DNA of 64,000 nt from Candidatus Latescibacterota bacterium (lineage in GTDB: Bacteria; Latescibacterota; UBA2968; UBA8231). Made by a program: the position numbers and the translations under genes. Numbering within the stretch: position 1 is the stretch's first letter; the number at the start of each line of letters is the position of its first letter. Under the pieces are notes generated by a model. That model was not told the DNA's origin. It saw only the letters and a list, made by a program, of their open reading frames with translations, and searched no databases. Below, one piece after another: positions 1 through 64,000 of the stretch. The DNA lies in the NCBI GenBank assembly GCA_965243025.1, contig CBDETY010000003.1, positions 4,640,001 through 4,704,000 of the forward strand. The letters run 5' to 3'.

Positions 1-2
1 AC

Positions 3-524
3 CGCAAGGCCGCCTTCGACGTCAGCACCCTCGGCACCTGGAACGCGGTGCGCGCCGCGGTCGAGCTCGGCATGCCGAGGTTCGTCAACACCGGTCCGCA
101 CTTCACGGTCACCGGCAGCTTCTACCACCAGTTCGATTTCGGCATTCCCGAGGAGGTGCCGGCGCACTCAGGCTCCGGCAACGTCTACGCCCTGTCGAAA
201 TCCGCCGGGCAGGAGATCTGCCGCCTGTTCGCCGCCAACCACCCGATCCACGTCCTCTGCATGCTGTTCCTCAACTTCCGCTCCCACGTAGCACCCGCCG
301 ACGAGGTGGGCGGCGACCTCAACCCGTTCACGGTCAGCTGGCGCGACGCCGGAAAGGCGATCCGGCTGGCTCTCGAGGTCGACCTCGCTACCCTGCCGAG
401 CCGCAACGAGGCCTTCTTCGTCACCGCGGACCTGCCGCACGGCAAGTACTCCAACGCCAAGGCGAAGCGGCTTCTCGGGTTCGAGCCGCAGGACCGGCTC
501 GAGGAATACTGGCGCAGGTCCTGA
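3..524 (+). CDS. NAD-dependent epimerase/dehydratase (extended SDR), 5'-truncated by the window edge
   Basis: Frame is open from base 3 (RKAAFDVSTLGTWNAVRAA...). It has the SDR YxxxK motif (VYALSK) and a C-terminal 'AKAKRLLGFEPQ' typical of the family. Confidence 0.75.
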   Translation, partial: RKAAFDVSTLGTWNAVRAAVELGMPRFVNTGPHFTVTGSFYHQFDFGIPEEVPAHSGSGNVYALSKSAGQEICRLFAANHPIHVLCMLFLNFRSHVAPADEVGGDLNPFTVSWRDAGKAIRLALEVDLATLPSRNEAFFVTADLPHGKYSNAKAKRLLGFEPQDRLEEYWRRS

Positions 525-549
525 CAGCCCCACGGACGAGCCGCTGACC

Positions 550-1617
550 GTGCCTTCGACCGAAGCTGTGCTGCAGGTGTTCCGGGGACCGGACCGCGGC
601 TTCGAGCTGCGCAGCCTGGAGCTGCCGGAGCCGGCCGCCGGAGAGGTCCTGGCGCGGGTCGACCTGGCGACGATCTGCGGCTCCGACCTGTACACGGCGC
701 GCGGCGCCCGTCCGCAGCCGGTCCCGGCGGTGCTCGGACACGAGGGGGTCGGGACGGTCGTTGCCACGGGGCGCGGCCGAAACCTCGAGGTCGGAAGCCG
801 GGTAACCTGGTCCCTGGTCGACCGCTGCGGTTCCTGCGCCTTCTGCACCCGCTACGGCCTGCCCGAGAAGTGCGAGTCCCTGTTCAAGTACGGGCACGCC
901 CCGCTCGCCGAGGGGGGCGCGAGCGGATGCTACGCCTCGCACATCCTGCTGCGCCCCGGCACCAAGGTGGCGGCGGTGCCGGAAGCCTTGAGCGACGCGG
1001 CGGCGGCACCGGCAAACTGCGTCCTGGCGACCGCGGTGAACGTCGTTTCGCAGCTTCCCGAATCCTGCGAAAGCGCCGTCGTCCAGGGCGCCGGCCTTCT
1101 CGGTCTCTACCTTTGCGCGCTGCTGCGCAGGCGCGGGGTCGGCCACCTTTTCTGCTGCGATCCCGACGGCCGGCGGCTGGCCCTTGCCCCCTCTTTCGGC
1201 GCCACCCCTCTCGGTGCGGACCCCGGGGCGAGAGAGGCCGCGGTCCGCGACCGCTGCCCGCACGGCGTCGACGCCGTGATCGAGGCCGCGGGGGATCCGG
1301 CCGTCGTGCCGGAAGGGGTGGACCTCGTGCGGACAGGGGGATGGCTTGTTCTCGCCGGCATGGTGCACCCGCGCAGCGCCCTGGAGCTGACCGGGGAGCG
1401 GATCATCCGCAAGTGCCTTACCCTGCGCGGGGTCCACAACTACAGCCCTCGCCATCTGCACGAAGCGGTGCGGTTTCTCGAGGCGACCGCGGCCGTCCAT
1501 CCGTACGAGCGGCTCGTCTCACCGTCACTCTATCCGCTGCCGCGGCTCGAGGAGGCGTTCGCCGCCGCGGAGTCCCGGGAGTGGCACCGGATCGCGGTGC
1601 GCCCAAAGGAGTGCTGA
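550..1617 (+). CDS. Zinc-binding alcohol dehydrogenase (MDR), phosphonate-catabolism-associated type (TIGR03366-like)
   Basis: Catalytic Zn motifs ICGSD and LGHEGVG, structural Zn CGSCAFC...C, nucleotide-binding GAGLLG, and GVHNY. The stop codon lies 1 bp before the phnA start. Confidence 0.85.
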   Translation: MPSTEAVLQVFRGPDRGFELRSLELPEPAAGEVLARVDLATICGSDLYTARGARPQPVPAVLGHEGVGTVVATGRGRNLEVGSRVTWSLVDRCGSCAFCTRYGLPEKCESLFKYGHAPLAEGGASGCYASHILLRPGTKVAAVPEALSDAAAAPANCVLATAVNVVSQLPESCESAVVQGAGLLGLYLCALLRRRGVGHLFCCDPDGRRLALAPSFGATPLGADPGAREAAVRDRCPHGVDAVIEAAGDPAVVPEGVDLVRTGGWLVLAGMVHPRSALELTGERIIRKCLTLRGVHNYSPRHLHEAVRFLEATAAVHPYERLVSPSLYPLPRLEEAFAAAESREWHRIAVRPKEC

Positions 1618-1618
1618 T

Positions 1619-2833
1619 ATGCCCGGAGTGAACGGACGCGACTACGGCCTGCCGGCCGCGCCGGTCGTCGGTATCTGCATCGACGGCTGCGACCCGGCCT
1701 ACATCGAGGCCGCCGCGGGCTCCATGCCCAACCTGCAGGAGATGATCGCCTCGGGATGCTCCGGCCTGGCGCAGGCGGTCGTTCCCTCTTACACCAACCC
1801 GAACAACGTCGCCATCCTCACCGGAACGACCCCGGACGTCAACGGCATCTGCGGCAACTACTACTACGACGAGGCCAGCGAACGCGAAGTCATGATGGAC
1901 GACCCGCGGCACCTGCGGGCGGCTACCGTTCCGGCGGCTTTCAGCGCCGCGGGCGCCAGGGTGGCGGCGGTCACCACCAAGGAGAAGCTGCGCCGCTTTC
2001 TCGGCCACGGCCTGCGCGGAATCAGCTTCTCCGTCGAGCGCGCCGAGGCGGTTACAGAGGCCGAAAACGGCATCGGCGACGTGCTCGGCATCGTGGGGCG
2101 GAAGAACCCCGGTATCTACGATCCCGAGGCGAGCGTCTTCTGCCTCGAAGCGGGAGCGCGCCTGCTGCAGCGGGAGAAAATCGACCTGATGTACCTGTCG
2201 ACGACCGACTTCGTGCAGCACAAGTTCGCCCCGGGGGCGCCGGAGGCGGCCGCCTTCTACAGCCGCCTCGACCTCTTCCTCGGCGAGCTGCACGATATCG
2301 GCGCCGTCGTCGGCATCACCGCCGACCACGGCATGAACGACAAGACGAAAGCCGACGGCACCCCGAACGTTCAGTACCTCGGGAGCATCCTCGAATCCGC
2401 CGGCATCGAGGCGCGGGTGATTCTGCCGGTCACCGACCCGTACGTCGTCCACCACGGCGCCCTGGGCTCGTACGCGACCGTTTACCTCGGGGCCGCGGAC
2501 CTCCCCCGGGCGCGCGCCCTGTTGGAACAGGTTCCTGGAGTGGAGCGGGTTCTCGCGAAGCAGGAGGCAGCCCTGGAATACGCGCTGCCACCGGATCTCA
2601 TCGGCGATCTCGTGCTGCTGGCGGACCGCGGCACCGTGCTCGGCAAGACCCCGGACTGGCACGACCTGTCCGACGTCGAGACCGGGCTCAGGTCGCACGG
2701 CGGCCTGCACGAAGCGACGGTCCCCTTCATCGTCAACCGCCCCCTGAAGAGCCGCTGGCGGGAGCGCCTGGCAGGAAACCGGATGCGGAACTTCGACCTC
2801 TTCGACGCCCTCTGTAACGGGGTGGAGGACTGA
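1619..2833 (+). CDS. phnA: Phosphonoacetate hydrolase (alkaline phosphatase superfamily)
   Basis: PhnA hallmark motifs: ICIDGCD, PSYTNPNN (Thr nucleophile), GICGN, YLSTTDFVQHK, ITADHGMNDK, TDPYVVHHGALGS, LRSHGG. Confidence 0.95.
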   Translation: MPGVNGRDYGLPAAPVVGICIDGCDPAYIEAAAGSMPNLQEMIASGCSGLAQAVVPSYTNPNNVAILTGTTPDVNGICGNYYYDEASEREVMMDDPRHLRAATVPAAFSAAGARVAAVTTKEKLRRFLGHGLRGISFSVERAEAVTEAENGIGDVLGIVGRKNPGIYDPEASVFCLEAGARLLQREKIDLMYLSTTDFVQHKFAPGAPEAAAFYSRLDLFLGELHDIGAVVGITADHGMNDKTKADGTPNVQYLGSILESAGIEARVILPVTDPYVVHHGALGSYATVYLGAADLPRARALLEQVPGVERVLAKQEAALEYALPPDLIGDLVLLADRGTVLGKTPDWHDLSDVETGLRSHGGLHEATVPFIVNRPLKSRWRERLAGNRMRNFDLFDALCNGVED

Positions 2834-3112
2834 TCCGCTGTCCTGTGGACTCTCCGAACCGGAGGACCGGGACCCGGGGATGCGGGGCCCGGGATGGAAC
2901 AAGCGGGTGGGATTTTCGGGGGAATAACGGACCGGGTGCCTCGGCTGTCCGAGGGCATTCGTGGGACTGGCAACCTCAACCCGTGGCAGCGCGGCAGTTC
3001 CCGGGCGGGACCGGGAGCCGGGCAACGAACCGGCAGCAGATCAAAAGCGGGCAGAAAAACCCGTGGCTGAGCGGAACACCCGCCCCGCCGCGGACTTTCC
3101 GAGGCAGGACCC

Positions 3113-4537
3113 ATGCGTGAGTACGGCAGCATCATCGGCGGGAAACAGCAGCCTGGCGGCGAGTGGATCGACGTGCGCAACCCGTATACGTCGGAGCCGG
3201 TGGGAAGGGTCGCCTCCCTCGATCCCGGGAGCCTCGACGCCATCGTCAGGCAGGTCCACGCCGCCGAGGTGCGCCTCAGCCGAAGGGAGCGCAGCGACGT
3301 GCTTACGCGGATGGCGGCCGCGGTCGAGGAGCGTGCCGGCGAGATCAGCCGCCTGATCACGGACGAGTCCGGGCTCTCCCTGAAGGACTCCCGCTACGAG
3401 GCGCTGCGGGTCTGCGAGGTGCTGCGCTTCTCGGGGATGGCGGCGCTGCAGGACGATTCCGAGGTGTTCCCCTGCGACGTCTCCGTCCAGGGGCGCCCGC
3501 GCCGCATCTACACCTCCCGGTTTCCCTGGCGCGCCATCGCGGCGATCACCCCCTTCAACCACCCGATGAACCAGGTCGCCCACAAGATCGCGCCGGCGAT
3601 CGCGACCAATAACACGGTGCTGCTGAAGCCATCTGAGAAAACCCCGCTCTCCGCTTACTACCTGGCGGAGCTGGCGTTCGAGTGCGGACTGCCGCCGCAG
3701 TCGCTGGCCGTATTCAACGGCACGGCCGGCGGTGTTGCCGAGCCCCTGGTCGCCCACGACCTCGTCGACATGGTGACCTTCACCGGCGGCACCGCCACCG
3801 GCCGCCGCATCGCCGAACTGGCCGGGTACAAGCGGCTGGTGCTCGAGCTGGGGGGCAGCTCGCCGCTGCTCGTGCTCACCGACGCCGACCCGGAGACCGC
3901 GGCGGGGATCGCCGCCGCCGGCATCTTCCGGAACAGCGGCCAGCGGTGTACGGCGATTCGCCGCCTACTCGTCGACGAGAGGGTCGCCGGCCGCTTTGCC
4001 GCGGCCCTGGCGGCGGAGGTCTCGCGGCTGACCTGCGGGAACCCCTACGAGGAGGAGACCGACGTCGGCACGGTGATCTCCGGGGAAGCGGCCCGCGGCA
4101 TCGAGGCCCGGGTTGAGGACTGCCTCGGCCGCGGCGCCGAGCTGCTGGCCGGCCACCGGCGCGAGGGGGCCCTCTACCACCCGACGGTCCTCGACCGGGT
4201 CGATCCCGCCTGCGAGCTGGTGAAGCGGGAGACCTTCGGACCGGTCGCACCGATCATCCGCGTCTCCTCCCTCGACGAGGCGGTCCGCCTGGCCAACGAC
4301 ACCCCCTACGGGCTGTCCGCCGGGGTGGTCAGCGATCACTGGCCCTCCATTCAGCGGGTGATCGGCGAGGTGGAGGCGGGGACGGTGAACGTCAACGAGG
4401 CGCCGAGCTACCGGCTCGAGACCACTCCCTTCGGGGGCATCAAGTCATCGGGGCTCGGGTACAAGGAAGGGGTGCTCGAGACGATGAAGGCGATGACCTG
4501 GGTCAAGACCTACTCGCTGCCCTGGGACCGGCCCTGA
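3113..4537 (+). CDS. phnY: Phosphonoacetaldehyde dehydrogenase
   Basis: ALDH motifs ITPFNHP, LELGG, NSGQRCTA and ETFGP. It also has the PhnY-specific HKIAPAIATNN and C-terminal GLGYKEGV...VKTYSLPW, and lies next to phnA. Confidence 0.93.
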   Translation: MREYGSIIGGKQQPGGEWIDVRNPYTSEPVGRVASLDPGSLDAIVRQVHAAEVRLSRRERSDVLTRMAAAVEERAGEISRLITDESGLSLKDSRYEALRVCEVLRFSGMAALQDDSEVFPCDVSVQGRPRRIYTSRFPWRAIAAITPFNHPMNQVAHKIAPAIATNNTVLLKPSEKTPLSAYYLAELAFECGLPPQSLAVFNGTAGGVAEPLVAHDLVDMVTFTGGTATGRRIAELAGYKRLVLELGGSSPLLVLTDADPETAAGIAAAGIFRNSGQRCTAIRRLLVDERVAGRFAAALAAEVSRLTCGNPYEEETDVGTVISGEAARGIEARVEDCLGRGAELLAGHRREGALYHPTVLDRVDPACELVKRETFGPVAPIIRVSSLDEAVRLANDTPYGLSAGVVSDHWPSIQRVIGEVEAGTVNVNEAPSYRLETTPFGGIKSSGLGYKEGVLETMKAMTWVKTYSLPWDRP

Positions 4538-4576
4538 GTGACGCGCCGCCGCGAGCGTACCCGCCTTGCGAACCGG

Positions 4577-5602
4577 CTACAGCGGAAACTCGACGCGCCT
4601 GCCTTCGCGGAGGCTGATGTCGACCGCCTCGGTGAATTCCATGTACCTCACGCCGTCGGCGAAGTTGGTGTGCGTCACCGGGGCGCCTTCGCGAACGGCG
4701 TCGACGAACTCCCTCTCGACGCGCCACTCCCCCCGCTTTTCGGGCGGGATCTCCAGCCGCCGGAACTCGCTGTCCCCCTCTCCCGCCACCCAGGCGGCCC
4801 CGTCCTCCAGCTTGAAGGCCCCCTTTGTCCCGTGCAGCTCGAGATCGGCTCCGCTGCCACCGAGCCGCGCCACGTTGGACAGGTGGTAGACGGCGGTGGC
4901 CCCCGACTCCATTTCCGCGACGATCCCGATCGACTCGGGGACGTCGGCATCCTGCATCCGGCCGGTCTCCTCGTTCAGCCGCTCCGTCGTGAACGACGCG
5001 GCGTGCGCGACGAGGGATTTCTCGAACCCGGCGTAGCGGTGGACGTTCTCGTTGTAGATGCCCATGGCCATGATGTTGTTGCCCGACAGGTCGCGGCGCT
5101 GGCGCCAGTGCAGCGGAGCCTGCGGATCGTAGCCCCCTGCGAGCGAACTGACCCGGATCTCGAGCCAGTCGCCGAAGCAGCCGTCGGCGATCAGATCCAG
5201 GGTCGTCGCCTCCGACTCGGGGTCCATCTGCCCGGGGACGATCATGGCGACCTTGTCCGATGCCAGGGAAGCGTCGTACATCCGCCGGGCTTCCTCGAGA
5301 TTCATCGCCATGCGCGCCTCGGTGAGGATGTGCTTGCCGGCTTTCAGGGTCTCGAGGGTGACCTCGCAATGCATGTACGGCCAGGTGCCGACGCAGACGG
5401 CGTCGACGTCGTCCCGGTGCACCACTTCCCTCCAGTCCTCGACGACGTCGGGGATGCCGAAGTCGTCGGCGACCTTCTGCGCCGACTCGCGGCTGCGGTT
5501 GCAGACGGCGACCACCTCGACGCCGTCGATCTCCTGGAACCCGGGGATGTGTTTCAGCCTGGTGTTCGCCCCGGCGCCGATCAGTCCTATTGAGAGCGTC
5601 AT
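4577..5602 (-). CDS. Gfo/Idh/MocA family oxidoreductase
   Basis: N-terminal GLIGAG, VDAVCVGTWPYMH, and GKHILTEARMA (variant of the EKP motif). Confidence 0.85.
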   Translation of the reverse strand: MTLSIGLIGAGANTRLKHIPGFQEIDGVEVVAVCNRSRESAQKVADDFGIPDVVEDWREVVHRDDVDAVCVGTWPYMHCEVTLETLKAGKHILTEARMAMNLEEARRMYDASLASDKVAMIVPGQMDPESEATTLDLIADGCFGDWLEIRVSSLAGGYDPQAPLHWRQRRDLSGNNIMAMGIYNENVHRYAGFEKSLVAHAASFTTERLNEETGRMQDADVPESIGIVAEMESGATAVYHLSNVARLGGSGADLELHGTKGAFKLEDGAAWVAGEGDSEFRRLEIPPEKRGEWRVEREFVDAVREGAPVTHTNFADGVRYMEFTEAVDISLREGRRVEFPL

Positions 5603-5801
5603 GCTGACTCCTGCGAGGTATGCATTCTGTACGTGATTGGTGATTGAGTGGAAACCGTGCCGACGAGCTGACAGCCAGCGGAAATTCAGCTTTTGCAGGG
5701 TTGGAATCCCCGCATCGTATTCGCGCCGAATCCGGCCGCAAGGGCCGCCCGCAGGGCCAGTGCGTCAAGAGGCTGCTAAGGTAGGGCGGCCCGGGGGGCG
5801 G

Positions 5802-6218
5802 TCAATCGGCTTTGCCGCCGGCGAACTGCCGCAGCCGCGCCGCGATTTCGTCGCGCACCCGGCGAAACACCGCCATGCGTTCGTCGCGCGAGCCGGTCGC
5901 TGCGGCCGGGTCGTCGAAGCTCCAGTGGTGCTGCCGGCCTCCCGGCAGAAGCGGACAGGTCTCGCGGGCGTGGTCGCACACGGTGATGACGTGATCGAAG
6001 GTCTGGCCGCGGTATATCTCGACCGACTCGGACCGCTGGCCGCTGATGTCGATGCCGATCTCCCGCATCGCCTCGACCGCCATCGGGTTGAGTCCGTGGG
6101 GCTCGGTGCCGGCGCTGAACGCCTCGCAGGCGCCGCCGCCCAGCGAGCGCAGCAGGCCCTCGGCCATCTGGCTGCGGCAGGAGTTGCCCGTGCACAGGAA
6201 GAGGACTCTTTCAGGCAT
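5802..6218 (-). CDS. arsC: Arsenate reductase, thioredoxin-coupled LMW-PTP family
   Basis: P-loop LFLCTGNSCRSQMAEG, resolving cysteines in ITVCDHARETCP, and HWSFDDPA. Confidence 0.88.
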   Translation of the reverse strand: MPERVLFLCTGNSCRSQMAEGLLRSLGGGACEAFSAGTEPHGLNPMAVEAMREIGIDISGQRSESVEIYRGQTFDHVITVCDHARETCPLLPGGRQHHWSFDDPAAATGSRDERMAVFRRVRDEIAARLRQFAGGKAD

Positions 6219-6885
6219 CTTCGTCTTTCGCCGACCCGGGCCCGGCAGGGCTGCGGCTTCGCCAGACCCGGTGAATCAACCCCGCGGCCGCGGCCCCGGC
6301 GAAGGTGCCGGTGAAGTAGATCCAGAAAAGGTTCAGGGTGTCGGTGAACAGGGCCGGCCCCAGGGTGCGCGCCGGGTTCAGGGAGGCGCCGGTCAGCGGC
6401 CCCCCCATCAGGATGCAGAAGATGAGGGTGAAGCCGACGATGATCGGCGCGAGGTTCCCCGCCCGGCCGCTGGCGGGAACGGCGAGAACGGCGTTGACGA
6501 GAATGAAGGTGAGGACCGCCTCGAGGAGCAGTCCCTTTCCCGGCGAGATCCCCTCGGCCAGGACGGTGGCGCCCAGCGAAGACTCGGCGCCGAGAAGAAA
6601 GAAGAGCAGTGCCCCCCCGGCGATGCCGCCGGTCAACTGCGCTGCCCAGTACGCCGCCATCTTCCCCGGCTTCATCTCGCCGGCGACGAACAGCCCGAAG
6701 CTGACCGCGGGGTTGAGGTAGCTGCCGCTGAGGGAGCCGTACCCGTACGGGTAGGCGATCACGACGAAACCGTGGGCAAAAGCGGCCCCGATCAGTCCGC
6801 CGACGCCCACGGCGACCGCTCCGGCGCCGATGAAGATGAGTAGGAAGGTGCCGAAGACCTCGGCTGCGAACGCCTTGAAATCCAT
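6211..6885 (-). CDS. Aquaporin / MIP channel (AqpS/AqpZ-like)
   Basis: Two NPA motifs (SGSYLNPAVS and GASLNPART), AEVFGTF and LEAVLTF helices. Start placed at ATG 6885 (MDFKAF). Overlaps arsC by 8 bp. Confidence 0.9.
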   Translation of the reverse strand: MDFKAFAAEVFGTFLLIFIGAGAVAVGVGGLIGAAFAHGFVVIAYPYGYGSLSGSYLNPAVSFGLFVAGEMKPGKMAAYWAAQLTGGIAGGALLFFLLGAESSLGATVLAEGISPGKGLLLEAVLTFILVNAVLAVPASGRAGNLAPIIVGFTLIFCILMGGPLTGASLNPARTLGPALFTDTLNLFWIYFTGTFAGAAAAGLIHRVWRSRSPAGPGSAKDEDA

Positions 6886-7111
6886 GAACCCGTGCTGCTG
6901 TTGCTGGTGAGGCGGTACCGGCAGGGATTCTGGCGGGGCCGGAACCGGAGTTGAAACTCGACCTGACCGCGAAGCCGGGTCAAGCTCCCCGTTCCGGCGC
7001 TTACCCCGGTTTTTCCGGAAACTTATATTTCGCCGTTCTTCACCTCGACCCTCTTCCGATTCCAACTCCTGACGCTCATCGATGCCGGCCGCGGACGCCC
7101 CTGAGAACCGC

Positions 7112-8194
7112 ATGCGCCTGCTGTTCCTGGCGCGGCGCTACCCCCCTTCGGTCGGCGGCATTCAGACCCACTGCCACAAGCTCTACAGCCGCCTCAGCCG
7201 GCAGTACCCCGTCACCCTCGTAGCCCTCGGCAGAGACTCGCTGCTGCACCTCGCCTGGTTCCTCCCCTGGGTTGCGGTGCGGACCCTTGCCGCCCTGGTC
7301 TTTCGCCGCGTCGATGCCGTGTACTTCGCCGACGGCGTGGTCTGCGCCCTGGCCCCGGTTTTACGCCCATTCAAGGGCAGAGCCCGCTTCGTCGTAACCA
7401 TCTACGGCCTCGAAATGACCTACCGGAGCGCTCTTGCCCGGGGGCTGATGAAGAGCGGATGCCGCTGTTGCGAGCGCATCGTCCTCATCAGCGAGCACAC
7501 GCGGAACCTCGCCCTGGCCTGGGGGCTGCCGCCGGAGCGGCTGCGGGTCGTCTACGTCGGGGTCGAACCGGCCGAACCGGCCGCGCAGCGCTGCGCGGAG
7601 CTGCGGGCCGAATTCGAGGAGCGCACCGGCGTGGCGTTCGCGTCGGAGAAGGTGCTGCTCAACATCGGCAGGCAGGTGCGCCGCAAGGGAATGGTCCCCT
7701 TCGTCGAGCAGGGGCTGCCCCTCCTGGAGTCCGACATCCGCCTGATCATCGCCGGCGGCGGCCCCGACATGCCGCGGCTGCGCGAGCTGGCGTCGCGCCC
7801 CGAGACCGCTTCCCGCATCCTGATCGTCGACGCCCCGGACGACGATGCCGCCGCCATGCTGCGGCGCAGCGCCGGCCTCTTCGTGATGCCGAACGTGCCG
7901 ATGGCAGACGACGTCGAGGGGTACGGGATCACCCCCCTGGAGAGCATGCATTCCGAAACCCCCGTGGTCGCCTTCGCGGTCGACGCCCTGGTCGAGAGCA
8001 TCCGCGAGGGAGGCTGGCTCGTCCCCGCCGGCGACTATTCCGCCTTCGCCGGCCGCATCCACGAGTTCTTCTCGCTCGGAGAACCCCGGCGCGCCGAGCT
8101 GGGCCGCGAGGCGCGGCAGTACGTGCTGCGCGAGTACGGCTGGGACAAGAGCGCCCGCGAGTACGCCGCGATCTTCGCCGGCGATTCCCCCTGA
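7112..8194 (+). CDS. Glycosyltransferase family 4 (GT-B fold)
   Basis: YPPSVGGIQTH at the N-terminus, IGRQVRRKG, and the EGYGITPLES (ExxxxxxxE) motif. Confidence 0.85.
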   Translation: MRLLFLARRYPPSVGGIQTHCHKLYSRLSRQYPVTLVALGRDSLLHLAWFLPWVAVRTLAALVFRRVDAVYFADGVVCALAPVLRPFKGRARFVVTIYGLEMTYRSALARGLMKSGCRCCERIVLISEHTRNLALAWGLPPERLRVVYVGVEPAEPAAQRCAELRAEFEERTGVAFASEKVLLNIGRQVRRKGMVPFVEQGLPLLESDIRLIIAGGGPDMPRLRELASRPETASRILIVDAPDDDAAAMLRRSAGLFVMPNVPMADDVEGYGITPLESMHSETPVVAFAVDALVESIREGGWLVPAGDYSAFAGRIHEFFSLGEPRRAELGREARQYVLREYGWDKSAREYAAIFAGDSP

Positions 8195-8212
8195 AACCGA
8201 AGGAGCATTCCC

Positions 8213-9262
8213 GTGCGCGTCACCGACCTGGACACCCCCGCCCTCACCGTCGATCTCGACGGCCTCGAACGGAACATCACACAGCTGCAGGAGGCGTGCG
8301 ACCGGCTCGACATCTCCCTGCGCGTGCACACCAAGACGCACAAGACCCCGGCGATCGCCCACCGGCAGGTGGACGCCGGGGCGATCGGCATCGTCAGCCA
8401 GAAGCTGGGGGAGGCCGAGGCGATGGCGGCCGCCGGCATCGAGGACATCCTCGTCCCCTACAACATCGTCGGCAGGCCGAAGCTCGAGCGCCTGTCCCGC
8501 CTGGTGCGGTCGGGAACGTCGACGGTCACGGTGGCCGCCGACTCGGAAGCCACGGTGGAAGGGCTGTCGGCGCAGGCCGCCCGCGACGGCTGCACCTTCC
8601 GCGTCATCGTCGAAATGGACACCGGCAGCCGGCGCGTCGGAGTGCAATCCCCCCCCGAGACCCTGGCTCTCGCCCAGACCATTGACCGGCTGCCTGGGCT
8701 GCGTTTCTGCGGCGTCATGACCTACCCGAGCCACGAGCCGGCGCGGCCCTTCCTCGACGAGGTGAGAGCCCTGACCGCCGCGGCCGGGCTGCCGCTGGAG
8801 ATCGTCAGCGGCGGGGGAACGGGAAGCGAGGAGATCTCGAAGTCCCTCGGCTGCACCGAGACCCGCATCGGCTCGTACGCTTACGAAGGAATGACCCGGG
8901 TGGGAAAACCGGAGGACCTCGACCCGGTGCGATGCCCCCTGCGCATGATGGTGACGGTGGTGAGCACCTCGGTCCCGGGACAGATCATCGTCGACGCCGG
9001 GATGAAGGCGTTCACCAGCTACCCGCCGACTCCGTACGGCTACTGCATCGAGCACCCGGAGATCGCCATCAGGAAGATGTCGGTGGAGCACGGCCACATA
9101 GACATCGCCGGGTCGTCCCATAGATTTGCTGTGGGCGACATGCTGTCGTTCATACCGCTGCACGGCGGCATGACCACCAACCTCCACGACCGCATCTACG
9201 CGGTGCGCAACGGCGAGGTCGAGGAGGTCTGGGAGGTCGCCGGCCGCGGCCGGGGGCAGTAA
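8213..9262 (+). CDS. PLP-dependent fold-type III enzyme, D-threonine aldolase / D-serine dehydratase (DSD1) family
   Basis: LDTPAL, RVHTKTHK (PLP lysine), KLGEAEAM, EMDTG-RRVGV, SGGGT, SVEHG. RBS AAGGAG precedes the GTG start. Confidence 0.85.
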   Translation: MRVTDLDTPALTVDLDGLERNITQLQEACDRLDISLRVHTKTHKTPAIAHRQVDAGAIGIVSQKLGEAEAMAAAGIEDILVPYNIVGRPKLERLSRLVRSGTSTVTVAADSEATVEGLSAQAARDGCTFRVIVEMDTGSRRVGVQSPPETLALAQTIDRLPGLRFCGVMTYPSHEPARPFLDEVRALTAAAGLPLEIVSGGGTGSEEISKSLGCTETRIGSYAYEGMTRVGKPEDLDPVRCPLRMMVTVVSTSVPGQIIVDAGMKAFTSYPPTPYGYCIEHPEIAIRKMSVEHGHIDIAGSSHRFAVGDMLSFIPLHGGMTTNLHDRIYAVRNGEVEEVWEVAGRGRGQ

Positions 9263-9274
9263 CCAACGGGAAGG

Positions 9275-10171
9275 ATGGCGAGCGCTATGGAAATGACATC
9301 CCGGGTGATCGACGTAGATTCCGGCAACTTCGAGGAGGTCGTGCTCCAAGGGTCGAGCGAGCGCGTCGTCGTCGTCGACTTCTGGGCCCCCTGGTGCGGG
9401 CCCTGCAAGACCCTGGGACCGGTGCTCGAGGAGGTCGTCACGGCGCTCGGGCCGGGGGTGGCCCTGGCCAAGGTCAACGTCGACGACAACCAGGACCTGG
9501 CGATGGCGTTCCGCGTCCAGGGAATTCCCGCGGTCAAGATCGTCAAGGACGGCCAGCTCGTCGACGAGTTCACCGGGGCGCTGCCGCGGCAGCAGATCGA
9601 GGAGGTGCTGAGGCGCCACGTCCCCGGGGCGCCCCCGAGCGAAGAGGAGGTCGCAGGCGACCTCGTCGAGGCCGGCAGGGGGCGCATCGACGCCGGCGAC
9701 CTCGCCGGGGCCGCGTCCCTGTTCGAGCAAGCCCTGCGAGGCGACGAGGACAACGGCGCCGCCTGGGTGGGGCTTGCCCGCGTGCGCTTGCTGGAGAACC
9801 GCTTCGACGAAGTGCACGAGCTGGTAGGAAAGATCGAGCAGGGCACCAGCGAGTACGACCAGGGCCAGGCCCTGCTCAAGCAGCTCGAGTTCCACCGCCT
9901 GTGCGAGGAGGCCGGGGGGCGCCGGGCCTGCGCCGGGCGCCTGCTCGCCGACGCCTCGGACCTTAAGGCCCGCTACCGGCTCGGTTGCTGCGCCGCGGCG
10001 GACGGCGACTACGCCACCGCCCTGCGCGAGTGGTTCCAGGTGCTCGAGAAGGACGGCAGTTTCGGCCAGGGGACCGCCAGGGATGCGATGGTGTCGGTCT
10101 TTCACCTGCTCGGCCGCCACCACCCCGTCGTCGGCGACTACCCGCAGCGGGTGTACCGCCTTCTCTACTGA
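9275..10171 (+). CDS. cnoX: Thioredoxin-TPR chaperedoxin (CnoX/YbbN family)
   Basis: VDFWAPWCGPCK thioredoxin domain followed by TPR helices, ending RVYRLLY. Confidence 0.85.
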   Translation: MASAMEMTSRVIDVDSGNFEEVVLQGSSERVVVVDFWAPWCGPCKTLGPVLEEVVTALGPGVALAKVNVDDNQDLAMAFRVQGIPAVKIVKDGQLVDEFTGALPRQQIEEVLRRHVPGAPPSEEEVAGDLVEAGRGRIDAGDLAGAASLFEQALRGDEDNGAAWVGLARVRLLENRFDEVHELVGKIEQGTSEYDQGQALLKQLEFHRLCEEAGGRRACAGRLLADASDLKARYRLGCCAAADGDYATALREWFQVLEKDGSFGQGTARDAMVSVFHLLGRHHPVVGDYPQRVYRLLY

Positions 10172-10320
10172 GAAGGATTCACACAGCCCGGCCTTCATCC
10201 ACCGGGGGTCGGTCAACGACGAGAAACTACTGACCCGCTCCTGGAGGCGCCGGACGGGCCGGAGTACCGTCAACCGCTTCCTTTCCGCGGGGAAGTACGA
10301 GCCCCTCGCTGCGCGGGATC

Positions 10321-11502
10321 CTACCAGAAGGACTTGCCGGTCCAGGGGTGCCGCAGCACCTCGTCCCAGTCGAGCTCGGTGCCCCACCCCGGGGCCGCCG
10401 GAGTCTTCATCGCCCCCGACTCGATCTCCGGCAGGTTGGTCACCAGTTCGTCCTTCCACGGCACGTCGTCGACGTCGATCTCCATGATGTGAACGTTGGG
10501 CAGCACCGCGCACAGGCTGGCGCCTATGAAGGTCGCCAGGTGGCTGTAGTAGTTGTGCGGGGCGACGTTGTGCTGAAAGGTCTCGGCGAGGTCGCCGATC
10601 TTCTTCGCCTGCGAGAAGCCGTTCCAGGGGACGTCGATCATGTACACGTCCGCGGCCCTGGCCCGGAAGTACGGCAGGTATTCCCGCATGTAGTAGAGGT
10701 TTTCCCCGGTGCAGATCGGGATGCCGGTGTTCTCGCGGACGTGGCGGATCGCCTCGCAGTCGTAGAGGTCGATCTCGAGCCACATCAGCTCGAACGGCTC
10801 GAGAGCGCGGGCGAGGCGCACGGCGGCTTCCGGCTTGAAGTTGAAGTTGAGGTCGAGGGCTATCTCGGCGGCTGCCCCGGTCCCCTCGCGGAAGGCCCCT
10901 ATCTGGGCGGCGACGTGGTCGATCAGCCCGCGGCTCACCGTCTGGTCGGTGGTCCCCCCCTGCCCGAAGCAGGGGAAGTAGACCGACGCCGGCTCCCCCG
11001 GAAAAACGATGTTGGTCTTCAGCGCGGTGTACCCCCTGGCGACCACTTCCCTGCCGAGAGCGGCGATGTCGTCGAGGGTGCGCAGCGGGGGCGCCCCGAG
11101 CAGCTCGTGGTTCAGCGCCCGGGAGGTGCCGCAGTGCGACCAGTAGAGGCGCACCCGGTCGCGGGTGGGGCCTCCGAACAGCTCGGTTACCGAAATGCCG
11201 AGGGCGCGCGCCTTGGCGTCGACGAGGGCGAGCTCGATGCCGGCGATCGCCTTGGCGGCGATTCCCCCCGGGCTCTGCCGCGAGCCGCGGATCATGTCCT
11301 GGAAGCGCGTCTCGTAGGCGCGCGGGTCCGCTCCGAGGAGAAGCGGCTTCAGGTCGTCGATGGCCCCGGCCACTCCCAGGGGATTCTTGCCGTCGCTGCA
11401 CTCGCCGTAGCCGGTGACGCCGGTATCGGTCTCGACCCTGACGAACAGCCAGGGCCGCCAGCCGGCGTCGACGACCGCGGTCTCGATGCGGGTGATCTTC
11501 AA
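10321..11502 (-). CDS. Mandelate racemase/muconate lactonizing enzyme family (enolase superfamily)
   Basis: MKITRIET, VETDTGVTGYGE, GIELALVDAKARALG, YWSHCG, ALKTN, ICTGENL, APHNYYSHL. Confidence 0.88.
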   Translation of the reverse strand: MKITRIETAVVDAGWRPWLFVRVETDTGVTGYGECSDGKNPLGVAGAIDDLKPLLLGADPRAYETRFQDMIRGSRQSPGGIAAKAIAGIELALVDAKARALGISVTELFGGPTRDRVRLYWSHCGTSRALNHELLGAPPLRTLDDIAALGREVVARGYTALKTNIVFPGEPASVYFPCFGQGGTTDQTVSRGLIDHVAAQIGAFREGTGAAAEIALDLNFNFKPEAAVRLARALEPFELMWLEIDLYDCEAIRHVRENTGIPICTGENLYYMREYLPYFRARAADVYMIDVPWNGFSQAKKIGDLAETFQHNVAPHNYYSHLATFIGASLCAVLPNVHIMEIDVDDVPWKDELVTNLPEIESGAMKTPAAPGWGTELDWDEVLRHPWTGKSFW

Positions 11503-11520
11503 AGGAGTGCCTTCCCCCCC

Positions 11521-13143
11521 TCAACCGCCGGGGATTCCGCCGGCGACGGGAACGTGGACGAGGGCCGGGACTTCCGCCGCGAGACCGGCTGCCAGAGCCT
11601 TCGGCAGCTCGCCGCGGTCCTCGACGCGGGTGCCGAGGGCTCCGAATGCGCGCGCCGCGGCGGCGAAGTCGACCGGCCCGAGGCGGCTGCTCATCGCCTC
11701 GCCGTAGGCTTTCAGGTGGCCGCTCTCGGTGATCCCCCAGCTCTCGTCGTCGGCGACCACCATCAGGAACGGGAGCTTCTGGCGCACGGCGCACTCGAGG
11801 TCGGGGAGGTTGAAGGTGGCGGCGCCGTCCCCGGACAGCAGCGCCACCGGACGCTGCGGGAACCCGGCGCGCGCCGCCATGGCCGCCCCGATGCCGTAGC
11901 CGACGACGCCGCTGGCGCCGCAGGTCAGCGTCAGCCCGGAGTAGCGCTCCCGCCCGGCAGTCTGGTGAAACCACTGGCCGATGTTGCCGCCGTCGACGAC
12001 GAGGACCGCCTCCTCGCCGGCCGCGGCTGCGAGGGCTTCGACGACGTCGAGGGACTGCAGCCCGCCGGAGCGGTCCACGGCCCCCGTAATCTCGCGGCGG
12101 TGGGCGTCGACGCGGGAACGGGTCTCGGCGAGCCAGCTCTCGAACCCCCGGATCTGCCGTTCGGCGCAGGCCCGGTCGAGCTGTTCCAGGGCCGCGGCCG
12201 GATCGGCGAGGATCGACAGCCCGTTCGACGGCAGGTGGTGCAGGCGCCCGGGGTCGATGTCGATGCGGATGACGGCGGCGTCCCGGGAGACTTCCGGAGG
12301 CCGCAGGAAGCCGACCCGGTAGTCGGCGGCCGCCCCGACCAGGAGCAGCAGGTCCGCGTCCGCGAGGATGTCCGGCCCGCCGCTGGCGGCGCCGACCACC
12401 CCGAGGAACTCCGCCCGCCTGCTGCTGACGCAGCCGCGGTCCCAGATCGGCACGACGAACGGAACGGCGAAAGCGGTGCAGAAGTCGGCGAGGACCTCCC
12501 CGGCCCCGGAGTACCAGGCCCCGCTGCCGGCCACAAGGAGCGGACGCTCGGCCGCTGCAAGCATCTTCGCCGCCCTGGCGACGCCGGCCTCGTCGGCACG
12601 GGCCCGGTCCTCCCGGCGGCCCGGCGGAGCGGGGACCTCGGCCTCGACCTCGGCCTCCTGGACATCCATCGGAAAGGTCAGATGCACCGGTCCGGGCCGC
12701 CCGCTGCGGGCGCTTTCGAAGGCCTCGCGCACCTGCCCGGGGATGCGTTCTGGTATGTCGAGGACGCGCGCGTACTTGCAGACCGGGGCGGCCAGGGCCA
12801 CCTGCTCGAAGTCCTGGAAATGCCCCATCCCCGCCGTTGCCAGCGGCCCCGAGCCGGTCAGCAGCAGCATCGGGGCGCCGTCGAAGTGGGCGTTGACGAC
12901 GCCGGTCAGGGCGTTGGCGTGGGCGACGCCGCTGCTGACCGCGCAGACCCCGGCCTCGCCGCTCATGCGGCCCCAGCTCTCGGCCATGTAGGCGGCGGTC
13001 TGCTCGTTGCGGGTGTCGATCAGGCGGATGCCGGCGCGGCCGCAGGCGGCGTACACCTCGTTGAGGCCGTGGCCGCACAGGGTCGAGATCCACTCGACGC
13101 GCAGGCTCGCCAGCGTCTGCGCCAGCAGGTCGGCGCCGTTCAT
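11521..13143 (-). CDS. Thiamine-diphosphate-dependent enzyme (acetolactate synthase / 2-hydroxyacyl-CoA lyase-like)
   Basis: MNGADLLAQTL start, TRNEQTAAYMAE (catalytic Glu), SGRPGPVHL, VDGGNIGQW, and the ThDP motif as GDG-X24-DD. Confidence 0.85.
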   Translation of the reverse strand: MNGADLLAQTLASLRVEWISTLCGHGLNEVYAACGRAGIRLIDTRNEQTAAYMAESWGRMSGEAGVCAVSSGVAHANALTGVVNAHFDGAPMLLLTGSGPLATAGMGHFQDFEQVALAAPVCKYARVLDIPERIPGQVREAFESARSGRPGPVHLTFPMDVQEAEVEAEVPAPPGRREDRARADEAGVARAAKMLAAAERPLLVAGSGAWYSGAGEVLADFCTAFAVPFVVPIWDRGCVSSRRAEFLGVVGAASGGPDILADADLLLLVGAAADYRVGFLRPPEVSRDAAVIRIDIDPGRLHHLPSNGLSILADPAAALEQLDRACAERQIRGFESWLAETRSRVDAHRREITGAVDRSGGLQSLDVVEALAAAAGEEAVLVVDGGNIGQWFHQTAGRERYSGLTLTCGASGVVGYGIGAAMAARAGFPQRPVALLSGDGAATFNLPDLECAVRQKLPFLMVVADDESWGITESGHLKAYGEAMSSRLGPVDFAAAARAFGALGTRVEDRGELPKALAAGLAAEVPALVHVPVAGGIPGG

Positions 13144-13386
13144 GGAGACAGCGGACGGATACGGGGCGGGAGGGAACTGCCTGTTCTGCAACAAGCGGGC
13201 ATGGGACAGCACCTTACTGCTGCGGCAGTCGAGGGTCAAGCGCACCGGTGCAGGACGGTTCCGCCGCCGGCCGGGGGCTCAAAGACCGGTCCGGCCGGTA
13301 CACCCGCGTGCCATGTCGCCGCGCCCGGTTTAACTTGTTGCCGCCTGACGAAAATCTACGCCCCACCCTCACCGGATCCGGAGAAC

Positions 13387-14739
13387 ATGGTGACCGAATC
13401 GCAAACCGGCGCCGCCGCGGTAGGGGACGCCGCCCGATCGAAGGTCCCGCTGTCCCATCGCCTGGGTTTCTGGAACAACTGCGTCGTCCTCTGGGGCTGG
13501 GTGCTGGTGCTGTCCAGCTTCCTCGTCGGGGGCATGGTGGGCAAGACGTTCCCCCTGCAGATGGCGGTGCCGATCATCTTCTTCGGCACCCTGTGCAACG
13601 CCATCGTCGGGGTCCTCATCGGGTCGGCGGCCGCCCGCACCGGGTATTCCAGCGCCCTCCTCTACCGCTACACCTTCGGCCGCAAGGGGGTGATCCTTCC
13701 CAACGTCCTGATGGGGCTGACCAACATGGGCTGGTTCGCCCTCATCCTCAACATCACCCGCGACGGGCTGGTCGCCCATTACGGCGCCGAGACCGGCGGC
13801 GCCCTGTGGCTGTGGTCGACCGTCGTCATCGGGGCGCTGTTCATCCTGCCCGCGGCGATCCGCATCCGCTGGATCGCCTACGTCGACTGGTTCGCGGTGC
13901 CGGGCTTCATGGCGATCTTCCTGCTCGTGCTGACGACGACGCTGTCGGCTGCCGGCGGGTTCGGCCCGCTGTGGAACAAGTGGTCCGACCCGGGCAAGCC
14001 GGTATTCATCGGCTTCGACATGGCCGCCGGCGGCTGGCTCGTCGGGGTCACCATCATCGCCGACCTGGCGCGGTTCTGGAAAAACGCCAAACACGCCATC
14101 TTCGGCATCATGTCGGCGTACGTCGGCCTGGTGACGATCCAGTACTGGGGGGGCGCGATCAGCGCCGCGCATACAGGGGAATGGAACCTTTTCCTGATCG
14201 CCAATTCCCTGGGACTGGGCATACTCGCCTGGCTGGCGCTCTGGTTCGGCGCCCAGTCCACGGTCCAGGGGGGCACGTACGCTTCCGGGCTTGCGTTTTC
14301 GGCGCCGCCGATTCCCATGGTCCGGAGCCAGGAGTTCATGCGCCGGCTGGCGACCGTCGGCGTCGGAGTGGTCGGCTTCATCGGCAGCTACCTCGGCCTC
14401 GACCAGATCGCGCTCTGGTGGGTGCAGTTCCTCTCCTGGGTCGTCGGCCCGATCGCCGTCACCGTCATCCTCGACTACTGGGCGTTTCCCGGCCGCCGCC
14501 TGCTCTACGAGCGCGCCGACGGGGCCGACATGAACCTCAACCCGGCCGCGTTCGCCGCCTGGATCGTCGGTTTCCTGACCGGGTTCTACGTCGGCGGCAA
14601 CGAGATCTTCAGCGGTCTGCTGTGCTCGATGTCCGCGGCCGGTCTGATCTATTTCGTGTGGATGAAGACGGCCCTCGCCAAAGGCACCACACCCGAGGCG
14701 CAGTTGTTCGGCGCCGGAAACAGAACGGAGGCGGCATGA
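13387..14739 (+). CDS. NCS1 family (CodB-like) nucleobase/heterocycle permease
   Basis: About 12 hydrophobic helices, ARTGYSSALLYRYTFGRKG, MGWFA, ADLARF, VILDYW, LNPAAFAAW. Confidence 0.85.
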   Translation: MVTESQTGAAAVGDAARSKVPLSHRLGFWNNCVVLWGWVLVLSSFLVGGMVGKTFPLQMAVPIIFFGTLCNAIVGVLIGSAAARTGYSSALLYRYTFGRKGVILPNVLMGLTNMGWFALILNITRDGLVAHYGAETGGALWLWSTVVIGALFILPAAIRIRWIAYVDWFAVPGFMAIFLLVLTTTLSAAGGFGPLWNKWSDPGKPVFIGFDMAAGGWLVGVTIIADLARFWKNAKHAIFGIMSAYVGLVTIQYWGGAISAAHTGEWNLFLIANSLGLGILAWLALWFGAQSTVQGGTYASGLAFSAPPIPMVRSQEFMRRLATVGVGVVGFIGSYLGLDQIALWWVQFLSWVVGPIAVTVILDYWAFPGRRLLYERADGADMNLNPAAFAAWIVGFLTGFYVGGNEIFSGLLCSMSAAGLIYFVWMKTALAKGTTPEAQLFGAGNRTEAA

Positions 14740-14879
14740 CGGCACTGGCATGGCTCACCATTCTCGCCGAGGTGGTGCTGGCAATCTGGGTCGTCCGCCT
14801 CGTGTGGCGCACCGAAACCGAGCGGCCGACCGAGGAGATCGTCCCCGCCGGGGACGACGACGTGGAGCTCGTCGGTTAG
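14736..14879 (+). CDS. 47-aa single-TM small protein translationally coupled to the permease
   Basis: ATGA start/stop overlap with the permease and an upstream GGAGG. Sequence MTALAWLTILAEVVLAIWVVRLVW followed by an acidic tail. Confidence 0.65.
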   Translation: MTALAWLTILAEVVLAIWVVRLVWRTETERPTEEIVPAGDDDVELVG

Positions 14880-14902
14880 CGGGTTCGGCCGAAGCGAAGA
14901 GC

Positions 14903-16882
14903 ATGGCGCTGCATCACTTGTTCACCCCTATCCGGGTCGGCCCGCTGGAGGTGAAGAACCGCGTGGTCCTGGCGCCGCTCGACGTCGGCCTGCACGGCCC
15001 GGACGGCGAGGTGACCGACCGCTACATCGACTTCCTGGTGGACAGGGCCCGGGGAGAGACCGGGCTGCTGATCACCGAGTTCACCTCGGTGTGGCCGGAA
15101 AAGAGGGTGATCACCACCTCCGTCTGGGACGACAGGTTCATACCCGGCCTCTCGCGGATCCCCGAAGCCGTGCACGATGCCGGGGCTCCGGTGTTCATGC
15201 AGATAGCCGCCCTTGGCGGGAAGTCCTACGTCGAGCCGTTCGCACCGTCGGCGGTCGACAGCGAGCTGTACGAGCAGGTGCCGCGGGAGATGACGGTCCC
15301 CGAGATCGAGAACATGGTCGAGTGCTTCGTGCGCGGGGCGGAGCGGGCGCAGAGGGCCGGCTTCGACGGCGTCGAGTACCACTGCGCGCACTCCTACCTC
15401 GGCGGCCAGTTCATCTCCCCCCACACCAACCGGCGCGACGACGAGTACGGCGGCGACTTTCAGCGGCGCATGAGGTTCTCAGCCGAAGTCGTCGCCGGAA
15501 TCCGCCGGGCCTGCGGCGACGATTTCCCCATCGGCTTCAAGTTCAGCGCCCACGAGCACCTGCACGGCGGGGTCAACGACCGCTACGACGTCGGCGAATC
15601 CGACGGCGACCACCTGCGGGTCGCCAAGTACATGGAGGATATCGGGGTCGCCTACCTGCACGTGGCCACCACCTCGTCGACGATCATGAAGGTCAAGGGG
15701 TTCGTCGAGTGCACGCACCCCTCGGTCCCGCCGCTCTACATAAAGCCGAACACCCTCGTCGATCTCGCCGCCGAGGTGAAGGACAGCGGCGTCCGGGTAC
15801 CGGTGATCGCCACCGGCGGCATCACCGATCCTGTCGATGCCGAGGGGATCATCGCCGAAGGCAGGGCGGACATGGTCGCCCTGGGGCGCACTCTCATAGC
15901 CGACGGACACTGGGCGAGAAAGGCGCGGCTCGGCGGGAACATCGCTCCCTGCATCCGCTGCAACTTCTGCCACACCTTCGTCGTCATGGACCGCGGGGGA
16001 ATCCAGTGCACCACCAACCCCGTGGTCGGCCGCGAGAACATCCTCTCCTTCGAGAAGACGGCTCGGGCCAGGAGGGTGGTGGTCGTCGGAGCGGGTCCGG
16101 CCGGCCTCGAGGCAGGCCTGCGCGCCAGGGAGATGGGTCACGACGCCGTCGTTTACGACAGGCGCGATTCTCTCGGAGGCGAGATGATCTCCGCCTCGAT
16201 ACCGGAGTTCAAGTGGGACATCAGGCGTCTGCTGAACTACTACGAAGTCGAGGTGGAAAGGACGGGACTGGAGGTACGTCTCGGCACCGAAGTGACCGTC
16301 GATACCCTGAGGGAAGAGGGGGCCGATGCCGTGGTCCTGGCGACGGGGGGAGAGGCCATCGTTCCGGACGTTCCCGGCATCGACGGCGACTGTGTGGTGA
16401 CGGCGATCGACGCGCTGGTGCGCTGGGACGAGCTCGACATCGGGGAACGGGTCATGGTGCTCGGCGCCGGCCTGGTCGGGTACGAAACGGCCTGGCACGC
16501 CGGTTCCCAGAGGCGGGAGGTCACGATGGTTTCCCGCCGCAGCGAAGACGAAGTCGGCAACCTCGAGGAACACGGCACCAACCTCGCCCTGCTGATCAAG
16601 GGCACGCGGGAGGCCGGGGTACGGGTGCTGGCCGAACGCGAGCTCGTGGCGGTCGATGACGGCGCCGCAGTCCTCAGAGACCCCGATGGCCGCGAGCGGG
16701 CCCACCCCGTCGACACGCTGATCGTCAGCAGAGGCTACCGGCCGCGCCGGGAGCTCGAGCGCGCCATCGGGGAGGCCGGCCTGGGCTGCGGGGTGTTGAT
16801 GGCGGGGGACTGCGTCGAAGTGCGCAACTTCTTCGATGCCATCAACGAGGGAGCGCACGTGGTGAGGACGTCGCTGGCTTAG
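14903..16882 (+). CDS. NADH:flavin oxidoreductase (Old Yellow Enzyme TIM barrel + 4Fe-4S + FAD domain; FadH/BaiCD-type architecture)
   Basis: LFTPIRVG..EVKNRVVLAP, AGFDGVEYHCAHSYL, NRRDDEYGG, CIRCNFC...CTTNP cluster motif, VVGAGPAGLEA. Confidence 0.9.
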   Translation: MALHHLFTPIRVGPLEVKNRVVLAPLDVGLHGPDGEVTDRYIDFLVDRARGETGLLITEFTSVWPEKRVITTSVWDDRFIPGLSRIPEAVHDAGAPVFMQIAALGGKSYVEPFAPSAVDSELYEQVPREMTVPEIENMVECFVRGAERAQRAGFDGVEYHCAHSYLGGQFISPHTNRRDDEYGGDFQRRMRFSAEVVAGIRRACGDDFPIGFKFSAHEHLHGGVNDRYDVGESDGDHLRVAKYMEDIGVAYLHVATTSSTIMKVKGFVECTHPSVPPLYIKPNTLVDLAAEVKDSGVRVPVIATGGITDPVDAEGIIAEGRADMVALGRTLIADGHWARKARLGGNIAPCIRCNFCHTFVVMDRGGIQCTTNPVVGRENILSFEKTARARRVVVVGAGPAGLEAGLRAREMGHDAVVYDRRDSLGGEMISASIPEFKWDIRRLLNYYEVEVERTGLEVRLGTEVTVDTLREEGADAVVLATGGEAIVPDVPGIDGDCVVTAIDALVRWDELDIGERVMVLGAGLVGYETAWHAGSQRREVTMVSRRSEDEVGNLEEHGTNLALLIKGTREAGVRVLAERELVAVDDGAAVLRDPDGRERAHPVDTLIVSRGYRPRRELERAIGEAGLGCGVLMAGDCVEVRNFFDAINEGAHVVRTSLA

Positions 16883-16988
16883 TGTCCCCTTCCGGCGCGG
16901 GCGCGCCAGGATCGCCGGGGCAGATCGTTGTCCTCACCCGTCTCGATGCGCCGCTGCACTGGATATTCAGCGCCCGAGGAGAAACGAG

Positions 16989-18008
16989 ATGGCCCGAATT
17001 CTGCGCCAGGCCACCGTCGTGCGCGACGGGAATCACAACGGCTTCACCGACCTTCAGTACTGGCAGGGCTGCTACTGGGTGGCCTACCGCAAGGGCGCCG
17101 GGCACGTATCCATGGACGGCGCCGCGGCTCTTTCCGTGTCCGACGACCGCACCCGGTTTCGCGAAGTCGCCCACCTTCACATGCCGGGCGACAACCGCGA
17201 CCCCAAGCTTCTTCCCGTTAGCGAAGAGCGGATGGCCCTCTACTTCCCGAGCTGGATAAACGGCTACGAGGCCAGGGAACTGCAGCAATACATCACCTTT
17301 TCGGGCAACGGGTACGACTGGGAGAAACCGGCCCCCGTCCTGTCCCCCGGGAACTGGCTCTGGCGCGTCCGCCGGCACGAGGACCGCTACTACGGACTGA
17401 TCCAGAACCTCACCGGGGAGTGGGACGGCGAGGAGATGCCGCACCAGCTCGACCTGGCGGTCAGCGGCGATCTGCTCGAGTGGGAGGTCATCGCCCGGGT
17501 CGGCGAGCAGCACGGGCTCAACGAGAGCGACATCTGCTGGCGGGACGACGGCGAAGCCTGGATCGTCGCCAGAAGCGCGGTCGACAACTTCGCCAGCTGC
17601 TTCTGCTCGGCGCAGCGGCCCTGGATCGACTGGCAGTGTACCATGCTGGCGCCGATGGTGCACGCCCCGGTCTTCCTGCCCTGGCAGGGAGAGCTCTACG
17701 TCGCCGGCCGCAACATGCCCTCTGTCGAGGGGGACGCCGCGTTTCCGTTCAAATCCGCCAGTCTCGGCTTGTGGCGGGTCCGACGCCGGCAGCTCGAACC
17801 GGTGCTGCGCATTCCGGCTGCCGGCGATTGCTCCTATCCCGGTCTGATCGCAGACCCGGAGGGGCGCATCTGCATGAGCTACTACTCTCAGCACGCCTAC
17901 CACATGGGCGTGTTGCCGCAGCCGTCGCGGTTCCAGTCGCATCCTGACAACACGGCCTCCCTGCTCGAAGCGGATGACGTGTATTTCGCCGAACTCGAAC
18001 TGCCGTGA
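16989..18008 (+). CDS. Hypothetical beta-propeller (sialidase/BNR-like) protein
   Basis: HNGFTDL, DNRDPKL, WLWRV, GDCSYPG and SYYSQH, a pattern seen in uncharacterised exo-sialidase-like propellers. RBS GAGGAG. Confidence 0.6.
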   Translation: MARILRQATVVRDGNHNGFTDLQYWQGCYWVAYRKGAGHVSMDGAAALSVSDDRTRFREVAHLHMPGDNRDPKLLPVSEERMALYFPSWINGYEARELQQYITFSGNGYDWEKPAPVLSPGNWLWRVRRHEDRYYGLIQNLTGEWDGEEMPHQLDLAVSGDLLEWEVIARVGEQHGLNESDICWRDDGEAWIVARSAVDNFASCFCSAQRPWIDWQCTMLAPMVHAPVFLPWQGELYVAGRNMPSVEGDAAFPFKSASLGLWRVRRRQLEPVLRIPAAGDCSYPGLIADPEGRICMSYYSQHAYHMGVLPQPSRFQSHPDNTASLLEADDVYFAELELP

Positions 18009-18117
18009 GCCGTGCACTCACTTGCGTCCTCCGCGAAAGGACTACACGTGAAGCCTGAGGGCGCGCCGGCGACCGGCCGCGCTGCCCCTGATCCCCGATT
18101 TTGAAAGGAGGTGACGA

Positions 18118-19092
18118 ATCGATACCGCGGTCAGATCAGTCCACTTTCAGGAAGCGGACCCCGGGCTCCGGTGGGTCAAGGACCCCGCCATCGCCGTCGA
18201 TTCCGACGGCCCCCTGGATTCGGTCCGGACCCTGACGCCGAACGTGGTCAGGATGGACAACGGCTACCGGATGTACTACCACGGCTTCGGACCGCAGCGT
18301 CCCAACCCCGAATCGAAGGGGTACATCCTCAGTGCATTCTCCCCGGACGCCGAAAAATGGGAGAAGGAACCCGGGGTAAGGATGGATGCGGGAGGGGAGG
18401 GAGCGGAGCACTACATCTGGAGCCCCGACGTCATTCCCCTCGAGGACGGCCGCTACCGGATGTATTACGAGGGCAAGACCGAGGGGGCCGGCGGCGGTGA
18501 AGTCACCAGCGCCGTCGTCAGCGCCCTGTCGCCAGACGGCCTCGTCTGGGAAAAGGAACCCGGCGTCCGGCTGGGGGCTGAAAACGGCTCGTACGGCGCC
18601 CCGCGGTGCCTGCACCTCGACCCGGGACCTGGCGGGGACGGCCCCCGGTTTCGCCTCTACGCCAGCGATTTCCGCGATCACCAGATCGTCAGCGCCGTGT
18701 CCGGCGATGGGCTGCATTTCGACATGGAGACCGGCGTTCGCATAGCCCGGGAAAAGGAGCTGGAGGCATACGAGGTCTACGCCCCCGAAGTCCTGCGCCT
18801 GGGGGCGGGCGGGTGCCGGATGTATTATGCCGGCTGGGTGTCGGCTCCCGAAGTTCCGGCCGGATCGAAGTTCCACGGCAGAATATTCAGCGCCTTCTCC
18901 GACGACGGGCTGCACTGGCGCAAAGACCCCGGTATCTGCCTCGACAACGGCGGCCGGTGGGACGCCGCCAAGGCATCCGAGCCGTGCGTGATCGACCTTG
19001 CCGACGGCCGCTTCCGCATGTTCTATGAAGCCTGCGATCTCGAGGGTCGCTGGCGCATTGCCAGCGCCACCTCGGCTGTCTCCGCCCCCTGA
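18118..19092 (+). CDS. Five-bladed beta-propeller (GH43/GH130-like) protein, probable non-canonical ATC start
   Basis: Repeated units (Y/F/C)R(M/L)(Y/F)Y...SAxSxDG..W.K(E/D)PG.. The frame is open from 18115 and includes a further repeat (WVKDPAIAV) upstream of the first GTG (18244). AAAGGAGGTGA ends 3 nt before ATC 18118. Confidence 0.65.
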   Translation: MDTAVRSVHFQEADPGLRWVKDPAIAVDSDGPLDSVRTLTPNVVRMDNGYRMYYHGFGPQRPNPESKGYILSAFSPDAEKWEKEPGVRMDAGGEGAEHYIWSPDVIPLEDGRYRMYYEGKTEGAGGGEVTSAVVSALSPDGLVWEKEPGVRLGAENGSYGAPRCLHLDPGPGGDGPRFRLYASDFRDHQIVSAVSGDGLHFDMETGVRIAREKELEAYEVYAPEVLRLGAGGCRMYYAGWVSAPEVPAGSKFHGRIFSAFSDDGLHWRKDPGICLDNGGRWDAAKASEPCVIDLADGRFRMFYEACDLEGRWRIASATSAVSAP

Positions 19093-19154
19093 CTGCCCGC
19101 AAGGCGAAAGCTGCCGCGCCCCGATGCTCCGCCCCCCTGACCGCGAGGACGAGT

Positions 19155-20414
19155 ATGAGACCAGCGCTGGCCATCCTGTGCGCCGTGGGCCTTAGCGGCA
19201 TGCCGTCGTCGGCCGAATCACCCCCGCCGGTGGAAAGAGTCGAGACCCGCGACGGCAAGGTGTACGTCAACGGGAAGCCGTTCTTCCTGGTGGGCACGAG
19301 CCACGTCGCCCACTCCCACTATTCGCTCCCCGAGGCCGCGGAGATGGGCTTCAACGCCGTCGTCACCCACGGGCACAGGGAAGACCCGCAGTCGTTCCGC
19401 ATCGACATCGACGACGCCTGGGCCAACGGGCTCTACTCGCTGGCGTCGCTCAGCAACGGCATCTGGAAGGATCTCGAGACGACCGAGCAGATCGTCCTCG
19501 CCTGCCGCGACGCCCCCGGTCTGCTGGTCTGGGAGCTGGAGGACGAACCCAACATCCGCACTTCCGGACCGGAGGGAACGCCCCACGTCGACCTCCCCTA
19601 CAAGATGCCCCCGGAAGAGTTCAAGCCGGTGTACGACCTGATCAAACGGCTCGATCCCGACCACCCCGTGTGGCTCAACCTCGCCTACGGGTACGAAAAG
19701 GACCACCGGGAATACCGGGACGTCGCAGACATCCACTCCGACGACGTCTACCCGGTTCCCGACTATCCCCTGACCCACGTCGCGCGGAACTCCGATGCGG
19801 TCGTCAAGGGCGCCGCGGGAAAGCCGGGATGGATGTACATACAGATGTCGATGCAGAGCGCCGACCAGGAGCGCGCTCCGAACATGGACGAGGTCCGCTG
19901 CATGACCTACCTGTCCATCGCGCACGGCATCGTCGGCGTCATCCATTTCGCCTATCACGCCCTCGACTGGTGGCCGCGGGAGTCGGAGCCGGCCTACTAT
20001 GCGCAGTTTCTCGACCTGACGGCCGAACTGCGCGGCCTGGCGCCCTATCTCGTAGCCCCGGAAGAGCCCGTTGCAATTGAAGCGGAGATCGTCGAAGGGT
20101 CCGCCGAACCCTCCAACTTCGGTTACACGGCGCTGCACCTGTCGCTGCGCAAGGCCGCGCGCGGCTACCTGCTGATCGCCGTCAACGGGTTCGACTCGCC
20201 GGTCAAAGCCCGCATCAGGGTCCCCGTGGAAGGGATCGCGCCGCGGGCGGCGGTCCGTTCCGAGTACCGGCTCGTCGACGTCGCCGACGGAGTCATCGAG
20301 GACTCCTTCGCGCCGTACGCCGTGCATCTGTATGATTTGCCGTTCAGCGCCCCGGACGATTTCGAACGCAGGAAGGTGAGCTGGCCGCGGTGGCAGCGGC
20401 GGCCCCGACAGTGA
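19155..20414 (+). CDS. Secreted glycoside-hydrolase-like TIM-barrel protein (clan GH-A-like)
   Basis: Signal peptide, YVNGKPFFLVG, WELEDEP acid/base-like motif, IKRLDPDHPV, DVYPV, MTYLSIAHG. Confidence 0.6.
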   Translation: MRPALAILCAVGLSGMPSSAESPPPVERVETRDGKVYVNGKPFFLVGTSHVAHSHYSLPEAAEMGFNAVVTHGHREDPQSFRIDIDDAWANGLYSLASLSNGIWKDLETTEQIVLACRDAPGLLVWELEDEPNIRTSGPEGTPHVDLPYKMPPEEFKPVYDLIKRLDPDHPVWLNLAYGYEKDHREYRDVADIHSDDVYPVPDYPLTHVARNSDAVVKGAAGKPGWMYIQMSMQSADQERAPNMDEVRCMTYLSIAHGIVGVIHFAYHALDWWPRESEPAYYAQFLDLTAELRGLAPYLVAPEEPVAIEAEIVEGSAEPSNFGYTALHLSLRKAARGYLLIAVNGFDSPVKARIRVPVEGIAPRAAVRSEYRLVDVADGVIEDSFAPYAVHLYDLPFSAPDDFERRKVSWPRWQRRPRQ

Positions 20415-20437
20415 ACAGCGAACATGGAGGAACAGTG

Positions 20438-21358
20438 ATGTCGTCTCGCCAGGTGTACCTTTCCGGAGCGTTGGTTCCGGAAGAGGACGCGAAGATCTCG
20501 ATTTTCGATACCGCGGTGACTCTGGGCGACACCGTTACCGAATCGACCCGCACCTTCGCCCACCGGCCCTTCAAGCTCGACCGCCACATCGAACGCCTGT
20601 ACAAGTCGCTGAAAGTGACGCGGATCGATCCCGGGTGCGGACCGGAGGAGATGCGGCGGATCACCCTGGACCTGCTGGAGACCAACCTGCCGCTGATCGG
20701 CCCCGAAGAGGACTACTGGATCGTGCACAACATCTCGCGCGGGCTCTACGTCCCCGGGCCCGACCCCACGGTGCAGCGGAGCACTGCGACGGTGATGATC
20801 CACAACGCCCCGATGGACCTGCGCGGCTGGGCGGCGTTCTACCGGGCCGGCTGCCACGCGGTAACCGCCATGAGCCGGATCCCCCCCTCGCAGGCGATCG
20901 ACGCGCGCGTCAAGAACCGCAGCCGCATGTCCTACACACTGGCGGAAATGGAGGTGAAGCTGGTCGACAGGGATGCCCAGGGCGTCATTCTCGACATCCA
21001 CGGGAACGTGGGTGAAAACAAGGGCGGGAACATCTTCGCCGTGAGCGAAGGGGAACTGCTCACGCCGACGACGGACAACTGCTTGGCGGGAATCAGCCGG
21101 GAGACGGTTCTCGAGCTCGCCGACGAGCTGAAGATTCCGGCGCGGGAGACGGCGCTGCAGCCGTACGACCTGTACACCGCCGACGAGCTCTTTTTCACGA
21201 GCACCCCCTACTGCATCATGCCGGCCACCCGGTTCAACGGCGTGCCGGTGGGAGACGGCGAAGTCGGAGCGGTGACCAGGCGGCTGCTGGATGCGTGGAG
21301 CGAGCTGGCGGGGGTCGACATAGTGAAGCAGGCGGAGAAACAGATGGGGGGCGGCTGA
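20438..21358 (+). CDS. PLP-dependent aminotransferase class IV (IlvE/D-amino-acid aminotransferase-like)
   Basis: AKISIFD, GDTVTESTRTF, LDRHIERL, ENKGGNIF, CLAGISRETV, ADELFFTST. RBS GGAGG. Confidence 0.88.
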   Translation: MSSRQVYLSGALVPEEDAKISIFDTAVTLGDTVTESTRTFAHRPFKLDRHIERLYKSLKVTRIDPGCGPEEMRRITLDLLETNLPLIGPEEDYWIVHNISRGLYVPGPDPTVQRSTATVMIHNAPMDLRGWAAFYRAGCHAVTAMSRIPPSQAIDARVKNRSRMSYTLAEMEVKLVDRDAQGVILDIHGNVGENKGGNIFAVSEGELLTPTTDNCLAGISRETVLELADELKIPARETALQPYDLYTADELFFTSTPYCIMPATRFNGVPVGDGEVGAVTRRLLDAWSELAGVDIVKQAEKQMGGG

Positions 21359-21447
21359 GTCAGCGTCCCGGGCCGACAGGGCACCGCTCCCAGGACAAAG
21401 GACCCGTCACCGGCTGCTGCCACGAACGAATACACTGCCGAATACGA

Positions 21448-22821
21448 ATGAAAATCGATCGCACTCACAAGCCTTTCACCCTGGCGCCGGCAATCGACCG
21501 GCTCCTGAACCTGTCGGCGCACAAAATCCGCCGGATCAACGGTTCCTGGAGCCCCGACCGGGGCGCCCCCGTCTTCACGCGGGCGGGCCGCTACACCACC
21601 CGCGGCTGGACGGAGTGGACCCAGGGGTTCCAGTACGGATGCGCCATCCTCCAGTACGACATGACCGGCGAGGAGGAGTTCCTCGACATCGGCCGCGGCG
21701 CCACCCTTGCCAGGATGGCCCCCCACGTCTCCCACGTCGGCGTCCACGACCACGGCTTCAACAACCTGTCGACCTACGGCAACCTGCGGCGCCTGATGCT
21801 CGAGGGCCGCCTGCCGATGGACCGCAGCGAGCTGGCGCTCTACGAGCTGGCCGTCAAGCTGTCGGGGGCGGTGCAGGCGGCGCGCTGGACCCCGGCCGCG
21901 GGAGGCGGGGGGTTCATCCACTCCTTCAACGGGCCGCACTCGCTGTTCTCCGACACCCTGCGGTCGCTGCGCATCCTCTGTCTCGCCGACCGCCTCGGCC
22001 ACGTGCTGATGGGAGAAGGGGACGAGGCGATCGACCTTCTCGGACGGGCCGTGGCGCACGCGCTGACCACCTTCGAGTTCAACGTCTACTACGGCGAGGG
22101 GCGCGACGCCTTCGACGTCGACGGCCGCGTCGCCCACGAGTCGATCTTCAACACCAACGACGGCAACTACCGCTGCCCGAGCACGCAGCAGGGATACTCC
22201 CCGTTTTCGACCTGGACCCGCGGCCTCGCGTGGATCCTGTGCGGCAGCGCCGAGCTCCTCGAGTACTTCGAGACGCTGCCGGCCTCCGCCCTCCAGCCGT
22301 TCGGCGGCAAGCGCAGGCTCGTGGCGGCGACGGAACGGGCGGCCCTGTCCACGGCGGAGTTCCACATCCGCAACAGCTTCGCCGACGGCGTTCCGTTCTG
22401 GGACACCGGCGCCCCGGGGGTGGCCGGGTTCGGCGACATCGCCGGACAGCCCTCGGACCCCCACAACGACGTCGAGCCGCTCGACAGCTCCGCTGCGGCC
22501 ATCTGCGGACAGGGGTACCTGCGCCTCGGGAACTACTTCCTGTCGAAGGGAGACCGCAGGCGCGGAAACCGCTACCGCGCCGCCGCTTTCACCATCGCCG
22601 CCGCCCTGCTGGCGGAACCGTATCTGTCGGCCAGGCGCTCCCACGAGGGGCTGATCCTGCATTCGATCTACCACCGCCCCAACGGCTGGGACCACGTTCC
22701 GCGCGGCCGCCGCATCCCCTGCGGCGAATCGTCGATGTGGGGCGACTACCACGCCCTCGAGCTGATGCTGCTGATCAAGCGCGAGGCCGAGGGCGGTCCC
22801 TATCCCGTTTTTTACAGTTGA
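21448..22821 (+). CDS. GH88-like unsaturated glucuronyl hydrolase ((alpha/alpha)6 barrel)
   Basis: WTQGF, HDHGF, QQGYS..STWTRGLAW, WD, DSSAAAI, WGDY motifs. Confidence 0.8.
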   Translation: MKIDRTHKPFTLAPAIDRLLNLSAHKIRRINGSWSPDRGAPVFTRAGRYTTRGWTEWTQGFQYGCAILQYDMTGEEEFLDIGRGATLARMAPHVSHVGVHDHGFNNLSTYGNLRRLMLEGRLPMDRSELALYELAVKLSGAVQAARWTPAAGGGGFIHSFNGPHSLFSDTLRSLRILCLADRLGHVLMGEGDEAIDLLGRAVAHALTTFEFNVYYGEGRDAFDVDGRVAHESIFNTNDGNYRCPSTQQGYSPFSTWTRGLAWILCGSAELLEYFETLPASALQPFGGKRRLVAATERAALSTAEFHIRNSFADGVPFWDTGAPGVAGFGDIAGQPSDPHNDVEPLDSSAAAICGQGYLRLGNYFLSKGDRRRGNRYRAAAFTIAAALLAEPYLSARRSHEGLILHSIYHRPNGWDHVPRGRRIPCGESSMWGDYHALELMLLIKREAEGGPYPVFYS

Positions 22822-22835
22822 ATGGAGCTGCGAGC

Positions 22836-23978
22836 GTGAAAATCACCGCCATCAGGACGTTCATCGCCCGCTTCGGCAACCGCCCGCGGGCCCTGCTCAA
22901 GGTCGAGACCGACGAGGGCCTGCACGGCTGGGGGGAGGCGTACTCGACCGGCCCCGACCTCTCGGTCGAGCCGGTGGCCGACTACCTGTTCGAGATGATC
23001 AAGGGAGAGGACCCGCGGCGCATCGAGTACATCATGATGAAGCTGCACCAGCAGTTCCGCTTTCCCCCCGGCGGCGTCGGCTACCCGGCGATCTCCGCCC
23101 TCGACCACGCCCTGTGGGACATCAGCGGCAAGGCCGCCGGACTGCCGGTCTACATGCTCCTCGGCGGCGCCGTGCGCGACCGCGTGCGGGTCTACCACGG
23201 CATCGGCGGGGCCAGCGGGAAAGATGCCGCCGAGCAGGCGCTCCGGCATCACGAGGAGGGGGGCTTCACCGCCTTCAAGCTCAGCCCCTACCGCCTCGAC
23301 CCGGACGCCGACCGCTGGGGCCGCGTCTGCTCGGAGGCGGCGAAGTTCTTCGAGGAGCTGCGCCTCAACTCGCCGGACGGCTTCGAGTTCGCCTTCGATC
23401 CGCACGCCAAGATCTTCGAGCCGGCCCGCGCCCTGCAGCTCGCCGACGCCCTGGCCCCGTACGACCCGTTCTTCTACGAGGAGCCGCTGCGGCCGGAGCA
23501 CATCCCCCAGTGGGCGCGCCTGCGCGCCCAGATGCGGGTGCCGCTGGCGACCGGGGAATCGCTCTACGGGCGCTTCGAGTTCCTCGACCTGCTCGCCGCC
23601 CAGGGAGCCGACATCATCCAGCCCGACGTCTGCATCTGCGGCGGGCTGCTCGAAATGCGCAAGATCGCCGCCATCGCCGAGGCCCACTACGTCAGCGTCG
23701 CGCCGCACAACCCGATGGGGCCGCTGGCGACCGCCGTCAACCTCCACTTCGCCGCGGCCTCGGCCAACTTCAAGATCCTCGAGTACATAGATCCGCGCGG
23801 TTCCGAGTGGAACGACTGGGTCGACGAGCCCTACCTGGCGAAGGACGGCTACCTCGAGCTGCGCGACCGCCCCGGGCTCGGCGTCGAGGTCGACGAGGAG
23901 GCGGTCTCGGGGGACCAGTACATCCACTGGCAGCGGACCTGCCCGGTGCGCCCCGACGGCTCGACCGGGTACATCTGA
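22836..23978 (+). CDS. Enolase-superfamily acid-sugar dehydratase (galactonate dehydratase DgoD-like)
   Basis: VKITAIRT, ETDEGLHGWGE, ALWDISGK, LLGGAVRDRV, FYEEP, ATGE, QPD, APHNPMGP. Confidence 0.85.
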   Translation: MKITAIRTFIARFGNRPRALLKVETDEGLHGWGEAYSTGPDLSVEPVADYLFEMIKGEDPRRIEYIMMKLHQQFRFPPGGVGYPAISALDHALWDISGKAAGLPVYMLLGGAVRDRVRVYHGIGGASGKDAAEQALRHHEEGGFTAFKLSPYRLDPDADRWGRVCSEAAKFFEELRLNSPDGFEFAFDPHAKIFEPARALQLADALAPYDPFFYEEPLRPEHIPQWARLRAQMRVPLATGESLYGRFEFLDLLAAQGADIIQPDVCICGGLLEMRKIAAIAEAHYVSVAPHNPMGPLATAVNLHFAAASANFKILEYIDPRGSEWNDWVDEPYLAKDGYLELRDRPGLGVEVDEEAVSGDQYIHWQRTCPVRPDGSTGYI

Positions 23979-24103
23979 GGAAACCCTGAGTCAGTGGTTC
24001 GAGCCCGGCACACCGGTGCCCGGGCTATCGACGGCCGGAATGGGTGAAGCCCTCATGAACGAGACCGCTTATTGCAGAGAACAGGGAGTGGAAGGAGCTC
24101 GCG

Positions 24104-24643
24104 ATGCTTGAAGCTTCCGACACCGCGCTGGCCCTCATCGACGTCCAGGGCAAGCTCGCCAGCCTCATGCACGAGAAGGAGAAGCTCTACCGCAACCTGC
24201 GCATCCTCGTGCAGGGGGCCGTCGCCCTCGAGCTTCCGATCCTCTGGCTCGAGCAGTACCCCGAGGGGCTGGGGCCGACCATTCCCGAGGTCGCCGAGCT
24301 GCTCGAGGGGCGGCAGCCGCTGGCCAAGACCTGCTTCAGCGCCTGCGGGCAGCCGGAGTTCGCGCGCCGGCTCGAGGAGAGCGGCAGGAAGCAGGTCCTG
24401 CTCGCCGGCATCGAGACCCACATCTGCGTCTACCAGACCGCCCGCGACCTGCGCGGGAGCGGCTACGAGGTCGAGGTCGTCGAGGATGCGGTGTCGTCGC
24501 GAACCCCGGCCAACAAGCAGGTAGGGCTGGAGAAGATGAGGGCCGCCGGGGCCGGCGTCACCTCGGTGGAAACCGCCCTGTTCGAGCTGCTGCGCGAGGC
24601 CGGGACGCCTGAGTTCAGGGAGATCGCCCGGCTGGTGAAGTAG
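24104..24643 (+). CDS. Isochorismatase-family cysteine hydrolase (YcaC-like)
   Basis: LIDVQGKL, EQYPEGLGPT, KTCFS, GIETHICVYQT. Confidence 0.9.
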   Translation: MLEASDTALALIDVQGKLASLMHEKEKLYRNLRILVQGAVALELPILWLEQYPEGLGPTIPEVAELLEGRQPLAKTCFSACGQPEFARRLEESGRKQVLLAGIETHICVYQTARDLRGSGYEVEVVEDAVSSRTPANKQVGLEKMRAAGAGVTSVETALFELLREAGTPEFREIARLVK

Positions 24644-24695
24644 CCCGGATACTCTCCGGCTCCCGCCATCGTGGGGGCGACATCCGCGGTGGGCC

Positions 24696-25118
24696 CTACT
24701 CCGGAACCAATACCTGGACATCGGAAAACTTCCCGAAGCCCTGGTCGAAGGTTACGAGCCTCAGACCGGCAACGGCGGCGAAGGCCGCCAGGTAGGCGTC
24801 GCTCCAGACCCGATGGGAGTAGGGGTACGGTTCGGTACAGCGGCGCCACACCGCCTCGAGACCCGGGGGTTCGGGGGCGAAACAGACCCGTTCGTCCGAC
24901 AGAAGCTGGTCGAACATCGACCATGCCTGAGGAACGGAAGCCGCTTCCGTTCTGAAAACGGCGGGATTGGTGGCCAGCCGCAGGAACCCGGACTGGGACT
25001 GCCGGCTGAAGGCGCAGGTGTCGGGTGTCGTCTGGTCGAACCAACGCAACGCCCGCGCGTGGTGGATGTGGGCTTCGAAAGCGAGGGCGAGCCAGAGATT
25101 AACGTCCGGTAAGTACAC
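24696..25118 (-). CDS. vapC: PIN-domain toxin (VapC-like)
   Basis: LPDVNLWLALA, GFLRLATNP, WSDAYLAA, LVTFDQGF PIN motifs. Overlaps the antitoxin gene. Confidence 0.88.
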   Translation of the reverse strand: MYLPDVNLWLALAFEAHIHHARALRWFDQTTPDTCAFSRQSQSGFLRLATNPAVFRTEAASVPQAWSMFDQLLSDERVCFAPEPPGLEAVWRRCTEPYPYSHRVWSDAYLAAFAAVAGLRLVTFDQGFGKFSDVQVLVPE

Positions 25119-25359
25119 GGACCTCCTCGGCCTCGAGGATGCCGGCGATGGTCTCGGGGTCCGGATCGACCGAACCCGGATTGCTGGAGGGAACCAGCGG
25201 GAGCTGGACCCGGCGGCTGCCGAATCCCCCGCCGGCGGCGCTGGCCACTCTCTCTTCGAGAGCTTCGGTCACGAAGACTTTCAGGCTTTTCCCCTGAAGA
25301 GAAGCAACCGCCTTGGCGCGGCGCAGAAGGTGATCGGGAACATCGATAGTAGTACGCAT
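25099..25359 (-). CDS. vapB: Ribbon-helix-helix antitoxin (VapB-like)
   Basis: MRTTIDVPDHLLRRAKAVA..G.SLK..V.EALE, located directly upstream of the PIN toxin. Confidence 0.85.
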   Translation of the reverse strand: MRTTIDVPDHLLRRAKAVASLQGKSLKVFVTEALEERVASAAGGGFGSRRVQLPLVPSSNPGSVDPDPETIAGILEAEEVRVLTGR

Positions 25360-25384
25360 ATTGATGCAATATACATAAATATGC
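25356..25384 (-). promoter_or_regulatory. AT-rich promoter/operator of the TA operon (inverted repeat GCATATT...AATATGC; -10 TATATT)
   Basis: The palindromic arms flank a minus-strand TATATT that lies 8 nt before the antitoxin ATG. Confidence 0.55.
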
Positions 25385-25509
25385 GCGGCTGGAAAGATGG
25401 ATGACAGGGCCGCGATTCAGATGGGGTTTTTTTCGCTCCCGACCGTGTAAATCCCTGGGTAGCCGCCTGGTTGCCGGTCGCTATACAGGCTGGTTACGGA
25501 TTTCGGAAG

Positions 25510-28200
<2,691 letters not shown>

Positions 28201-28262
28201 GTCTGTTGCTCCTCGCCGCGGCGAAAAGCCGCGGAAACGCCCTCGTGCGCGGGCGGCTGCGG

Positions 28263-29597
28263 CTAATGCACGGGCAGGTAGCGGTCGCGCTCCCACTGGC
28301 TTACAGAGTCGTGGTACTCCCGCCACTCCTCCCGCTTGCACTCGATGTAGTAGTCGGCGTACTCCGCCCCGAGCGCCTGCTTTACGACCTCGTCCTGCTC
28401 GAGACAGTCACAGGCCTCGCTCAAGGTCGCCGGCAGGAAGTCGATGCCGCGCGCCCGCAGCTCGGCCTCGGGGACCTCGTAGAGGTTGTCGTCGTTGCGC
28501 TGGCCGGGGTCGGTTCCGTTGTCGATGCCGTCGAGCCCGGCCGCCAGCAGCGCCGCGCAGGCGAGGTAGGGGTTGGCGGCGCCGTCGACGGAGCGGTTCT
28601 CGATGCGCCCCGGTCCCGGGATGCGGACCATCTGGGTGCGGTTCGAGCCGCCGTAGGTGACGTAGACCGGGGCCCAGGAAGCGCCCGAGCGCGGGCGGTT
28701 GCGCACCAGCCGCTTGTAGCTGTTGACCAGGGGCGCGCTGACCGCGGCCAGGGCGCGGGCGTGGGCGAGGATGCCCCCGGTGAAGTGGTAGGCCATCTGC
28801 GACAGGCCGGCCTGGTCGTCGAGGTCCTCGAACAGGTTGGTGCTGTTGTCGAGGTCCCAGAGGCTCATGTGGTAGTGGGCCCCCGAGCCGGTCAGGTCGG
28901 AAAACGGCTTGGGCATGAAGGTCGCCAGCAGGCCCCGCTCCTCGGCGAGCACCTTGACCATCCAGCGGTAGAAGGTGTGGCGGTCGGCCGTCTCCATCGC
29001 CGTCGCGTAGTGCCAGTTGATCTCGAACTGGCAGTTGGCGTCCTCGTGGTCGTTGGCGTACGGCCCCCAGCCCAGGTCCTGCAAGTGGCGGATCAGGGTG
29101 GTCATGAAATCGAAGTTGCGGTTCAGGGTCACCAGGTCGTAGCAGGGCTTGTCGAGCACGTCGAGGGGGTCGTACGGGCGGCAGGTGCCGTCCTCGTCCC
29201 GCGCCAGCAGCAGGAACTCCGCCTCGACGCCGACGTTGAACAGCAGCCCGCGCTCGCGGGCGCGGTCGAGCTGGCGCTGCAGGATCGTGCGCGGGCAGTA
29301 GTCGTAGGGCTCTCCTTCGACCTCGACGTTGCCGGCGACCCAGGCCATCTCGCGGCGCCAGGGCAGGACGGTCAGCGAGTCGAAGTCGGGGATGTTGGCC
29401 AGCTCCGGGCTGTGCGGACCCTGGTTCATGTTTCCCGCGGCGAAGCCGGCGAACCCGGCCCCTTCCGAGGCCATCTCGTCGAGGTTGGAAACGGGCACGA
29501 GCTTGGCCTTGGGGGCTCCGCCCATCTCTACGAAGGAGCAGAGGAAGAACTCGATCCCCTTTTCGGCTGTCAGTTCGCGAACCTGATCAACGGTCAT
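28263..29597 (-). CDS. Type III glutamine-synthetase-like protein, probable gamma-glutamylmethylamide synthetase (GmaS/GlnT)
   Basis: KAKLVP, GAGFAGFA, YANDHEDANCQFEINW, TFMPKPF, SGASWAP, NRTQMVR, DGAANPYL. RBS GGAGG. Located beside soxBDAG-like genes. Confidence 0.85.
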   Translation of the reverse strand: MTVDQVRELTAEKGIEFFLCSFVEMGGAPKAKLVPVSNLDEMASEGAGFAGFAAGNMNQGPHSPELANIPDFDSLTVLPWRREMAWVAGNVEVEGEPYDYCPRTILQRQLDRARERGLLFNVGVEAEFLLLARDEDGTCRPYDPLDVLDKPCYDLVTLNRNFDFMTTLIRHLQDLGWGPYANDHEDANCQFEINWHYATAMETADRHTFYRWMVKVLAEERGLLATFMPKPFSDLTGSGAHYHMSLWDLDNSTNLFEDLDDQAGLSQMAYHFTGGILAHARALAAVSAPLVNSYKRLVRNRPRSGASWAPVYVTYGGSNRTQMVRIPGPGRIENRSVDGAANPYLACAALLAAGLDGIDNGTDPGQRNDDNLYEVPEAELRARGIDFLPATLSEACDCLEQDEVVKQALGAEYADYYIECKREEWREYHDSVSQWERDRYLPVH

Positions 29598-29944
29598 GTC
29601 GACCTCCCATGTGTGTTTTTGATGATTAAACCTGTGCGCAATCAGAAGTCGTCGGCAATGCAGGTCTGCCAGAAGGCCCGCCCCTTGCGCCCGCATCCGG
29701 CGCGGGTGCCTGCGCGCGCCGTTGCGCGTGAATCCGGCCGCCGGTGCATCCCGGCTCCGCGGCGTTGCGCTGCTCGGCAATCCGGGCCCTGGGCCCGGTC
29801 GTGAACGGAGGAAAGGTACTCCGCGGCGAAGGGGCTGGCTTTCTCATTCAATCCCCCTCGGTGGATGGCTCACGCACCCGGGCGGCCGGCTTGGCGGTCC
29901 GGACGCCACGGCGCCTTTCCCACGCGACGTAACCCACGATCAAG

Positions 29945-30637
29945 TCACCGTGGGCTCAGCGCCCGCAGGTCCCGCAGGCCGAGCGGCGCTACCGCGAACT
30001 CCGCCCCCGCCTGCATCAGGGTGTCCCAGAGGTAGGCGCCGAGGGACCTGCCGCCGATCAGGGAGTACGAGGGCAGGCCGCCGACGTCGCCGCGGACGAT
30101 CAGCTGCCTCGTCTTCGCGACGCTGCTCTGGCGGGCGTCGCCGTCGGGGAAGCGCCGCTGGTCGAAGTCGAGCCCGCAGACCTTGGACAGCAGTTCCGGG
30201 GCGGCCGGTCCGACCAGGCGCAGCTCGCTGCAGCCGTGGGTGAGGTCGGTCACCGCGGTTTCTGCATTTTCCGAAGCCCCCTGTTCCCTGTGCAGGCGTT
30301 CCAGCGCCGGCGCGGCCTCGGCGGGGGCGGTGCCGATGAAGTACAGGTCCCGGCGCAGGCGGCAGACGCGGCCAGGCCCCAGGGTCTCGACGGTTGCGCT
30401 CTTCCCCACGGCGAGGGCCGGGGCGGCAAAGGCGGCGCCGACCAACCCTTCGGCGTCCTCACCCTGCACCTGGAGCTTGCCGTTGGCCGACTCGTCGGCG
30501 ATCGCCACCCCCCGGGCAGCGGCATCCGGTCCTGCTTCCGGGAAACGCTCGGCAACCTGCCAGCCGTCGCGCCCGGCGAACTCCGCGTCGAGCGTCCCCA
30601 GGCGGGAATGCAGGGGTGAAAGGGCGGTCGCGGCCAC
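29945..30637 (-). CDS. soxG: Heterotetrameric sarcosine oxidase / N-methylglutamate dehydrogenase gamma subunit-like
   Basis: SPLH N-terminus, VTDLTHG, LLSKVCGLD, RSLGAYLWD-L. GAGGAG RBS before GTG 30637. Last gene of soxBDAG. Confidence 0.78.
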   Translation of the reverse strand: MAATALSPLHSRLGTLDAEFAGRDGWQVAERFPEAGPDAAARGVAIADESANGKLQVQGEDAEGLVGAAFAAPALAVGKSATVETLGPGRVCRLRRDLYFIGTAPAEAAPALERLHREQGASENAETAVTDLTHGCSELRLVGPAAPELLSKVCGLDFDQRRFPDGDARQSSVAKTRQLIVRGDVGGLPSYSLIGGRSLGAYLWDTLMQAGAEFAVAPLGLRDLRALSPR

Positions 30638-30639
30638 GG

Positions 30640-33600
30640 TCAGCTCCTCAGGCGCTCGCCGGCCGGGTCGTAGAAGGCGCCGTGGTGAACGCGGGCTTCG
30701 GCCAGCCTGCCGCCGCAGTCGATGCGGAAGGTCTCCCCTTCGCGGGCGGCGACCTCGGCCGGCAGCCAGCAGAGGCCGATGGTGTCCCCGAGGGTGGGGC
30801 TGACGCGGCAGGAGGTCACCCAGCCGATGATCTCCGGCCGGCCGCGGCCGTTGCTCCGGACGATCTGCATCCCCTCTTCGGGCACGGGGTTCCGCTCCTT
30901 CATCACGAAGCCGGTGAGCCGCTGCCGCGGTCCCTCCGCGGCGACCCGCGCCAGAGCCCGCTTCCCGAGGAAGTCGGGCTTCTCGAGCTTGACCGCCCAG
31001 GCGGCGTCGGCGGCGATCGGGTCCGACAGCGCGTCGGTGTCCTGGCCGACGATGATGTGCCCCTTCTCGAGACGCAGAACGCGCTGGGCCTCGACGCCGA
31101 AAGGCCGGATGCCGAGCTCCTCCCCGGCCTCGAGGAGCCGCTCCCACAGGTGGCGGGCGAACCCGGCCGGGCAGTGGATCTCGTACGACAGCTCCCCGGT
31201 GAAGCCGATGCGCAGCAGCAGGCAGGGCACCCCGGCGACCTCGGCGCGGCGCGCCCGCATGTAGGGGAAGCGTCCGTTGGCGAGGTCGCGTTCGGTGAGC
31301 CGGGAAAGCAGCTCCCGCGAGCGCGGACCGGCAAGATTGAAGGCGGCGTTGGCTTCGGTCAAGTCGGCGACCTGCACCCCTTCCCCCCACCCGGACTGGC
31401 GCCACCACTCGATCCACTCCAGCACGTTTCCCGCCCCGGCCGAGGTCGTGCTCATGTACCACTCCCGGTCGGAGAGGCGGGCGCAGACCCCGTCGTCGAT
31501 GACCACCCCCTCGTCGTTGCACATGATGCCGTAGCGCACCCGCCCGCGGCGCAGGTCGCGCCACTGGTTGACGTAGAGCCGGTCGAGCAGTCCGGGGACA
31601 CCGGGGCCGGTGAGCTGCAGCTTGCCGAGCGGGCTGACGTCGATGAGGCCGGCGCGCTCGCGCACGGCGCGCACTTCCGCCGCCGGGTCGCCGTACTGCT
31701 CGGGACGCAGCCACGGCCCGGCCACCATCATGCGGGCGCCGTTGTCGAGGTGCCACTCGTGCAGCGGCGACACCTGCACCGGGTCCATCCGCTGCCCTGC
31801 GAGGGCGCCGAGGGTCACCGGGACCACCGGCGGCCGGGAGGTCGTCCTGCCGAGGTCGGCGACGGCGCGGCCGAGCTCCCGCCCGGCCTGCTCGAGACTG
31901 TTGAGGGCGCACATCTTCCCCTGGCAGGGGCCCATCGACACGGTGGTGTAGCGCTTCAGCAGCTCGACGCTGTCGTACCCCTCGGCGATGGCGGCGGCGA
32001 CGTCCTCGTCGGTGACGTCCTCGCACAGGCAGACGAAGCGTTTGCCGGAGCAGGACGGCAGCGGTGGCGGGGGTTCTCCGGAAGCGGCCGGTGGCAGCGT
32101 CGCGGGAGATCGGGCCGCACCCGGCCCGGCGGCGGCAGATGCCGTAGGCGTCCCGCGTGGGGAAACGGAGCCCTGCCAGCGAGGAGATGAGGCGCGGTCA
32201 GAAGCGCCTGCAAAGGAGGAGGCCGCGGCCCCGGCGGCGGCACCGTCGGCGGCCTGGGCTTCGACCCCTTCGACCCCGCGGCAGCGGCCGGCGTTGAAGA
32301 GGCCGGCGGGCAGCTCTCCGAGCCGGAACTCCCCTGAAGCGTCGTCGAAGCGGCCGCGGGCCCCGGCCATGAACAGCAGCTCGTTGGCAGGGGCGAAGCG
32401 CCCCCTGACGACGATGGAATCGCACGGGACCTCGAGCGTCGGGCCGGACCCGCTGGCGTTCCCGGCAGTTCCTCCGGCGGGCGAATCCGCTGATTCCGCC
32501 GGCCTGGCGGCCCCTCCGGCAGCTCGGACGGCGTCGGGATCGGCTGCTTTCGCTGACCCGGCGGCGGCCCCTCGGGCAACTCCGGCGGCGGTCGGGCGGG
32601 CTGCTTCTGATGACCCGGCGGCGACTGCTTCAACCTCCCCGGCTCCCGCTGCATCGGCGGCCGGATCCGCTGTTTCAACTGACGTTGCCGCGGCTGCGCC
32701 AAGCCCCCCGGCTCCCGCAGCCTCGGCAGCCGGCCCGATGAGTGCGGCCTTCACCGATCCGCGGCCCCGCGCTCCGACGATCCTGCTGCCGAGGTGGACG
32801 GCGGCACCCGCGGCCCGCAGGGCCGGCTCGAACTCGTTGGCAACCGCCTCTCTCTCGTCGACGAGGGCGGCGATCTCGACGCCGGCCTCACTCAGCTCGG
32901 CGGCCAGCCGCCACCCCTCGTCGTCCCCCGCCTCGACGACGGTCCGCCTGCCGGGAAGCACCCCGTGCAGGTGCAGCAGCCGCTGCGCGGCGCCGGCGAG
33001 CAGGATGCCGGGCAGGTCGTTGCCGGCGAACAGCCCCGGGGATTCCACCGCACCGGCGGCGGCGACGATGGCGCGGGCGCGGACCTTCAGCAGCCGGTTC
33101 CCCCGGAACGCCGCCAGCCAGTTGTCCTGGTACCAGCCGACGACCGCGGTGTCGAGATGGAGGACGGCGTTTCCGGCGCGCTCGATCTCCGCCAGCGCGG
33201 TCTGCACTGCCTCATCGGCGGCGGCCATTCCACCGGGGCGGCAGCGCAGGTGTCCTCCCGCTTCGGGGTTCTCGTCGAACAGCAGCACCCGCGCCCCCTC
33301 CCGGGCCGCGGCCGCGGCCGCGGCGATTCCCGCGGGTCCGGCGCCGACCACGGCGACGTCGGCGTGCAGGTACTGCTTGTCCCCCTCACCGGGGACCGCC
33401 TCCTCGTCGACGCTGCCGAGCCCGGCGGCGCGGCGCAGCACGCGCTCGTAGAGCGGCCACAACCGCGCCGGCCTGATGAAGGTCTTGTAGTAGAAGCCGA
33501 CCGGCATGAGCGGCGCCCCGAGACCGGCGAGGGACATGAGGTCGCGGTCGAGCGAGGGCCAGGCGTTCTGGGAGCGCACCTCCATGCCCGCCTCGACCGG

Positions 33601-33885
33601 CCGCCGGCAGGCGCGCACGTTCGCTTCGCCGCCGATCTGCACCAGGCAGTTCGGGCAGTGGCCGGCGCAGCAGAGCAGGCCGCGGGGGCGGTGGTACTTG
33701 AACGAGCGGCTGAGCGTCTTCACCCCGGCGGCGGCCAGCGCCGAGCCGACGGTGTCGCCGGGATGGGCCCGGTGCTTCACCCCGTCGAAGGTGAACTCGA
33801 TCAGCCCGGAGCGGTCTATCGCCTCGCCGGGGCGGGCCTCCGGGCGGCGCAGGGGCCAGTCTCCGGGCTGCAGGGGATCAGCCAT
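30640..33885 (-). CDS. soxA: Sarcosine oxidase / N-methylglutamate dehydrogenase alpha subunit-like (FAD/NAD + THF-binding GcvT domain)
   Basis: IDRS, GDTVGSAL, RSFKYHRPRG, VGAGPAG, CEDVT, ELLKRYTT..MGPCQGK, RIGFTGELSYEI, LRLEKG. Contains an Ala/Gly-rich insertion. Confidence 0.88.
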   Translation of the reverse strand: MADPLQPGDWPLRRPEARPGEAIDRSGLIEFTFDGVKHRAHPGDTVGSALAAAGVKTLSRSFKYHRPRGLLCCAGHCPNCLVQIGGEANVRACRRPVEAGMEVRSQNAWPSLDRDLMSLAGLGAPLMPVGFYYKTFIRPARLWPLYERVLRRAAGLGSVDEEAVPGEGDKQYLHADVAVVGAGPAGIAAAAAAAREGARVLLFDENPEAGGHLRCRPGGMAAADEAVQTALAEIERAGNAVLHLDTAVVGWYQDNWLAAFRGNRLLKVRARAIVAAAGAVESPGLFAGNDLPGILLAGAAQRLLHLHGVLPGRRTVVEAGDDEGWRLAAELSEAGVEIAALVDEREAVANEFEPALRAAGAAVHLGSRIVGARGRGSVKAALIGPAAEAAGAGGLGAAAATSVETADPAADAAGAGEVEAVAAGSSEAARPTAAGVARGAAAGSAKAADPDAVRAAGGAARPAESADSPAGGTAGNASGSGPTLEVPCDSIVVRGRFAPANELLFMAGARGRFDDASGEFRLGELPAGLFNAGRCRGVEGVEAQAADGAAAGAAASSFAGASDRASSPRWQGSVSPRGTPTASAAAGPGAARSPATLPPAASGEPPPPLPSCSGKRFVCLCEDVTDEDVAAAIAEGYDSVELLKRYTTVSMGPCQGKMCALNSLEQAGRELGRAVADLGRTTSRPPVVPVTLGALAGQRMDPVQVSPLHEWHLDNGARMMVAGPWLRPEQYGDPAAEVRAVRERAGLIDVSPLGKLQLTGPGVPGLLDRLYVNQWRDLRRGRVRYGIMCNDEGVVIDDGVCARLSDREWYMSTTSAGAGNVLEWIEWWRQSGWGEGVQVADLTEANAAFNLAGPRSRELLSRLTERDLANGRFPYMRARRAEVAGVPCLLLRIGFTGELSYEIHCPAGFARHLWERLLEAGEELGIRPFGVEAQRVLRLEKGHIIVGQDTDALSDPIAADAAWAVKLEKPDFLGKRALARVAAEGPRQRLTGFVMKERNPVPEEGMQIVRSNGRGRPEIIGWVTSCRVSPTLGDTIGLCWLPAEVAAREGETFRIDCGGRLAEARVHHGAFYDPAGERLRS
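32452..32736. repeat. Degenerate in-frame tandem repeats (54-57 bp units plus a duplication with 69-bp period) within soxA
   Basis: ggcggcccctccggcagctc...gctgacccggc (32506) and ggcggcccctcgggcaactc...gatgacccggc (32563), with a related copy at 32452. ccccggctcccgc..c.tcggc.gccgg occurs at about 32637 and 32706. Confidence 0.65.
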
Positions 33886-34153
33886 TTTCATCCTCCGAAG
33901 GCCGCCATTCCCAGGCGCGGATCACCTCGTTGCTCCCGCGGTCGCGCTCGATCAGGAACCACAGGCCGCACCCGGACGCGTGCAGCCACCACTCGGTCTG
34001 CGGGCCCATCGGGTTGGCGCGCAGGTAGAGATAGCGGATCCACTCCTCATCCGGGGTTTCCTGCGGCCGGGACGGCCTCGGGTGGCTCTCGCCGCCGTAG
34101 CGGAACTCGCTGGCGTTGCGCTCGCCGCAGTTGGGGCAGGGAATCAGCAGCAT
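33878..34153 (-). CDS. soxD: Sarcosine oxidase delta subunit-like (Zn-binding)
   Basis: MLLIPCPNCGER..SEFRYGGE, YLYLRANP, EWWLH..GC..WF..ERD. Confidence 0.9.
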   Translation of the reverse strand: MLLIPCPNCGERNASEFRYGGESHPRPSRPQETPDEEWIRYLYLRANPMGPQTEWWLHASGCGLWFLIERDRGSNEVIRAWEWRPSEDENG

Positions 34154-34157
34154 CGCG

Positions 34158-35396
34158 TCAATGGCCTACCGAGGCCGCCCCTTTCTCGCCGACCTGGTCG
34201 AACTCGGAGAAGCGGGACAGCCGGAACGGGGCGATCAGCTCCGGGGTGCGCTTCGTTGCGATCAGCTCGGCCATGGTCCTGCCGCAGATCGGGGATGCCT
34301 TGAAGCCGTAGGTCCCCCAGCCGACGTCGAGGAGGAAGCCGTCTACCGGGGTGACCCCCATCAGGGGGCTGAAGTCCGGCGGCATCTCGCACAGCCCCGC
34401 CCACTGGCGCAGCACCTTGACCTCGCCGAGGAAGGGGAACAGCTCCAGCACGTGGCCGGCGATCCCCTCGAGGAAATCGAGGGAAGAGTCGACGGAGTAG
34501 GAGGTGAACGGGTCGATGCTTGCCCCCATCACCAGCTCGCCGCGGTCGGACTGGCTGACGTACACGTGCAGGCTGCCCGAGACCACGACGACGTCGAGAA
34601 ACGGTTTCAGCGGCTCGGTGACGCAGGCCTGCAGGGGGAAGGTCTCCATCGGCAGCTCGAGGCCGACCATGCGGGCTATGTTGGAACCCCAGCCCGCGGT
34701 GGCGTTGAGCACCGTTTCCGCCTCGACGAAGCCGCGGTTGGTGTGCACCCCGGCGACGGCTCCGTTGCGCACCTCGATGCCGGTGACCTCGGTCTGCTGG
34801 TGGATGTGCACGCCGCGCCTGTCGGCGTGGTGGGCGAACCCCCAGACCACGGCGTCGTGGCGGATGATGCCCCCCGGCGGGTGGTAGAGGGCGGCGAGTA
34901 CGGGGAAGCGCGGATGGTCGCTGAGGTCGAGCTGGGGGCATAGCCTGGAGAGCTCGTCGGGCCAGACGAGACGGGAGTCGACCCCCTCGAGGCGGTTTAC
35001 TTCGGCACGACGCCGCATCGTCCGCACCGAGCCGTCGTTGTGGGCGAGGGTGAGGTGGCCGCGCTGCGAAAACATGACGTTGAAATCGAGCTCGACCGAC
35101 AGCTTCTCGTACAGCTTGACGCTGCGGTCGTAGAAGCGCACCCCTTCCGAAGTCAGGTAGTTCGAGCGGATGATGGCTGTGTTGCGGCCGCTGCCCCCCG
35201 AGCCGATGTAGCTCTTCTCCAGCACCGCGACGTCGGTGATCCCGTGCTCCTTGGCCAGGTAGTAGGCGCAGGCCAGACCGTGGGCGCCGCCGCCGATGAT
35301 GACGGCGTCGTAGCGGCGCTCCAGGTCGCGGGACCGCCACATGCGTCCGGCGGGCCTGCCCCCGTTCAGGGCCTGACGGATCAGCTTGAGGGACAT
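34158..35396 (-). CDS. soxB: Sarcosine oxidase / N-methylglutamate dehydrogenase beta subunit-like (FAD)
   Basis: IIGGGAHGLACAYYLAKEHG, GSGRNTAIIRSNY, FSQRG, RHDAVVWG, LRQWAG, GWGTYGFKA, EKGAASVGH. Confidence 0.92.
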   Translation of the reverse strand: MSLKLIRQALNGGRPAGRMWRSRDLERRYDAVIIGGGAHGLACAYYLAKEHGITDVAVLEKSYIGSGGSGRNTAIIRSNYLTSEGVRFYDRSVKLYEKLSVELDFNVMFSQRGHLTLAHNDGSVRTMRRRAEVNRLEGVDSRLVWPDELSRLCPQLDLSDHPRFPVLAALYHPPGGIIRHDAVVWGFAHHADRRGVHIHQQTEVTGIEVRNGAVAGVHTNRGFVEAETVLNATAGWGSNIARMVGLELPMETFPLQACVTEPLKPFLDVVVVSGSLHVYVSQSDRGELVMGASIDPFTSYSVDSSLDFLEGIAGHVLELFPFLGEVKVLRQWAGLCEMPPDFSPLMGVTPVDGFLLDVGWGTYGFKASPICGRTMAELIATKRTPELIAPFRLSRFSEFDQVGEKGAASVGH

Positions 35397-35525
35397 TTGT
35401 GCGGGACCCGCGAGGCGGGCGGGGTGAACGCAGGGGTGCGCAGGGGAGACTTGCCGGCGGAGTTCAATGGTGTGCGGTGGAGAGAGGTTTTCGAGGCCCC
35501 CGGTCAGGGCGGCAGGGAACTACCG

Positions 35526-35554
35526 ATGGTAGGCCACCGGCGGGGACTCATCAA
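35526..35554 (-). promoter_or_regulatory. Putative sigma70 promoter for the sox/mgd operon
   Basis: Minus strand TTGATG-N17-TACCAT, about 130 bp upstream of soxB. Confidence 0.45.
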
Positions 35555-35636
35555 GGCGCGAAACCGGTTTCCCGCGCCGGCGGAATTGCCGGCAGGCGGG
35601 GTATTTGCCTAGTGTTGCTGCGATGGGACGGCGCTC

Positions 35637-37451
35637 GTGAAAAACCTCGGATCCTTTATCCGGCTGCTCGAGAGAGAAGGGGAACTGGCGCGGGTCGAAG
35701 CCCCGGTCGACTCCGACCTCGAGCTCGCCGAAATCCATCGCCGCGTCATCGCCGCGGGGGGACCGGCGCTGCTGTTCGAGCGCGTCGAAGGGGCGGACTT
35801 CCCCGCGGTCACCAACCTTTTCGGCACCTCCCGCCGGGTCGACCTGGCGTTCGGGCCGCGGCCTGAGCGCTTCCTGAGAGAGCTGGTCGAGGTGGCCCAC
35901 CAGCTATCCTCGCTGGCACCGCGCAAGCTCTGGGGCCACCGCGGGCTGGCGCGGGAAGCGATGCGGCTCGGCCTGCGCACCGTCCGCGGCGGCCCGGTCC
36001 TCGAATGCCGGCAGGCCGCCCCCGACCTGCGCCGCCTGCCGCTGATCAAGACCTGGCCCGAGGACGGCGGCCACTTCATCACCCTGCCGCTGGTCTACAC
36101 CGAGCACCCGGACAGCGGCCAGCACAACCTCGGCATCTACCGCATTCAGCGTCACGACCCGCGCACCCTCGGGGTGCACTGGCAGATCCAGAAGGGGGGC
36201 GGGTTCCACTACCACGTCGCCGAGCAACGGGATGAAGCCCTGCCGCTGGCGATCTTCGTCGGCGGGCCGCCGGCGCTGATCCTGTCCGCCATCGCGCCGC
36301 TGCCCGAGGGGATGCCGGAGCTGGTGCTCGCCTCCCTGCTGCAGGGCGGCAAGCTCCAGCGCGTGCGCGACCCCGGCGGTCCGCTGCCCCTGCTCGCCGA
36401 GGCGGAGTTCGCCGTCACCGGCAGGGTGCCGCCGCACCGGCGCCTGCCCGAGGGGCCTTTCGGCGACCATTTCGGGTACTACTCGCTGCGCCACGACTAC
36501 CCCTTCCTCGAGGTCGGAAACGTCTACCACCGGCGAGGCGCCGTCTTCCCCGCCACCGTCGTCGGCAAGCCGCCGCAGGAGGACCTCTACCTCGGCAACT
36601 ACATCCAGAAGCTGATGGAGCCGTTGACCGGCCTCGTCATGCCGGCGATCAAGGGGATCTGGAGCTACGGCGAGACCGGCTACCACTGCCTGTCGAGCAT
36701 CCTCGTCGAGGAACGCTACCCCCGCGAGGCGATGAAGTTCGCCTTCCGCATCTTCGGCGAGGACGGAGGGCAGCTGGCGCTGACCAAGTTCCTGGTCGTC
36801 CTCGACGGGGCCGGCGTCGAGCTGCGGGACTTCCGCCAGGTGCTGGAGCACGTGCTGGCGCGCGCCCGGTTCGAGACCGACCTGTTCGTCATCGCCAACC
36901 TCGCCATGGACACCCTCGACTACTCGGGGCCGGCGGTGAACGAGGGCAGCAAGGGGATCCTGCTGGGCGTCGGGGAGCCGCACCGCACCCTGCCGGCGGA
37001 GTTCGCCGGACCGCTGCCGGCCGGGGCCGCGGACGCGCAGCCGTACTGCGCCGGATGCCTGGCGGTCGCCGGTCCGGGGTACGCCGCCGACCCGGACTAC
37101 GGGCAGCGGCTGGCAGCCGATCCCGCGGTTGCGGAATGGCCGCTGATCTTCCTCGCCGACGACGCCGGGATCGTCGCCAGCAACGTCCGCTTTCTGTGGA
37201 CGGCGTTCACCCGCTTCGAGCCGGCGGCCGACGTCAGCGCCGCCGGGGTCCGCCTGCACCGGCACCACCCCTGCTTCACCGCTCCCGTGGTCTTCGACTG
37301 CCGCCTCAAGCCCGGATTCCCCGACGAGCTGGTGGCCGACGAGGAGATCACGCGGCGGGTGACCTCCCGCTGGGACGAGTACTTTCCCGGGGGGGGCGTC
37401 GAGGGGGAGGAGGACCGGTTCGGGTACGGGGGATTCCGGCGCCTGGACTGA
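35637..37451 (+). CDS. UbiD-family (prFMN-dependent) decarboxylase, long form; possible menaquinone-pathway decarboxylase
   Basis: GGPALLF, WPEDGG.FITLP, NLGIYR, EGPFGDHFGYYS, TVVGKPPQED, DTLDYSG, plus an extra C-terminal domain. Confidence 0.85.
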   Translation: MKNLGSFIRLLEREGELARVEAPVDSDLELAEIHRRVIAAGGPALLFERVEGADFPAVTNLFGTSRRVDLAFGPRPERFLRELVEVAHQLSSLAPRKLWGHRGLAREAMRLGLRTVRGGPVLECRQAAPDLRRLPLIKTWPEDGGHFITLPLVYTEHPDSGQHNLGIYRIQRHDPRTLGVHWQIQKGGGFHYHVAEQRDEALPLAIFVGGPPALILSAIAPLPEGMPELVLASLLQGGKLQRVRDPGGPLPLLAEAEFAVTGRVPPHRRLPEGPFGDHFGYYSLRHDYPFLEVGNVYHRRGAVFPATVVGKPPQEDLYLGNYIQKLMEPLTGLVMPAIKGIWSYGETGYHCLSSILVEERYPREAMKFAFRIFGEDGGQLALTKFLVVLDGAGVELRDFRQVLEHVLARARFETDLFVIANLAMDTLDYSGPAVNEGSKGILLGVGEPHRTLPAEFAGPLPAGAADAQPYCAGCLAVAGPGYAADPDYGQRLAADPAVAEWPLIFLADDAGIVASNVRFLWTAFTRFEPAADVSAAGVRLHRHHPCFTAPVVFDCRLKPGFPDELVADEEITRRVTSRWDEYFPGGGVEGEEDRFGYGGFRRLD

Positions 37452-37488
37452 GAGGCGAGGCTGTCAACTCGAGGTTCAGGCCAATTCG

Positions 37489-37521
37489 TTCAACGATTCT
37501 GTTGTCAACGGATTTGTTGAA
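37489..37521. terminator. AT-rich hairpin between the convergent ubiD-like and NYN genes (possible bidirectional terminator)
   Basis: ttcaacgattctgttg / caacggatttgttgaa imperfect inverted repeat. Confidence 0.4.
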
Positions 37522-37577
37522 AAGGGGCCGCGGTCGAGCTGCCATTGACTGAGCAGGCAGGGGTCAAACCCGGCTTC

Positions 37578-38372
37578 TCAACTCGTCCCCCACAGCTCGG
37601 GGCGGAACTCTACGGCCTTGACCGCCTTGGCCCTGCCGTTCTCTTCCTCCAGCTCGAACTCGATCGTGGTGCCGCGCGTCTTGAACTGGGCGAACAGGGC
37701 GTTGGTCACCGCGCCGCCCTTCACCGTCTGCAGATCGGAGATGTGCAGGAAGACATCCTCGCGCACGCTGTCGAGCTCCATGCCGGTCCGCACCGTGAGG
37801 AAGCCGAACCCCTTTTCCTCGTTGACCATGTGCAGGATCCCCCTGACGCGCCGGTCGGGGCCGCGGTCGTCGGGAAGGATCCCGGGCACCAGGTAGCCGG
37901 AGAAGTGGTTGTCCACCTCCTGGCGCAGGTCCCTGCTGGTGTTCATGAACGACAGCAGATCGACCCGCTTGCCCCTGTTCTGCAAGGCCCGCACGAGGCG
38001 CACGAAGTCGCCGTCGCCGCTGCCGAGCAGCACGTAGTCGAGGTTGGCCGACTGCAGCAGGGCGTCCACGGCCAGCTCGAGGTCGGCGTTGGCCTTGATG
38101 ATGACCTGGCCCTCCGGATCGCGGTACTGCTTCACCTCCTTGAGCACCAAGTGGAATCCTTCCCGCCGCACCCGGGTGCGGTACTCCTCCCTCCTCTGTT
38201 GGTACTCCATGTCCACGCTTTCGCGCTCGCTGTTGATCGCCATGTAGGCATTGGCCCGCAGGACCATCCCCCCCTGGCCCTCGACCAGGGCCCTGACCTG
38301 GCGGAACTGGAGGGCGTAGCCCCCGCAGCGGCTCAGGTTGTCCATGTCGAGGAAAATCCCGGCTTTCAGCAC
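37578..38372 (-). CDS. NYN (LabA/DUF88) nuclease domain fused to a cold-shock (CSD/OB) domain
   Basis: IFLDMDNL, KANADLELAVD and LGSGDGDFVRLV (NYN acidic motifs), followed by EKGFGFL and DVFLHISD (CSD RNP1/RNP2). RBS AAAGGAAG before GTG. Confidence 0.85.
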   Translation of the reverse strand: MLKAGIFLDMDNLSRCGGYALQFRQVRALVEGQGGMVLRANAYMAINSERESVDMEYQQRREEYRTRVRREGFHLVLKEVKQYRDPEGQVIIKANADLELAVDALLQSANLDYVLLGSGDGDFVRLVRALQNRGKRVDLLSFMNTSRDLRQEVDNHFSGYLVPGILPDDRGPDRRVRGILHMVNEEKGFGFLTVRTGMELDSVREDVFLHISDLQTVKGGAVTNALFAQFKTRGTTIEFELEEENGRAKAVKAVEFRPELWGTS

Positions 38373-38643
38373 TGCTCTTCCTTTCGGCTTCGATGGCCTG
38401 CGCACGGTTGAGGGCGCACCGCAGTCCTTTCCGGACGCCCGCTTCGTTCTTGAACCCGGTCTTCCGGATACGTTAAGATATGCCGCTGTCCGGCGCTGTT
38501 CGGTCCCGGTCCAACACCGAACCGAACCTCTGGCCGTCCTCGGTCCCCCCGCCCCGGCCGGCCCCTGAACGCCAGCCCTGCCGGACACCTGAAGCGGTGA
38601 AACGGCCGGGCTCCAGGTCCCGAATCAAGAGCGAGGAAATAAC

Positions 38644-39648
38644 ATGACATCCCCCTCCCTGCTGAACGCCGCGGTGATCGGCTGCGGCGGCCACGCCCAG
38701 GGCCACTTCCGGATGATCGCCGACGAACCCCGGCTGCACCTGAAGGCTATCGCCGAGATCGACCCCGAGCGGCTGCGCCGGAACAACGAAGAGCACGGTC
38801 CCGAAGCCGCCTTTACCGATTACCGGCAAATGCTCGACGAGTGCGACCTCGACGTCGTCCACGTCGTCACCATGCCGGGGCACCTGCTGCCGATCGTCAC
38901 CGACTGCCTCGAACGCGGCCTCCATGTCTCGGTCGAGAAATCGCCCGGCATGAACAGCGCCGAAACCGAGGCGATGGCCGCGGCGGCGCGCGCCTCTGGC
39001 GGCGTGGCGATGGTCTCATTCAACCGCCGCTACTTCCCGGAGGTGCTCGCCGTGCGCCGGCTGGTTCAGGAACGGGGCGGCGCCGTCCACTGCTCCGGGA
39101 CCTACAACAAACCGGTGACCCCGCTCGGTTACGGCGACATGGCCGCGACCACCCCGCCGGCGCTGGTCTGCGACGCCATCCATCACGTCGACCTGATCCG
39201 CTGGCTCGCCGGCGCGAGCCCGGAGAGCGCCGCGGTTCCGACCGCCGTGCACGCCTCGACCAACCACGGCCCCCGGGAAGGCTGCGACCGCCACAACGGC
39301 GTCGTCCACTTCGACACCGGGGCCATCGGGGTGATGATGAGCCATTACGGCGTCGGCTTCCGCATTCAGCGCGCCGAGGTCCACGCCGAGGATTTTTCCG
39401 CCTACCTCGACATGACGCGGGGTCCCCGCATCGAGCTGTACGAGGCAAGCTCCGGGAACGGACGGTTCAGGGGCGAGCCCATGGGGGACCTCGACCTCGA
39501 GGCGGTGGGCGGGCCCGGATTCAACGAGACCACCCACTTCGTCGACTGCATCCTCGGCGGCACCGAGCCCTGGTCGACACTGGACGACGCGGTGCACACC
39601 ATGCGCCTTTGCGAGGCGATCCTGCGCGGCCACCAGGGCGCGCTGTGA
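38644..39648 (+). CDS. Gfo/Idh/MocA family oxidoreductase
   Basis: VIGCGG, FTDYRQML, HVSVEKSPG, FNRRY, DAIHHVD. Confidence 0.88.
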   Translation: MTSPSLLNAAVIGCGGHAQGHFRMIADEPRLHLKAIAEIDPERLRRNNEEHGPEAAFTDYRQMLDECDLDVVHVVTMPGHLLPIVTDCLERGLHVSVEKSPGMNSAETEAMAAAARASGGVAMVSFNRRYFPEVLAVRRLVQERGGAVHCSGTYNKPVTPLGYGDMAATTPPALVCDAIHHVDLIRWLAGASPESAAVPTAVHASTNHGPREGCDRHNGVVHFDTGAIGVMMSHYGVGFRIQRAEVHAEDFSAYLDMTRGPRIELYEASSGNGRFRGEPMGDLDLEAVGGPGFNETTHFVDCILGGTEPWSTLDDAVHTMRLCEAILRGHQGAL

Positions 39649-39673
39649 ACCATTCACCCTGGGAGTCTGCAAC

Positions 39674-40534
39674 GTGAAGCTGAGCCTGTCCGTGCGCGTC
39701 GCCGAGAGCTTCGGCGACAAGACCAGGGCCGACATGACCCTGGAGGGGCTGGCCGGCCTCGCCCTGACCCACGGCTACCACGCCCTGTGCATGCGCGCCT
39801 CGCAGCTGGGAATCCAATCCGCCGCCGAACAGGTGCGGGCGGCGCGCGCCATGCTGGACGGCAACGGCCTCGCCGTGTCGATGGTCACCGGCGATTTCCC
39901 GATCCCGCAGAACAGCGACGCCGAAGGACCGCAGGCGCTGCGCAACATCACCCCCTACCTCGACCTCGCCGAGGGGCTGGGGGCCGACCTGCTGCGCATC
40001 TGCATGAAAACCGGGGCCGACATCCCCCATGCCCGCAGCGCCTGCGACGAGGCGGCCGAGCGCGGCATGCGCCTCGCCCACCAGTGCCACACCAGCAGCC
40101 TGTTCGAGGAGGTCGAGCGCTCCCTCGAGGTGGTGCGGCAGGTCGGCAGGCCCAACTTCGGGATCATCTACGAGCCGGTGAACCTCGATGCCTGCGGCCA
40201 GGATTACGGGCGGGAGACGATTGAGCGGTTCGCCCCCCACCTCTTCAACGTCTACCTGCAGAACCACGTCGAGAACCCGCAGGGAGAGGGAAGGCTCAAC
40301 ACCTGGTGCCGGGGCCCAGTCCGCTTCGACCACATCCCGGTCTGGGAGCCGGGGGGCATGGACTTCCCCGGGGTTTTCGCCGCCCTGCGGGAGATCGGCT
40401 ACGACGGTTACGTCACCATCCACCAGGCCTTCGCCGGTCTGCGCGGGCCCGCCGAAGCCGCCGAGCGCAGCGCCGCCTACCTGCGTTCGCTGGCGCCGTT
40501 CGAGGACCCCCTCCCCGGAGGGACCTCCCCGTGA
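39674..40534 (+). CDS. Sugar-phosphate isomerase/epimerase (xylose-isomerase-like TIM barrel)
   Basis: LAHQCH, VGRPNFGIIYEPVN, VYLQN, LREIGYDGYVTIH. Confidence 0.75.
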   Translation: MKLSLSVRVAESFGDKTRADMTLEGLAGLALTHGYHALCMRASQLGIQSAAEQVRAARAMLDGNGLAVSMVTGDFPIPQNSDAEGPQALRNITPYLDLAEGLGADLLRICMKTGADIPHARSACDEAAERGMRLAHQCHTSSLFEEVERSLEVVRQVGRPNFGIIYEPVNLDACGQDYGRETIERFAPHLFNVYLQNHVENPQGEGRLNTWCRGPVRFDHIPVWEPGGMDFPGVFAALREIGYDGYVTIHQAFAGLRGPAEAAERSAAYLRSLAPFEDPLPGGTSP

Positions 40535-41958
40535 GCCCGGCCCTCGAACCTTTTCCCACCATAGCAGGTTTGGCCCCGGCCCTCGAGAAGCGCCAGCTCT
40601 CCCCGGTCGAGGTCGCCGGGTACTACCTCGACCGCATCGGCAGCCGCAACGAGGAGCTCAACGCCTACCTCTGCATCACCGCCGACCGCGCCCTGGCCGC
40701 GGCGCGCGCCGCGGAGACCGCGATCCAGGGCGGGCACTACATCGGCCCCCTCCACGGCATCCCGCTGGCGGTCAAGGACCTGGTCGATATTTCCGGGCTG
40801 CCGACGACGGGGGGGTCGCTGCTGTTCCGCGACAAGGTCGCCGCCCGGGACGCGACCTGCGCCCGCAGGCTCTGGGAAGCCGGCGCGGTGCTGCTCGGCA
40901 AGACCGGCCTGGTCGAGTTCGCCTTCGGCGGCACCGGGGTCAACCACCATTACGGGACCCCCTGGAACCCCTGGGACGCCGGGGTTCACCGTCTTCCGGG
41001 CGGCTCGAGCAGCGGCTCCGGGGTCGCCGTGGCCGCCGACCTGGCGCCGGCGGCCATCGGCAGCGACACCGGGGGCTCGGTGCGTATCCCCGCCTCGTTC
41101 TGCGGCATCGTCGGCCTCAAGCCGACTTTCGGACGCCTGAGCAACTCCGGGGTCCTCCCTCTCGACAGCGCCCTCGACTCGGTCGGGCCGATGACCCGCT
41201 GCGTGCGCGACGCGGCGCTACTGTACCGCGTCCTGGCGGGGCCCGATCCGGCCGACCCGGACACCTGGGATCAACCGGTCGACGCGGTCTTCGACGAGCT
41301 GGAAGGGGACGTTGGAGGCATGCGCGTCTGCCTGCCGCGGGAGTACTTCTGGGAAGAGGTCGACCCGGAGGTCGAAGCCGCGGTCCGCGCCTGCGTGCAA
41401 GTCTTCGCCGACCAGGGGGTCGACGTCGACGAGGTCTCGGTCGAGGAGCTCGACGAGCTGGCCGAGCTGCAGCCGTGGCGCATGACCTCGGTCGAAACCT
41501 ACCTCCGGCTCCGCGAATACCTCGAAGACGATCCGGCAGCTTTCGACCCGGTCGTGGCGGGCCGCATACTCGCAGGCAGGGACATGACGGCGTGCGAATA
41601 CCTGCACATGCAGCGGCGCCGCGAGGAGCTGCGGCGGTCGGCCCTGAGGCGGCTCGACGGCATCGACGCCCTGCTGGCGCCCACCACGGCGGTCGCGGCG
41701 CCCACCCTCGAAGAGACCGACACCGACGAGAACTACGGCCCGGTGAACCTGATGGCCCTGCGCAACACGCTGCCCGTCAACCAACTGGGGCTGTGCGCGG
41801 TGTCGCTGCCCTGCGGGCTGACGCGGGGGGGGCTGCCGGTGGGGCTGCAGCTGATCGGCAAGCCCTACGGAGAGGGGCGCCTTCTCAGGCTGGCGCGCGC
41901 CTTCGAGGACGCCACCGAGTGGCACCTTCTGCACCCGGAGGTCGAGCTGTTCGACTAG
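40531..41958 (+). CDS. Amidase signature family protein (GatA-like)
   Basis: GPLHGIPLAVKD, PGGSSSGSG, GSDTGGSVRIPASFCG (Ser-cisSer-Lys triad), GLPVGLQLIG. GTGA overlap with the upstream gene. Confidence 0.92.
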   Translation: MSPALEPFPTIAGLAPALEKRQLSPVEVAGYYLDRIGSRNEELNAYLCITADRALAAARAAETAIQGGHYIGPLHGIPLAVKDLVDISGLPTTGGSLLFRDKVAARDATCARRLWEAGAVLLGKTGLVEFAFGGTGVNHHYGTPWNPWDAGVHRLPGGSSSGSGVAVAADLAPAAIGSDTGGSVRIPASFCGIVGLKPTFGRLSNSGVLPLDSALDSVGPMTRCVRDAALLYRVLAGPDPADPDTWDQPVDAVFDELEGDVGGMRVCLPREYFWEEVDPEVEAAVRACVQVFADQGVDVDEVSVEELDELAELQPWRMTSVETYLRLREYLEDDPAAFDPVVAGRILAGRDMTACEYLHMQRRREELRRSALRRLDGIDALLAPTTAVAAPTLEETDTDENYGPVNLMALRNTLPVNQLGLCAVSLPCGLTRGGLPVGLQLIGKPYGEGRLLRLARAFEDATEWHLLHPEVELFD

Positions 41959-42148
41959 CGGCAGCGCCCCCCGGCCGCAGAAAGGCGACCTGGAGCCAGG
42001 CCGTTGGCGGGCTCGCCGGAGCCGGGGGAAAAATCCCCGCTCACCGCCGGACCGTGGCGGTTCCGGGCCCTGATGCCGGAGCTCGGCCGCCCCGATCGGT
42101 ATGGGGCTAACTGCATACCAGGGCCGTGCTTACACGCTTTGCCCAAAA

Positions 42149-42177
42149 TTGCCACTGCCTGCTTCCCCCTCTATATT
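42149..42177 (+). promoter_or_regulatory. Sigma70 promoter of tRNA-Glu
   Basis: TTGCCA-N17-TATATT followed by a GC-rich discriminator, 34 bp before the tRNA. Confidence 0.6.
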
Positions 42178-42211
42178 CAGCCGCTGCCTGAAACTGAAAC
42201 CATCCGTTTTT

Positions 42212-42286
42212 GCTCCCATCGTCTAGCGGTCAGGACCCAGGGTTTTCAACCCTGTAACCGGAGTTCGACTCTCCGTGGGAGCACCA
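42212..42286 (+). tRNA. tRNA-Glu (anticodon UUC)
   Basis: GCTCCCA/TGGGAGC acceptor stem, anticodon arm CAGGG-TTTTCAA-CCCTG, T-loop GTTCGACTC, encoded CCA end. Confidence 0.96.
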
Positions 42287-42290
42287 GAAC

Positions 42291-42324
42291 AAAGCCTCCG
42301 GAACCGATGCTCCGGGGGCTTTTT
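42291..42324. terminator. Rho-independent (likely bidirectional) terminator
   Basis: aaagcctccgga...tccgggggcttttt hairpin between the tRNA and the convergent CNNM gene. Confidence 0.75.
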
Positions 42325-42330
42325 CTTGCT

Positions 42331-43356
42331 TCAGGCGTCGAGGGTGCGCTCGCGGCGACGGCGGGCGAGCTCGCGCAGGTCGGCCACCCTGTCGAACTCG
42401 TCGACGATCTCCTGTCCGAGGATTTCCTCGATCACGTCCTCGAGAGTCACCACCCCGGCGAGGCCGCCGAACTCGTCCAGAACTATCAGCAGGTGCTGGC
42501 GCTTTTCCATGAACATGCGCAGCAGCCTGTCGAGCCCCACCGATTCGGCGACGAAATCCACGGGGCGCATCATCTCCTCGAGCCTGGCCTCCCCCGAACC
42601 CCCTGCCATGGCGGCGAGCACCTCCCGCCCCAGGACGATCCCCACCACGTCGTCGGGGTTCTTGTCGTACACGGGGATGCGGCTGTGCTCGAAAGTGCCG
42701 CGCGTGCGTAGCTCCTCCAGGGTCGTGGAGGCATGCAGGGCGAACACCACGGTGCGCGGGGTCATGATGTCGCGCACCGACTTGTCCTGCAGGGTGAGGA
42801 TGTTGGCGATCACCGCGGCCTGGTCGGACTCGAGGGCGCCGGTCTGCTGCCCCATGCGCGCCAGCCCTAGAATTTCCTCCTCCGACACGTGCTCCGGCTC
42901 GCGGCCCTGCGACACCACGCGGGTTACCATGCCGCACAGCCAGATCAGGGGGCGGAACAGCCACACCAGCAGTGCCAGGGGCGGCGCCACCACCAAGGCC
43001 AGCGGCCGGTTGTAGACCACCCCCGCGGTTTTTGGAATCACCTCGGAGAACATCAGGATGGCCAGTGTGAAGGCCGCGGAGAAGTAGCCCACCCAGGCCT
43101 CGCCGAAGACGCTGGCGGCCGCGGCCCCGGCGACCGCGGCGCCGGCGGTGTTGGCGATGGTGTTGAGCGACAGGATGGCCGCGATCGGACGGTCGACGTT
43201 TTCCCGCAGGCGCTGCAGGATGCGGCCCGCCTTGCGGTCGGCATTCGCCAGCGATTCGATGTGCCCCACCGGCACCGAGTAGAGCACGGCCTCGAACAGG
43301 GAGCACATCGCCGAGATCAGCACCGCCGCGGCGACGGCGACTATCAGTTCTGCCAT
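42331..43356 (-). CDS. CNNM (DUF21) + CBS-pair protein (CorC/HlyC-like Mg/Co transporter-associated)
   Basis: SAMCSLFEAVL, ILSLNTIANT, FSEVIPKT, IMTPR, HSRIPVY, VLDEFGG..GVVTLEDVIEEILG.EIVDE. Confidence 0.92.
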   Translation of the reverse strand: MAELIVAVAAAVLISAMCSLFEAVLYSVPVGHIESLANADRKAGRILQRLRENVDRPIAAILSLNTIANTAGAAVAGAAAASVFGEAWVGYFSAAFTLAILMFSEVIPKTAGVVYNRPLALVVAPPLALLVWLFRPLIWLCGMVTRVVSQGREPEHVSEEEILGLARMGQQTGALESDQAAVIANILTLQDKSVRDIMTPRTVVFALHASTTLEELRTRGTFEHSRIPVYDKNPDDVVGIVLGREVLAAMAGGSGEARLEEMMRPVDFVAESVGLDRLLRMFMEKRQHLLIVLDEFGGLAGVVTLEDVIEEILGQEIVDEFDRVADLRELARRRRERTLDA

Positions 43357-43517
43357 GAGGGTTCTTCAGTTTGAGAGGAGTTTGGACTGTTCCGCGGTCG
43401 ACCGTGGAGAAGGCAGGCCGCGGATCGATGGACTATTGCTACCGGCTCAGTACCTTGTAAAATACCTGCCTGATTCAGCATGTCATCTCTGTTTTCTGAC
43501 GACAGGGGCCTCCTCCC

Positions 43518-44348
43518 TTGAAACTATCCGTATTCACCGACGAGATCTCCCCTTCTCCTTCCCGCGCCTTGGAGCTGGCTGCGGCGTGGGGCATCTCCCA
43601 CATCGAGGTGCGCGGTTTCGAAGGTGGCCGTTTCCCCCGCGTCGGGGATGCCGAGCTGCAGGACTTCCAGCGCCGTTTCGAGGATGCCGGGCTCGCGGTG
43701 TCCGGCGTCTCCCCCGGCCTTTTCAAGTGCCGGCTGGACGACCCCTCGATTGACCGCGAAATGACCGAGGTTCTCCCGCGCGCCTGCGAATGGGCGCTGC
43801 GCTGGGGGACGGACCGGGTTTCCTGCTTCGCCTTCCGCCCTGGCGGGGAAACGCAGATGCCGGCCGAGGTGGTGGACCGGCTCGCCGCCATGTGCGAGAT
43901 CGCCGGCGGCGCCGGCTGCCGGCTGCTGCTGGAGAACGAGGCCGGGTGCTGGGGCGGCACCGGCCTCCAGGCCGCCGCAATCATCCGCCGGGTCGGAAGG
44001 GAACGCCTCGGCCTGTGCTGGGACCCGGGAAACGCCGCCCGCGCCGGTTCGGCCAGTCCCTACCCGGATGAATTCGAAGAACTGCGCGACCCGGACGGGC
44101 CGACGATCGGCTGCGTGCACATGAAAAACTACGTCTCCGCGGCCGGAGCATGGGGTTTGCTGGAAGGACCCGACATCGACTGGCGGGCCCTGCTTCAAGC
44201 CTTGAAAGGGGACGGAAACGAAGGTTTTGTCGTTGTCGAGACGCACACCGACAGACTGCACGAGACGTTCGGCCCGGTCGACGAAAGTCTGACCCCGAGG
44301 GAGTCGAACACGTTGCGCAATATCGAATTCGCACGCGCGTGTCTGTAG
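43518..44348 (+). CDS. Sugar-phosphate isomerase/epimerase (TIM barrel)
   Basis: LSVFTDEIS, LLLENE, WDPGNA, VHMKN, VVETH metal motifs. Confidence 0.8.
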   Translation: MKLSVFTDEISPSPSRALELAAAWGISHIEVRGFEGGRFPRVGDAELQDFQRRFEDAGLAVSGVSPGLFKCRLDDPSIDREMTEVLPRACEWALRWGTDRVSCFAFRPGGETQMPAEVVDRLAAMCEIAGGAGCRLLLENEAGCWGGTGLQAAAIIRRVGRERLGLCWDPGNAARAGSASPYPDEFEELRDPDGPTIGCVHMKNYVSAAGAWGLLEGPDIDWRALLQALKGDGNEGFVVVETHTDRLHETFGPVDESLTPRESNTLRNIEFARACL

Positions 44349-45841
44349 AGTCCGGCCGCTCCCTGTCGACGCGCGCCCTGCGCGGGGTGTTGTGGACGGC
44401 CAGCCCCTTCGCCCTGCAGCTGTTCATCGGGGTGCTGTTCTACGCCTTCATCCCCACGGAGGAGATGGGGCGTTTCGAGTACGCCCTGATCGTCGTCATG
44501 GTCCTCGCGCTGGTCGCCGACCTCGGCCTGGGATCGGCCCTGGTTCAGCACCGGAACACCTCCGAGGAGCACTTCGACTCCGCCTTCTGGACCAACCTCG
44601 CCGCCGGCGCGGCCCTGACCGCTGGCCTCGCCGCCGCCGCTCCCCAGCTGGCGCGCCTGAGCGGCGCCGAGGACCCTGAGCAGTTCGCCCGCGTCACCCG
44701 GGTCCTGGTTCTGCTGGTCCCCTTCGCCGCGGTCTCCGGCGTCTTTCGCGGCAGGCTGCAAAAGGACCTCCGCTTCCGCCAGATGGCCGCGGCCGAGGTG
44801 TTCTCCATCCTCGTCTACACCGCCGCCGCCATCCTCCTGCTGCGCCGGTACGGAGTCATGGCCGCCGTTATCAGCGCGGTGGTACGCGAGCTGGCGCTGC
44901 TCGCCGGATTGTGGCGCGCCAGCTCCTGGACGCCGCGGCCCCGCTTCCGGCTGTCCGCCCTCGGCGACCTGTTTCGCTTCGGGATCAACCTGACCGGTTC
45001 GCGCTGCCTGAACTACGCCGGCCACAACCTCGCCGGGTTCGTCATCTTCCCCCTGCTCGGGGAAACGGCGCTGGGGTACTACCGCTTCGCCCATCGCCTC
45101 ACCCTGATGCCGCTCGTGCGTATTTCGGCGGTCGTCATGCGCGTCTTCTTTCCGACCTTCTCCGCCATCCAGGAAGACGACGCGCTGCTGCGGCGCGGCT
45201 ACCTGCGCGCGGTGCAGTCGATCGCCCTCTTCTTCTGGCCGCTGCTCGCGGTCTTCGTCTTCGCCCCGGAAGCGCTCGAGCTGCTCAGGCGGGTGGACGG
45301 ACGCGACCTCCGCCCGGCCGCCCTGCCGCTGCAGCTGCTGGCCGCCGCCGCCCTGTTCAAGGGGGCCGGCTGCGCAGTCGGCTCGATCTTCCTCGCCAAG
45401 GGGAGGTCCAACTGGCTGCTGTACTGGTCGATCTTCAGTCTCGCGGTGCTGCTTCCCGTGCTCTTCGCGTGCGTCTCCCACGGCGTCGCCTGGGCAACGG
45501 CGGCCATCGCCGGAACCGCCCTCCTCTTTCTCCTCCTTTCGCAGCACCTTACCAACCGACTGATCGGCCTGACCTTCGTTGACTTCGCCGGCGCCCTGGC
45601 GCGGCCGGCAGGGGTCACGGCGCTGGTGCTGGCGGTCCTGGTGCCGGTGCGCAGCCTGGCAACCGCCGACGCCCTCGCCGCCTGTGCCGCAGGCGCCCTG
45701 GCCTGGGTCGCCGCGACGCTGATCGGGATGCGGCTGCTCGCCTGGGAGTTGTGCCGCGAACTGTGGCGCACCGCCCGCGGCCGCTCTTCCCGGAAGCCTG
45801 CGGACCACGCGGGGCCGGAGGATTCTCCGCACCTGCCGTAG
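44339..45841 (+). CDS. Polysaccharide flippase (Wzx / PST family)
   Basis: RALRGVLW, DLGLGSALVQ, SAFWTN, LQKDLRFR, LGYYRFA, VFFPTFSAIQ, about 12-14 TM helices. Overlaps the upstream stop. Confidence 0.85.
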   Translation: MSVESGRSLSTRALRGVLWTASPFALQLFIGVLFYAFIPTEEMGRFEYALIVVMVLALVADLGLGSALVQHRNTSEEHFDSAFWTNLAAGAALTAGLAAAAPQLARLSGAEDPEQFARVTRVLVLLVPFAAVSGVFRGRLQKDLRFRQMAAAEVFSILVYTAAAILLLRRYGVMAAVISAVVRELALLAGLWRASSWTPRPRFRLSALGDLFRFGINLTGSRCLNYAGHNLAGFVIFPLLGETALGYYRFAHRLTLMPLVRISAVVMRVFFPTFSAIQEDDALLRRGYLRAVQSIALFFWPLLAVFVFAPEALELLRRVDGRDLRPAALPLQLLAAAALFKGAGCAVGSIFLAKGRSNWLLYWSIFSLAVLLPVLFACVSHGVAWATAAIAGTALLFLLLSQHLTNRLIGLTFVDFAGALARPAGVTALVLAVLVPVRSLATADALAACAAGALAWVAATLIGMRLLAWELCRELWRTARGRSSRKPADHAGPEDSPHLP

Positions 45842-45852
45842 AGACTCTTCCT

Positions 45853-45881
45853 TTGCGCCGCTCCGGGGTCTGGAGTATTTT
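45853..45881 (+). promoter_or_regulatory. Putative sigma70 promoter for pdxST
   Basis: TTGCGC-N17-TATTTT upstream of pdxS. Confidence 0.35.
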
Positions 45882-45944
45882 CTTCGCCCTTCAGTCCCGG
45901 AAGTCGTGAACTACACTCTCGCAGTCACTTAAGGGGATTTACCA

Positions 45945-46850
45945 ATGAGCGAAAAGACCAACGGACAGCCGGCATCGGGAACCTTCAGGCTCAAGACCGG
46001 CCTCGCCGAAATGCTCAAGGGGGGCGTCATAATGGACGTCACGGACGCCGACCAGGCCCGCATCGCCGAGGACGCGGGCGCCGCATCGGTAATGGCCCTG
46101 GAACGCGTCCCCGCCGATATCCGCAAGGATGGGGGCGTCGCCCGCATGGCGAGCATCCGCAAGATCCGCGAGATCATGGAGGCGGTCACGATTCCGGTCA
46201 TGGCCAAGGTGCGCATCGGCCATTTCGCCGAAGCCCAGGTGCTGCAGTCGGTCGGCGTCGACTACATCGACGAAAGCGAGGTCCTGACTCCCGCCGACGA
46301 GAATTTCCACGTCGACAAGTTCGCCTTCGACGTCCCCTTCGTGTGCGGGGCGCGCAACCTCGGGGAAGCCCTGCGCCGCATCGGCGAGGGAGCGGCCATG
46401 ATCCGCACCAAGGGGGAAGCCGGCTCCGGCAACATCGTCGAGGCCGTCCGCCACATGCGCTCGGTCGTCGGCGAGATGCGCCGCCTGACCACCCTGGGGC
46501 CCGAGGAGCTGATGACCGCGGCCAAGGAGCTCGGGGCGCCGTACGAGCTCGTCCGCATGGTCGCCGCCGAGGGCAAGCTGCCGGTCCCCAACTTCGCCGC
46601 CGGCGGCGTAGCCACCCCGGCTGACGCGTCGCTGATGATGCAGCTCGGGGCCGAGGCGATCTTCGTCGGCTCCGGCGTCTTCAAGTCGAGCGACCCGCCG
46701 AAGCGGGCCAAGGCGATCGTCGAAGCGACCACCCACTACCTCGACGCCGAGGTGCTGGCCCGGGTCTCCGAGGAGCTCGGGGAAGCCATGCCCGGTATCG
46801 AGATCGGCTCGCTGGAAGACGGGCAACTGCTGCAGACGCGCGGGTGGTAG
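45945..46850 (+). CDS. pdxS: Pyridoxal 5'-phosphate synthase lyase subunit
   Basis: [65 protein letters not shown]. Confidence 0.98.
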
Positions 46851-47500
46851 CCGAACCGGAACCCGCCGGCAGCGCCCGGCAACCGACCGCTTCGGAGATG
46901 GGGAAAGAGCCCGATCGGGTCAGCCGGGGGCCGCTGGGAATCCTCGGTCTGCAGGGGGATTTCGCCGCGCACGGGCGCGCCCTCGCCGCCATCGGCGTCG
47001 ACTCGGCCATCGTCAAGCAGCCGCCGCAGCTCGACGCCGTCGACGGCCTTATCCTTCCGGGCGGCGAAAGCACGACCCTGATCAAGCTGATGGACACGTG
47101 GGGCTTCTGGGAGCCGCTGCGCGAATTCATCGACTCGGGCCGCCCGGTGTTCGGCACCTGCGCCGGGCTCATCCTGCTCGCCGCCGAGGTCGTCAACCCC
47201 CCGCAGAAATCGCTGGCCGCCATCGACGTCACCGTCGAGCGCAACAGCTACGGACGCCAGCGCGAGAGCTTCGAGGCGCTCGGCACCTTCGCCGCCAACG
47301 GCCGCGGCCGCGACCTGCCGATGGTCTTCATCCGCGCCCCGCGGATCCTGCGCCTGGGGGCAGGGGTCGAACCCCTCGCTCATTGCCGCGGCGATGTCGT
47401 CATGGCCCGCAGCGGCAACGTGCTCGCCGCGAGCTTCCACCCGGAGCTCACCCCGGACAGCGCCGTCCACCGCTACTTCGCTGGCATGGCCGCCGGCTGA
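46844..47500 (+). CDS. pdxT: Pyridoxal 5'-phosphate synthase glutaminase subunit (start may be 46898)
   Basis: [47 protein letters not shown]. Confidence 0.96.
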
Positions 47501-47524
47501 GGCCGGGGGGAGGCCGGAAAACAG

Positions 47525-47557
47525 AAGGGGGACCCGGTATTCCGGATCCCCCTTTTT
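47525..47557. terminator. Rho-independent terminator between pdxT and the convergent OMP gene
   Basis: aagggggacccgg-tatt-ccggatcccccttttt hairpin with a T-tract. Confidence 0.7.
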
Positions 47558-47579
47558 CATTTCGAGCCGGTGCGGCGGC

Positions 47580-48185
47580 TCAGAAGTTGACCTGCACCCG
47601 CGCGGAAAAGCGGTTGATGGAGATGTCGTCGTCGGCAAAGATGAAGTCGCGCTGGTAGCGGAGCCCCACCTGCAGGCGGTCGCCGATGAACATCTCCGCC
47701 CCGGCACCCGGCACGATTCCGAACTTGACGTCTCCCCCGGACGGCGAGTAGAGCTCGGCGTCGAGAGAGAAGAAGTAGTTGAACGGCCTCAGGTCGAGGG
47801 AGTTCCGCATCCCGGCGCTGAACAGGTCGGCCGCCGAGTCGCCCCCGATGCGGCCGTACCCGGCCTGGAAGGACAGCCACTCCTCGATCTTGTAGCCGAG
47901 GTAGAGACCGGACATCAGGTCGGTGCTGGAGATCCCCTCCTCCTCCACGTCCGCCGGGTCGATGTCGACCATCGCCGCCCCGAAGAACCCCTCGGCGTAG
48001 AACTGCCCCACGCGGCCGTAGTAGGGGTAGCCCCCCTTGCCGTACTCGCTCCCCTCCTCTCCGTCGGTGCGCCCCGGTTCCGGCGCCGCGGAAACAGGGC
48101 CGGCGCCGAGGAGGCAGGCCAGCGCCAGGCCGACCAGGGCGCGCGCCGGGATGGCGCGCTGTGAGAATGGCTCATGCCTCTTCAT
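47580..48185 (-). CDS. Outer-membrane beta-barrel protein (small, OmpA/OmpW-type membrane domain)
   Basis: Signal peptide, amphipathic beta-strands, and a C-terminal aromatic beta-signal (RVQVNF). Confidence 0.7.
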   Translation of the reverse strand: MKRHEPFSQRAIPARALVGLALACLLGAGPVSAAPEPGRTDGEEGSEYGKGGYPYYGRVGQFYAEGFFGAAMVDIDPADVEEEGISSTDLMSGLYLGYKIEEWLSFQAGYGRIGGDSAADLFSAGMRNSLDLRPFNYFFSLDAELYSPSGGDVKFGIVPGAGAEMFIGDRLQVGLRYQRDFIFADDDISINRFSARVQVNF

Positions 48186-48230
48186 GGTAGCTCCCCTTCC
48201 GGCAACGGAAGCCGTGAGTCAGCGGTGACC

Positions 48231-48836
48231 TCACAGTCCGATGCTCCTCTTCTTGAAGTGCTTGACGATCTCCTTGTGATCCGTCCACAGGATCTCCGCG
48301 GTCTCGATGTCGGTCAGCTCGAAGGTCGCCTTGTAGTACACCGCCTTGTTGGGTCCGACCTGCTGCACGTTGGAGGTGATCACGCCGCCGAGCAGGAACC
48401 CGGCCGCCTTCTGGTTCCCCGGGCCTTTCGCCTCGTCGGGGTCGACGTACCCCGACTGCTGGTACTCGTACTCCTCGGCGATCTCGAGCCGGGCACCCTT
48501 GTCGAGGAATCCGAAACGGCCGCTCTGGATCAGCGCCGTCTTGACGTGATCGTAGAGCGCTCCCATGTCGATGCGCTCGCTGGTGCGGTTCTTCGGCCGT
48601 TCGAGAATGATCAGCGGTTTGCCCTCCAGTCCCGCGGTGGTTTTCCACTTGTCGAGCGAGTTGACCACTGTCTTGGCGACCAGCTGCATGTCGTTCTGGT
48701 TCCAGCGGTCGTCGAGCATGCTGATCTCTTCGGGGTCGCCGTATTCACCCCGGGTGAAAGCGCGCGGCCCGGCGCAGGCCGACAGCAGTGCGGCGAGGCC
48801 CGCCAGCGCGAGGCCTGATTTCGTCCAGCGGCTCAT
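48231..48836 (-). CDS. LpoB/YcfM-like lipoprotein (PBP activator family)
   Basis: Lipobox LLSAC, D.Q.VA..VVNSL, NRTSERID, YYKATFELTDIET.EILWTD.KEI.K. Confidence 0.75.
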   Translation of the reverse strand: MSRWTKSGLALAGLAALLSACAGPRAFTRGEYGDPEEISMLDDRWNQNDMQLVAKTVVNSLDKWKTTAGLEGKPLIILERPKNRTSERIDMGALYDHVKTALIQSGRFGFLDKGARLEIAEEYEYQQSGYVDPDEAKGPGNQKAAGFLLGGVITSNVQQVGPNKAVYYKATFELTDIETAEILWTDHKEIVKHFKKRSIGL

Positions 48837-48855
48837 CGTTAGGTCCTCCTGTCTT

Positions 48856-49707
48856 TCAGTCCCACTCGCATTCGAAATGCGACCGCTGCATGTGCCAGCG
48901 GTCCGGCAGCATGGCGTCCTGCCGGTAGAGCACCAGCAGCCGGCACGACTGCTGCAGCGAGCTCGAGGGGTATTCGAAGGTGAATTCCATCGCCTGTTTC
49001 CGGTCGGCGACCGGAATGTCGGCGGAAGTGTAGATGTCGGGCTTGGTCGAGGCGAACACGAGCGCCTTCTTGGTCCCGTGCTTCTTGAGGGGAACGCGCG
49101 CGGTGAAGGTCACGCGGCGCACCTTTTTCGGCAGCAGCAGGTCGGTGCGGTCGACGAGCTCGTCCCGCTGCCAGCTGCCGGCGAGTATCGCCTGCAAGTT
49201 ACCGAGAAAGACGCGCTCCCGCCCGCCGTCCGGGACGATGAGGTAGAGGTACCCCCGGCGCGCCTGCGTCGACACTCCCTTTTCCCCGCCGAGACCCTCG
49301 AAATCGAGGGCTATGGTCAGGTCGACGTAGCGGTTCGGGGGCAGGGCATGCAGGGAAAGGGCCCCCAGCACGGTCTCGGATACCCCTGCTTCGCGAAGCT
49401 CGACGAGAGCGTCGACGGAGACGTCGCAGGCGCACCGCCGCTGCTTCAGCATGTCGACGATGGACGCGTCGCTGAACTTGCCGGCGACGAGCTTGCGCAG
49501 GTCTTCGAGGGTGATCGGAAGCTGGTCGGAGCGCTCGTAGATCGGCGGCAGGGGCCCGCCGTCCCAGTCGATGATGTTGTAGACCGCCCCTTCGTCGAGA
49601 ACCCGGGCGGCGGCTCCCTGCAGAGTCGGCCCCGGTTCGGTTGGCGCCGCCGAAACCGCGGAAACGGCCCCGGCAACCAGCGCGAGAACTGCGGCACATC
49701 TTCTCAT
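48856..49707 (-). CDS. Hypothetical exported protein
   Basis: Signal peptide (MRRCAAVLALVAGAVSAVSA) and a helical segment ITLEDLRKL..FSDASIVDML...DVSVDALVELREAGVSETVL. Lies inside the envelope operon. Confidence 0.6.
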   Translation of the reverse strand: MRRCAAVLALVAGAVSAVSAAPTEPGPTLQGAAARVLDEGAVYNIIDWDGGPLPPIYERSDQLPITLEDLRKLVAGKFSDASIVDMLKQRRCACDVSVDALVELREAGVSETVLGALSLHALPPNRYVDLTIALDFEGLGGEKGVSTQARRGYLYLIVPDGGRERVFLGNLQAILAGSWQRDELVDRTDLLLPKKVRRVTFTARVPLKKHGTKKALVFASTKPDIYTSADIPVADRKQAMEFTFEYPSSSLQQSCRLLVLYRQDAMLPDRWHMQRSHFECEWD

Positions 49708-49720
49708 GATCTCGTCCTTG

Positions 49721-51100
49721 TCACTGAAAGCTGCGGCGGCTGAGCACCACGGGACCGCTGCCCTGAAGCTCGATTTCCTCGAAGCGGTGGCTGTCGACGA
49801 CGCGGCCCCCAGCATTGAGAAACTCCAGATCGAGGTCAACGGTTCCCGGCGGCAACCACAGACGCACCATCCAAATCGTTTTCGGCAAAGACAGCCAGCC
49901 GCGGGTGTCGGCCGCCTCGACCGAAGATCCGAGGAGGTTGAATACCGTCCCCAGGACCGAGCTCTCCTCTTCTATCTTCTTGACGGCCAGGTATTTGGCA
50001 AGGGCGCGGGCAACGGTTCGCAGCAGCACCGTCCCCTCCTTCTCGGCGAAACTCTCGATGGCGATGGCGTCCAGGTCCTCCATGAGCACTCCCTGAACCC
50101 TGTTGCCGGCCCCCGACAGCCTCACCCCGGCGACCTGCGAGCGCACCGGCTCGTACTCCGGCAGGGCGACGCGCAGCCAGTAGTCGACCTTGTGGTAGCG
50201 GGCGCGGGGGTGATGGTAGCGATGCACGGCCCTTTCCGAAACCTCCCAGACCTTCCCGTCATCCTCCTCGAGGATCGGAATCGAGATCTCGCGCTGCCGC
50301 TTGCGGGCGATGAACCCGCTTTCGGCGAACACGATGACCTCGACCCCCTGCGGCTGCGCCAGATCGCCGGGCTGCAGGTGAAAGCGCTCGCTGAACTCCT
50401 CGACGTCCTCCTCGTACCCCAGCGCCGCGGCCAGGCCGGTGATGTCCCGCTGCAGCGCGGTGGGGGTCTTCATCCCGAACGTCTCGCGGTAGGCGCCGTA
50501 CCCCTTGAGCGCGTCCTTGTACGAGATGTAGGCGTCGTTCCACTCCCCTTCCGCCTCGTACAGGAGACCGGTCAGGTACTGCAGGAAGGCGTCGTTCCGG
50601 TAGGTCAGCTCGTACTCGGCCTCGGCGGCGAAGTCCCGCAGCCTGAGATTGGCCTTGCGGCACTCGACCAGGGCGTTCTCCGTGTTTCCGAGGTACAGGC
50701 TGTTGAGGGCGCGGTAGTAGTGGATGAGGGCGCGCTCGTACTCCTCGCCGCTGTAGGCGCGGACCGCGTCGTTGGTCAGGAACGCTCCCACCTCCCGCAC
50801 CACCGAGCGGGTGAAATGCTTGTCGATCAGCCGTTCCGCCTTTTCGAACTGCCGGTCCGACGCTTCGTACTTCCCCTGGTAGTGGAGGATGAGTCCGCGC
50901 TCCAGCCGGTACAGGAGCATGTCGGTGTCCCCGGCCGGTTTGTTCAGCTTGTCCAGGGCCCCCTCGTAGTCGCCCCTTTCCAGCCGCTTCAGGGGGGACT
51001 TCATGAAGCCGGAATAGGCGGCGCCGCAACCGGTCTCGAGAAAGGCGGCGAGACAGATCGCGAGCGCGCAGAGGCGAGCGGTTCTCTTCTTCGGAATCAA
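49721..51100 (-). CDS. COG3014-like TPR lipoprotein
   Basis: TTG start and lipobox-like ETGC. Motifs LLYRLERG, AYSGEEYE, ENALVECRK, A.ISY..A, AADTRGWLSLP. Confidence 0.72.
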   Translation of the reverse strand: MIPKKRTARLCALAICLAAFLETGCGAAYSGFMKSPLKRLERGDYEGALDKLNKPAGDTDMLLYRLERGLILHYQGKYEASDRQFEKAERLIDKHFTRSVVREVGAFLTNDAVRAYSGEEYERALIHYYRALNSLYLGNTENALVECRKANLRLRDFAAEAEYELTYRNDAFLQYLTGLLYEAEGEWNDAYISYKDALKGYGAYRETFGMKTPTALQRDITGLAAALGYEEDVEEFSERFHLQPGDLAQPQGVEVIVFAESGFIARKRQREISIPILEEDDGKVWEVSERAVHRYHHPRARYHKVDYWLRVALPEYEPVRSQVAGVRLSGAGNRVQGVLMEDLDAIAIESFAEKEGTVLLRTVARALAKYLAVKKIEEESSVLGTVFNLLGSSVEAADTRGWLSLPKTIWMVRLWLPPGTVDLDLEFLNAGGRVVDSHRFEEIELQGSGPVVLSRRSFQ

Positions 51101-51248
51101 GGTTCGATCTTCACGGTCCCGAGGGGGGCCGGCCGTACCCGGTCGCTGCTCCAGTAGGATGCCCCTTCCCCGGCGGATGTTCCCGCAACCGGCCCGGTGG
51201 CGGCCCGGGAGGCGGGAGCCGCTTCCGTCCGGGGAGGCCATCCCCTGC

Positions 51249-51277
51249 TTGCAGGGGGTCATTGCGGCGCGTAACAT
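51249..51277 (+). promoter_or_regulatory. Putative sigma70 promoter
   Basis: TTGCAG-N17-TAACAT upstream of the oxidoreductase. Confidence 0.4.
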
Positions 51278-51312
51278 TGCCGCTTTCCGCGGCAAGCGCA
51301 ATCAACCGGGCC

Positions 51313-52356
51313 ATGCCCCAGTCACCTCCCATCAACGCTGTCGTCGTCGGCTTCGGAGTCGCCGGACGGCAGTTCCACTGCTACCTGATCGGCCTCGTCC
51401 CGGAGCTCAACCTCTACGGCGTGGTCAGCCGCCGCCCCGAGGCGGACCCCGGGATCGGGAAGCTCGGCGCCCGCCGCTTCCCCCGTCTCGAGGAGGCCCT
51501 CGCCGACGAGCGGGTCGACCTCGTGGTGCTGGCGACCCCGAACGACCTGCACGCCCCGCAGGCGCTGGCCGCCCTGGCCGCCGGAAAGCACGTCGTCACC
51601 GACAAGCCGATGGCCCTCGATGCGGAAGAGGCGCAGAGCATGGCCGCGGCCGCCGGGCGCAGCGGCCGGCTCCTGACCTGCTTTCAGAACCGGCGCTGGG
51701 ACGGGGACTTCCTCACCGTGCGGAAAGCCCTCGCCGAGGGAGCTGTCGGCGAGCTGGTCTCCCTCGAAACCTCCTGGAACGACCCGAGGAAACCCCGCAC
51801 CTGGCGCAGCGAGGCCGCCCGCGGGGGCGGCCGCTGGATCGACCTCGGCTCCCATCTCGTCGACCAGGCCCTGCTGCTGGCCGGCGCCCCGGTCGAGCGG
51901 GTGTACGCCCAGTTCCGCACGGGGGTCCACGACAACGACGTCGAGGATCACGCCATCTGCCTGCTGACCTTCGCCAACGGCGTGCTGGCGCAGGTTACCA
52001 CCTCCTCGGTCGCCCGGGTGCCGAAACGGCGCTGGTTCCTCGCCGGCACCTCCGGCACCCTCATCCAGCGCGGCTTCGACCCCCAGGAAGAGGCGATGAA
52101 GGCCGGCGACATCGACGCCGCCCGCCCCTCGCCCCGGGACGGGGCCAGCCTCTTCCGCGACTGCGGCGGCGAGACCCGGCAGACCGCGGTCGAGCCGGTT
52201 CCCGGCCGCTGGCGCAGCTACTACGAGAACGTCGCGGCGGCCCTGCTCGGCCGGGAGGAACCCGCGGTCACCTGCGAAAGCGTCTGCGAAGTGGTGCGCG
52301 TCCTCGAAGCCGCGGCGGAATCCGCGGCCCGGGGGGAAGCGGTCACCCTTTCCTAG
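51313..52356 (+). CDS. Gfo/Idh/MocA oxidoreductase (YdgJ/IolW-like)
   Basis: VVGFGVAGRQFH, LATPNDLH, GKHVVTDKP, FQNRRWDGDF, DLGSHLVDQ, GFDPQE. Confidence 0.9.
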   Translation: MPQSPPINAVVVGFGVAGRQFHCYLIGLVPELNLYGVVSRRPEADPGIGKLGARRFPRLEEALADERVDLVVLATPNDLHAPQALAALAAGKHVVTDKPMALDAEEAQSMAAAAGRSGRLLTCFQNRRWDGDFLTVRKALAEGAVGELVSLETSWNDPRKPRTWRSEAARGGGRWIDLGSHLVDQALLLAGAPVERVYAQFRTGVHDNDVEDHAICLLTFANGVLAQVTTSSVARVPKRRWFLAGTSGTLIQRGFDPQEEAMKAGDIDAARPSPRDGASLFRDCGGETRQTAVEPVPGRWRSYYENVAAALLGREEPAVTCESVCEVVRVLEAAAESAARGEAVTLS

Positions 52357-52520
52357 TGTCCCGTCGCAGAAATATCTCGACACCGGGATGCCGATCCATC
52401 CCGGCTCGCGGCGTTGCCTTCGCTCGCCGTACACCCTCGGTACGACTCGCTCAGGCGCCTTGTGAGCCGGGCGCCTCGGCATCCCGATTTTGTCAATCTA
52501 TCTCTGCGACGGGACAATAG
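52353..52520. mobile_element. 168-bp MITE-like palindromic element
   Basis: 22-bp terminal inverted repeats ctagtgtcccgtcgcagaaata / tatctctgcgacgggacaatag (2 mismatches). Nested inverted repeats cgggatgccga/tcggcatcccg and cccggctc/gagccggg. No transposase coding capacity. Confidence 0.72.
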
Positions 52521-52528
52521 AGGCCGGG

Positions 52529-53089
52529 TTGCGGCGCCGGGAGGACGGCTGGGAAGAGACGCGGTTCGAGGTCCGCAGCCGCGACTCGCCGCTGCCGCTG
52601 GAGGAGTACCGGCGGCTGCCGAAGTTCCCGGTCACCCTCGTCCTCGACAACCTGCGCAGCGCCTTCAACGTCGGCTCGATCTTCCGCACCGCCGACACCG
52701 CCCGCATCGAGCGCGTCATCACCTGCGGCTACACCGCCCACCCGCCTCACCCGAGGCTGGAGAAAACCGCCCTGGGCACCCTCGGCTACGTCGAGACGTC
52801 GCACCGCGGCTCGGCGCTGCTCGCCGTCGAGGAGCTGCGGCGGGCGGGAACCCCGGTCTGGGCCCTCGAGACGACGTCGCGGAGCCGGACCCACACCTCG
52901 GTGCACTACCCCCGGCCGGTCGCCCTGGTCCTCGGCAACGAGGCCCTCGGCGTCGGCGACGAGGTGCTGCGCGCCTGCGACGAGCTCGTCGAGATACCGG
53001 TCTTCGGCTTCAAGAACTCCCTCAACGTCGCCAGCGCCTGCGCGGTGGTGCTGTTCGAGATCCTGAGACAGTGGGAGGAGCTTTCCTGA
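52529..53089 (+). CDS. SpoU/TrmH family RNA 2'-O-methyltransferase (alternative TTG start at 52490 lies inside the MITE)
   Basis: LDNLRSAFNVGSIFRTAD, LVLGNE..GV, VEIP.FG.KNSLNV. Confidence 0.9.
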   Translation: MRRREDGWEETRFEVRSRDSPLPLEEYRRLPKFPVTLVLDNLRSAFNVGSIFRTADTARIERVITCGYTAHPPHPRLEKTALGTLGYVETSHRGSALLAVEELRRAGTPVWALETTSRSRTHTSVHYPRPVALVLGNEALGVGDEVLRACDELVEIPVFGFKNSLNVASACAVVLFEILRQWEELS

Positions 53090-53116
53090 ACCCGGGGCCG
53101 CACGGCCGGATACCGA

Positions 53117-54358
53117 CTACCGCGGCAGGCGGTACGGGTTGCCCTCGTAGCCCGCGGCCAGTTCGTGGCTGTTCCCGTGCGCGGGCAGCTCGCGGACACG
53201 GGCGTAGCGCGCCAGCGCCTCCTCGCGGCGCCCGAGAGCGTCGAGAGCCATGCCGAGGAAGAGGTTGGACAGGGCCACGTAGCCGCCGGTTTCCTGGTCC
53301 CCGGGGCGCTCGCCCAAACCGCGGCTGAGGCTGTCGGCCGCGGTCAGGGGCGGTACCACCTCCGCTGGCCGGTTGCGGATGAAGGCGAAATTTCCCTGGT
53401 AGTAGAGGGCCTCGATATGGGCGCGCCGGTGGTACCCCCTCGCCCCCGCCTCGCAGCGTTCGACGACCTCGCGGTACAGGGGCAGGGCGCGGTCCCAACG
53501 GTTGAGGGAGGCGTAGGTCCTGGCAGTGTAGCGATGAAAGATCGAGTTGGGCGGGTAGCGTGAGCGCAGCTCCTCGAGATAAGGCAGGGCCTTGGCGTAG
53601 TCCTCCTCGAAAAGGCGGTAGATCTGCGCCAGAAAGTACTTCGCCTCCGCCTTTGCGTAGCGACCTTCAGCGGCGACTTCCCGCAGCTGCCGCAGTCCGG
53701 TCTCGCGGTCTCCGTCCTTCAGCATCCAGATGACGGCGCGGACGATCGGGTACTTCTGCGGGATCACATCGCGGAAGTAGTTGTAGATCCCCTGTCCGAA
53801 CAGGATGTCCTTGTTGGCCGGCTCCATTTTGCGGCTGCGCTCGAGCAGCGGCAGGCTGCGCAGCCCGTCCTGCGCCGCCCGCAGCATCTGCCGCCGGTCG
53901 CCGCGCAGGCGCCCGCGAAAGCCGATGGACCCTCCCTTGAAGAGGATGGCGTCGAAATCGTCGGGGTCGATGCGCAGGCGCGCGTCGCAGATCTCGATGC
54001 ACTCGCCGATGCGCCGGTAGAACGCCTCGTCGTGCGAGGTGTCGTCGAGGTCGATCAACACCCGCCACCAGGCCACCATCGCCCGGAAGAAGTAGCCGAG
54101 GGGGTTGTCGGGGTACGAGGCGACGAGGTCGTCGAAGTAGCGGTCCGCTTCCTCGAAGCGGAGATTGTATATGAGATCGACGCCGCGCTGCACGCGCTCG
54201 TCGTACACCCGCATGGTCAGCGTCGGCGGCGGCTCTGCCGGGGCGGCCGCCGGAGGGACCAGCAGCAGGGCTGCTGCCGCCATGCAGAAAGCGAACCGGG
54301 CAAGTGGCATGCGGTCCGGTTTCGGGGGATTGCGGCGAGTCGTTCCGAGTCGGTTCAT
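53117..54358 (-). CDS. Exported tetratricopeptide-repeat protein
   Basis: Signal-peptide-like N-terminus and multiple TPR helices (YPDNPLGYF, YPPNSIF). Start codon uncertain. Confidence 0.7.
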   Translation of the reverse strand: MNRLGTTRRNPPKPDRMPLARFAFCMAAAALLLVPPAAAPAEPPPTLTMRVYDERVQRGVDLIYNLRFEEADRYFDDLVASYPDNPLGYFFRAMVAWWRVLIDLDDTSHDEAFYRRIGECIEICDARLRIDPDDFDAILFKGGSIGFRGRLRGDRRQMLRAAQDGLRSLPLLERSRKMEPANKDILFGQGIYNYFRDVIPQKYPIVRAVIWMLKDGDRETGLRQLREVAAEGRYAKAEAKYFLAQIYRLFEEDYAKALPYLEELRSRYPPNSIFHRYTARTYASLNRWDRALPLYREVVERCEAGARGYHRRAHIEALYYQGNFAFIRNRPAEVVPPLTAADSLSRGLGERPGDQETGGYVALSNLFLGMALDALGRREEALARYARVRELPAHGNSHELAAGYEGNPYRLPR

Positions 54359-54422
54359 GGTGCTCCGGCAATTATAACTTCATTATCAGCTTCCCGAACT
54401 TTCATCACACCGAACGGCAGAC

Positions 54423-55802
54423 ATGTCTGAACGAACCCACGACGTAATCGTCATCGGCGGCGGCTCCGCCGGATACGCGGCCGCCGCCGCCGCCCGGGAC
54501 GGCGGCGCCGACGTCGCCATCGTCGATCACGGCCCTCTCGGCGGCCTCTGCATCCTGCGCGGCTGCATGCCGAGCAAGACCATCCTGCGCTCTTCCGACA
54601 TCATGGCGCTGATGCGCAGGGCGCCGGAGTTCGGCCTGCTGCCTGTCGAAGCCGGCGCCGACCTGGCGGCGATCATCGGCCGCAAGGAGCGCCTCGTCCG
54701 CTCCTTCGCCGACTACCGCATCGAGCAGCTGCGCAGCCCGGGATTCACCCTTTACGAGGAACGCGCCGTTTTCGAGGACCCCCACCGCCTGCGGGCCGGG
54801 GAAAACGTCCTCGAGGCGGCCAGCTTCATCGTCGCCACCGGCTCGGTAGCGACCCGGCCGGCGATTCCCGGGCTCGACGAGGCCGGCTGCCTGACCAGTG
54901 ACGAGCTGCTCGAGCTGCGCGAGCAGCCCGAATCCCTGCTCGTTCTCGGAGGAGGGCCGGTGGCGGTCGAGCTGGCGCAGTTCTTCCAGCGCATCGGCAC
55001 CGAGGTCACCCTGCTGCAGCGCAGCGGCCACATCCTGTCGAAGGGGGACGAGGACCTGGCGCGGCCGGTCGAGGAGGCCTTCCGCGAGGACGGAATGCGG
55101 CTGTTCACCGGCACGCAGCTGCACCGCTTCAGCGCGGATGGAAAGGCGGTAACCGCCCACTTCTCCCACGAGGGGGAGGAGCGCACCGCCTCCGCGCAGC
55201 TGGTGTTTCAGGCCCTGGGGCGGCGGCCCAACACCGACGGCCTCGGGCTCGGGGCCGCCGGGGTCGAGAGCGGCCGCGCCATAACCGTCGACGAGGAGAT
55301 GCGCACCAGCCAGCCGCACATCTTCGCGGTCGGGGACGTCAACGGCGAGCACGAAATCGTCCATATCGCCGTTCAGCAGGGGGAGATCGCCGGCCACAAC
55401 GCGGTCTGCGGCCAGCGCCCGGCGAAGCGCATGGATTCGCGGCTGAGCGCCCAGGTCGTCTTCACCGATCCGGCGGTCGCCGGCGTCGGCCGCTCGGAAA
55501 AGGAGTGCCGCGCCGAAGGGATCCCCCACCTCACCGCCTCCTACCCGTTCGACGACCACGGCAAGTCGATGACCATGGGGGCGACCCACGGTCACGTGAA
55601 GCTGATCTGCGACCCCGACAGCGGCGAGCTGCTCGGCGGCCACATCGTCGGCCCCGAGGCCGGGGAGCTGATCCACGAGCTGATCGCGGTGATGTACTTC
55701 CGCGGCACCGTCGGCGACCTCGCGAACATCCCCCACTATCACCCGACGCTGGCCGAGATCGTCACCTACCCGGCCGAAGAACTGGCGGAGAAGCTGCCGT
55801 GA
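54423..55802 (+). CDS. Class I pyridine nucleotide-disulfide oxidoreductase (dihydrolipoamide dehydrogenase / RclA / MerA-like without the C-terminal CC)
   Basis: VIGGGSAG, GGLCILRGCMPSK redox disulfide, LGGGPVAVE, FAVGD, HYHPTLAE. Confidence 0.88.
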   Translation: MSERTHDVIVIGGGSAGYAAAAAARDGGADVAIVDHGPLGGLCILRGCMPSKTILRSSDIMALMRRAPEFGLLPVEAGADLAAIIGRKERLVRSFADYRIEQLRSPGFTLYEERAVFEDPHRLRAGENVLEAASFIVATGSVATRPAIPGLDEAGCLTSDELLELREQPESLLVLGGGPVAVELAQFFQRIGTEVTLLQRSGHILSKGDEDLARPVEEAFREDGMRLFTGTQLHRFSADGKAVTAHFSHEGEERTASAQLVFQALGRRPNTDGLGLGAAGVESGRAITVDEEMRTSQPHIFAVGDVNGEHEIVHIAVQQGEIAGHNAVCGQRPAKRMDSRLSAQVVFTDPAVAGVGRSEKECRAEGIPHLTASYPFDDHGKSMTMGATHGHVKLICDPDSGELLGGHIVGPEAGELIHELIAVMYFRGTVGDLANIPHYHPTLAEIVTYPAEELAEKLP

Positions 55803-56611
55803 ACCCGCCCGACGTCTTCAACAACCCCCTACGCTCCTGGACGGAACGCCACCTCGGGCTGCCCCTGGCCGCCCTGGGGGGCGACCCGGTTCCGGTGGTG
55901 GAAATCGAACCGGGGGCCGTCTGCGGCCCCCTGGTGGCGCTCAAGCTCGAGGGCCGCTGCGCCGTGGCCTCCCGGGCCGACTGGATGGAGGAGCTGCGCT
56001 CACTCGCCGCCCGCCTGCCGATGGAGATGATCTTCTCCCCCTTCGGCTGCGCCGAGCTCGCGCGGATCACCCTGCCGCACGGCTACGGCATCTGGGGGCC
56101 GACGTGGTACCTGTTCGGGGACGAATCCTCGGTGGGGCCGGGCGGGGACGATCGCCCCAGCCGCTTCACCCCGGACGACATGCGGGGCATCGACTACGAC
56201 CTCTTCTGGCACTGCGCCCCCGAGGCGGTCGCCGGCTTCGGCATCGCCGAGGAAGGCCGGCTCACCGCCCTGGCCGTGGTCACCGGCCGCGGCGATCCGG
56301 TCTGGGAGATCGGCATGGACGTGATCCCCGAAGCCAAGGGACGCGGCCTCGGCCGCGCCGTCGTCGCCGCCGCCGCCCACTGGATCCTCGGAATGGGCGG
56401 CATTCCCATGGCCACGGTGGGGCCGTTCAACGTGCCCTCGGTGCGGACCCTGCGGGCCGTCGGCCTGCGCTATGCGTTCACGACCTCCGTGGCGATGGAG
56501 GGCCCGTTCAAAATCCCGCCGCAGATGCTCGGCTCGCCGCTGCCGGACGCCGAGGTGTACGACTACTACCCGCGCTGGGCGATGAACCGGAAGATCAGGC
56601 CGAGGCCATAG
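55799..56611 (+). CDS. GNAT family acetyltransferase
   Basis: WEIGMDV.PEAKGRGLG acetyl-CoA motif A and NVPS.R. GTGA overlap with the upstream gene. Confidence 0.75.
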   Translation: MNPPDVFNNPLRSWTERHLGLPLAALGGDPVPVVEIEPGAVCGPLVALKLEGRCAVASRADWMEELRSLAARLPMEMIFSPFGCAELARITLPHGYGIWGPTWYLFGDESSVGPGGDDRPSRFTPDDMRGIDYDLFWHCAPEAVAGFGIAEEGRLTALAVVTGRGDPVWEIGMDVIPEAKGRGLGRAVVAAAAHWILGMGGIPMATVGPFNVPSVRTLRAVGLRYAFTTSVAMEGPFKIPPQMLGSPLPDAEVYDYYPRWAMNRKIRPRP

Positions 56612-56879
56612 TCCAGCCTGGGGGTGTCCCGTCGAATGACCGTCTCCCCTGACCGGGTGTGGGAAACCATCCATGCACCCCTGTCCGGACAGGGAGCATT
56701 GCCATCGCCCTCCCGCTGCAGCCGTTTTTCTTGCTCATGTTTTCCCGACCCCTGTTCTTGACAACCGGAAGGGAAGCGAGATCACCGTCCGCGCCCGGGG
56801 TTTCCAGAGCGCCGAATCGAGGAGTTGAGCCTCCCGGTCGGGCGCCGCAAGCTCAGCCACCGGGAAGGGCCGGGTGACA

Positions 56880-56894
56880 CGGCACGCATCTCGC
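56880..56894 (+). promoter_or_regulatory. Putative sigma54 (-24/-12) promoter for the efflux operon
   Basis: CGGCACGCATCTCGC gives GG-N10-GC. An upstream perfect palindrome CCCTGTCCGGACAGGG lies at 56679-56694. Confidence 0.45.
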
Positions 56895-56937
56895 CCGGGC
56901 GGAATCGGGAACGCGTCGAGATACAGGTGGGAACATC

Positions 56938-58287
56938 ATGCCTGCGAATAACAGGATCTTCCCCGGGGAGCGCGCCGGGCCCTTCGAATCCCCTGGCAGC
57001 ACCCGTCCCGGCGGGGGCCTCGGCATGGACCGCAGAATCGAGAAGCGGCGCTTCACGACGCGGCGGGTCGCCCTCGGCGCCTCGCTTCTGCTGCTGGCGG
57101 GGCTGTGCGGTTACGCCCTGCTCGCCGATTTCGGTGTGCGCAGGCTGAACGTCCAGCGCGAACGGCTGACCCTGTCGGCGGTCGAGTCGGGGCCTTTCAA
57201 GGAATACATCCCGGTGCGCGGCACCGTGCTGCCGCTGCACACCGTGTACCTCGACGCCCTGGAGAGCGGCCAGGTGGTGCAGGTGTTCGTCGAAGAAGGG
57301 GCCCTGGTGGTGGAGGGCGATCCGCTGCTGCGCCTCGCCAACCCCGACCTCGAGCTGACCACCCTGCAGCAGGAAGCAGAGCAGGAGCGCAGCAGGGAGG
57401 CGCTGCTCAACGGCCGCCTGACCATGGAGCAGAACCTGCTGGCCTCGCGCAAGGCGCTGATGGAGATCGAGTACCGGCTCGCCGTCGACAAGCGCAACTT
57501 CGAGCGCTACCGGGACCTTCCCGCCGAGGATCTGGCCGCCATCATGTCGCGCCAGGAATACGAGCGCCTGCGCGACGAGTACGAGTACAGCGCCCGCCGC
57601 ATGGCCCTGACCCGGGAGACCCTCACCCAGGACTCGCTGCTGGCGGCGAGCAGGGTGGCGCAGCTGGTCTCCGCCGTCGAGCGCACCGAGCGCGATCTCG
57701 CGATCGTCCGGAGACAGCTGGACAACCTGACCGTGCGGGCCCCCGCGGCCGGGCAGCTGACCACGCTCGAGGCGGAGATCGGAGAGAGCAAGGAGGCCGG
57801 GGTGCGCCTGGGACAGATCGACATGACCGAGGGCTTCAAGGTGCGGGCAACCATCGACGAGCATTACATCGGCCGCGTCGGCCGCGGGCAGCGGGGCAGC
57901 TTCGACAGCGGCGGCGAGACCTACGGCCTGTCGATCCGCAAGGTCTACCCCGAGGTCAGGGAGGGCGGTTTCGAGGTCGACCTCCTGTTCGAGGGGGAAG
58001 CGCCCGGGGGGATCCGCCGCGGCCAGACCCTGCTCGTGCGCCTGGAGCTGGGCAACCTCGAGGAGGCGGTGCAGGTGGCGCGCGGCGGGTTCTACCAGTC
58101 GACCGGGGGCCACTGGGCCTACGTGCTCGACGCCTCCGGCGATCGGGCGGCGCGGCGCTCCATCAGGCTCGGGCGCCAGAACCCCCGGGTCTACGAGGTG
58201 CTGGAGGGACTCGAGCCCGGGGAACGGGTGATCACCTCGAGCTACGAGAGCTTCGGGGAAAACATCGACGTGCTGGTGCTGCGGTAA
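56938..58287 (+). CDS. Efflux membrane-fusion protein (periplasmic adaptor)
   Basis: MDRRIEK + TM segment, LDALESGQV..VFVEEG..V.EGD, VRAP..GQL, LGRQNP..YEVL.GL.PGERVITSSY. Confidence 0.9.
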   Translation: MPANNRIFPGERAGPFESPGSTRPGGGLGMDRRIEKRRFTTRRVALGASLLLLAGLCGYALLADFGVRRLNVQRERLTLSAVESGPFKEYIPVRGTVLPLHTVYLDALESGQVVQVFVEEGALVVEGDPLLRLANPDLELTTLQQEAEQERSREALLNGRLTMEQNLLASRKALMEIEYRLAVDKRNFERYRDLPAEDLAAIMSRQEYERLRDEYEYSARRMALTRETLTQDSLLAASRVAQLVSAVERTERDLAIVRRQLDNLTVRAPAAGQLTTLEAEIGESKEAGVRLGQIDMTEGFKVRATIDEHYIGRVGRGQRGSFDSGGETYGLSIRKVYPEVREGGFEVDLLFEGEAPGGIRRGQTLLVRLELGNLEEAVQVARGGFYQSTGGHWAYVLDASGDRAARRSIRLGRQNPRVYEVLEGLEPGERVITSSYESFGENIDVLVLR

Positions 58288-58312
58288 GCGCACACTGAAG
58301 GAGAAGAGCAAG

Positions 58313-59056
58313 ATGGCCGAACACGCGGCGCACACCGGAAACGGCAAGGCAACGCTGATCCGCACCGTGGGGCTGCGCAAGGTCTACACCACCGAGGAGG
58401 TGGAGACGACCGCCCTCGACAACGTCAACCTCGAGATCGCCGACGGGGAGTTCGCCGCCGTCATGGGGCCGTCCGGCTGCGGCAAGTCGACGCTGCTCAA
58501 CCTGCTCGGCCTGCTCGACAACCCGACAGGAGGGGAGTACTGGCTGCTGGAGGAAGAGGTCTCGACCTACTCCGAGCGCCTGCGGGCAAACCTGCGCAAG
58601 GGGACGATCGGCTTCGTCTTCCAGTCCTACAACCTGATCAACGAGCTGACCGTCCACGAGAACGTCGAGCTGCCCCTGCTCTACATGGGCCTGCCGGGCC
58701 GGGAGCGCCGGGAGCGGGTGAGGTCGATCCTCGACCGGATGCAGATCACCCACCGCGGCAAGCACTTTCCGCAGCAGCTGTCGGGGGGGCAGCAGCAGCG
58801 GGTGGCGGTGGCGAGGGCGCTGGTCTCGGAGCCGAAGCTGGTGCTCGCCGACGAGCCGACGGGCAACCTCGACTCGCGCCACGGCGACGAGGTCATGGAG
58901 ATGCTCACCGGGATCAACCGGTACGGCACCACCGTGGTGATGGTGACCCACTCACCTGCCTACGCCGACTTCGCCCACCGGGTCATCCACCTGTTCGACG
59001 GCCGCATCGCGACCGGGAACACCGCCGGGGGGCAGCCTTGCTCAGACACCACCTGA
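58313..59056 (+). CDS. ABC transporter ATP-binding protein (MacB/LolD-like)
   Basis: Walker A GPSGCGKST, signature LSGGQQQR, LADEPTGNLD, VTH. Confidence 0.95.
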   Translation: MAEHAAHTGNGKATLIRTVGLRKVYTTEEVETTALDNVNLEIADGEFAAVMGPSGCGKSTLLNLLGLLDNPTGGEYWLLEEEVSTYSERLRANLRKGTIGFVFQSYNLINELTVHENVELPLLYMGLPGRERRERVRSILDRMQITHRGKHFPQQLSGGQQQRVAVARALVSEPKLVLADEPTGNLDSRHGDEVMEMLTGINRYGTTVVMVTHSPAYADFAHRVIHLFDGRIATGNTAGGQPCSDTT

Positions 59057-61428
59057 CCCTGGCGCTTCGCCAGATCCGCCTCCAGTTCGGATACGTCGTA
59101 CTGAACGTTCTCGGACTGTCGGTGGGGCTTGCCAGTGCGGTTCTCAGCCTGCTCTACATCCAGGACGAGCTGGCCTACGATCGTTACGAGAACGGGGACC
59201 GGATCTACAAACTTCTGCGGCGACAACAGCTCGGGGGGCAGGATCCGGTGCTGAGAGAGGGAACCTCAGGCCTGCTCGGTCCGACGCTCAAATCGGAGTT
59301 CGCCGAAGTCGAGGAATTCATTCGTGTCCTCAACTCCGGCGGGTGGTTCGATTACGAAGGGAAATCCTTGCGCGGGAGGTTGTGTTCCGCCGACCCGGCC
59401 ATCATCGATATGTTCGACTTGCGCCTGGTCGGAGGGGAGCGACCGACTCCCGCAGACGGCTCGGCGCTGGTCACGGAAAGCGCCGCACTCCGGTTTTTCG
59501 GCTCCGAAGACCCGATCGGAAAAGTCGTGACCTCCAGGAACAGCTGGACGGGAGGAACCTATTCGATTGTCGGCATTGTCGAGGACCTCCCGCCGCAGAG
59601 CTACGGCCTCGGATCCTTCGACTTTCTGACCTCGACGCCGCCCGCCAATCCCTACGAGTGGTACTGGGAAGTCTGGGTCCGGGATTACCCATCCGCACTC
59701 TCGACCTACGTGTTGCTCAAGCCCGGCGCTTCGGCCGCTTCTCTTCAGGAGAAGCTTCCCTCCCTGGCGGCCCGCCATATGGGAGCCGAGTTCGCGAGCA
59801 GGAACACCTTGCTGCTGCAGCAGTTCTCGAGAATCTACCTGTATCACAACGTCGATTTCGCACAGCCCGGATTTGCCCGCATCGAGGTCGTCTACCTGTT
59901 CGCGGCCATAGCGGGATTCGTGCTGCTGCTGGCCTGTATCAACTTCACGAACCTGGCCACGGCCAGTGCCAGCCGCCGCGCCCGGGAGATCGGTTTGCGC
60001 AAGGCCCTGGGCGCCACCCGCGGGCGCCTGACGGGTCAGTTCCTGGGCGAGTCCGTCTTCATGGCGTTGGTCGCTTCGGCAGTCGGACTCCTCCTGGCAT
60101 ACCTGGTCCTTCCGAGCTACAACGATCTCGCGAACAAGCAACTCAGCCTTTCGTCGCTGCTGAGCCCGTCGCATGCCCTCTTTCTCCTGGCGCTGACCCT
60201 CTCGACCGGTCTGTTGGCCGGATGCTACCCGGCGCTGTTTGTCTCTGCTTTCAACCCCGTCCCGGTGCTGAAGGGGGGTTCTGTCATCTCCGGCGGGGAA
60301 AAGAGACTGATGCGGGTGCTCGTGGTCAGCCAGTTCGCCATCGCCTCGGCGCTGATCTCCACCACGATCGTCGTCAGGGATCAGATCGAATATGTCAGCA
60401 ACAAGAGACTGGGGTTCGACTCGGAGCATGTGTACGTGCTCCCGGTCTACGCCCTCAGCAAGAGGATCGACAAGCCTCGAATCAGAGACTACAACGCCTG
60501 GAAGCGATTGTTTCTCGAGCATCCGGACATTCTCGCCGGAAGCGCTTCCCAGACGCTGATCGGTTGGGGCGGAATGCTGCACAGCGTCTACCCGGAGGGT
60601 TTCGAGCCCGATACGATGCAGATGTGGATCATGGGTGTCGATGAGGACTTCCTCGACGTCCACGATATTCCCCTGGTTGCCGGCCGCTTCATTTCGGAGG
60701 CGGACACCACCAATGCCTATGTCCTCAACGAGACTGCGGTGAAGTCGCTCGGCTGGGACGATCCCCTTGGCAAAGGCTTCGGCTGGCACAAGAACAGGAA
60801 CGGATTCGTCGTCGGCGTCGTAAAGGACTTTCACAGTCACTCCCTGCACGAGCCGATCTCACCGGTCGTCCTCACCAAATGGACCAGCTCAAACAACAAC
60901 CTGAGCCTGAAAATCAGCGGCGAGAGCATTCCCGAAACCCTGGATTTCATGAAGGAAGTCTGGCTCGGGATCCACCCGGACAAGCCTTTTGACGGGTGGT
61001 TTCTCGACGACACGATCGACGGCCTGTACGCGAATGAGGCCGCCCTTGCCAGGACGGCGCGGATGTCGGCGGCACTCGCCGTGTTCGTGGCCTGTCTCGG
61101 CCTTTTCGGCCTGTCGTCATTTGCGGCACAGAAACGTCTCCGTGAGATCGCCATTCGCAAGGTCCTGGGGGCGTCCTCGACGGTCCTCGTTTACCTCGTT
61201 TCCAGGGAGTTTCTTCTGCTGGTCCTGATCGCCAACATCGTCGCGTTGCCGGTGGTCCACGTGCTGATGACGGAATGGCTGGACAATTTTGCCTACCACG
61301 CCGATCTGGCAGTCCGCCCGTTTGCGACAAGCTGCTTGCTGTCTGTCGGCATCGCTGTCGCCACTGTGAGTTATCACGCAGCAAGGGGTGCCTGGTTGAA
61401 TCCTGCCGAGACATTGCGGGACGAGTAA
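59038..61428 (+). CDS. ABC permease, duplicated MacB-periplasmic/FtsX type
   Basis: NVLGLSVG, LACINFTNL.TA..RRAREIGLRK.LGA, GVVKDFH..SLH, CLGLFGL, NPAETLRDE. Confidence 0.92.
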   Translation: MLRHHLTLALRQIRLQFGYVVLNVLGLSVGLASAVLSLLYIQDELAYDRYENGDRIYKLLRRQQLGGQDPVLREGTSGLLGPTLKSEFAEVEEFIRVLNSGGWFDYEGKSLRGRLCSADPAIIDMFDLRLVGGERPTPADGSALVTESAALRFFGSEDPIGKVVTSRNSWTGGTYSIVGIVEDLPPQSYGLGSFDFLTSTPPANPYEWYWEVWVRDYPSALSTYVLLKPGASAASLQEKLPSLAARHMGAEFASRNTLLLQQFSRIYLYHNVDFAQPGFARIEVVYLFAAIAGFVLLLACINFTNLATASASRRAREIGLRKALGATRGRLTGQFLGESVFMALVASAVGLLLAYLVLPSYNDLANKQLSLSSLLSPSHALFLLALTLSTGLLAGCYPALFVSAFNPVPVLKGGSVISGGEKRLMRVLVVSQFAIASALISTTIVVRDQIEYVSNKRLGFDSEHVYVLPVYALSKRIDKPRIRDYNAWKRLFLEHPDILAGSASQTLIGWGGMLHSVYPEGFEPDTMQMWIMGVDEDFLDVHDIPLVAGRFISEADTTNAYVLNETAVKSLGWDDPLGKGFGWHKNRNGFVVGVVKDFHSHSLHEPISPVVLTKWTSSNNNLSLKISGESIPETLDFMKEVWLGIHPDKPFDGWFLDDTIDGLYANEAALARTARMSAALAVFVACLGLFGLSSFAAQKRLREIAIRKVLGASSTVLVYLVSREFLLLVLIANIVALPVVHVLMTEWLDNFAYHADLAVRPFATSCLLSVGIAVATVSYHAARGAWLNPAETLRDE

Positions 61429-61687
61429 CGCCATGGCACGTGTGCCTGCGGCCGCCTGCCCTGATGCACGGCGTGACCCGGGAACCTTCGAGCAGCTTCG
61501 GCAAGGCGATCCGCAGTTTCGGGGCCGCTGTACGCAAGGACCTGGTTTCGATTCATACGAAACGAAGGGTTTCTCAACCCTCGACCGGTCGGTGTGAATT
61601 CGGCGAACCTGTCTCGATACCCCCGCAGCGGTTTCCCCCCCGGGCGGGGAAATCCCCCGGCTGCTCTCGAATGAAAGGACGGCCTCC

Positions 61688-63955
61688 ATGATACCCCCGC
61701 AGCTTCCATCGGCCGTAGTCGCTTCCGCCCTGGCCGGGTCCGCGGCGCTCGCCGAAGAACCCGCCGTCTACTGGCTCTCCGCCCCGGTTCAGCCCGGGGA
61801 GACCGCCATGGTGTGCGGCTTTTTCCCCCAGCACGAGGCCATGGAAGTTGCCCTGGAGCGGCTTCCGGACGGAAACCCCGGCGAGCCTTCCGGACGGCCC
61901 TGGAAGCCCTCCGGAGACCGCGTCCCCCCCGAAGCGGTGAAGCCCCTGCAGGCGAGCGAGACCGCCCTGATGTTCGAGCTGCCCGGCAGCGGGCCTGGCG
62001 TGTACGGCTACGCCCTGCATTCCCGCGCCGGGGCCGCCAGCTCCGGGCGCCTCAACCTGCCGGCGCCCTGGTGGACGCTCGGCGACGCCGTCACCGACCG
62101 CACCCCGTTCGGCGAGTGGCGCCTCGAGGACGGCGTCGTCCATGCCGGGGGCGGCCTGCGGATCATCGGGCGCTGCCTGAAGCTGGGCGAGAAGGAGCCG
62201 GCCGTGGCCCTGCGCTCGGGGGACGGGCGCGTGACCCTGCTGGACCCGGTGAAAGCCGAGCCCTTCTGCCTCGCGGTGACGGTGCCGGAAGAGCTGACCC
62301 CGGGCCGCTACGAGCTGTTCGTGCACAACGGCTACGGCGGCGAGCAGGCCTGGAGCGAAGCGCTCGACCTCGCGGTCCTTCCCCGGCAGGAAGAGAAGGA
62401 ACAACCCCTGCTGAACGCCGCCCATTTCGGGGCGGACGGAGACGACGGAGAGGACGACACCGAGGCGATCAAGGCGGCGCTGAAGGAGGCGGGCGAGCGC
62501 GGCGGAGGAGTCGTGCTGGTGCCTCGGGGCCGCTTCGTCGTCAGCGAGAAGCTGGTGATCCCGCCGCACGTCACCCTGCGCGGGGCCGGGCGCGAGCTGA
62601 CCGCCCTCTGCATGGCCGACACCGACGATCCGCCCGACGCCTGGGTCGAGGGCTCCCACCACTTCGCCATCGAGGACCTCACCCTCTACTGCAACCACCA
62701 CTTCCACGTCATCTCCAACAACACCGCCGCGGCGGTCCACACCCCGGCGGCTCCCATCGAGGACCCGGAGACCGCCGGCCACGTGCGCCTGACCCGGGTG
62801 CGCGTGCGCGCCGACTCGTTCCGGGGCCACCTGCCGCCGGACAAGCAGGAGGAGCGCGGCCGCACCCCCGGGCCGCGCGACACCATCCGCCTGAGCGGCC
62901 CCGACATCCGCATTACCGACTGCGACGTGTACGGCTCGGAGCGCTCCATCTACCTCCACTACGCGGTCGGGGCCCTGGTGGCCGGCAACACCTTCTACAA
63001 CGGGCGCTCCGGCTGGATGAACTTCAACGGCTGCGAGAACGTCGTCTTCGAGCGCAACCGCATCGCCGGCGCCGACCTGATGGCCACCGGGGGCGGCTAC
63101 GCCTGCTTCACCCGGGGGGTATCCCGCAACATCTACACCGCCCACAACAGCTACGAGAACATGAACGGCTGGGACCGGGAGGCGTTCACCTCCGACGCCG
63201 GCGGCGGCGCCTACTTCGGCCCCGTGGCAGCGGTCGAGGGGGACTGGATCCTGCTCGCCGGCGACCCGAAGTGGCAGCACCGGCACTGGACCGGCACCCT
63301 CGTCGCCGTCATCGCCGGCCGCGGTCGCGGCCAGTACCGCTCGGTGAAGTCCTGGGACGGCAGGCGTGTGCAGCTCGACCGGCCGTTCGACGTTGCGCTC
63401 GACGAGACCTCGCGGGTCACAGTCACCATGACGCACCGGCGCTACATCTTCTACGACAACGAGACCCGCGACGCCGGCATCGCCATCCAGTTCTACGGCA
63501 CCGCCACCGAGCACATCGTCGCCGACAACCGCAGCTGGCGGAGCGACGGTTTCCGCGCCTACGGGTTCTCCTACACGGGAGGAGTCCAGCCCAACCTCTA
63601 CCTCCAGTTCCTCGGCAACGAGATCCGCGAGGGCAACTGCTACCGCTTCGAGGATCCCCTGGTCTATCCTGCCCGCCTCAGCGTCGAGGGAACCCTGCCG
63701 AGCCTCCACTTCGGCTCCGTCCTGCGCAACAACCGCCTCCACAACAACGCCCGCCTCGAGGTGGTGGTCGGCGCCAACAGCGACGGGGCTACGGAGAACG
63801 TGGTGGTCGAGGGGAACCGGGTGGAGAACTCCGATATCGGGATACTGGTGGACGCGGGATGCCGGAACGTGCTGCTGCGGGGGAACCGGATGGAAGGCTG
63901 CCTCGTGCCGCTGCAGGACGACCGTGCGCAGCAGCCGGGGCGTTCGAGGCAATGA
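61688..63955 (+). CDS. Secreted right-handed beta-helix protein (pectate-lyase-3/polysaccharide-active-like)
   Basis: Signal-like N-terminus, an Ig-like region, FGADGDDGEDDTEAIKAAL...GGGVVLVPRGRF, LRGAG, and repeated Asn-ladder strands. Confidence 0.75.
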   Translation: MIPPQLPSAVVASALAGSAALAEEPAVYWLSAPVQPGETAMVCGFFPQHEAMEVALERLPDGNPGEPSGRPWKPSGDRVPPEAVKPLQASETALMFELPGSGPGVYGYALHSRAGAASSGRLNLPAPWWTLGDAVTDRTPFGEWRLEDGVVHAGGGLRIIGRCLKLGEKEPAVALRSGDGRVTLLDPVKAEPFCLAVTVPEELTPGRYELFVHNGYGGEQAWSEALDLAVLPRQEEKEQPLLNAAHFGADGDDGEDDTEAIKAALKEAGERGGGVVLVPRGRFVVSEKLVIPPHVTLRGAGRELTALCMADTDDPPDAWVEGSHHFAIEDLTLYCNHHFHVISNNTAAAVHTPAAPIEDPETAGHVRLTRVRVRADSFRGHLPPDKQEERGRTPGPRDTIRLSGPDIRITDCDVYGSERSIYLHYAVGALVAGNTFYNGRSGWMNFNGCENVVFERNRIAGADLMATGGGYACFTRGVSRNIYTAHNSYENMNGWDREAFTSDAGGGAYFGPVAAVEGDWILLAGDPKWQHRHWTGTLVAVIAGRGRGQYRSVKSWDGRRVQLDRPFDVALDETSRVTVTMTHRRYIFYDNETRDAGIAIQFYGTATEHIVADNRSWRSDGFRAYGFSYTGGVQPNLYLQFLGNEIREGNCYRFEDPLVYPARLSVEGTLPSLHFGSVLRNNRLHNNARLEVVVGANSDGATENVVVEGNRVENSDIGILVDAGCRNVLLRGNRMEGCLVPLQDDRAQQPGRSRQ

Positions 63956-64000
63956 GACCCCACCCCGGACTTCTGCAGCCGCCCCGGTTTATCGTTCCGG

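Follow-up and report, generated by a model that had tools for sequence, protein, structure and literature searches.

The closest described systems to the locus analyzed here are built around PbfG, an alcohol dehydrogenase (ADH) family that was named, and shown to have 2-hydroxyethylphosphonate (HEP) dehydrogenase activity, by Piazza et al. (Protein Sci, Sept 2026; PMC13576164). With HEP and NAD+, the enzyme of Cellulosimicrobium protaetiae has a kcat of 9.9 s-1, a KM of 0.10 mM and a kcat/KM of 88,500 M-1 s-1, and it is faster reductively in vitro, with a kcat/KM of 290,000 for the reduction of phosphonoacetaldehyde (PMC13576164). The action of PbfG on HEP led to phosphate release upon the addition of PhnX, and the HEP-binding residues Arg56, His124, Asn298 and Ser47 were taken from an AlphaFold3 model (PMC13576164). 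Clusters of pbfG, phnY and phnA without phnW or pbfD have already been described, with Gemmatimonadota among the carriers, and two PbfG homologues from Actinoplanes are located in biosynthetic clusters (PMC13576164). An earlier sequence-only reading of the DNA studied here had regarded the TIGR03366 clade of ADHs as biochemically uncharacterized, a statement that the work on PbfG has made outdated.

In the 64-kb stretch of DNA that was analyzed (the window), an ADH gene is followed by phnA and phnY. Altogether, these three genes very probably encode a hydrolytic HEP pathway, in which the ADH would oxidize HEP to phosphonoacetaldehyde for subsequent conversion by PhnY and PhnA. This is the assignment proposed by the sequence-only reading, and the characterized homologue (PMC13576164), the conserved residues and the clade of the ADH all lend it support; it is no longer new, given that the pathway type has been published. 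The features of the locus are the following:

1..524, + strand: 3' part of SDR2, a uronate-dehydrogenase-like extended SDR (Pfam Epimerase/NAD_binding_10)
550..1617, + strand: PbfG-type Zn-dependent ADH, a predicted NAD+-dependent HEP dehydrogenase (355 aa, GTG start)
1606..1611, + strand: AAGGAG, a Shine-Dalgarno-like site for phnA within the 3' end of the ADH gene (sequence inspection)
1619..2833, + strand: phnA, predicted phosphonoacetate hydrolase yielding acetate and phosphate (404 aa, TIGR02335)
2834..3112, + strand: phnA-phnY spacer of 279 bases, without recognized function
3113..4537, + strand: phnY, predicted NAD+-dependent phosphonoacetaldehyde dehydrogenase yielding phosphonoacetate (474 aa, TIGR03250)
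4577..5602, - strand: convergent Gfo/Idh/MocA oxidoreductase (profile matches)

Direct reading of the sequence placed the ADH stop codon TGA at 1615-1617, a single base ahead of the phnA ATG at 1619, so the 1-bp spacing and the gene order with phnY last, as originally described, are exact. The AAGGAG site inside the ADH 3' end, combined with the one-base gap, suggests that the ADH and phnA are translationally coupled. The Gfo/Idh/MocA gene, a conserved flank in 17 of the 20 loci compared within the same family, bounds the locus downstream and is not part of the HEP route. Profile searches of the remaining open reading frames of the window revealed no phosphonate gene.

The ADH carries the Pfam domains ADH_N (PF08240, 67.8 bits) and ADH_zinc_N (PF00107, 55.6 bits). 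The search against TIGR03366 that had been proposed at the outset returned this family (HpnZ_proposed) as the best NCBIfam match, with 300.7 bits (E value 1.2e-89) where the curated cut-off is 328.1; L-threonine dehydrogenase came second, with 98 bits. Three other members of the same ADH subclade also remained below the cut-off (283.1, 307.5 and 317.5 bits); the scores of actinobacterial members ranged from 390 to 419 bits. The TIGR03366 model does not reach the subclade of this ADH. As a stand-in for the characterized PbfG, we used an Isoptericola homologue of the same actinobacterial family (L059:7953-9008; 411.6 bits on TIGR03366), in which Cys45, Ser47, Arg56, His66, His124, Cys166 and Asn298 occupy the exact positions reported in PMC13576164. 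The ADH aligned with this protein over 337 residues at 39% identity (E 1e-56), and equivalents of all seven named residues are present (C43, S45, R54, H64, H116, C157 and N297). The catalytic-zinc ligands C43, H64 and C157, corresponding to C45, H66 and C166 of the stand-in, are invariant in alignment A1, as are the structural-zinc cysteines C93, C96, C99 and C108, which are also invariant in an 86-row alignment except for a stop codon in genome G104.

A quick tree of the same 86 rows, with threonine dehydrogenases left out of both tree and alignment, recovered a clade of 61 ADHs (SH-aLRT 98) that includes each of the 49 rows with phosphonate genes no more than 6 kb away. Within it, the ADH of the window belongs to a 38-row subclade (SH-aLRT 100), apart from the actinobacterial subclade. 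Each of the other 60 members of the phosphonate-linked clade (37/37 and 23/23) has R54, H116 and N297, compared to 0, 4 and 5 of the 25 outgroup ADH rows, and these residues thereby mark the clade. An AlphaFold2 model of the ADH (pLDDT 86.2) gave as best PDB matches in Foldseek the zinc ADH 1vj0 (TM 0.87) and the threonine dehydrogenase 2dfv (TM 0.82). From these comparisons, the ADH is predicted to be an NAD+-dependent HEP dehydrogenase.

PhnA scored 486.1 bits on TIGR02335, above the cut-off of 407.55, and matched the PDB chains 1ei6 (402.9 bits, residues 3-400) and 3szy (397.4 bits). Its TNPNN, TADHGMN and SHGG stretches, which we take to have catalytic roles, are identical to those of 1ei6. 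With 592.6 bits, PhnY fell short of the TIGR03250 cut-off (635.65) and was ahead of the next family at 398; its orthologues in the family scored 596-650 bits, with 4 of the 14 passing the cut-off. The best solved chain for PhnY was the S. meliloti enzyme 4i3t (421 bits, next entry 274), with which it shares identical NSGQRCTA and LELGG stretches, presumably the catalytic Cys and Glu motifs of an aldehyde dehydrogenase. The sub-cut-off score of PhnY thus points to lineage divergence rather than to another family, and both proteins resemble the solved P. fluorescens and S. meliloti enzymes far above any other chain.

In the proposed mechanism, the ADH would hold the phosphonate group of HEP via Arg54, His116, Asn297 and Ser45 while the hydroxyl group sits on the catalytic zinc (Cys43, His64 and Cys157), and hydride transfer to NAD+ would then yield phosphonoacetaldehyde, as judged from the characterized homologue and the conserved residues. 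HEP is favored at equilibrium, and therefore PhnY would draw the ADH reaction forward through the irreversible oxidation of the aldehyde to phosphonoacetate with a second NAD+, a role that family membership assigns to it. On the same grounds PhnA, a zinc hydrolase of the alkaline-phosphatase superfamily, would split the C-P bond to release acetate and phosphate, and the complete route would require no oxygen.

The absence of competing entry and exit enzymes was assessed with curated cut-offs on the whole 6.8-Mb genome (96% complete, 3 contigs). The best match to phnW (TIGR02326) in the genome scored 154 bits against a cut-off of 400.8 and that to phnX (TIGR01422) 38 bits against 220, PhnJ (PF06007) had no match, and neither a PbfD-type oxidase nor TIGR03364 was found above cut-off. 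The observation that the window lacks phnW, phnX and C-P lyase genes was hence confirmed and extended to the whole genome. As no recognized enzyme converting 2-aminoethylphosphonate (AEP) to phosphonoacetaldehyde is encoded in the genome, the route here would be dedicated to HEP. A PhnY*/PhnZ-like pair for oxidative C-P cleavage is encoded separately, about 2.15 Mb from the ADH locus. PEP mutase was also absent from the genome (best 109 bits against a cut-off of 319.55), which leaves no source of phosphonoacetaldehyde for an ADH working in the reductive, biosynthetic direction to HEP. Such a role would agree with the in vitro preference of PbfG for reduction and with the two Actinoplanes homologues in biosynthetic clusters (PMC13576164), but the neighbors of the ADH are two catabolic enzymes, and we consider it extremely unlikely.

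The cluster could instead serve AEP or another aminophosphonate via an unrecognized or promiscuous aminotransferase encoded elsewhere, with the ADH being merely ancillary or buffering. The candidate in this genome is a class-V aminotransferase (L006:1459-2646) that scored 154-206 bits on PhnW models; however, it is below every curated cut-off, scored better (224 bits) on the pyridoxamine-pyruvate transaminase model and lies about 2.9 Mb away from the locus, and we rejected its identification as PhnW in favor of a generic class-V enzyme. More support for AEP comes from the loci of 20 genomes of the same family, where the ADH adjoins a PbfD-type AEP oxidase in 13 and two further genomes carry phnW, meaning that most family members pair the ADH with an entry enzyme for AEP. 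The lack of any such enzyme is limited to 6 of 21 family genomes, three of this genus and three of another. Consequently, the description of the ADH as standing in place of PhnW applies to this genus and does not extend to the 13 loci that pair it with a PbfD-type oxidase. On the other hand, PbfD enzymes leave HEP unoxidized (PMC10590968), so that the ADH would add a separate substrate, and the ADH of the window retains the full set of HEP-binding residues and is under purifying selection. Service to an aminophosphonate is, in our assessment, very unlikely, and a pathway for HEP remains the preferred reading.

The family loci form a mosaic of gene content. The ADH occurs with phnA in 17 of the 20 and with phnY in 9, and beyond the family a further 12 loci, most of them in different phyla, have the ADH together with phnA; the failure of conservation with phnA and phnY in relatives that the sequence-only reading had contemplated was thus not seen. 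The three family genomes whose locus lacks both phnA and phnY are exactly those with phnX above cut-off elsewhere, and within the family phnX stands in for the two genes. In five genomes whose locus lacks phnY, this gene is found elsewhere in the genome. A recognized consumer of phosphonoacetaldehyde is present in 17 of the 20 genomes, and three have ADH-phnA with neither phnY nor phnX recognized, in line with erosion of the locus.

Signs of erosion were detected in relatives. In G104, of the same genus, ADH codon 99, where a structural-zinc cysteine belongs, reads TAA, and in G129 the ADH is reduced to its last 75 residues, so by these sequences the ADH locus is eroding in relatives. Together with the mosaic gene content, these cases would fit a locus that is a decaying remnant no longer sustaining growth on any phosphonate. 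So would the 279-base spacer parting phnA from phnY, which is single copy in the genome, weakly conserved across this genus and absent from the other genera of the family, where the gap is only 9-30 bases. Additionally, neither the locus nor the rest of the 64-kb window contains a transporter or regulator, and tblastn of the genome with PhnD, PhnE and GlpT-like MFS proteins from other pbfG clusters returned nothing convincing. In the window, by contrast, the three reading frames are of full length and retain their catalytic motifs, and dN/dS values relative to G103 of the same genus (ADH 0.226, PhnA 0.174, PhnY 0.133) equal those of the flanking genes guaB (0.172) and Gfo (0.166). All three genes are therefore under purifying selection like the flanking housekeeping genes. 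Weak evidence against decay comes from a sponge metatranscriptome library, in which each of the three genes is represented by assembled contigs of close relatives (90-99% alike), although these are not proof of transcription. Decay of this locus is accordingly regarded as very unlikely, and a functional HEP pathway is favored.

The sequence-only reading had left room for phnW just upstream of the window. Two tandem short SDR genes lie there immediately ahead of the ADH, and phnW is found nowhere in the genome above cut-off. SDR1 (L005:17059-17796) overlaps SDR2 (L005:17793-18524) by 4 bases, and SDR2 begins 208 bases ahead of the window and ends at position 524. SDR scores on the Azf-type G6P dehydrogenase model reached 44 bits (cut-off 400), and the best PDB likeness was to uronate dehydrogenase (3ay3/3rft, E about 1e-7). 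By motif, SDR2 is catalytically intact and SDR1 lacks the Tyr-x3-Lys motif. Of the 20 family loci, 18 have the pair next to the ADH, and among 18 genomes that lack the ADH, 6 retain the pair with no phosphonate gene. The two SDR genes are probably co-transcribed with the ADH, phnA and phnY, in which case the operon would start upstream with the SDR pair; this probable start, at a pair that also persists in relatives without phosphonate genes, is a new but minor observation. A functional tie between the SDR pair and the HEP pathway is doubtful. The two translationally coupled SDR genes might encode, in one transcript with pbfG, the subunits of a heteromeric sugar dehydrogenase that opens HEP-bearing glycans or other hydroxylated phosphonates to feed PbfG, PhnY and PhnA, a proposal we deem very unlikely; if true, it would tie polysaccharide breakdown to phosphonate mineralization in a host with HEP esters among its metabolites.

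Close relatives are present in sponge metagenomes, and the source bacterium apparently belongs to the Gemmatimonadota and is associated with sponges. HEP is known among sponge metabolites. Taken together, the relatives in sponge metagenomes and the HEP in sponge metabolites suggest that the latter may supply the substrate. The sequence-only reading arrived at the conclusion of the Sept 2026 paper, which is to the credit of that approach. Little new biology is added, yet the clade-specific substrate residues across 61 homologues and the replacement of phnA and phnY by phnX within the family provide independent comparative support for the published function of PbfG. The cut-offs of TIGR03366 and TIGR03250 leave out the lineage of the window, a point of relevance to automatic annotation.

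Compared with the published pbfG-phnY-phnA clusters (PMC13576164), the locus shares the ADH family with its zinc and HEP-binding residues, the phnY and phnA partners, and the absence of phnW and pbfD. It differs in lacking a transporter or regulator and in having two SDR genes directly upstream. The characterized PbfG is actinobacterial, whereas the ADH of the window is 39% identical to its stand-in, does not reach the cut-off of TIGR03366 and belongs to another subclade. The PhnWAY pathway for AEP, as reviewed for Sinorhizobium meliloti (PMC10574752), has the same final PhnY and PhnA steps; there, entry is through the PLP transaminase PhnW acting on AEP, in contrast to the predicted entry here through an alcohol dehydrogenase acting on HEP. 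L-Threonine 3-dehydrogenase, the closest characterized non-phosphonate family, shares with the ADH the medium-chain Zn-dehydrogenase fold and both the catalytic and structural zinc, but the ADH reaches only 83-98 bits on it, against 300 on TIGR03366. Finally, the PhpC-type (PF00465) HEP dehydrogenases/phosphonoacetaldehyde reductases perform the same reaction, in degradative clusters with phnX or phnY-phnA, but have an unrelated fold, and the efficiency of PhpC on HEP is about 300-fold lower than that of PbfG (PMC13576164).

In the source genome (6.8 Mb, three contigs; completeness 96%, G+C about 70%), a Zn-alcohol dehydrogenase gene (ADH) stands between two tandem short SDR genes and two phosphonate genes. 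The window corresponds to G000:C3:4640001-4704000. Read from the upstream DNA (L005, G000:C3:4622001-4642000) into the window, the gene order is guaB, SDR1, SDR2 and ADH.

Genes of the locus (plain coordinates are window positions)
SDR1: within L005:17059-18524 together with SDR2; 245 aa; 80-base gap after guaB
SDR2: overlaps SDR1 by 4 bases and ends at 524; 243 aa; 25-base gap before ADH
550-1617, +: ADH; ORF of 355 aa
1619-2833, +: phnA, phosphonoacetate hydrolase; 404 aa; TIGR02335 486.1 bits (cut-off 407.55)
3113-4537, +: phnY, phosphonoacetaldehyde dehydrogenase; 474 aa; TIGR03250 592.6 bits (cut-off 635.65; next family 398)
4577-5602, -: Gfo/Idh/MocA oxidoreductase, convergent; ORF call, 3' of phnY

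The sequence-only reading had placed ADH 1 bp upstream of phnA, with phnY following, and this is exact: one base separates the ADH stop codon (1615-1617) from the phnA ATG at 1619, and AAGGAG is found at 1606-1611. Amongst solved structures, PhnA matched 1ei6 and 3szy (both about 400 bits) and PhnY matched the Sinorhizobium meliloti enzyme 4i3t (421 bits, next entry 274); both ADH and PhnA are single copy by whole-genome tblastn. A phnW gene just upstream of the window, for which that reading had allowed, is not there; guaB, SDR1 and SDR2 precede ADH, and the upstream surroundings in L005 hold no phnW, transporter or regulator. Two ABC genes farther upstream encode fused exporter-type proteins, and profile searches assigned the remaining ORFs of the window to ordinary metabolism. 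At 30640-35396 (minus strand), a sarcosine-oxidase-alpha-like protein of 1083 aa, with 2Fe-2S, FAD and aminomethyltransferase domains (Pfam overview only), is adjoined by a DAO-family FAD oxidoreductase of 412 aa.

Between phnA and phnY lies a spacer of 279 non-coding bases (2834-3112). It is confined to the source genus within its family, measuring about 280 bases in G103 and about 148 in G104 (some 130 bases missing), both of this genus, and 9-30 bases in other family genera. It is poorly conserved within the genus; searches gave no Rfam match and located the spacer just once in the genome. A promoter and terminator scan of L005:14500-20000 returned nothing resembling a promoter and a single terminator-like site, which falls within guaB; shuffled sequences gave as many.

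The lack of phnW, phnX and C-P lyase genes, originally noted for the window, extends to the whole genome, where the best phnW match reached 154 bits (cut-off 400.8), the best phnX match 38 bits (cut-off 220) and PhnJ gave no match. The 154-bit phnW candidate was rejected as a generic class-V aminotransferase falling under every cut-off. The best PEP mutase match was likewise low (109 bits against 319.55). For the oxidase family TIGR03364, to which the published 2-aminoethylphosphonate (AEP) oxidase PbfD1 belongs according to PMC10590968, weak paralogues were seen in the genome but none above the cut-off (best 77 bits against 285.1). Whole-genome tblastn with PhnC, PhnD, PhnE and a GlpT-like MFS protein from other pbfG loci yielded nothing beyond generic ABC ATPases and one PhnD-like match of 26% identity (C3:33065-33649). 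A GlpT/PgtP-like MFS transporter, a candidate importer of 2-hydroxyethylphosphonate (HEP) or organophosphonates, adjoins the pbfG-type ADH in eight loci outside the family (L019-L022, L037 and L045-L047, from Verrucomicrobiota, Planctomycetota, Acidobacteriota and Streptomyces); tblastn found no homologue of it in the source genome.

An adjacent oxygenase pair lies about 2.15 Mb from the window, at G000:C3:2490913-2492336 (L159:7913-9336, minus strand). One member is a PhyH-family dioxygenase matching methylphosphonate hydroxylase (NF052437, 352 bits, cut-off 500), and the other is an HD-domain oxygenase matching hydroxymethylphosphonate dioxygenase (NF052439, 252 bits, cut-off 300) and TIGR03276 (202 bits). 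Adjoining the pair are two permeases and an ABC solute-binding protein encoded divergently. The two oxygenases appear to make up a second route, in which the C-P bond is cleaved oxidatively as in the PhnY*/PhnZ type.

The name PbfG has been given to one dehydrogenase subfamily within Pfam PF00107 (Piazza et al., Protein Sci 2026, PMC13576164). In that paper, the Cellulosimicrobium protaetiae enzyme oxidizes HEP with NAD+ (kcat 9.9 s-1, KM 0.10 mM, kcat/KM 88,500 M-1 s-1) and is specific for HEP, and addition of PhnX leads to phosphate release. The same text describes clusters with phnX or phnY-phnA, often without phnW and pbfD, lists Gemmatimonadota amongst the carriers, and gives an AlphaFold3 model in which Cys45, His66 and Cys166 hold the catalytic zinc, four cysteines make up the structural site, and HEP is bound by Arg56, His124, Asn298 and Ser47. 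The earlier description of the TIGR03366 clade as biochemically uncharacterised has thus been overtaken by these enzyme data. A full-text search found no further paper on PbfG or HEP dehydrogenase.

ADH has both Pfam domains of zinc-dependent medium-chain dehydrogenases. Its assignment to TIGR03366 ('putative phosphonate catabolism associated alcohol dehydrogenase') holds in that this is the best NCBIfam match (300.7 bits, E 1.2e-89, followed by L-threonine dehydrogenase at 98 bits), but the score lies below the curated cut-off of 328.1. As a stand-in for C. protaetiae PbfG we used an Isoptericola homologue from the same actinobacterial family (L059:7953-9008; TIGR03366 411.6 bits), in which the seven named residues sit at exactly the published numbers. 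ADH is 39% identical to it over 337 residues (E 1e-56), and C43, S45, R54, H64, H116, C157 and N297 of ADH align with these seven; the structural site is formed by C93, C96, C99 and C108. The predicted structure (pLDDT 86.2) has a typical zinc-ADH fold, and no PbfG structure was found in the PDB.

The ADH alignment of 86 rows was drawn from 80 one-genome-per-species contig loci and 20 loci of the source genome's own family, 85 of these 100 having yielded an ADH match that covered at least 80% of the query. In a quick maximum-likelihood tree, all 49 rows with phosphonate genes within 6 kb fall in one 61-row clade (SH-aLRT 98). Each of the other 60 rows of this phosphonate-linked clade carries R54, H116 and N297, against 0, 4 and 5, respectively, of the 25 outgroup rows. 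ADH itself belongs to a 38-row subclade (SH-aLRT 100) made up of Gemmatimonadaceae, Verrucomicrobiota and Planctomycetota together with a single row from Caldilineaceae, and the actinobacterial PbfG type is placed in another subclade. Three other members of the ADH subclade also score below the TIGR03366 cut-off (283-317 bits), with actinobacterial members at 390-419; the sub-cut-off score of ADH stems from how far the model reaches rather than from a missing feature.

At E<=1e-60, 57 of the 168 phylum genomes, counting the source genome, carry ADH, as do 50 of the 75 other family genomes, the nearest named record (L018) being labelled Gemmatimonadaceae. Twenty family loci fetched with 8-kb flanks occupy the same interval beside guaB, which the convergent Gfo gene closes in 17. 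ADH is kept together with phnA and phnY among these relatives, and gene content differs between loci, phnA being present in 17 of the 20 and phnY in nine; a TIGR03364 (PbfD-type) oxidase occurs in 13 (434 bits in L130) and the SDR pair in 18. The genome-wide picture of these 20 genomes is coherent. Only G110, G112 and G115, the three with neither phnA nor phnY in the locus, have phnX above the cut-off; five genomes with phnA and no phnY in the locus (G133, G134, G136, G142 and G144) carry phnY elsewhere; and phnW is limited to G156 and G161, both without PbfD in the locus. The ADH-phnA loci of G164, G166 and G167 are accompanied by no recognised phnY or phnX genome-wide, which argues against a complete pathway there. 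An AEP entry enzyme (phnW or PbfD-type oxidase) is lacking only in these three, the source genome, G103 and G104. In the five other than the source genome, TIGR03364 gave no match at E<=1e-40, and since no control genome matched either, this absence is weaker than that in the source genome.

Comparison with G103 gave dN/dS values of 0.226 for ADH, 0.174 for PhnA and 0.133 for PhnY, next to 0.172 and 0.166 for the flanking guaB and Gfo genes. In G104, the reading frame of the ADH orthologue (L129:8083-9147, minus strand, 85% identity) is interrupted by a TAA at codon 99, a structural-zinc cysteine position, which reflects either pseudogenization or a fault in the assembly. G129 retains only the last 75 ADH codons (L168:7286-7486), directly upstream of an intact phnA, a deletion relic of pbfG lost in that lineage. 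Eighteen ADH-lacking family genomes were compared (20 queried, minus G114 with no guaB match and G094, left out with a split guaB): the SDR pair stands without a phosphonate gene in six, with phnA in two and with the oxidase in one, guaB lies beside the Gfo gene in four, and five show neither arrangement. The G104 stop codon, the G129 relic and this varied content therefore identify the interval as a site of repeated loss.

Both SDR proteins gave weak Pfam Epimerase matches and 44 bits against the Azf-type glucose-6-phosphate dehydrogenase model (cut-off 400). SDR2, the one searched against the PDB, matched uronate dehydrogenase (E about 1e-7), and atlas neighbours of SDR1 are labelled 'uronate dehydrogenase family' (score 0.98, a lead only). 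Of the SDR motifs GxxGxxG and Tyr-x3-Lys, all 18 rows of SDR2-type proteins retain both, the latter as Tyr132/Lys136, and SDR1-type proteins have a degenerate glycine motif and no Tyr-x3-Lys. SDR1-type and SDR2-type genes stand in tandem at two further places in the genome (G000:C3:6562473-6563926 and C3:1181017-1182512), beside carbohydrate genes that include sulfatases, DUF6785/DUF6784 membrane proteins and a UxuA-like dehydratase. In all three pairs the first member lacks Tyr-x3-Lys and the second keeps it, a pattern pointing to an active subunit paired with a degenerate one. The pair was ruled out as PbfF, a Pfam PF02826 protein unrelated to the SDR genes. Because it is absent from all 79 loci outside L018 and persists without phosphonate genes, we regard it as a resident neighbour outside the pathway, probably co-transcribed with ADH.

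Window positions 1-4600 were also compared with sequencing runs. Four (X1-X4) contain all sampled words and are a possible source. Two others, X12 and X13, which come from two studies and carry the label sponge metagenome, contain stretches 90-99% alike that cover SDR2, ADH, phnA and phnY. In the one RNA library, a sponge metatranscriptome (X20), 26 pieces of assembled contigs are 90-99% alike to ADH, phnA and phnY, with SDR2 also touched; one piece spans the ADH/phnA junction (1333-1752). Being assembled contigs, these pieces are no proof of transcription, and positions 2773-3080 are uncovered, a gap in contig cover that proves nothing. The lineage appears sponge-associated. Sponge-associated Gemmatimonadota have been reported (PMC10581226) and HEP occurs in sponge metabolites (PMC13576164); we infer that this operon may be tied to HEP supplied by the host.

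Altogether, the feature is real and its earlier interpretation right. The proposal that ADH oxidizes HEP to phosphonoacetaldehyde coincides with the published reading of PbfG, and this kind of system is already in print, this phylum included, in PMC13576164. The copy in the window, with its predicted function, is a member of a subclade that curated models miss. Compared with PbfG as described in that text, ADH keeps all seven named residues and belongs to a different subclade from the actinobacterial type.
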